Source: Yoonia algicola (GTDB lineage: Bacteria > Pseudomonadota > Alphaproteobacteria > Rhodobacterales > Rhodobacteraceae). From it: DNA of 32,000 nt. Positions within the stretch are counted from its first letter, which is position 1; each line of letters opens with the position of its first letter. Position numbers and translations under genes: made by a program. The stretch is from contig NZ_CP151762.1 in the NCBI RefSeq assembly GCF_038443675.1, positions 3,112,987 through 3,144,986 on the forward strand. Direction: 5' to 3'. Shown one piece after another: positions 1 to 32,000 of this stretch. The notes beneath the pieces were generated by a model, which saw nothing but the letters and a program-made list of their open reading frames with translations, ran no database searches and was not told the DNA's origin.

Positions 1-1551
1 GTGACCATGGAAGAGTGGCTTTGGCAGGGTGAAGACCTTGGCGCCTCGTGGATCAAAGCACCGATCCGTGAGAGCCTGCAGGCACAAGCTGCGGGATGGC
101 GCGAAAAGCTGATTGAAGCGGCTGTTGAGCAAGACGACGACGCGATGGAAGCCTACCTTGAAGGCAACGAACCAGACGTCAAGAAGCTGCGCGAAATGAT
201 CCGCAAGGCTTGTTTGTCGCTTTCTTTCGTTCCTGTTCTGGGTGGTTCTGCGTTCAAAAACAAAGGTGTTCAGCCATTGTTGAACGCGGTTGTGGACTAT
301 CTGCCAAGCCCGCTTGATGTCATCGACTACATGGGCTTTAAGCCCGGCGACGAGACAGAAACACGCAGCATCCCACGTCGTGCGGATGACAACATGGCGT
401 TTTCTGGTCTGGCATTCAAAATCATGAACGACCCGTTTGTGGGCTCTTTGACGTTTACACGGATCTACTCCGGTAAGCTTGCCAAGGGTGACACGATGCT
501 CAACTCCACCAAGGGGAACAAAGAGCGTGTCGGTCGTATGATGATGATGCACTCGAACAACCGTGAAGAAATCTCTGAGGCCTTCGCGGGTGACATCATC
601 GCGCTGGGTGGTCTGAAGAACACAACAACAGGTGACACGATCTGTGATCCGTCCGATCCGGTTGTTCTGGAAACAATGACCTTCCCGGAGCCGGTGATCG
701 AAATCGCGGTCGAGCCAAAGACAAAGGCCGACCAAGAGAAGATGGGCATCGCGTTGCAGCGTTTGTCTGCCGAGGATCCATCCTTCCGTGTGGAAACTGA
801 TCTTGAATCCGGTCAGACCATCATGAAGGGCATGGGCGAATTGCACCTCGACATTCTTGTCGACCGCATGAAGCGCGAGTTCAAAGTCGAAGCCAACATC
901 GGTGCGCCGCAAGTGGCCTACCGTGAGACAATCGGCCACGAAGTTGAGCACACCTATACCCACAAGAAGCAATCTGGTGGTTCTGGTCAGTTCGGCGAAG
1001 TGAAAATGATCATCTCTCCGACAGAGCCGGGCGAAGGTTTCTCGTTCGAGAGCCGCATCGTTGGTGGTTCGGTGCCGAAGGAATACATCCCCGGTGTTGA
1101 AAAAGGCATCCGGTCCGTCATGGATAACGGCCCATTGGCTGGCTTCCCTGTGATCGACTTCAAGGTGGCTTTGATCGACGGTAAGTTCCACGATGTTGAC
1201 TCATCCATCATGGCGTTCGAAATCGCGGCCCGTATGTGTATGCGTGAAGGCATGCGCAAAGCTGGCGCGAAACTGCTCGAACCGATCATGAAGGTAGAAG
1301 TTGTGACACCGGAAGAACACACCGGCGGGATCATCGGCGACCTGACATCACGCCGCGGCATGGTGCAGGGTCAGGACACACGCGGCAACGCGATTGTCAT
1401 CGACGCGATGGTGCCCTTGGCGAACATGTTCGGCTACATCAACACGCTGCGTTCCATGTCTTCGGGCCGCGCGCAGTTTACGATGCAGTTTGACCACTAC
1501 GATCCAGTGCCAAGCAACATCTCTGAAGAGATCCAGGCGAAATACGCATAA
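1..1551 (+). CDS. fusA: Elongation factor G, C-terminal ~516 aa (5' end cut by window edge)
   Basis: The ORF is open from the window edge to TAA at 1549-1551. The translation has EF-G domain II-V sequence ([33 protein letters not shown]; [17 protein letters not shown]). It lies directly upstream of tuf, as in the str operon. Confidence 0.97.
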
Positions 1552-1555
1552 GCGG

Positions 1556-1619
1556 TGCGGCGGGGACGATAACCCCGCCCTACCCACCACACCCGTAGGG
1601 CGGGGTCACCCCGCCGCCC
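1556..1619. repeat. REPIN-like compound palindrome (two hairpins around CCTAC-N11-GTAGG)
   Basis: Sequence is GCGGCGGGGacgataaCCCCGCCCTAC-ccaccacaccc-GTAGGGCGGGGtcaCCCCGCCGC. Each half can fold on itself and the halves are mutually complementary. Other intergenic elements in this window have the same architecture. Confidence 0.5.
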
Positions 1620-1643
1620 CAACCAAATTGAAGGAGGCCTCTC

Positions 1644-2819
<1,176 letters not shown>

Positions 2820-2830
2820 TCGGACCACGC

Positions 2831-2870
2831 GTGGGTTGCACCCACCCTACGTAGGGTGGGTGCAACCCAC
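2831..2870. repeat. Perfect 40-bp palindrome, REPIN-like (two inverted GTAG-headed hairpin units)
   Basis: Sequence is GTGGGTTGCACCCACCCTAC|GTAGGGTGGGTGCAACCCAC. Each half is itself a GTGGG-ttgca-CCCAC hairpin. Confidence 0.7.
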
Positions 2871-2888
2871 CGCATGACCAAACAAACG

Positions 2889-2919
2889 AAAGGCCGCTCC
2901 AGAAATGGGGCGGCCTTTT
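2889..2919 (+). terminator. Rho-independent terminator after tuf
   Basis: Stem aaaggccgctcc / ggggcggccttt (12 bp with one G-U pair), loop agaaat, and a trailing T-run. Confidence 0.7.
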
Positions 2920-2973
2920 GACTATTAGGCTTATAGTTGGGAAACAAACACGACTAGAGCAAATGAGGGTTTA

Positions 2974-4011
2974 ATGACTACGTTGTATCGCATTCTTATT
3001 GATACCTGCATTTGGCTTGATCTAGCTAAGAGCTACAGGTCTGCCCCGCTGGTCCATGCACTATTTGAAATGTGCAATAATGCTGAACTTGAGATCATTG
3101 TCCCTGACATTGTTTTGGAGGAGTTTGCGCGGAACAAAGACCGGATTTCATCAGAAGCTACGAAGTCGTTGCAAACTCATGTTAGATTAGTGAAGCAAGC
3201 CATTCCAAGCCATGCTGTCGGGGATCAGCAGCGGAATGCCCTTGTATCTCTTGACGATATTGACTTCACCGCAGCTGTGGGCAGCAGTCCCAGTATAGTA
3301 GCACAAGTAGAAGAATTGATGTCTCACCCCGAGAACATCAACATCGAAACCACGACCTTTCATCGCTCTAGGGCAGCTTTGCGCGGCTTGGAAAAACAAG
3401 CACCCTTTCATCGTGACACGAACAATATTGCAGACGCCATTCTGTTTGAGGTCTATGATGAACTCCGGTTAGGGAAAGCGCGAGAGCATATTGCGTTTGG
3501 TTTCGCCTCAACTAACTTTAGGGACTTCAGTGACCCGAGAGGAGACAATCGACTGCCTCATCCAGAGTTAGCATATGCTTTTTCTGAAAAGTCACTATTT
3601 ATCACTGACATCGCAAAGTTTGTTCAGGACGTCAGCCCTGACTTGTTGAATGACTTCGATTTACATCATGGATTGGCACCTGACTTCCGTTCTCTCTCTG
3701 ATCTTATGCTTGAAGAGGAGAAGTTAACCGACATGATCTGGTACTCTCGGCATATGGCAAGGCGAGCGGCTATCGAGAACGGTAATATCAAGGTGCTTGC
3801 AGACCAAGATTACTCTCGAGACCCATATAGACCCGGTGAGATACTTGATACCGTTTGGGAGGGTGCCCTCGCTGCAGCCAAAGAAGTCGAACTTCGATAT
3901 GGATTGGAAAACCTTGGTCCATGGGACGATTTTGAGTGGGGCATGCTAAACGGCAAGCTTTCAGCAATACGATGGATGCTTGGATATGATTGGGACATGC
4001 TAGATACCTGA
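2974..4011 (+). CDS. PIN-like nuclease domain protein with unrecognised Trp-rich C-terminal domain (345 aa)
   Basis: A GAGGG SD lies 5 nt upstream of the ATG. The N-terminal ~190 aa carries acidic residues in PIN order: D10 (ILIDTCIW), E49/E50 (IVPDIVLEEF), D154 (NNIADAILFEV), N181/D184 (FASTNFRDF). I do not recognise the C-terminus (GPWDDFEWGMLNGKLSAIRWMLGYDWDMLDT). The sequence is visibly AT-richer than the flanking genes. Confidence 0.6.
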   Translation: MTTLYRILIDTCIWLDLAKSYRSAPLVHALFEMCNNAELEIIVPDIVLEEFARNKDRISSEATKSLQTHVRLVKQAIPSHAVGDQQRNALVSLDDIDFTAAVGSSPSIVAQVEELMSHPENINIETTTFHRSRAALRGLEKQAPFHRDTNNIADAILFEVYDELRLGKAREHIAFGFASTNFRDFSDPRGDNRLPHPELAYAFSEKSLFITDIAKFVQDVSPDLLNDFDLHHGLAPDFRSLSDLMLEEEKLTDMIWYSRHMARRAAIENGNIKVLADQDYSRDPYRPGEILDTVWEGALAAAKEVELRYGLENLGPWDDFEWGMLNGKLSAIRWMLGYDWDMLDT

Positions 4012-4053
4012 CAGCAAAGTGCGACTTTAACTTACTACAACTGCACACGCCCC

Positions 4054-4082
4054 TTTACACACCCCCCGACTCCCCCTATACG
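4054..4082 (+). promoter_or_regulatory. Sigma70-type promoter for rpsJ operon (TTTACA-N16-CTATAC)
   Basis: cccTTTACAcaccccccgactccccCTATACGCC. It is nearly identical in layout and -10 context to the elements at 7775-7802 and 16991-17018. Confidence 0.5.
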
Positions 4083-4206
4083 CCCGCTATCCATCACGGG
4101 GTGCGCCATGCGTGCCCCTTTTACGTTGGATCAAAAGACGCGATGAGGGCTCTGGATGAGCCAAGGTCCTCCTCTCCGATCTAGGCCCTAATCAAAGGGT
4201 GATGAC

Positions 4207-4518
4207 ATGGCAGCCAGCCAAAACATCCGTATTCGCCTTAAGGCGTTTGATTTCCGCGTACTTGATGCAAGCACCGCAGAAATCGTCAGCACAGCAAAGC
4301 GCACTGGCGCATCTGTGCGTGGACCGATCCCACTTCCAAACAAGATCGAGAAGTTCACTGTTCTGCGTGGTCCGCACGTTGACAAGAAATCCCGCGATCA
4401 GTTCGAGATCCGTACGCACAAGCGCCTTCTCGACATCATCGACCCGACACCACAGACAGTTGACGCGCTGATGAAGCTCGACCTGGCTGCCGGTGTTGAC
4501 GTCCAGATTTCTGTATAA
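4207..4518 (+). CDS. rpsJ: 30S ribosomal protein S10
   Basis: 103 aa. [16 protein letters not shown]...[33 protein letters not shown] is classical S10. Confidence 0.99.
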
Positions 4519-4530
4519 GGAGTTTCACAG

Positions 4531-5382
4531 ATGCTCCGTACAGGACTTATCGCAAAGAAAGTCGGCATGACCCGACTGTTCATGGAAGACGGCCGTCAGA
4601 TTCCTGTTACCGTTCTTTCCCTCGAAAACCTGCAGGTTGTTGCTCAGCGTACGCCTGAGACAAACGGCTACACAGCTGTTCAGCTGGGCGCAGGCAATGC
4701 CAAAGCCAAGCGCACGTCGCAAGCGATGCGCGGTCACTTCGCAAAGGCCAAAGTAGAACCCAAGCGCAAGGTCGCCGAGTTCCGCGTTGCCCCTGAGAAC
4801 ATGATCAATGTTGGCGAAACCCTGACTGCGAACCACTACTTCGAAGGTCAGTACGTTGACGTTTGTGGCACATCTATCGGTAAAGGTTTTGCCGGTGCGA
4901 TGAAGCGTCACAACTTTGGCGGTTTGCGCGCAACACACGGTGTGTCCGTGTCCCACCGTTCGCATGGTTCGACTGGCCAGTGTCAGGACCCAGGCAAGGT
5001 TTTCAAAGGCAAGAAAATGGCCGGCCAAATGGGTTCCGCCCGCGTGACCACACAGAACCTGCAAGTCATCAAGACCGATGCTGACCGTGGTGTCATAATG
5101 GTCAAAGGCGCCGTTCCCGGCTCCAAGGGTGGCTGGGTCACAATCAAGGATGCGGTTAAGAAACCAACGCCTGAGAATGTGATCTACCCTGCTGGTCTGC
5201 AATCCATGGACGAAGAAGCAAAGCGTCTGGCTGAAGAAGCCGCTGCCGCTGCTGCTGCTGAAGAGGAAGCTGCTGCAAAGGCGGCTGCCGAAGCGGAACA
5301 GGCCGCACTGGAAGCCGCTGAAGCTGATGCTGCAACTGAAGCCCCGGCAGATGATGCCGCACCGACAGAAGGTGATAAATAA
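4531..5382 (+). CDS. rplC: 50S ribosomal protein L3 with ~58-aa Ala/Glu-rich C-terminal tail
   Basis: [17 protein letters not shown]... forms the L3 core up to about VTIKDAVKK. From 5206 the sequence is a low-complexity tail ([41 protein letters not shown]). Confidence 0.98.
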
Positions 5383-6002
5383 TGAAGGCTGATGCAATCA
5401 AACTGGACGGCAAGACAGCCGGTTCCGTCGAACTGAACGACGAAATCTTTGGTCTTGAGCCGCGCAAGGACATCTTGCACCGCGTCGTTCGCTGGCAGCG
5501 TAACAAGGCAATGGCAGGTACACACGATGTGCTTGGTCGTTCCGAGGTGAGCTATTCCACCAAGAAGATCTATCGCCAGAAGGGCACCGGTGGCGCACGT
5601 CACGGGTCGCGCGGCGCGCCGATCTTCCGTTCCGGTGGTACATACAAGGGGCCAACACCCCGTAGCCACGCGCATGATCTGACAAAGAAGTTCCGCAAGC
5701 TTGGTCTGAAGCACGCCCTGTCCGCGAAAGTGGCCGCAGGCGAGCTGGTGATCGTTGACACCATCGACGTCAAAGACGCCAAGACCGGTGTACTGGCCAA
5801 AATGGTCGGCGCTCTGGGCTGGAAACGTGCGCTGATCATCGACGGTGCCGAAGTGAACGAAAACTTCGCCAAGGCCGCCGCCAACATCACAACCATTAAC
5901 GTTCTGCCATCCATGGGCGCGAACGTTTACGACATCCTGAAGTCGGACACACTCGTCCTGACCAAAGCAGGTGTCGAAGCTCTGGAGGCCCGTTTGTCAT
6001 GA
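5382..6002 (+). CDS. rplD: 50S ribosomal protein L4
   Basis: 206 aa. The start overlaps the rplC stop (TAATG). The sequence contains [21 protein letters not shown]. Confidence 0.98.
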
Positions 6003-6295
6003 ACGCCAAGGCAGAACACTACGACGTGATCCGCAAGCCGATCATCACCGAGAAAGCAACGATGGCTTCTGAAGCCAATGCCGTTGTTTTCGAAGTGGCA
6101 ATCGACGCGAACAAACCAATGATCAAGGAAGCTGTTGAAAGCCTCTTTGGTGTAAAGGTCAAAGCGGTCAACACATCGATCACCAAAGGTAAAGTGAAGC
6201 GCTTCCGTGGATCCCTGGGCACACGCAAAGACGTGAAAAAAGCCTATGTGACGCTCGAAGAGGGCAACACGATTGACGTGAGCACCGGTCTGTAA
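5999..6295 (+). CDS. rplW: 50S ribosomal protein L23
   Basis: 98 aa. It overlaps rplD by [18 protein letters not shown] is the L23 N-terminus. Confidence 0.98.
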
Positions 6296-6317
6296 GATCG
6301 GTTCGCGATGAAGTTAG

Positions 6318-6346
6318 AAAGGCCCCCGCACTGCAGGGGCCTTTTT
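6318..6346 (+). terminator. Rho-independent terminator after rplW
   Basis: Hairpin aaaGGCCCCcgcactgcaGGGGCCttttt with a T5 run. Confidence 0.7.
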
Positions 6347-6362
6347 CGTTTGAGGGCAGGGA

Positions 6363-6405
6363 GTCGGGGCAAGCCCCGACCTACGTAGGCCGGGGCCTGC
6401 CCCGG
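6363..6405. repeat. REPIN-like element (GTCGGGG..CCCCGACCTAC|GTAGGCCGGGG..CCCCGG)
   Basis: Sequence is GTCGGGGcaaGCCCCGACCTAC GTAGGCCGGGGcctGCCCCGG. The same unit recurs at 15378-15428 and as a half unit at 16292-16313. Confidence 0.75.
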
Positions 6406-6470
6406 TGATGCAACGGTTGCCGCAAATGCAAGCGCCAGCGATGGCTCATGGGGTCGTATAGGCTACACAC

Positions 6471-7052
6471 CTAGTCTTTTTCCGTTGGATAGATCTTGTG
6501 CTCAGGATCCCACCAAACAACATAGAAAGTTGACTTTTGGCGGTATCCCCAAATTCTTTGCGTTGATCCGATCCTGAAGCGAAACAGCTCTTCCTCCTCC
6601 CGTCCGATCTTTAACCACCTTGACTGCGCTTCTCCACAAATTGAATCCCAGCTTTGGTCATGATGCTTCTTTCTGCGCTTTCGTTTGGACCCAGTTCTTT
6701 GGTCCAGTATCTCGGCCCAAGTTAAAGTACTCATCATGATCATTGTGGATTTGACTACGCACTGGTCGCCGCTTGTTCTTGCAGTTGTGCACCAGTTTCG
6801 ATGCTGCCCCCATGACCATTCATCTTCCCGATCAGCACATTCGTGAAGAACGTAGTCCATGCGCATTTGCATGATACTCTGAGGGTCAGCTCCTGTGCGA
6901 GGAAGTTCTTCAGTGCCTACGACTTCCGCCAATCGTGGATTTAGGTCTTGCTGAACCCGCTCAGAGAAACGAACCGATCGTTTTTGTTTTTCCAACTTCT
7001 TCGCAAGTTTGCGATCGATCCGTGCTTGCTTCTTACTAGTACGCTCGGCCAT
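6471..7052 (-). CDS. Candidate toxin partner of the Panacea antitoxin; 193-aa basic, Trp/His/Cys-rich protein of unrecognised family
   Basis: Its ATG overlaps the upstream gene's stop (TAATG, 7050-7054). It has a Lys/Arg-rich N-terminus, a KRKRRKK patch, and the C-terminal strand-like motif ELFRFRIGSTQRIWGYRQKSTFYVVWWDPEHKIYP. Two hand-counted 60-nt lines gave 43% GC. Confidence 0.55.
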   Translation of the reverse strand: MAERTSKKQARIDRKLAKKLEKQKRSVRFSERVQQDLNPRLAEVVGTEELPRTGADPQSIMQMRMDYVLHECADREDEWSWGQHRNWCTTARTSGDQCVVKSTMIMMSTLTWAEILDQRTGSKRKRRKKHHDQSWDSICGEAQSRWLKIGREEEELFRFRIGSTQRIWGYRQKSTFYVVWWDPEHKIYPTEKD

Positions 7053-7501
7053 TAGTTGGCGGCAGATTGTAGTCCGGAATAATACTCATGCATATCAGCG
7101 TGAGTTATCTCTTCATTGCAGTTTTGGCCGTCAGACACTCCTGCGCGATCGCGCGCTATGTTCCAAGGTGCTTCAAGGTGTGTTAGATCGCTTAGCCACT
7201 GGGCTGACTTGTTACCATAAAAATCCAGCACGACTTTGATGACTTCTTTCTGATTATCACTCAGTCTGGTTGGGTCGCCCGGGATCGAAGCCCGAGAGAC
7301 TCTGAATTGTCCTCGGTGTCGGGCATACAAATCTGGAGAAACAGGACCGTTGGCCCAAGCTTCAAACCTCTCGTCAAACAGCTGTTCTTCTCGCCAAACC
7401 AAAGACCAACTCTGTGCGTAATAGACAAGCTTTTGCAGCTTCATAGAAGTCATTTCGCCGAGCTCGTCCAGAACGAACGCAGCAACATCGTGAACAGACA
7501 T
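7052..7501 (-). CDS. Panacea (DUF4065/PF13274, SocA/GepA-like) antitoxin-domain protein
   Basis: MTSMKLQKLVYYAQSWSLVWREEQLFDERFEAWANGPVSPDLY is the hallmark DUF4065 core. I start it at ATG 7501 rather than the track's TTG 7513, because GGAGGGAAGC immediately upstream then serves as the SD. Confidence 0.85.
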   Translation of the reverse strand: MSVHDVAAFVLDELGEMTSMKLQKLVYYAQSWSLVWREEQLFDERFEAWANGPVSPDLYARHRGQFRVSRASIPGDPTRLSDNQKEVIKVVLDFYGNKSAQWLSDLTHLEAPWNIARDRAGVSDGQNCNEEITHADMHEYYSGLQSAAN

Positions 7502-7628
7502 GCTTCCCTCCAATGAGTTTGTCTAAGTGTAGCTAAGCACACCTTTTTGCATTCCAATAACCGACTAATCAAGTTAATGCGAGCATTTGCTAGGTTTTCA
7601 TGGAATTTGGGGCAGAAAGTGAGTCATT

Positions 7629-7654
7629 TTGGACGTGCGACTTGGACGTGCGAC
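7629..7654. repeat. Tandem direct repeat, 2 x 13 bp (TTGGACGTGCGAC)
   Basis: There are two exact adjacent copies at 7629-7641 and 7642-7654. They are followed by gcTTGG, a partial third start. Confidence 0.9.
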
Positions 7655-7774
7655 GCTTGGCAAAAAGACTCTGGTGTTCCTTCCATAGGTAAAGCGGTTC
7701 GATAACTATACGAAGTTAGTGGAAATAATACGTTAACTGCGCCATCCACCTAGGAATCTTGGCTATCTAATCCC

Positions 7775-7802
7775 TTGCCACCTTCACCCCTCCCCGCTAT
7801 AC
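7775..7802 (+). promoter_or_regulatory. Sigma70-type promoter for rplB operon (TTGCCA-N16-CTATAC)
   Basis: cccTTGCCAccttcacccctccccgCTATACGCC. It is a close paralogue of the rpsJ and rplO promoter candidates. Confidence 0.5.
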
Positions 7803-7937
7803 GCCCTCAATCACCTGACCTCGGGATTCGTTCCGGGGTCTTTGTGGTATACCTATGGGCACCTACGGGGGCCTCTCACATCAGGGTTCCTGCTGATCTA
7901 ATCATGGGGGCCCGCCAAGCAAACGGAAGAAGCTAAC

Positions 7938-8780
7938 ATGGCACTCAAGTCGTACAAACCGACGACGCCGGGCCAGCGTGGGCTGGTGCTGATCGACCGT
8001 TCGGAGCTTTGGAAAGGACGTCCTGTCAAATCCCTTACTGAGGGTCTGACGAAATCGGGCGGCCGGAACAACACCGGACGGATCACCATGCGTCGTATTG
8101 GTGGGGGCGCAAAGCGTCTTTACCGCATCGTCGATTTCAAGCGTAACAAGCTGGATATGCCTGCTGTTGTTGCACGGATCGAATATGACCCGAACCGCAC
8201 CGCATTTATCGCGCTGATCCAGTACGAAGACGGTACACAGAATTACATCCTTGCCCCCCAGCGCCTCGCGATTGGTGACAAGGTGATCGCATCCGCCAAG
8301 GCTGACATCAAGCCAGGCAACGCAATGCCCTTCAGCGGCATGCCTATCGGTACGATCGTTCACAACATCGAAATGAAAGCAGGCAAAGGCGGCCAGATCG
8401 CCCGTGCAGCCGGTACCTACGCCCAGTTTGTTGGTCGTGACGGTGGCTACGCGCAGGTCCGTTTGTCATCCGGTGAATTGCGCCTCGTACGTCAGGAATG
8501 CATGGCCACTGTCGGTGCTGTGTCCAACGCGGACCACTCGAACCAGAACTTCGGTAAAGCAGGCCGCATGCGTCACAAGGGCATCCGCCCATCTGTGCGT
8601 GGTGTTGCCATGAACCCGATCGACCACCCGCACGGTGGTGGTGAAGGCCGGACATCTGGTGGTCGGACGCCTGTGACTCCTTGGGGTAAAGACACCAAGG
8701 GCAAGCGTACCCGTAACAAGAACAAAGCGTCGCAGAGCCTTATCATCCGCTCGCGTCACGCCAAGAAGAAGGGTCGTTAA
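7938..8780 (+). CDS. rplB: 50S ribosomal protein L2
   Basis: 280 aa. It contains [15 protein letters not shown] and HPHGGGEGR. Confidence 0.99.
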
Positions 8781-8782
8781 TT

Positions 8783-9061
8783 ATGGCTCGTTCCGTATGG
8801 AAAGGCCCCTTTGTGGATGCCTACGTCTTGAAAAAGGCAGAAGCATCGCGCGAAAGCGGCCGCAACGAAGTGATCAAGATCTGGTCGCGTCGTTCGACAA
8901 TCCTGCCTCAGTTCGTTGGTCTCACCTTTGGTGTGTACAACGGCAAGAAGCACATCCCTGTTAACGTTAGCGAAGACATGATTGGTCAGAAGTTTGGTGA
9001 ATATTCGCCAACGCGGACCTACTACGGTCACGCCGCTGACAAAAAAGCGAAGCGGAAATAA
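8783..9061 (+). CDS. rpsS: 30S ribosomal protein S19
   Basis: 92 aa. It contains [12 protein letters not shown] and GHAADKK. Confidence 0.99.
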
Positions 9062-9064
9062 GCC

Positions 9065-9445
9065 ATGAGCAAGGATAAGAATCCCCGCCGCGTGGCCGAT
9101 AACGAAGCAATGGCAAAACTGCGCATGCTCCGTACGTCCCCGCAAAAGCTGAACCTCGTTGCTGGCCTGATCCGCGGCAAGAAAGTCGAGCAGGCGCTGA
9201 CTGACCTGACTTTCTCCAAAAAGCGGATTTCGGACGACGTGAAGAAGTGCCTTCAGTCGGCCATCGCCAACGCCGAGAACAACCACAACCTTGACGTCGA
9301 TGAACTGGTCGTCGCAGAGGCCTATGTCGGCAAGAACCTGACCATGAAGCGCGGTCGCCCTCGGGCCCGTGGCCGTTTTGGTAAGATCATCAAGCCGTTT
9401 GCAGAGATCACCATCAAGGTGCGTCAAGTTGAGGAGCAATCATAA
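9065..9445 (+). CDS. rplV: 50S ribosomal protein L22
   Basis: 126 aa. It contains [19 protein letters not shown]. Confidence 0.98.
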
Positions 9446-10146
9446 TGGGTAACAAAGTAAACCCGATCGGTATGCGTCTTCAGGTCAACCGCACCTGGGA
9501 TAGCCGCTGGTACGCTGATACCAAAGACTATGGCGACCTTCTGCTGGAAGACCTCAAGATCAAGGCTTTCATCAAGAAAGAATGCGCACAGTCTGGCGTC
9601 AGCCGCGTGATCATCGAACGTCCGCACAAAAAGTGCCGCGTCACGATCCACGCAGCCCGTCCTGGTGTGATCATCGGCAAGAAAGGTGCAGACATCGAAG
9701 GTCTGCGCAAGAAGCTTGCTGCTCTGACCGCATCCGAGCTGCACCTGAACATCGTTGAAGTCCGCAAGCCAGAACTTGACGCAGCCTTGGTTGCCGAAAG
9801 CATTGGCCAGCAGCTTGAGCGCCGTGTGTCTTTCCGTCGCGCAATGAAGCGTGCGGTTCAGAACGCCATGCGCATGGGCGCCCTGGGTATCCGGGTCAAC
9901 CTTGCCGGTCGTCTGGGCGGTGCTGAAATTGCACGGACAGAATGGTACCGCGAAGGTCGTGTGCCGCTGCACACGCTGCGCGCCGACATCGACTATGCAC
10001 TGTATGAGGCAATGACGCCTTATGGGATCATCGGCATCAAGGTTTTCATCTACAAAGGTGAGATCATGGAGCACGATCCGTCAGCGCACGACCGCAAACA
10101 TGCTGAGCTGCAAGAGGGCGCTGTCCCTCGCGGCCCACGTCGCTAA
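9445..10146 (+). CDS. rpsC: 30S ribosomal protein S3
   Basis: 233 aa. It contains [24 protein letters not shown] and a KH domain. Confidence 0.99.
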
Positions 10147-10159
10147 GGGAACTGAGTAA

Positions 10160-10573
10160 ATGCTACAGCCAAAGCGTACAAAACACCGCAAGCTGCACAA
10201 AGGCCGTATCCGTGGTGAAGCAAAGGGCGGGTCTGACCTGAACTTTGGCACCTACGGCCTGAAGGCGGTTGAGCCTGAGCGTATCACTGCGCGTCAGATC
10301 GAAGCTGCACGTCGTGCCATGACGCGTCACATGAAGCGTCAGGGCCGTGTCTGGATCCGTATTTTCCCGGACACACCAGTGACATCCAAGCCCGTCGAAG
10401 TGCGTATGGGTAAGGGTAAAGGTTCCATCGATTTCTGGGCATGCAAGGTCAAGCCAGGCCGCGTGATGTTCGAAATCGACGGCGTGACCGAAGTGGTCGC
10501 ACGCGAGGCCCTGCGCCTTGCCGCGATGAAGCTGCCTATCAAGACACGGACCGTGGTTCGCGAAGATTGGTAA
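10160..10573 (+). CDS. rplP: 50S ribosomal protein L16
   Basis: 137 aa. It contains [16 protein letters not shown] and [11 protein letters not shown]. Confidence 0.99.
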
Positions 10574-10654
10574 ACCGTTAAATCCGTAGGATTTGACGGG
10601 GTGCGGTGTAGCGAATTTGCGAAGCAAACTCGCGGGCCGCACACAGTAGAGATT

Positions 10655-10690
10655 AAAAGCCCCCGCTGAAAGATTGGCGGGGGCTTTTCT
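10655..10690 (+). terminator. Rho-independent terminator after rplP
   Basis: aaaaGCCCCCGCtgaaagattgGCGGGGGCttttc, a perfect 8-bp GC stem with A/T extension. Confidence 0.75.
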
Positions 10691-10740
10691 TTGGTTAGTG
10701 AGATAGTGATAACTGGGCCATAAGAACTCAGGAGGTTTCA

Positions 10741-10974
10741 ATGACATTTACAATGGTCGGACGCTTTATCGCTAAAACTGCAATCGTATTGGCAGCTCTG
10801 CGGATTGCCACAGCACTCTTGGTTATTTTCAGTGATGACCCGATCGTCGCAGCATCGAGTCTTCTAGGCTCGCAGACAACGGGCGAGGCAATCGATCAGG
10901 CGGTATATGTCGTGATTTTTGCGATATGCTTAGGTGTCCTCACAGATATCAGCCGCGCTGTTCAGCGCGACTAA
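10741..10974 (+). CDS. Small hypothetical membrane protein (77 aa, two hydrophobic helices)
   Basis: A strong AGGAGG SD lies 5 nt upstream. There are two hydrophobic segments (AKTAIVLAALRIATALLVIF; AVYVVIFAICLGVLT). I recognise no family. Confidence 0.5.
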   Translation: MTFTMVGRFIAKTAIVLAALRIATALLVIFSDDPIVAASSLLGSQTTGEAIDQAVYVVIFAICLGVLTDISRAVQRD

Positions 10975-11059
10975 ATTAAACGGAATTTCGCAACCGTACC
11001 GCCCGGCTTGCCGGGCAGCGCCCACCCCGAGGTCCGGTCGCTGCCCTCTGTTGCGGGTA

Positions 11060-11680
11060 TCACCCCCAACTATAATTAAAGCTCACCGAAATCCGTTCTT
11101 CCTCGGACATATTCATCGGCACCTCGTGCCGTAGCCAGCTTTCCCATAGCAGCACATCGCCGACCTCGGGCTTGGCATAGAAGAACGTGCGCAACTCGTC
11201 GCGCGCATCTTTCACGCGGGTAGGGGCGGCCATCATCATCGCAAGACGGGGGTCTTCGAATTTGATCGCACTCGCACCATCGGGCATGGCGACGTAGGTC
11301 GTGCCGCTGATCACCGAATGGGGGTGGATGTGGCTGGTGTGGATGCCGCCTTCGGGCAGGATATTGATCCAGATGTCCTCGAGTTGCAGTTTCTTGTCGC
11401 CAAGGTCGAACTGCACATCTTTGGCGAATGCCGCGACATGGGCGTCGAGCACTTTCACCAGATCGGCAAAGATTGGGAACCGCCACGGCAGGTCGGAAAG
11501 CGAGGCGTAGGAGGTATAGCCTGCATAGCCGTTTGCCTCGCACCAGTCCTGGCCGGCTTCATCATCATCGGCGATGACAAGGCAAGAGTTCTCTAGCTCG
11601 GCTGCGTTGATGGGATCGCCAAGCTCAGAGAGTTTGGCGTGATAAAGACGGGTCGCGAAGAGGGATTTGATTTGGGTCAT
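11060..11680 (-). CDS. 2OG-Fe(II) oxygenase superfamily protein, TIGR02466/PF13759-like
   Basis: 206 aa. The pattern WINILPEGGIHTSHIHPHSVISGTTYVAMP...FEDPR...GDVLLWESWLRHEVPMN...RISVSFNY matches this family's His-rich cupin core. It is convergent with rplP. Confidence 0.75.
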   Translation of the reverse strand: MTQIKSLFATRLYHAKLSELGDPINAAELENSCLVIADDDEAGQDWCEANGYAGYTSYASLSDLPWRFPIFADLVKVLDAHVAAFAKDVQFDLGDKKLQLEDIWINILPEGGIHTSHIHPHSVISGTTYVAMPDGASAIKFEDPRLAMMMAAPTRVKDARDELRTFFYAKPEVGDVLLWESWLRHEVPMNMSEEERISVSFNYSWG

Positions 11681-11853
11681 GGGATGCTCTTAGCGGATGC
11701 GGTTCGGCAGGGCGAGTGCAAGATGTGGTTGAGATAGGTTTCATGCCGTCCTGGACCGGATCCGGTACCTCTTGCTGGCGGCAATGTCAGAGGTCCCGGA
11801 TCAAGTCCGGGACGCCATGCTGTGACAAGCTGCTACTCTTTGTCCACAAGGGG

Positions 11854-11882
11854 TTGCTTTGTGTGTCGTTGGGGTCTAAACG
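11854..11882 (+). promoter_or_regulatory. Candidate promoter for rpmC operon (TTGCTT-N16-CTAAAC)
   Basis: gggTTGCTTtgtgtgtcgttggggtCTAAACgg. It is weaker than the CTATAC promoters. The same -10 (CTAAAC) occurs upstream of rpsM. Confidence 0.35.
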
Positions 11883-11962
11883 GCGCACTTCTACCCCCAC
11901 TCCATCGGGAATCGGGTGACGTGTTGCACGGCCCGCCGGTGATGTTGAAAAAGGAAAATGGC

Positions 11963-12169
11963 ATGAACGCCAACGAACTGCGGGATAAAACGCCCGATCA
12001 GCTCCGTGAAGAGCTGGTGAACCTGAAAAAAGAATCCTTCAATCTGCGCTTTCAGCAGGCCACTGGTCAGCTCGAAAACACAGCAGGCATCCGTGCGGCC
12101 CGCCGCAATGCCGCGAAGGTCAAAACAATTCTGAACGAAAAGGCCGCTGCTGCGGCATCGGAGGCTTAA
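11963..12169 (+). CDS. rpmC: 50S ribosomal protein L29
   Basis: [31 protein letters not shown] is the L29 N-terminus. The start is placed at ATG 11963 (AAGGAAA SD). The track ORF from 11822 is an in-frame upstream extension. Confidence 0.95.
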
Positions 12170-12172
12170 TCC

Positions 12173-12403
12173 ATGCCTAAGCGTATCCTGCAAGGGGTTG
12201 TGACAAGCAACCAGAACGCCCAGACCGTCACAGTGTCGGTTGAGCGCCGTTTCAAGCACCCGCTGCTTCAGAAAACTGTTCGTAAGTCCAAGAAATATCG
12301 GGCCCACGATGAGCAGAACTCTTTCAACGTAGGCGATACAGTCCGCATTCAGGAATGTGCCCCTAAATCGAAAACCAAACGCTGGGAGGTTATTGCTTCT
12401 TAA
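12173..12403 (+). CDS. rpsQ: 30S ribosomal protein S17
   Basis: 76 aa. It contains [27 protein letters not shown]. Confidence 0.98.
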
Positions 12404-12484
12404 GCAATAGCACCCGGTTCAAACGAAACCCTGGGCCCCCGGACGGAAATCGGGACTTGCTCATAGGTCGGAAAAGGAAACCAA

Positions 12485-12853
12485 ATGATCCAGATGCAGA
12501 CCAATCTGGATGTTGCTGACAACAGCGGCGCTCGCCGTGTTCAGTGCATCAAGGTTCTGGGTGGTTCTCACCGTCGTTACGCCAGTGTTGGAGACATCAT
12601 TGTTGTTTCGGTGAAAGAGGCCATTCCACGCGGTCGCGTAAAGAAAGGTGACGTCCGTAAGGCCGTCGTCGTACGCACCGCCAAAGAAGTTCGCCGCGAC
12701 GATGGCACCGCCATCCGTTTTGATAGCAACGCTGCTGTCATCCTCAACAACAACAACGAGCCGATCGGTACACGTATCTTTGGGCCGGTTGTTCGTGAGT
12801 TGCGCGCGAAAAACTTCATGAAAATCATCTCGCTTGCTCCGGAGGTGCTGTAA
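12485..12853 (+). CDS. rplN: 50S ribosomal protein L14
   Basis: 122 aa. It contains [27 protein letters not shown]. Confidence 0.99.
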
Positions 12854-12855
12854 CT

Positions 12856-13161
12856 ATGGCTGCGAAACTCCGCAAAGGTGACAATGTCGTCGTTCTGGCT
12901 GGCAAGGACAAAGGCAAGACTGGTTCTATCACCAGCATTGACCCCAAATCCGGCAAAGCCATCGTGGACGGTATCAACATTGCGATCCGTCACACAAAGC
13001 AATCTCAGGCAACACAGGGTGGCCGCACGCCAAAGGCGATGCCGATCCAACTGTCGAACCTGGCAATCGTTGACAGCAATGGCAAAGCAACGCGCGTTGG
13101 CTTCCGCATGGATGGCGACAACAAAGTGCGTTTCGCCAAGACAACAGGGGATGCGATCTAA
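12856..13161 (+). CDS. rplX: 50S ribosomal protein L24
   Basis: 101 aa. It contains [19 protein letters not shown] (KOW motif). Confidence 0.98.
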
Positions 13162-13724
13162 TGCTTGATACAGCAAACTATACCCCGCGTCTGAAGGACC
13201 TTTATGCATCGACCATCCGTGCGTCGATGAAAGAAGAGTTCGGCTACAAAAACGAGATGCAGATCCCGCGTTTGGACAAAATCGTTCTGAACATCGGCTG
13301 TGGTGCAGAAGCTGTCCGTGACAGCAAGAAAGCAAAAACCGCACAGGAAGATCTGACAACAATCGCTGGTCAGAAGGCCATGACAACACACGCTAAGAAA
13401 TCAATCGCTGGTTTCCGCGTACGTGAAGACATGCCACTGGGTGCAAAGGTAACTTTGCGCGGCGATCGTATGTACGAATTTCTTGACCGTCTGATCACTG
13501 TTGCAATGCCACGTATCCGCGACTTCCGCGGTGTATCCGGCAAATCATTCGACGGCCGCGGCAACTATGCCACCGGCATCAAAGAGCACCTGATCTTCCC
13601 GGAAATCAACTTCGACAAGATCGATGAGAACTGGGGCATGGACATCGTGATCTGCACAACAGCGAACACTGACGCTGAAGCAAAGGCACTGTTGAAAGCT
13701 TTCAACATGCCATTCAACAGCTGA
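13161..13724 (+). CDS. rplE: 50S ribosomal protein L5
   Basis: 187 aa. It contains [11 protein letters not shown] and [17 protein letters not shown]. Confidence 0.99.
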
Positions 13725-13737
13725 GGGGAAATTAGAT

Positions 13738-14043
13738 ATGGCTAAGAAATCCATGATCGCACGCGAAGTGAAGCGTGAAAAGCTGGTCAAGCAGTATGCC
13801 GAAAAGCGTGCCGCCTTGAAGGCAATCATCAACAACAAAGAGATCGCGGTAGAAGAGCGGTTCAAGGCAACTCTTGAACTTGCAAAACTGCCCCGGAACT
13901 CCTCTGCAACGCGTTTGCACAACCGTTGCCAGCTCACCGGGCGTCCACACGCCTATTACCGCAAACTCAAGATCAGCCGGATCGCGCTGCGGGACCTTGG
14001 TTCCAATGGCGAAATCCCCGGCATGGTCAAGTCGAGCTGGTAA
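13738..14043 (+). CDS. rpsN: 30S ribosomal protein S14 (long, non-zinc form)
   Basis: 101 aa. It contains [17 protein letters not shown] and the C-terminal IPGMVKSSW. Confidence 0.98.
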
Positions 14044-14055
14044 GGAGAATTTGAT

Positions 14056-14448
14056 ATGAACGATCCTATCGGTGATATGCTCACACGTATCCGTAACGGC
14101 CAGATGCGCGGCAAAGCGTCGGTGGAAACACCTGCGTCAAAACTGCGCGGTTGGGTGTTGGACGTGTTGGCTGACGAAGGCTATATTCGCGGTTACGAAA
14201 AGAAGGATGGCAAAGACGGCCACCCTGCTTTCTCGATCGAATTGAAGTATTACGAGGGTGACCCGGTCATTCGCGAAGTGAAGCGGGTTTCCAAGCCTGG
14301 CCGTCGCGTTTATCTGGGCGCACATGACATCCCAACAGTCCGTCAGGGCCTGGGTGTGTCGATTGTCTCCACCTCGCAAGGTGTGATGTCGGATGCAAAA
14401 GCACGCAGCGCCAATATTGGCGGCGAAGTGCTCTGCACTGTATTCTAA
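14056..14448 (+). CDS. rpsH: 30S ribosomal protein S8
   Basis: 130 aa. It contains [15 protein letters not shown]. Confidence 0.99.
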
Positions 14449-14457
14449 GGGGATATC

Positions 14458-14991
14458 ATGTCTCGTATTGGTAAAAAACCGGTTGAGCTGCCATCAGGCG
14501 TTACCGCCTCTGTGTCAGGTCAAACCGTTGAAGTGAAAGGCCCCAAAGGGACCCGGAGTTTCAAAGCGACTGATGACGTCACCATCACAGTGGATGGTAA
14601 TGTTGTGACTGTTGAACCACGCGGCAAATCCAAGCGCGCGCGCCAGCAGTGGGGCATGAGCCGCACAATGGTGGCAAACTTGGCAACTGGCGTATCCGAA
14701 GGCTTCAAGAAAGAGCTTGAGCTGTCGGGTGTTGGTTACCGTGCACAGATGCAGGGCAATACCCTGAAGCTGTCATTGGGCTACAGCCACGATGTTAACT
14801 TTGAAGTGCCTGAAGGTGTCACGGTGACATCTGCAAAGCCGACCGAAATTCTTGTCGAAGGTATCGACGAGCAGCAGGTTGGTCAGGTTGCGGCGAATAT
14901 TCGCGCTTGGCGTAAGCCCGAGCCCTACAAGGGCAAAGGGATTAAGTACAAAGGCGAATATATCTTCCGCAAAGAAGGTAAGAAGAAGTAA
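14458..14991 (+). CDS. rplF: 50S ribosomal protein L6
   Basis: 177 aa. It contains MSRIGKKPV and [11 protein letters not shown]. Confidence 0.99.
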
Positions 14992-15002
14992 GGAACGCGA
15001 TT

Positions 15003-15368
15003 ATGGCAAACAGCAAGAGACAACTGTTTCTGAAGCGCCGCATGCGCGTTCGGAACAAACTTCGTGGCGTCACAGCCAACCAGGGCCGTGCACGTCTTTC
15101 GGTTCACCGCTCGAACAAGAACATCAGCGCCCAGCTGATCGACGACGTCAACGGCGTGACACTCGCGTCCGCTTCGTCGCTCGAAAAGGATCTTGGCGTT
15201 GTGGGCAAGAACAACATCGAAGCCGCTTCCAAAGTGGGCGCTGCAATTGCAGAGCGCGCCAAGAAAGCCGGTGTTGAGGTTGCTTACTTTGACCGTGGCG
15301 GTTTCCTCTTTCACGGCAAGATCAAGGCTTTGGCCGATGCTGCCCGTGAAGGTGGTTTGAAGATCTAA
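15003..15368 (+). CDS. rplR: 50S ribosomal protein L18
   Basis: 121 aa. It contains [18 protein letters not shown] and [23 protein letters not shown]. Confidence 0.98.
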
Positions 15369-15377
15369 GAAAGGTGT

Positions 15378-15428
15378 GTCGGGGAAAACCCCGACCTACC
15401 AACTCTTGTAGGCCGGGGTTCTCCCCGG
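15378..15428. repeat. REPIN-like element inside the rplR-rpsE spacer
   Basis: Sequence is GTCGGGGaaaaCCCCGACCTAC-caactctt-GTAGGCCGGGGttctCCCCGG. It belongs to the same family as 6363-6405. Confidence 0.75.
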
Positions 15429-15500
15429 CTTCGATGATCCGGGGCACATGCTACCGCGATTGGATAACGCCCTCGGGCAAGAATACAAAGGACGCCATCA

Positions 15501-16082
15501 ATGGCAGAACGTGATAACAACCGGGGCGGCCGCGGCCGCCGTGAAGAGCAAGCACCAGAGTTTGCCGACCGTCTGGTCGCAATCAACCGTGTTTCCAAAA
15601 CAGTTAAAGGCGGTAAGCGCTTTGGCTTCGCAGCACTTGTTGTTGTTGGTGACCAAAAAGGTCGCGTTGGCTTTGGCAAAGGTAAAGCCAAGGAAGTTCC
15701 AGAAGCGATCCGCAAAGCCACCGAGCAAGCCAAGCGCCAGATGATCCGTGTCGCATTGCGCGATGGCCGTACATTGCACCACGATATCGAGGGCCGTCAT
15801 GGTGCTGGTAAAGTGGTTATGCGCACAGCCCCACAAGGTACTGGTATCATTGCCGGTGGTCCAATGCGTGCTGTGTTTGAAATGTTGGGTGTGCAGGACG
15901 TTGTGTCCAAGTCCATCGGGTCGCAGAACCCCTACAACATGATCCGCGCCACAATGAACGGCCTGACCAAAGAGCAATCTCCCCGCAACGTCGCTCAGCG
16001 CCGTGGCAAAAAGGTTGCTGATATTCTGCCCAAGCGTGACGAGGCCCCAGCGGCCGAAGCACCTGCTGCAGCAGACGCTTAA
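15501..16082 (+). CDS. rpsE: 30S ribosomal protein S5
   Basis: 193 aa. It contains [27 protein letters not shown]. Confidence 0.99.
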
Positions 16083-16095
16083 GGAGATTTGACAG

Positions 16096-16284
16096 ATGGC
16101 TAAAACAATCGTCGTCAAGCAGATCGGTTCTCCGATCCGCCGCCCCGCCAAACAGCGCGCAACGCTGATCGGTCTGGGCCTGAACAAAATGAACCGCACC
16201 AAAGAGCTGGAAGACACACCTTCCGTGCGTGGTATGGTGAACTCGATCAGCCACATGGTCGAGATCATCGAAGAAAAAGGTTAA
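16096..16284 (+). CDS. rpmD: 50S ribosomal protein L30
   Basis: 62 aa. It contains [25 protein letters not shown]. Confidence 0.98.
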
Positions 16285-16291
16285 GTCGGGA

Positions 16292-16313
16292 GTCGGGGTG
16301 AACCCCGACCTAC
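16292..16313. repeat. Single REP-like unit (GTCGGGGtgaaCCCCGACCTAC)
   Basis: It matches the left arm of the elements at 6363 and 15378. It is preceded by a partial duplicate GTCGGGA (16285-16291). Confidence 0.7.
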
Positions 16314-16326
16314 GGTTTGAAATGAA

Positions 16327-16359
16327 AGCGCCTCGCAGGAAACTGCGGGGCGTTTTTTT
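16327..16359 (+). terminator. Rho-independent terminator after rpmD
   Basis: CGCCTCGCAGgaaaCTGCGGGGCG followed by T7. Confidence 0.75.
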
Positions 16360-16502
16360 GTGCGGAATAGATATTTTGGCATGCGATTGCTGCATGGCGG
16401 CATTCGCAATGCTGCGGTTGCACAGTGACCTGCTGCGACCTAATTCTTTGGTAAGAGAACGGCCGCTTTTGCGGCACCCTAGAATTCAGAAGGCTAACAA
16501 GC

Positions 16503-16736
16503 ATGTCAATTACTACAAACACATTCGCGCCCGTAAAGTTGGGCGCACGTCTTTCAACAATGATCTCGGATCACTTTGCAGCGTTGAAACAGGCCCGCGC
16601 ACAAAAGGCCGTGTTTTTCGCAGTCAGAGCCCAGCTGAACCTTATGTCAGACCGTGATCTGGAAGATATCGGCATCAATCGTCTGCTGATTGACGATGTC
16701 GCCCGCGAAGCGGCGTTTGGCAAAGCTGAAGACTAG
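16503..16736 (+). CDS. DUF1127 (PF06568) small protein
   Basis: 77 aa. The C-terminal LMSDRDLEDIGINRLLIDDVARE is the DUF1127 signature (..SDR.L.DIGI.R..I). Confidence 0.8.
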   Translation: MSITTNTFAPVKLGARLSTMISDHFAALKQARAQKAVFFAVRAQLNLMSDRDLEDIGINRLLIDDVAREAAFGKAED

Positions 16737-16867
16737 TGTTCTGTAAGGTGGACGTTGATCCATCTGACGACCAGCAACGGAAGCGTTTCGCCGGTCACTA
16801 ACGCAGAATTAACCCGACTACAGCGAGCTCGCTAATCTGCCAGCATCTGCACATTTGTATGTACGGG

Positions 16868-16890
16868 TTGTGTACGCGCTGTGTACACAA
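16868..16890. promoter_or_regulatory. Inverted repeat TTGTGTAC-N7-GTACACAA (candidate operator)
   Basis: Perfect 8-bp arms, with extra TGTA(T/C) repeats on both sides. It lies ~100 nt upstream of the rplO promoter candidate. Confidence 0.3.
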
Positions 16891-16990
16891 TCTGTATGGC
16901 TCACCCCGCGGTTTTTCTACCGTCAAACCACAAACGGGGCCAAATGCCGTGAATCCATCACGTCGCTGCAATGTCTGTTGCATCTCCCAC

Positions 16991-17018
16991 TTGAACCACC
17001 CCAACCATCCGTCTATAC
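16991..17018 (+). promoter_or_regulatory. Sigma70-type promoter for rplO-secY-adk (TTGAAC-N16-CTATAC)
   Basis: cacTTGAACcaccccaaccatccgtCTATACGCC. This is the third copy of the CTATACGCC promoter type. Confidence 0.5.
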
Positions 17019-17116
17019 GCCACCAGTCGGTGGCACTCGCCCCCGACTCACAACTGTAACGCCGTGTTTGGCCGCTCCCGTCGCTGGGGGCCAATTCCGG
17101 CACAAGGAGAAGCGAC

Positions 17117-17590
17117 ATGAAACTGAATGAACTGTCTGACAACCCGGGCGCAACCAAATCCAAGCAGCGCGTTGGCCGTGGTGCAGGTTCCGGCAAAGGT
17201 AAGACCGGTGGCCGTGGTATCAAAGGTCAGAAATCACGTTCCGGCGTAGCGATCAAAGGCTATGAGGGCGGCCAGATGCCACTCTACCAGCGTCTGCCCA
17301 AGCGTGGCTTCAACAAGCCGAACCGCAAGGCATTTGCTGTGATCAACCTTGGCCTGATCCAGAAATTCATCGACGAAGGTAAGATCGACGCGAAAGCCGA
17401 CATCACTGAGGATGCACTGATCGCATCCGGTCTGGTGCGTCGTAAAAAGGACGGCATCCGCGTTCTTGCGAAAGGCGATTTCAAGGCCAAAGCAACGATC
17501 ACAGTCACAGGTGCCTCTAAGGGCGCTGTTGAAGCTGTCGAAAAAGCTGGCGGTTCACTGACCGTCACAACACCGGCAGCGGCTGAGTAA
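17117..17590 (+). CDS. rplO: 50S ribosomal protein L15
   Basis: 157 aa. It contains [34 protein letters not shown]. Confidence 0.99.
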
Positions 17591-17693
17591 GACCTTGTGA
17601 GCGACCCTTTGGTCGCTTACATACCTCTTCAAGTTTTCCCAAACGCCGCTGATCGGGGAACCGCAGCGGCGTTTCTTATGAAAAGAGACCCAT

Positions 17694-19052
17694 ATGGCTT
17701 CTGCAGCAGAGCAAATGGCAGCCAACGTCAGTTGGAGTGCCTTCGGCAAAGCAACTGAACTGCGCCAGCGCATTTTGTTTACGATCGGCTTGCTGATCAT
17801 TTATCGCCTTGGCACGTTTATTCCGGTTCCCGGAATTGATGGCATTGCCCTGCAGCAGTTTATGGATGACGCACAAGCGGGCATTGGCGGCATCTTGTCG
17901 ATGTTTACTGGTGGTGCGCTGTCGCGTATGGCCATTTTTACGCTTGGCATTATGCCCTACATCTCGGCCTCGATCGTGATGCAGCTTTTGGGCTCCATGT
18001 GGGAACCGCTCAAGAACCTCAAGAAAGAGGGCGAGCAGGGGCGTCGCAAACTCAACCAATACACCCGCTACTTCACCGTTGTTCTGGCGACAGCGCAGGC
18101 TTATGGCCTTGCTGTTAGTCTCGAAGCAGGCGGTTTGGCGGCTGATCCCGGGTTGTTCTTTCAGGCGTCGACCGTCATCACGATTGTTGGCGGTTGTATG
18201 TTCCTGATGTGGCTGGGTGAACAGATCACCGCACGCGGCATCGGTAATGGCATTTCATTGATCATTTTTGTCGGCATCATTGCTGAAATCCCTGCCGCAT
18301 TGGCACAGTTCTTGTCTCAGGGTCGTTCCGGCGCGATCAGCCCACTGGTAATTGTGGGCATTATCCTGATGCTGATTGTTGTCCTGACCTTTGTGGTGTT
18401 CATGGAGCGTTCGCTGCGCAAGATCCATATTCAATATCCACGCCAGCAGCGCGGTATGAAAGTCTATGACGGCTCTACCAGCCACCTGCCGATCAAAGTA
18501 AACCCTGCAGGCGTGATCCCGGCGATTTTTGCTTCGGCTTTGTTGTTGCTGCCAACGACGATCAGTACGTTTAACGGCGGCTCTTCTGGTCCGGTTATGT
18601 CAACTATTCTGGCGCTCTTTGGTCCCGGACAGCCGCTTTACCTGATCTTCTTTGGTGGGATGATTATCTTCTTCACGTATTTTTACACCCGTGAAGTTGC
18701 CTTCAAGACCGAGGACGTGGCCGAGAACCTCAAGAACCAGAACGGCTTTGTACCCGGCATTCGCCCGGGCAAAAAGACCCAAGAATACCTCGATTATGTC
18801 GTCACGCGTATTCTTGTACTGGGTTCCGGCTATCTGGCCTTGGTTGCGTTGCTGCCGGAGATCATCCGCGCCGAGCTGTCGATCCCATTCTACTTTGGCG
18901 GCACCTCGATCCTGATTATTGTGTCTGTAGGTATGGACACGATCCAGCAAATTCAGTCACACTTGGTGGCACATCAATACGAAGGCCTGATTGAGAAGTC
19001 TCAATTGCGTGGCAAGCGTAGCGCAAAACGTAAAGGGCCATCACGCCGATGA
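17694..19052 (+). CDS. secY: Preprotein translocase subunit SecY
   Basis: 452 aa, multi-TM. It contains [24 protein letters not shown] and [22 protein letters not shown]. Confidence 0.99.
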
Positions 19053-19702
19053 ATATCATTCTGCTGGGACCGCCGGGGGCGGGCAAGGGAACACAGGCAC
19101 GCAAGCTTGTTGAAGAGCGCAACATGGTGCAGCTCAGCACCGGAGACATGCTGCGCGCGGCCCGCACCAGTGGAACCGAAATGGGCAAGACGGTTGCAGC
19201 TGTCATGGACCGTGGCGATCTTGTCACCGATGAGATCGTGATCGGCCTGATCCGCGAACAGCTCGAAAGTGACGACGGCAAGGGCGGTTATATCTTTGAC
19301 GGTTTCCCGCGCACATTGGCGCAGGCTGATGCGTTGGGAAATCTCTTGGTCGAGATGGGTGAGAACCTTGACTGCGTGATCGAGATGCAAGTTGATGACG
19401 AAGCGCTTGTTGATCGCATCACCGCACGCTCAACCTGTGCCGACTGTGGTGAAGTCTATAATGACAATACCAAGCCGATCCCGGCGGATGGCAAATGCAC
19501 CAACTGTGGCGGCACGAATTTCCAGCGCCGTGCTGACGACAATGCAGACAGTCTCCGCACCCGTCTGATGGCCTATTACAAGCAAACGAGCCCGCTGGTT
19601 GGCTACTACTATGCCAAGGGTGATTTGCGTTCGGTTGATGGCCTTGCCAGCATGGATGACGTGGCAACCAGCATCGCTTCTGCGCTGCGTCAGTGCGAAT
19701 AA
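19049..19702 (+). CDS. adk: Adenylate kinase (Cys4 lid)
   Basis: 217 aa. It has the P-loop [10 protein letters not shown] and a lid with CADCG...CTNCGG. It overlaps secY by ATGA. Confidence 0.98.
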
Positions 19703-19767
19703 ATCCTGACAATATTTGATGGGGCATAGCGGTTTTAGCAAAAAGCCTTTTATGCTGCCCCCGCGCC

Positions 19768-19796
19768 TTGACGCCTTGGCAAATGCCCCCTAAACA
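19768..19796 (+). promoter_or_regulatory. Candidate promoter for rpsM operon (TTGACG-N16-CTAAAC)
   Basis: gcgcCTTGACGccttggcaaatgccccCTAAACag. It sits ~160 nt upstream of the rpsM start. Confidence 0.4.
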
Positions 19797-19954
19797 GCGC
19801 CATCCCCAAGGGGAATCAATTTGTGGTTACTGGGTCGCCCCCAAAGATCACAAGACACCTCGATATGACGCAGCCCGGCGCCCTTAAAGGTCCGGGCTTC
19901 CGTTGTGAAAAAGGGTCTGGAACGACGGACCCGCAACGAAAAGGAATTGCACAC

Positions 19955-20323
19955 GTGGCACGTATTGCCGGCGTAAACATCCCGACTGCAAAGCGGGTTC
20001 CAATCGCCCTCACCTACATCACCGGTATTGGTTCTGCCAAAGCCGAAGAAATCTGCGAAGCGGTCAATATTGACCGCGCGCGCCGTGTCAACCAACTCTC
20101 TGATGCAGAAGTGCTGTCGATCCGTGAATATATCGACGCCAACCTGACAGTAGAAGGTGACCTGCGTCGCGAGACACAGATGAACATCAAGCGTCTGATG
20201 GACCTTGGTTGCTACCGTGGCCTGCGTCACCGTCGTAACCTGCCCGTTCGTGGTCAGCGTACTTCTACAAACGCACGTACACGCAAGGGCCCTGCAAAGG
20301 CCATTGCCGGTAAGAAGAAATAA
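19955..20323 (+). CDS. rpsM: 30S ribosomal protein S13
   Basis: (V->M)[14 protein letters not shown] is the S13 N-terminus. It uses a GTG start at 19955 with an AAAGGAA SD. The track ORF from 19823 is an upstream extension. Confidence 0.96.
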
Positions 20324-20337
20324 GGGAGGCTTGATCA

Positions 20338-20727
20338 ATGGCACGTGATACAAAACGCACCAAGAAGAAGGTTTCCAAGAACATCGCAGCTGGTGTTGCG
20401 CATGTGAACTCTTCTTTCAACAATACAAAAATCCTGATCTCTGACGTGCAGGGCAACGCCATTTCTTGGTCGTCTGCTGGTACGATGGGTTTCAAAGGTT
20501 CGCGGAAATCCACACCTTATGCCGCTCAAATGGCTGCTGAGGATGCAGGCAAGAAAGCACAAGATCACGGCGTGAAAACGCTCGAAGTCGAAGTGCAGGG
20601 CCCCGGTTCCGGTCGTGAATCTGCGCTTCGCGCATTGGCCGCAGTTGGTTTCAACATCACATCGATCCGTGACGTGACACCAATGGCCCACAACGGTTGC
20701 CGCCCACCAAAGCGCCGCCGCGTCTAA
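20338..20727 (+). CDS. rpsK: 30S ribosomal protein S11
   Basis: 129 aa. It contains [18 protein letters not shown] and [23 protein letters not shown]. Confidence 0.99.
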
Positions 20728-20838
20728 TTACACCCAAACGCCTTGGGGTCGTGCATAATTTCGCACGGCCCCAATCCGTCATTTTAACCTCGGGCGTCAG
20801 CCTTTTGATCATGAAGGCAGGCTAGTATGGAGGGACAT

Positions 20839-21855
20839 ATGATCCACAAAAACTGGGCTGAGTTGATTAAGCCAACTCAATTAGAAGTTAAGCCGGGCAA
20901 CGATCCTGCGCGTCAGGCCACCGTCATTGCAGAACCACTCGAGCGTGGCTTTGGTTTGACATTGGGCAACGCCCTGCGCCGTATTTTGATGAGCTCCCTT
21001 CAGGGTGCTGCGATTACTGCTGTTCAGATTGACAACGTATTGCACGAGTTTTCATCCGTGTCTGGTGTGCGTGAAGACGTCACTGACATCGTTTTGAACC
21101 TCAAAGGTGTTGCGATCCGCATGGAAGTCGAAGGGCCAAAGCGTTTGTCCGTTCAGGCCAAAGGCCCTGGCGTTGTGACAGCTGCTGATATCTCTGAGAC
21201 TGCCGGTATCGAGATCCTGAACAAGGATCACGTGATCTGTCACCTTGATGAAGGTGCTGATCTTTACATGGAACTGACCGTGAATACCGGTAAGGGCTAT
21301 GTTGCGGCGGACAAGAACAAGCCAGAAGACGCACCGATCGGCATGATGGCCGTTGATGCGATCTACTCGCCTGTCAAAAAAGTCAGCTATGACGTGCAGC
21401 CTACCCGCGAAGGTCAGGTTCTGGATTATGACAAGCTGACGATGAAGGTCGAAACCGATGGGTCGCTGACCCCTGACGATGCAGTCGCTTACGCGGCCCG
21501 CATCCTGCAGGACCAGCTGTCGATCTTCGTCAACTTTGATGAACCTGAATCAGCAACAGCTGGCGCGGATGATGACGGTCTTGAGTTCAACCCGCTTCTG
21601 CTCAAGAAAGTGGACGAATTGGAACTGTCTGTGCGTTCGGCAAACTGCCTCAAGAACGACAACATCGTGTATATCGGCGATCTGATCCAGAAAACCGAAG
21701 CGGAAATGCTGCGCACACCGAACTTTGGCCGCAAATCTTTGAACGAGATCAAAGAAGTGTTGTCAGGCATGGGTCTGCATCTCGGCATGGACGTTGAGGA
21801 CTGGCCGCCGGACAACATCGAAGATCTGGCCAAGAAGTTCGAAGACCAGTTCTAA
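20839..21855 (+). CDS. rpoA: DNA-directed RNA polymerase subunit alpha
   Basis: 338 aa. It has an alpha-NTD plus a CTD ([24 protein letters not shown]...[17 protein letters not shown]). The start is moved to ATG 20839 so that GGAGGGA (20829-20835) acts as the SD. Confidence 0.97.
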
Positions 21856-21860
21856 GAATT

Positions 21861-21883
21861 AGGGTGGGCTTACGAGCCCACCC
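21861..21883. repeat. REP-like half unit (tAGGGTGGGCttacGAGCCCACCC)
   Basis: It is a hairpin with the same (G)TAGGGTGGG head as the right half of the 2831-2870 palindrome. Confidence 0.45.
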
Positions 21884-21990
21884 AATAAATGCCCGCACTG
21901 GCGGGGAACATCCTGGGCATGGTGCCCCACTAACGGAGCCAGCGACACGCATCGCATCGGCCCATCCTAAAACAAAATGGAGACTATCAC

Positions 21991-22410
21991 ATGCGTCACG
22001 CACGAGGTTACCGCCGCCTGAACCGCACACACGAGCACCGCAAAGCGCTGTTCGCGAACATGGCTGGCTCGCTCATTGAACATGAGCAAATCAAGACAAC
22101 ATTGCCAAAGGCGAAAGAACTTCGCCGTATCGTCGAAAAGCTGGTCACATTGGGCAAGCGCGGCGATCTGCATGCACGCCGTCAGGCCAATGCACAGTTG
22201 AAGCAGGAAATGCACACTGCGAAACTGTTTGAAGTGCTGGGCCCACGTTACGCCGAGCGTCAGGGCGGCTATGTCCGCATCATCAAAGCGGGTTTCCGTT
22301 ACGGTGACATGGCGCCAATGGCGATCATCGAATTTATCGACCGCGACGTCGATGCAAAAGGCGCTGCCGACAAAGCACGTCTGGCTGAATATGAGGCCGC
22401 TGAGGATTAA
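21991..22410 (+). CDS. rplQ: 50S ribosomal protein L17
   Basis: 139 aa. It contains [37 protein letters not shown]. Confidence 0.99.
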
Positions 22411-22436
22411 TTTCCCGGGCATCGCCTGAATTTCGC

Positions 22437-22472
22437 AAAGCCCTGCCACACCGGCGGGGCTTTCGCTTTTTT
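22437..22472 (+). terminator. Rho-independent terminator after rplQ
   Basis: aaaGCCCTGCCacaccGGCGGGGCttt, then cgc and T6. Confidence 0.65.
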
Positions 22473-22494
22473 GAACAAAGCTTATGTTTCTGCC

Positions 22495-23804
22495 ATGGCC
22501 GATCTTTTTGACAGCACCCCCACAGATACCCCCGCAGGCCCGCGCCCGCTGGCGGATCGGCTGCGGCCAAAAACGCTGTCCGAGGTCATTGGCCAGCGGC
22601 AAGTCCTAGGGCCCGACGCGCCCTTGGGAACGATGCTCGCCTCGGGGTCGCTGTCTTCGCTGATTTTTTGGGGTCCGCCCGGTGTTGGCAAAACGACTAT
22701 CGCACGTTTGCTGGCTACCGAGACTGATCTGCATTTCGTTCAAATCAGCGCAATTTTTACAGGCGTGCCGGAACTGCGCAAGGTGTTTGAGGCCGCCAGG
22801 ATGCGTCGCCAGAACGGCAAGGGTACCCTGCTGTTCGTCGATGAAATCCACCGATTCAACAAAGCCCAACAAGACGGGTTTCTGCCATATATGGAGGACG
22901 GTACGATCCTTTTGGTGGGGGCTACGACGGAGAACCCTAGCTTTGAGTTGAACGCCGCTGTGCTCAGCCGCTCTCAGGTGTTTATTCTGACGCGTCTTGA
23001 TCCGAAAGACCTCGAATTGCTGGCACAGCGCGCCGAAAAGGAGCTTGGCCGCGCTTTGCCGCTTGATGGCCATGCGCGTGAGACGCTTTTGAACATGGCG
23101 GATGGTGATGGTCGCGCTCTGCTAAATTTAATCGAACAAGTCGCCGCTTGGAAAACCGATGCTAAGCTCACGGTCGATGATCTGACAAAACGCCTGATGA
23201 AGCGTGCCGCAAAATACGACAAATCTGGTGATGAGCACTATAATCTGATCAGCGCCTTGCACAAATCTGTGCGTGGGTCAGACCCTGATGCTGCCCTTTA
23301 CTGGTTTGCCCGTATGCTGGCCGGTGGTGAAGATCCGCGGTTTCTGGCGCGTCGCATTACACGCATGGCGGTTGAAGATATTGGCCTTGCTGATCCACAG
23401 GCGCAGGCCATTTGCCTCCAATCATGGGAAACATATGAACGCCTTGGATCGCCTGAAGGCGAGTTGGCGCTGGCACAAGCGGTCACCTATCTGGCGCTCG
23501 CACCTAAATCGAATGCGACCTATGTAGCTTATAAAGGTGCTATGGCGGCGGCCAAGCAGACCGGATCGGAACCACCCCCGCCCATATCCTGAACGCCCCG
23601 ACGACATTGATGAAGGAACAAGGCTTTGGTGCGGGCTATGCCTATGACCACGATGCCGAGGACGGGTTCAGCGGGCAGAATTATTTCCCAGAAACAATGA
23701 AGCGCGGCGTCTATTACATCCCTGTTGATCGCGGTTTCGAGCGTGAGCTGAAAAAGCGGGTTGATTTCTTTGCGGGCCTGCGCGCGAAGCGTGGCAAGAA
23801 TTGA
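22495..23804 (+). pseudogene. rarA: Replication-associated recombination protein A (RarA/MgsA AAA+ ATPase), reading frame broken near 23572-23583
   Basis: Frame 1 (22495-23592) encodes MADLF...GPPGVGKTT...LLFVDEIHRFNK... and ends ...TGSEPPPPIS*. A second frame continues HILNAPTTLMKEQGFGAGYAYDHD... to 23804, which is the conserved RarA C-terminus. Adding one C to the C3 run at 23581-23583 (just before the 'at' at 23584-23585), within the ccacccccgccc stretch, restores EPPPPHILNAPT. Confidence 0.8.
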
Positions 23805-23835
23805 CAATGCCGCAGCGAACCGCCACAGCAACCGC

Positions 23836-24195
23836 ATGATGACACCTGTAATCTCTGTGGCCCTTGGCGGGGCAATCGGCTCTGTGCTGCGCTATCTGAT
23901 CGGTTTGGTCGTGGCGTTTCCCTTGGGCACGCTTACCGTCAATGTGATCGGGTCTTTCGCGATTGGCCTGATCTGGGTGCATTTGGCGGAACGTGGCTTG
24001 CAGCATTGGTTGCCGTTCTTAATGACCGGCATACTAGGTGGGTTTACGACGTTTTCAGCGTTCACATTGGATGCGCTACGTTTGGTGGAAGAAGGCCGTA
24101 TGACGGCTGCGGGGGCCTATGTGCTGGCCTCTTTGATACTGTCGGTTCTTGCCTGCGCAGCAGGTCTTTGGATCGCAAGAGGAATGACAACATGA
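23836..24195 (+). CDS. crcB: Fluoride ion channel CrcB/FluC
   Basis: 119 aa from ATG 23836 (MMTPVISVALGGAIGSVLRY...). It has the GILGGFTTFSAF signature and is hydrophobic throughout. Confidence 0.9.
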   Translation: MMTPVISVALGGAIGSVLRYLIGLVVAFPLGTLTVNVIGSFAIGLIWVHLAERGLQHWLPFLMTGILGGFTTFSAFTLDALRLVEEGRMTAAGAYVLASLILSVLACAAGLWIARGMTT

Positions 24196-25247
24196 GTGGC
24201 GTACAAACGCGGGTGATCGGCCCTGATGACGGCGACCAGCGGCTTGACCGTTATCTGCGCCGCCTGTTTCCGCATCTGACCCAAGGGCGCATCGAAAAGA
24301 TGTGCCGCAAAGGCGAGTTGCGTGTGGACGGAGGCCGCGTGAAATCGAACACGCGTCTCGATATCGGGCAAAAGGTCCGTATTCCGCCTTTGCCGACCGA
24401 GGAGGAGGCCGCAGCGGCCGCCAACCTTGCCAAGCGCGGGGTCACTAAGGCGGATGCCAAGCTAATCCAGTCCTGCGTGATCTACAAAGACGACCATATC
24501 ATCGCCATCAACAAACCGCATGGTTTGGCCACCCAAGGCGGCACGAATACCACGCGCCATGTCGACGGTCTGGCCGAGGCGTTGATGTTCGACTACGACG
24601 AAAAGCCCCGTCTGGTGCACCGTCTGGACAAGGACACATCGGGTGTGCTGCTGCTGGCGCGCACCCGCATGATGGCCAAGCAGTTGACCGAGAACCTTAA
24701 GCACCGCGAGACCCGAAAGATTTACTGGGCCGCCGTTGCAGGTGTGCCGCATCCGCGGGCAGGGACGATTAAATATGGTCTCGTGAAAGCGTCCGGTCAT
24801 GGTCGTGGTGGCGAAAATGAAAAGATGCGCTGCGTGCATCCGCGTGATCTGGATAGTGTCGAGGGTGCGAAACGCGCGACAAGTGATTACGCTGTCATGG
24901 ATACGCTGGCGAGCCGCGCGTCGTGGTGTGCCTTGGTTCCGATCACGGGGCGCACGCACCAGCTACGCGCACATATGGCCGAGATTGGGCATCCGATTAT
25001 CGGTGATGGCAAATATGGCGGGTCCAGTCAGGAAAACCTTGGCGATGGCTGGGGCGCTGGCATGGGCAGTGAAATCGGGCGCAAGCTCCATCTGCATGCC
25101 CGCAGCTTGACGATTGAGCACCCTGCAACAGGGGCGATCCTGCATCTGACGGCCCCGCTGCCAGAGCATATGCAAAACACGTGGGATTTCGTGGGCTGGG
25201 TTGTCGGCCACGCCCCTGTTGATCCGTTCAATATGCCTGATGAGTGA
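24192..25247 (+). CDS. rluC: RluA-family 23S rRNA pseudouridine synthase with N-terminal S4 domain (RluC-like)
   Basis: 351 aa from ATG 24192, overlapping the crcB stop by ATGA. It has an S4-like RLDRYLRRLFP...RIEKMCRKGELRVDG and the catalytic motif HRLDKDTSGVLLLAR. Confidence 0.85.
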   Translation: MSGVQTRVIGPDDGDQRLDRYLRRLFPHLTQGRIEKMCRKGELRVDGGRVKSNTRLDIGQKVRIPPLPTEEEAAAAANLAKRGVTKADAKLIQSCVIYKDDHIIAINKPHGLATQGGTNTTRHVDGLAEALMFDYDEKPRLVHRLDKDTSGVLLLARTRMMAKQLTENLKHRETRKIYWAAVAGVPHPRAGTIKYGLVKASGHGRGGENEKMRCVHPRDLDSVEGAKRATSDYAVMDTLASRASWCALVPITGRTHQLRAHMAEIGHPIIGDGKYGGSSQENLGDGWGAGMGSEIGRKLHLHARSLTIEHPATGAILHLTAPLPEHMQNTWDFVGWVVGHAPVDPFNMPDE

Positions 25248-25905
25248 TCTGCGGCTGGTCATCTTCGATGTTGACGGCACGCTTGTCGACAGTCAGGCCG
25301 AAATTATGGCGGCGATGGCTTTGGCGTTTCAGTCCGAGAGGCTTATTTTGCCAGAGCGCAAGGTCGTATTGTCGATCGTCGGGTTATCGCTGGCCGAGGC
25401 ATTTCAGACCCTTTGCCCTGATGTGGATGACGGGCGCCGCGCACGGATGGTGGAAGCCTATAAAGCCGCTTTTATGTCGCTACGCACCCAGAACCAAGAG
25501 ATGGGACCGCTGTTTCCTGGTGCTCTTGAGGCGCTGGATGTGTTGCGCGCGCAGGATCACACGCTCTTGGCGGTTGCCACAGGAAAATCGCGACGGGGCC
25601 TCGATAAAGTGCTGGAACGGCACGGGCTGAAAGGGATGTTTCACTCCGAGCAAGTCGCTGATCACCACCCTTCCAAACCGAACCCTTCGATGATCCTCAC
25701 AGCTTTGACCGAAACCGGTGTTGTGCCGCAAAAGGCCGTGATGCTGGGCGATACGACCTTTGATATGGATATGGCGCGCGCGGCGGGGATCAAAAAGATC
25801 GGGGTCACGTGGGGGTATCATCCTGCCGCCTCGCTGCAACCTGACGCAATGATCGACGATTTTGCAGCGCTGGCGGGCGCTGTGGACCAACTGATAGGTT
25901 TCTGA
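25240..25905 (+). CDS. HAD-IA family hydrolase (phosphoglycolate phosphatase-like)
   Basis: 221 aa from ATG 25240, with an 8-nt overlap with the upstream gene. Motifs are IFDVDGTLVDS, VATGKS and GDTTFDMDMA. Confidence 0.85.
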   Translation: MSDLRLVIFDVDGTLVDSQAEIMAAMALAFQSERLILPERKVVLSIVGLSLAEAFQTLCPDVDDGRRARMVEAYKAAFMSLRTQNQEMGPLFPGALEALDVLRAQDHTLLAVATGKSRRGLDKVLERHGLKGMFHSEQVADHHPSKPNPSMILTALTETGVVPQKAVMLGDTTFDMDMARAAGIKKIGVTWGYHPAASLQPDAMIDDFAALAGAVDQLIGF

Positions 25906-25908
25906 ACG

Positions 25909-26619
25909 ATGAGTGACTGGCAATCCAAGCGGTTCTGGAAAAAGGCGCAGGCAGAGGCCTGTGAAGGTGGTTTCACGGTCTTGCTGGACGGGCGTCCGGT
26001 GCGCACGCCCGCAAAAGCGCCTTTTGCGGTGCCAACCCTACTTATGGCGGAAGCGATTGCCGCTGAATGGGACGCACAGGAAAAAGTAATAGATCCACGC
26101 ACGATGCCAGTGACCCGCGGCGCGAATGCCGCCATTGATAAAGTACGCACCCAGCGCGATGAAGTGATTGCGATGCTTGCCGAATATGGTGATAGCGATC
26201 TGCTTTGCTACCGTGCTGCGGGCCCTGAGGGCCTGATCCAGAAACAGTCTGAGGCGTGGGATCCGATGCTGGACTGGGCGGCGGAAACGCTGGAAGTCCG
26301 CCTTTTCGTGGGGGAGGGTGTGATGCATGTGGCGCAACAGCCAGAGGCACTGGTCAAGCTGAAAAACGAGCTTGCCGCGTTCGATGAGTTCGCCTTGGCT
26401 GCCGTGCATGATTTGATTAGCCTCTCGGGCTCTTTGATCTTGGCGCTTGGTGTCACGCGAGAGGCAATTCCGGTTGAAGAGGCTTGGCTTCTTTCGCGCA
26501 TAGATGAGCATTGGCAAATCGCACAGTGGGGCGAAGATGAGGAAGCTACAGCGGCAGAAATGACCAAGCGGCAGGCATTTCTGGATGCTGCACGTTTTTA
26601 CAGGCTTTCACTGACCTAG
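25909..26619 (+). CDS. ATP12-family F1-ATPase assembly chaperone
   Basis: 236 aa. KRFWKKA...GFTVLLDGRPVRTPAKAPFAVPT..LAEAIAAEWDAQ...IDPRTMPVTRGANAAID matches the ATP12 (PF07542) pattern. Confidence 0.8.
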   Translation: MSDWQSKRFWKKAQAEACEGGFTVLLDGRPVRTPAKAPFAVPTLLMAEAIAAEWDAQEKVIDPRTMPVTRGANAAIDKVRTQRDEVIAMLAEYGDSDLLCYRAAGPEGLIQKQSEAWDPMLDWAAETLEVRLFVGEGVMHVAQQPEALVKLKNELAAFDEFALAAVHDLISLSGSLILALGVTREAIPVEEAWLLSRIDEHWQIAQWGEDEEATAAEMTKRQAFLDAARFYRLSLT

Positions 26620-26836
26620 GGGAAAGTTGATGTTTAGGCCGGATTCACCAAAAAGTGCCTCATTTATCAGCAAGTGAACAGTGTTTTTCAGCAGCCGCCC
26701 TTGACTCTAGACCAGAATACCCAAACTCTCTTTGCATTGGGTTGGCAAGATCAACTCATTCATCATTACTGTCTATCGGGACGGGATAAAAATTGGCTGC
26801 CCTAATAATGGGGCAGAAACTCAGGAAGAGGTAAAA

Positions 26837-27856
26837 ATGAAAAAAACCGCATTTTACGGCGCACTCACTGTTGCAGGTTTCGCTGCAAGCATGGCATCTG
26901 CGGCAACGCTTGATGACGTGAAAGAGCGCGGCACACTGAACTGTGGCGTGACAACCGGCCTGATCGGCTTTGCATCGCCTGATGCGAACGGCGTTTGGGA
27001 AGGTTTCGACGTCGGCGTATGCCGCGCGGTTGCTGCTGCTGTTCTGGGCGATCCAACTGCTGTTGAATTCGTACCAACAACGGGTAAGACACGCTTTACA
27101 GCGCTGGCTTCCGGCGAGATCGACGTGCTGGCACGTAACACCACATGGACATTCAGCCGTGACGTTGACCTGAAGTTCGAATTTGTTGGCATCAACTACT
27201 ACGATGGTCAGGGCTTCATTGCGCCACGCGATCTTGGTGTTTCTTCTGCGAAGGAACTTGATGGTGCAACTGTCTGCATCCAGACAGGGACAACAACAGA
27301 GCTGAACCTGGCCGATTACTTCCGCGCCAACAACATCAGCTATGAGCCGGTGCCTATTGAAACGAACGCTGAAGGTCAGCAGCAGTACCTTGCTGGTGCT
27401 TGCGACGTTTACACAACTGACGCATCCGGTCTGGCTGCGACACGTGCTGCGTTCGAGAACCCACAGGATCACATCATCCTGCCAGAGATCATCTCGAAAG
27501 AGCCACTTGGTCCGCTTGTTCGCCACGGCGACAACGACTGGGCTGACGTTGTCCGTTGGACACTCAACGCTCTGATCGCAGCTGAAGAGCTGGGCGTCAC
27601 ATCTGCCAACATCGAAGAGCTGGCAGCGGCACCAACAGGTAACCCAGAAGTCAACCGTCTGCTGGGCACCGAAGATGAACTGGGCGCAATGCTGGGTCTG
27701 GAAGCGGACTGGGCGAAAAACGCAATCGCCGCTGGTGGTAACTACGGCGAGTTGTTCGAAAAGAACATCGGTGAGAACACACCAATCGGTCTGGCGCGCG
27801 GTCTGAACGCGCAGTGGACCGAAGGTGGTCTGCTCTACACTCCGCCATTCCGCTAA
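26837..27856 (+). CDS. aapJ: Polar/general L-amino-acid ABC transporter periplasmic binding protein
   Basis: 339 aa from ATG 26837. It has a signal peptide (MKKTAFYGALTVAGFAASMASA|A) and family-3 SBP sequence. It is followed by two permeases and an ATPase in aapJQMP/bztABCD order. Confidence 0.88.
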   Translation: MKKTAFYGALTVAGFAASMASAATLDDVKERGTLNCGVTTGLIGFASPDANGVWEGFDVGVCRAVAAAVLGDPTAVEFVPTTGKTRFTALASGEIDVLARNTTWTFSRDVDLKFEFVGINYYDGQGFIAPRDLGVSSAKELDGATVCIQTGTTTELNLADYFRANNISYEPVPIETNAEGQQQYLAGACDVYTTDASGLAATRAAFENPQDHIILPEIISKEPLGPLVRHGDNDWADVVRWTLNALIAAEELGVTSANIEELAAAPTGNPEVNRLLGTEDELGAMLGLEADWAKNAIAAGGNYGELFEKNIGENTPIGLARGLNAQWTEGGLLYTPPFR

Positions 27857-27985
27857 GGAATTCGGATAAGATCAAAGGGCGCGGTATTCACCGCGCCCTT
27901 TCACCAAGACGACCATAAAAAATCAGCGCAAACGAGTTGCAAAAGCAACCAACACACAAAGCGCTGAAGCAACGGGGAAAACATA

Positions 27986-29203
27986 ATGACGTCGGTCACA
28001 GACCCACCACAGGGGTCGTTCCGCCTGTCGATGCTCATCAACGACACGCGTTATCGATCCTATACTTTCCAATTCATCGCTCTCGTGCTTCTGATCGGCT
28101 TTATGGCCTATCTGGGCATCAATCTGGTGAGCAACCTTGCGGCGCAGGGTCTGAACATTTCGTTTGGTTTTCTGGGCAATGCGGCAGGATATGACATTAA
28201 CCAGACCTTGGTCGAGTATGACAGCCAATCGTCGCACCTGCGGGCTGCAGTCGTCGGGATTATCAACACGCTGATTGTTGCTTTCCTTGCTTGCGTGACG
28301 GCAACCATCTTTGGCGTCATTGCAGGTGTTCTACGGCTTTCGAACAACTGGGTCGTGCGCAAATTGATGGCGTTCTACGTCGAGATCTTCCGGAACATTC
28401 CCGTTCTGATCTGGATCATCATTATCTTCTCGATCATGACCGTCAGCATGCCAGCACCGCGCGATTTCCGGGGTGAGGATCCTTCCGCCAGTATGTTGTT
28501 TGAATCCTTCGCCTTTACGAACCGCGGTGTTTATTCACCTGCTCCGGTCATTGATGGTGCAAGTGGCTGGATCGTCATTGGAGTCTTTATCGCTTCGATT
28601 ATCGGCATTTTTGCCTATCGCAGATACGCGACCAAGAAACTTTACGATACCGGGCAACTCCTGCCGATGCTCTGGCCATCCGTGGCGCTGTTTTTCGTGC
28701 CCGTGACCCTTGTCTACTTCATCCTCGGTCGTCCGATCACCTTGGACTATCCCTCGTTGCAAGGGTTTAACTTCCAAGGCGGGCTGCACCTGCGGGGGTC
28801 GTTGATTGCGCTTTGGTTTGCTTTGGCGATCTACACCGGTGCCTTTATCGCGGAAAACGTGCGTGCGGGTATTCTTGCGATTTCCAAGGGCCAGACAGAG
28901 GCTGCGGCCTCGCTTGGTCTGCGCCCCGGTCGGATCATGAACCTTGTGATCCTGCCTCAGGCGTTGCGGGTCATCATCCCGCCGCTGATTTCGCAATATC
29001 TCAACATCACCAAGAACAGCTCTCTGGCGATTGCTGTGGGATACATGGATGTCACATCCACGCTGGGCGGGATCACCCTGAACCAGACCGGTCGTGCGAT
29101 CGAATGTATCCTCTTGCTGATGCTGTTCTATCTGACGATCTCACTGCTGATCTCGGCTGTTATGAACGTCTACAACAACTCTGTTAAGCTGAGGGAGCGC
29201 TGA
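27986..29203 (+). CDS. aapQ: Amino-acid ABC transporter permease
   Basis: 405 aa, multi-TM. It has the EAA-type loop TEAAASLGLRPGRIMNLVILPQALRVIIPPL. Confidence 0.88.
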   Translation: MTSVTDPPQGSFRLSMLINDTRYRSYTFQFIALVLLIGFMAYLGINLVSNLAAQGLNISFGFLGNAAGYDINQTLVEYDSQSSHLRAAVVGIINTLIVAFLACVTATIFGVIAGVLRLSNNWVVRKLMAFYVEIFRNIPVLIWIIIIFSIMTVSMPAPRDFRGEDPSASMLFESFAFTNRGVYSPAPVIDGASGWIVIGVFIASIIGIFAYRRYATKKLYDTGQLLPMLWPSVALFFVPVTLVYFILGRPITLDYPSLQGFNFQGGLHLRGSLIALWFALAIYTGAFIAENVRAGILAISKGQTEAAASLGLRPGRIMNLVILPQALRVIIPPLISQYLNITKNSSLAIAVGYMDVTSTLGGITLNQTGRAIECILLLMLFYLTISLLISAVMNVYNNSVKLRER

Positions 29204-29204
29204 T

Positions 29205-30503
29205 ATGTCAGATACACATTCACACTCAGTCGCTTTTGTCCGCACCGAAACCCTGCCGCAACTGCCCCCGCCCGCCAGCGAGGCAGGTGTGGTCAAGTGG
29301 ATGCGCGAGAACCTGTTCTCGAGCATCCCCAACAGCGTCCTGACGCTGGTCGCATTATATGTGATCTATCAGCTTGTGACGGGTGCATTCCCTTGGATGG
29401 CAAACGGCATCTGGAACACAAACTCTTTGGCAGAGTGTCGTGAAATCCTTGATGGCGCCACGGGCGCGTGTTTCTCGGTCATCACAGAGCGCTGGAACCA
29501 GCTTTTGTTCGGGTTCAGTTACCCGTCCGAATTTTACTGGCGTCCGGGACTGGCCTTCTTGTTGCTGTTTGTGGCGGCTGCACCTGTCATGTTTTTTGAC
29601 CTGCCGCGTAAACTGCTGCTGTTCACAGCGATTTACCCGTTCCTAGCCTACTGGCTGGTCTGGGGTGGCACGATCTATACCCCGCTGTTTGCGCTGCTGG
29701 GCATTGTCATCGGGTACCTTGTGTATGCGCGTTTCGTCAAAGACAGCTTTGCCATGGGCTTTTTCGGTGGCGTGATTGCCGCGTTCATCGCGTGGTTTAT
29801 CGGCGGATACATTGTCGGTGCCATCGCACCGGCCGAGCCATTCCTTGAGGCCGTGCAGTCGCGCGACATGGGGGGCTTTATGCTCAACATGACGCTTGGC
29901 GTGGTCTGTGTGTCGCTGTCCTTGCCGCTGGGTATCGTGCTGGCGCTGGGGCGTCAGTCGGACATGCCGATCATCAAGTGGATATGTGTGGTTTTCATCG
30001 AGTTTATCCGTGGCGTGCCGTTGATCACATTGCTTTTCGTAGCAAACGTGGTTCTGGCGTTCTTCCTGCCACCGGGTACGACATTCGATTTGATCCTGCG
30101 CGTGATCATCATGATCACCATGTTCTCGGCGGCCTATATCGCCGAGGTGATCCGGGGTGGTCTGGCCGCTTTGCCAAAGGGACAATACGAGGCCGGAGAC
30201 AGCCTTGGACTGGATTATGCGCAGTCGATGCGTCTGATCATCCTGCCGCAGGCGCTCAAGATCTCGATTCCGGGCATCGTGAACGTGGCGGTGGGTCTGT
30301 TCAAAGACACCACGCTGGTTTCGGTCATTTCGATGTTCGATCTGGTTGGCATGATCCGCGGACCCATTTTGTCGTCAACAGACTGGAACGGTGTGTACTG
30401 GGAGCTGTTTATGGCCGCCTCGGTTCTATTCTTCGTCGTGTGCTACGGCATTTCACAATACTCACAATGGTTGGAGCGCAGGCTCGCAACCGACCACCGA
30501 TAG
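29205..30503 (+). CDS. aapM: Amino-acid ABC transporter permease
   Basis: 432 aa, multi-TM. It has the loop YEAGDSLGLDYAQSMRLIILPQALKISIPG. Confidence 0.88.
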   Translation: MSDTHSHSVAFVRTETLPQLPPPASEAGVVKWMRENLFSSIPNSVLTLVALYVIYQLVTGAFPWMANGIWNTNSLAECREILDGATGACFSVITERWNQLLFGFSYPSEFYWRPGLAFLLLFVAAAPVMFFDLPRKLLLFTAIYPFLAYWLVWGGTIYTPLFALLGIVIGYLVYARFVKDSFAMGFFGGVIAAFIAWFIGGYIVGAIAPAEPFLEAVQSRDMGGFMLNMTLGVVCVSLSLPLGIVLALGRQSDMPIIKWICVVFIEFIRGVPLITLLFVANVVLAFFLPPGTTFDLILRVIIMITMFSAAYIAEVIRGGLAALPKGQYEAGDSLGLDYAQSMRLIILPQALKISIPGIVNVAVGLFKDTTLVSVISMFDLVGMIRGPILSSTDWNGVYWELFMAASVLFFVVCYGISQYSQWLERRLATDHR

Positions 30504-30515
30504 GAGGCTGATACC

Positions 30516-31283
30516 ATGGCCGAAGCAACAAAACTCAAAGTCTCTGACGAGCTGGCAATTACCATTGAGAATATGAACAAATGGTATGGGTCATTCCACG
30601 TGCTGCGCGACATCGACCTGTCGGTGTATCGGGGTGAGCGGATTGTCATCTGCGGCCCATCCGGGTCGGGCAAATCGACGCTGATCCGCTGCATCAACGC
30701 GTTGGAAGAGCACCAGCAAGGCAAGATCACCGTGGATGGCACAGTGCTGTCCTCGGACCTCAAGAACATCGACAAAATCCGGTCAGAGGTCGGCATGTGC
30801 TTTCAGCACTTCAACCTCTTCCCGCATCTGACGATCCTTGAAAACTGCACGCTGGCCCCGATCTGGGTACGCAAGACGCCCAAGAAGGAAGCCGAAGAAA
30901 CGGCGATGCACTTCCTTGAGAAGGTCAAAATCCCCGAGCAGGCCGACAAATACCCCGGTCAGTTGTCCGGTGGTCAGCAACAGCGTGTGGCGATTGCCCG
31001 TTCGCTTTGCATGAAGCCGCGCATCATGCTGTTTGACGAACCGACATCGGCGCTTGACCCTGAAATGATCAAAGAGGTGCTCGACACCATGATCGAACTG
31101 GCCGAGGAAGGCATGACCATGCTGTGCGTGACCCACGAGATGGGCTTTGCCCGTCAGGTCGCCAACCGTGTGATCTTTATGGACCAAGGCCAGATCGTGG
31201 AACAGAACGAGCCGGAAGAGTTCTTTAACAATCCCAAGTCCGACCGGACACAGTTGTTCCTGAGCCAGATTTTGGGTCATTAA
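30516..31283 (+). CDS. aapP: Amino-acid ABC transporter ATP-binding protein
   Basis: 255 aa. It has Walker [10 protein letters not shown], signature [13 protein letters not shown] and Walker [12 protein letters not shown]. Confidence 0.95.
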
Positions 31284-31295
31284 GGCCGATTGATA

Positions 31296-31332
31296 GACAA
31301 CTGCAAAAGCCCCGGCATGTGAGTGACCGGGG
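31296..31332 (+). terminator. Rho-independent terminator after the ABC transporter operon
   Basis: aaaGCCCCGGcatgtgagtgaCCGGGGCtttttgttt. Confidence 0.75.
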
Positions 31333-31405
31333 CTTTTTGTTTGCGTCATGGCCGCAGCACAGATCCAAGCTTGTTTGCCAAGATGGACCGCGATACCGTT
31401 TACGA

Positions 31406-31885
31406 ATGCAGTTCAAAATAACGGACCTATGCGCGAATGATATCGCCAAAGCTGCCGTGCTTTGGGAACGTGGCTGGCATGAGGCTCATGCGACGCTCGT
31501 ACCACCAGAGCTCGTAAAGCTCAGAACCTCAGAGAGTTTTGCAAAGCGGTTGGAGAACTTTATCGGAAAGATACGCATAAGCATCGACGATAGTGAGGTC
31601 CTTGGCATCTGCATGACCAAAGAGGATGAACTGTACCAGATGTATGTTGCACCACAGGCGCGTGGTGCCGGTCTGGCGCAGGCGCTTATGCTGGATGCTG
31701 AGAGCCGACTGGCCGAAGCTGGCCATAATGACGCTTGGCTCGCATGTGCGGTTGGCAACGATAGGGCAGCAAGGTTCTACGCAAAGGCTGGGTGGCGAAA
31801 TGCCGGGTTACGTACCGTTGAGCTTGATACGATGAGCGGTCCTTTCCCACTCAAAATTTGGCGATATGAGAAGATTTTTTCATGA
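31406..31885 (+). CDS. GNAT-family N-acetyltransferase
   Basis: 159 aa from ATG 31406, downstream of the terminator that overlaps the track's 31319 start. It has acetyl-CoA motif A (QMYVAPQARGAGLAQALMLDAE) and then RFYAKAGW. Confidence 0.75.
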   Translation: MQFKITDLCANDIAKAAVLWERGWHEAHATLVPPELVKLRTSESFAKRLENFIGKIRISIDDSEVLGICMTKEDELYQMYVAPQARGAGLAQALMLDAESRLAEAGHNDAWLACAVGNDRAARFYAKAGWRNAGLRTVELDTMSGPFPLKIWRYEKIFS

Positions 31886-32000
31886 CTGCAAGGGCGTTGG
31901 TTATGTAATAGGGTCAAGTCTCGCAGTTGCACTATTCAATGTCTTGTGCCGATGTCCCGATCAGATCACGCGGTACCACAAAAGCTTCGCAGTGACCGCC

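Follow-up and report, generated by a model that had tools for sequence, protein, structure and literature searches.

A candidate PanA-PanT T1 toxin-antitoxin module as variable cargo between rplW and rplB in Yoonia algicola

In the SocAB system the toxin SocB targets the replication clamp and the Panacea-domain antitoxin SocA is not an inhibitor but a ClpXP adaptor. A broader catalogue of Panacea-associated toxin-antitoxin (TA) pairs has been assembled by Kurata et al. (2022, PMC8832971), who required a partner gene at a distance of no more than 100 nt and the recurrence of the two-gene architecture in at least two species. The C. cadaveris pair is the sole member of PanT cluster T1 that they tested; it was toxic in E. 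coli and was not neutralised by its PanA, and this T1 representative is entered as 'toxic / failed to neutralise / mRNase'. No HHpred annotation accompanies the T1 rows of their Dataset S1, so that what the 'mRNase' label rests on cannot be seen there. Direct neutralisation by stand-alone Panacea proteins is described in the NetFlax study (PMC10440598), in whose main text and supplements we found neither T1 accessions nor further characterisation, and literature searches returned no later work on PanAT T1. In a different setting, the C-terminal domain of the Menshen effector NsnC, which has a YafQ-like triad, has been assigned to the BECR-fold RNases (PMC12065111).

The window analysed here, a 32,000-nucleotide stretch of Yoonia algicola contig NZ_CP151762.1, includes a pair of minus-strand open reading frames (ORFs) that had been picked out in an earlier note from the letters alone. 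Both are present as claimed, panA at 7052-7501 (149 aa, a stand-alone Panacea antitoxin candidate) and panT at 6471-7052 (193 aa, a basic toxin candidate), antisense to the flanking genes rplW (5999-6295, + strand) and rplB (7938-8780, + strand), and all of the peptide motifs quoted in that note are found in their products. The stop codon of panA overlaps the start codon of panT in the TAATG at 7050-7054, read directly from the minus-strand sequence, an arrangement consistent with translational coupling; an overlap of the same 1-nt type is found at two other loci (L002 and L003). Identical products are annotated by NCBI in Yoonia algicola (WP_342069685.1 and WP_342069686.1) and both genes are real and conserved. 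The GC content of 43% that had been counted by hand from two 60-nt lines does not hold for the pair as a whole, for which the value is 48.8%, with only 4 of its 17 such lines at or below 45%. The pair nevertheless stays clearly below its neighbours, with a GC3 of 0.48-0.50 as against 0.55-0.69 in the neighbouring ribosomal-protein (r-protein) genes; the GC content of the entire window is 0.547. The two products differ in charge: PanT, in which 14 of the 40 N-terminal residues are Lys or Arg, is basic (pI 9.5), and the Panacea protein is acidic (pI 5.0).

The Panacea assignment of the upstream gene, for which Pfam PF13274 had been the expected model, was borne out by a score of 71.8 bits against a cutoff of 25.7 (E = 1.1e-19). 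The domain extends over residues 22-113 (7163-7438, minus strand), and WP_342069686.1, identical to the panA product, is named by NCBI as a 'Panacea domain-containing protein'. We also considered whether panA could be SocA itself; its score with the NCBIfam SocA equivalog model NF047745, 53.6 bits, is far under the cutoff of 190, and panA is therefore not SocA. The motif GGAGGG lies 6 nt upstream of the panA ATG. A sigma-70 scan found no panA promoter; a repeat search located a perfect tandem 13-nt repeat (TTGGACGTGCGAC, two copies) at 7629-7654, that is, 128-153 nt upstream of the panA start.

No Pfam family matches PanT, in keeping with the earlier note, which could assign it to no described toxin family, and the same is true of sets of 34 and 150 members of its family. 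The further proposal that PanT might be a new Panacea-associated toxin is not supported, since the family is large, nearly always paired with Panacea, and already catalogued as PanT cluster T1. A word-indexed search retrieved 46 PanT homologues, and an exhaustive hmmsearch raised the family to no fewer than 2,584 representatives when clustered at 50% identity. The closest relative of PanT is 57% identical, and the protein cluster to which PanT belongs has a single member, on a single contig. Of 80 genome loci from many phyla, 75 have a Panacea gene immediately before the toxin gene on the same strand (among the five exceptions, two are truncated at a contig end and in one the two genes form a single fused ORF), and so do all 26 viral or prophage contigs. 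The coupled antitoxin-then-toxin order suggested for the Yoonia genes is supported. Panacea had likewise been seen in every one of the contexts sampled earlier except P0046, and all ten of the upstream ORFs that were sampled pass the Pfam Panacea cutoff. Gaps between the Panacea and toxin genes at the 80 genome loci mostly fall in the range from -17 to +21 nt; the more negative ones arise because the start was taken as the first start codon after the upstream stop. With regard to the architecture used by Kurata et al. to define PanA, we thus find a 1-nt overlap in Yoonia and its recurrence across the genome and viral loci listed above.

The link to T1 can be made through a homologue from Marinibacterium profundimaris 22II1-22F33 (188 aa, gap to PanA of 0 nt). 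Its core is 60% identical to that of PanT, and the N-terminal basic helix is present in it as well. This homologue fits the Dataset S1 row for PanT WP_088652111.1 (cluster T1, architecture A|T, gap 0), the match having been made by strain and not by comparison of accessions; Actinoplanes regularis DSM 43151 is likewise listed with a T1 row (PMC8832971). The panA-panT pair is thus almost certainly a PanA-PanT module of the T1 type. The PanT family is neither new nor rare, T1 being catalogued but uncharacterised, and the Yoonia pair is a new T1 member, a find that is real but fairly ordinary.

AlphaFold2 (AF2) models divide PanT into three parts. The Lys/Arg-rich N-terminus is predicted to form a helix over residues 7-37 (6942-7034, minus strand), with pLDDT values of 97 and 96 for the 10-residue blocks that span residues 11-30, and is followed by a linker of lower confidence at residues 38-60 (pLDDT 75, 54 and 74 for the covering blocks). 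The core domain, residues 62-193 (6474-6869, minus strand), is modelled with a pLDDT of 91.3 and a pTM of 0.85 as a strand, two short helices, a strand, a helix and a three-stranded antiparallel sheet; short family members that do not have the N-terminal helix region begin near residue 62. Among 150 members W112 and G169 are conserved in 100%, R166, H185 and W180 in 99%, R145 in 98%, R160 in 97% and D74 in 93%. H185 and the three Arg thus lie in the range of 97-99%. Because H130 and H131, the candidates for a first His, are conserved in only 70-78%, an H-R-H triad is not secure.

The C-terminal strand pattern had been described as only loosely reminiscent of RelE/HigB-type toxins, and loose is the appropriate word. 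HigB, YoeB and RelE occupy the top ranks of a Foldseek search of the PDB, and RelE-superfamily toxins account for about 40 of the top 50 matches, but the best E-value is 0.29, target-normalised TM-scores do not exceed 0.46 and only a 27-33-residue sheet superposes well. Neither the full-length nor the core model had a match at E <= 0.001 in the PDB, nor did the core model in BFVD. Profile-profile comparison with hhalign, in which the whole family and two C-terminal sub-alignments were run in local, greedy and global modes against alignments of YafQ and HigB, was negative, with 0.2% for YafQ and, in a match that was out of register, 4.3% for HigB. Membership in the RelE/ParE group by sequence profile (YafQ, PF15738; HigB, PF05015) was tried and rejected, with no Pfam match in the 150 members, and PDB sequence searches with the protein and two family profiles produced chance matches only (nitrile hydratase, hemocyanin, Cas12).

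A C-terminal module of PanT occupies residues 143-188 (6489-6626, minus strand). NCBIfam NF046006 matches here with E = 5.7e-8 over profile positions 56-102 of 103, and 123 of the 150 family members are matched as well. The PADLOC NsnC model matches with E = 2.8e-6 over positions 237-280 of 284, that is, over its last 44 positions only, and does so in 129 of the 150 members, the best E-value being 4.3e-9. Membership of PanT in MAG6450_fam (NF046006) was rejected, because the full protein scores 33.2 bits and the core 35.9 bits, below the curated cutoff of 40 bits; on these profile matches PanT is homologous to MAG6450_fam but outside the curated family. The same comparisons indicate that T1, the MAG6450 family and the NsnC effector domain have a common C-terminal module, one that would tie a TA toxin to a phage-defence effector.

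The location of the pair inside the S10 operon had been called odd. That location is real, and what seemed odd about it is explained because rplB has a promoter-like block and an L2 leader of its own and because the cargo of the spacer varies. A survey of the rplW|rplB junction, proposed in the earlier note as a check, shows that ten relatives with identical L23 carry different genes there, on either strand, or none. By blastn against the gene-free spacer of relative L020, the cargo segment can be placed at 6406-7771 (about 1.3-1.4 kb, GC 0.481), where it stands in place of 108 nt. No integrase, transposase, tRNA gene or cargo-bracketing pair of direct or inverted repeats was found around the insert. 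In a further relative, L022, the same slot holds an OLD-TOPRIM/AAA_15 nuclease. Literature searches for r-protein-operon hotspots in Rhodobacteraceae found nothing.

In the relatives a terminator after rplW and the promoter-like block with the L2 leader before rplB are retained, and the cargo between them differs. After rplW there is an intrinsic-terminator hairpin at 6318-6344 (AAAGGCCCCCGCA/TGCAGGGGCCTTT, then TTTTTCG on the + strand), recognised as an inverted repeat. It separates rplW from panT, which converge on it, appears in the predicted minimum-free-energy fold and keeps its stem and T-run in 10 of 10 relatives; it was missed by the terminator scan because its loop, as counted, exceeds the 8-nt limit. 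Next to it, at 6365-6404, is a REP-like GC-rich palindrome centred on CCTACGTAGG that is also found in L020, L016 and L023, and its 10-mer has a second copy at 2846-2855, in the tuf|rpsJ slot, where 0.01 would be expected by chance. On the other side a conserved block at 7775-7856 (+ strand), with TTGCCA at 7775-7780, a 17-nt spacer and TATACG at 7798-7803, is kept in 7 of 7 aligned relatives and, judging from these elements, presumably acts as the promoter of rplB; the terminator scan reported a conserved hairpin at 7817-7840. Directly upstream of rplB, at 7857-7935 (+ strand), lies an L2-Alphaproteobacteria ribosomal-protein leader (Rfam RF03142, E = 4e-9, scoring 49.1 bits where the gathering score is 37.8), an element described in Table 1 of PMC7247131. 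The slot next to this one in the window is occupied by a PIN_12 protein. The pair is best read as horizontally acquired cargo, a reading backed by its low GC and GC3, the single-member protein cluster of PanT and the variable junction in the ten relatives.

The explanation that we favour, with a probability of roughly 0.7, is that of a horizontally acquired PanA-PanT T1 module that would work as follows. The two genes would be co-transcribed and translationally coupled, and the acidic stand-alone Panacea protein would bind the basic PanT and hold it inactive by direct neutralisation, in the style of a type II system; once PanA is lost or triggered, PanT would stop growth. It would most likely act as an endoribonuclease whose active site is formed by the near-invariant R145, R160, R166 and H185 on a RelE/BECR-like helix and three-stranded sheet, and the Lys/Arg-rich N-terminal helix may aid binding to RNA or the ribosome, or may be the part that PanA grips. 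The role would most likely be selfish maintenance and/or abortive-infection defence against phage. The module would have no functional tie to the ribosomal genes and would occupy one of several lineage-specific cargo slots in the r-protein cluster of Yoonia/Loktanella, between the terminator conserved downstream of rplW and the promoter-like block and L2 leader that precede rplB. For the Yoonia pair we infer toxicity, RNase chemistry, neutralisation and a defence role with differing assurance: PanT is probably toxic, direct neutralisation by PanA is rather likely, and RNase activity is slightly more likely than not.

It is possible, if doubtful, that the pair is primarily a phage-defence sensor-effector in which the Panacea protein senses an infection cue and releases or activates the effector, leading to abortive infection. 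The pair lies between McrBC and AbiTii/SIR2 genes at loci L005 and L006, an OLD-TOPRIM/AAA_15 nuclease occupies the equivalent slot of L022 and a PIN_12 protein the neighbouring slot of the window, the toxin motif is common to PanT and NsnC, and the pair is present on the 26 viral or prophage contigs. The NetFlax work (PMC10440598) has proposed that Panacea has a sensory role, but mainly for multidomain PanAs, and the PanA of Yoonia is stand-alone; moreover neither protein is covered as a system by a PADLOC model. Such a function is in any case compatible with the PanA-PanT T1 explanation. The chemistry of the toxin is a separate matter. PanT could be toxic and not an RNase, acting as a ParE-like protein-binding poison or, by means of the basic helix, as a nucleic-acid binder, or its fold and activity could be unrelated, and the negative profile-profile tests against YafQ and HigB, the Foldseek matches, none of them significant and with good superposition limited to the short sheet, and an N-terminal core half (D74, W79, W81, W112) that finds no counterpart in known toxins all point in this direction. 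We consider this unlikely, however, given that the near-invariant R145, R160, R166 and H185 look catalytic, that the C-terminal module appears homologous to the domain of NsnC that has been assigned to the RNases and that Kurata et al. label the T1 representative 'mRNase'.

Two further readings concern whether the pair does anything at all, and where. Kurata et al. assayed 25 PanTs in E. coli and found eight of them non-toxic (PMC8832971), and the Yoonia genes might by the same token be an inert remnant, non-toxic or decaying hitch-hikers; with both ORFs at full length, the family-invariant residues all intact and the coupling preserved, this seems improbable. Least credible of all is a functional location, whether as antisense control of rplW or rplB or as a toxin geared to the making of ribosomes. 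The two genes run antisense to the cluster and the upstream region of panA adjoins the promoter-like block of rplB, but a conserved hairpin and palindrome lie between panT and rplW, homologues are found elsewhere in unrelated contexts, and the slot of the ten close relatives holds unrelated cargo, on either strand, or none. Since the content of the slot is different in every relative a functional link to the S10 operon was rejected.

Taken alone, the PanA-PanT locus is one more member of the PanT cluster that Kurata et al. list first, and its value is modest. T1 is nevertheless very large, almost exclusively tied to Panacea and yet without a Pfam model, and R145, R160, R166 and H185 are the obvious targets for mutation in it. 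The r-protein cluster of the genus emerges as a mosaic, with variable cargo at fixed junctions, in a part of the genome that is usually regarded as among the most stable, and this bears both on the use of r-protein synteny and on where defence genes land. We tentatively raise two linked possibilities. One is that tuf|rpsJ, rplW|rplB, rplP|rpmC and rpmD|rplO are fixed cargo slots of the Yoonia/Loktanella r-protein cluster, at which unrelated genes, those for TA and defence included, might be swapped between species by homologous recombination with the near-identical r-protein genes as possible homology arms; the upstream edge of the two slots that were examined closely consists of a terminator and a REP-like palindrome, and the downstream edge of the rplW|rplB slot is a promoter-like block and leader. 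The other is that the T1/MAG6450 core might be a distinct and hitherto undescribed BECR-like RNase branch with a Trp-rich N-terminal sub-domain and a basic helix.

Comparison with described systems places the Yoonia pair nearest to PanAT T1 (Kurata et al. 2022, PMC8832971), with which it shares a stand-alone Panacea gene in first position, a homologous toxin directly downstream at a gap of about 0 nt, and a spread over many phyla and into phages; it differs in that T1 is an in-silico cluster and the Yoonia member sits inside the ribosomal-protein cluster. SocAB of Caulobacter crescentus, a type VI TA system, has an antitoxin with the same Panacea/DUF4065 domain, but SocB belongs to cluster T10 and not to T1 (PMC8832971). 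The NCBIfam 'MAG6450 family protein' (NF046006), which is without a described function, aligns with the C-terminal 46 residues of PanT, and with divergent members over positions 15-102, and the T1 of Kurata et al. includes a Mycoplasma agalactiae pair; eight divergent members score only 18-35 bits, below the 40-bit cutoff, and the N-terminal part of the PanT core is unmatched. [quoted passage not shown] Finally, the ribosome-dependent mRNA interferases RelE, HigB, YoeB and YafQ resemble PanT as small basic toxins of two-gene modules, in which helices precede an antiparallel sheet with a His and an aromatic residue at its end. Unlike them, PanT has a core that is about 40 residues longer, with an extra Trp-rich N-terminal sub-domain, adds a basic helix and linker of 60 residues, shows no significant match to them by Foldseek, HMMER or hhalign, and is paired with a Panacea antitoxin in place of RelB, HigA, YefM or DinJ.

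The two minus-strand reading frames between rplW (5999-6295) and rplB (7938-8780), plus-strand genes to which they run antisense, are present exactly as the earlier note described them. The upstream frame, panA (7052-7501), encodes 149 amino acids behind a GGAGGG that precedes its ATG, and its stop codon overlaps the start of panT (6471-7052, 193 amino acids) in a TAATG at 7050-7054. Products identical to these are found in the NCBI annotation of Yoonia algicola as WP_342069685.1 ('hypothetical protein') and WP_342069686.1 ('Panacea domain-containing protein'). The composition of the pair is clearly foreign to its surroundings, GC3 being 0.48-0.50 versus 0.55-0.69 in the adjoining ribosomal-protein genes; the GC content of 43% quoted initially is unrepresentative, as the pair has 48.8% overall and 45% or less in just 4 of its 17 60-nt lines. 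At 7629-7654, 128-153 nt upstream of panA, a 13-mer (TTGGACGTGCGAC) is perfectly duplicated in tandem and could be an operator or promoter element.

The Panacea antitoxin call and the expectation of PF13274 in PanA are borne out by a SocA_Panacea match over residues 22-113 (71.8 bits, cutoff 25.7). Neither an additional N-terminal domain nor a recognisable DNA-binding domain was found in PanA, and SocA itself is ruled out, since the NCBIfam SocA equivalog, whose cutoff is 190 bits, gives a score of 53.6. The two products differ in charge, PanA being acidic (pI 5.0) and PanT basic (pI 9.5).

Pfam models find no match in PanT or in 150 of its relatives, and a search of PDB sequences with PanT-family profiles likewise found nothing. 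Only 46 homologues were returned by a word-indexed search; exhaustive hmmsearch against 1.84 billion cluster representatives yielded 2,584 relatives at E <= 1e-3, 1,854 at E <= 1e-10 and 230 at E <= 1e-30. A scan with one genome per species contained 337, in Alpha- and Gammaproteobacteria, Actinomycetota, Chloroflexota, Bacillota, Mollicutes, Bacteroidia, Acidobacteriota, Planctomycetota, Cyanobacteria and others, so the family is large.

The antitoxin-then-toxin architecture proposed for the pair on the basis of the TAATG overlap is right, and recurs almost throughout this family. With a PanA HMM made from seven partner proteins, 75 of 80 fetched genome loci show a co-oriented Panacea frame directly upstream of the panT homologue, and each of the 26 viral contigs from IMG/VR in which a PanT relative is encoded also has one upstream; in a control, ten upstream frames taken from across the phyla all exceed the Panacea cutoff set by Pfam. 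Among the contexts checked earlier (L001, where the frame is uncalled, L002, L003/L004, L005/L006, L007/L008 and L012-L014) Panacea is upstream as well, and is missing only at the cyanobacterial protein P0046 (L009-L011). The five exceptions among the 80 comprise two loci at contig ends, a single-frame locus (L082) and two that genuinely have no upstream Panacea frame (L057 and L099). The latter two and P0046 belong to Actinoplanes campanulatus and the cyanobacteria Iningainema and Rhizonema, and such members may be orphan toxins or differently partnered. At L082 (2320-3405), from the MAG of an uncultured alphaproteobacterium, a single unbroken frame of 362 codons encodes both Panacea protein and toxin, through natural fusion or through a frameshift in the assembly.

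The suggestion that PanT is a new Panacea-associated toxin fails, as the family is already listed as PanT cluster T1; the locus is a PanA with a PanT of that cluster. In Marinibacterium profundimaris 22II1-22F33 (locus L026) a Panacea frame ends at 2829 and a full-length, 188-aa PanT homologue starts at 2830, with 60% identity to PanT over the core and the N-terminal basic helix present in both. Dataset S1 of Kurata et al. 2022 (PMC8832971) lists the same strain with PanA WP_088652112.1, PanT WP_088652111.1, cluster T1, order A|T and a gap of 0, and it is by strain, gene order and gap that we equate the two. T1 rows are also given there for Actinoplanes regularis DSM 43151, which is our locus L079, and for Corynebacterium, Rhizobium, Streptomyces, Lactobacillus and Mycoplasma, including M. 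agalactiae (PMC8832971). The sole tested T1 pair, from C. cadaveris, is entered in SI Table S1 as 'toxic / failed to neutralise / mRNase', and the T1 rows of Dataset S1 carry no HHpred text behind the 'mRNase' label (PMC8832971). We found no further characterisation of T1 in NetFlax (PMC10440598) or later literature, and that so large a toxin family is still uncharacterised adds slightly to the interest of the locus.

The position within the S10 operon, which had been considered odd, is real, although not peculiar to the module, since relatives hold other cargo at the same place. We compared ten contigs whose L23 protein is identical to that of the window and whose flanking DNA is 88-97% identical, so that we take them as close relatives and not the same strain; in these the position of panA-panT is filled by differing genes or by none. 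The rplW|rplB junction (6296-7937 in the window; L015-L024 in the relatives) is thus a variable cargo slot. It holds a 2OG-Fe(II) oxygenase in L015 and L024, a 218-aa protein of unknown family in L016, four genes in L018 (a 64-aa frame, a dehydrogenase, a 2OG oxygenase and a 309-aa unknown) and a nucleoside deoxyribosyltransferase-like gene in L023. In L022 a 65-aa frame accompanies two adjacent frames (4593-6495) that jointly match AAA_15 and OLD-TOPRIM of Pfam, and that resemble the two halves of a split OLD-family nuclease, a defence-type gene. Three fetched loci end before rplB and show, after rplW, an 89-aa frame and a chemoreceptor (MCPsignal; L017), a dehydrogenase together with the beginning of a 2,862-aa protein (L019) and ABC-transporter genes (L021). 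L020 has a 430-nt spacer with no called gene, and relative to this empty site the window carries 6406-7771 in place of 108 nt, so that the cargo is just the toxin-antitoxin module and its upstream region. Around the insert there is neither an integrase or transposase nor a tRNA gene or bracketing repeat.

The edges of the slot are conserved. An intrinsic-terminator hairpin after rplW (6318-6344) is kept in all ten relatives, and a block of ∼165 nt before rplB, conserved in 7/7 alignable relatives, includes a promoter-like TTGCCA-N17-TATACG (7775-7803). The block also includes a terminator-like hairpin, GACCTCGGGATTCGTTCCGGGGTC then TTTGTG (7817-7840), near-invariant in seven relatives, which could be an attenuator or part of a longer leader, and the L2-Alphaproteobacteria leader RF03142 of Rfam (7857-7935, 49.1 bits versus a gathering score of 37.8), which is described as regulating rplB, rpsS, rplV and rpsC (Eckert and Weinberg 2020, PMC7247131). 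Because of the promoter-like block and the leader we regard rplB as heading a separate transcription unit in this lineage, with insertions tolerated in the spacer, which accounts for the seemingly odd location of the pair.

Additional genes are found at other junctions in the window. The tuf|rpsJ slot (2820-4206) holds a plus-strand gene for a 345-aa PIN_12-domain protein (2974-4011, GC 0.47) behind a terminator hairpin (2890-2919); relatives have an MFS transporter, LprI, a 5'-nucleotidase, proteins of unknown family or nothing there. The rplP|rpmC junction (10574-12172) contains a 77-aa hydrophobic frame (10741-10974, plus strand) and a 206-aa 2OG-FeII_Oxy_5 protein (11060-11680, minus strand), other genes following rplP in L016 and L020, and an 830-nt rpmD|rplO gap (16285-17116) encodes a 77-aa DUF1127 protein (16503-16736, plus strand). 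REP-like GC-rich palindromes centred on CCTACGTAGG lie at the upstream edges of the tuf|rpsJ (2831-2870, 40 nt) and rplW|rplB (6365-6404) slots, this sequence occurring twice in the window versus 0.01 expected. Such palindromes are also seen in L020 (4616-4647), L016, L018 and L023, and in some relatives an extra copy, absent from the window, separates the hairpin ahead of rplB from the L2 leader. The palindromes may be recombinogenic or mobile. Cargo would turn over via homologous recombination, with the highly conserved ribosomal-protein genes as arms. The variable slots, too, add slightly to the interest of the locus.

AlphaFold2 models of PanT are confident for the full length (pLDDT 88.3) and for the core alone (62-193; pLDDT 91.3, pTM 0.85). 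A Lys/Arg-rich helix (7-37) and a lower-confidence linker (38-60) form what we take to be an optional extension, as short family members start at about residue 62. The predicted core opens with a short strand and a pair of short helices, continues with a second strand and a helix (140-148), and closes with three antiparallel strands that form a sheet (155-182). W112 and G169 are invariant (100%) among 150 diverse members, with R166, H185 and W180 at 99%, R145 at 98% and R160 at 97%, followed by A142 (95%), D74 (93%), H131 (78%), H130 (70%) and Y188 (69%).

We would give odds slightly better than even that PanT is an RNase of the RelE/BECR type. In favour of this, ∼40 of the top 50 Foldseek PDB matches are HigB, HigB2, YoeB, RelE, YafQ, ParE or PrpT; against it, no Foldseek match is significant (best E 0.29, target-normalised TM-score at most 0.46), and good superposition is confined to 27-33 columns of the sheet. 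Profile alignment of the family by hhalign reaches 0.2% with a genuine YafQ alignment (PF15738) and an out-of-register 4.3% with a genuine HigB alignment (PF05015), so the resemblance to RelE/HigB is, as the earlier note had judged it, only loose, and given these results we do not assign PanT to the RelE/ParE superfamily. The HigB signal, the only one in that comparison, spans 22 columns at PanT residues 65-86 (window 6795-6860), and pairs the family's N-terminal D-x-x-G-x-W-S-W, not the C-terminal sheet, with the GDREGYWSITV strand pair of HigB; this may be fortuitous, or may point to two RelE-like strand motifs in the core.

In validated PanAT pairs with stand-alone Panacea proteins neutralisation is direct (PMC10440598), and by analogy PanA probably binds PanT and keeps it inactive; the toxin would then be freed once PanA is lost or triggered. 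Also in favour of the RNase reading, PanT residues 143-188 align with the final 44-46 positions of both the PADLOC model of NsnC, effector of the Menshen anti-phage system (E 2.8e-6), and MAG6450_fam, NCBIfam NF046006 (E 5.7e-8). The former is matched by 129 of 150 family members (best E 4.3e-9) and the latter by 123 (best E 1.1e-9), with alignments in divergent members that cover positions 15-102 of 103; that all MAG6450_fam scores are below its 40-bit cutoff counts against this reading. A defence role for panA-panT is hinted at by the McrBC/AbiTii/SIR2 island in which the pair is located at L005 and L006, by its presence on viral contigs and by the motif that PanT has in common with the Menshen effector.
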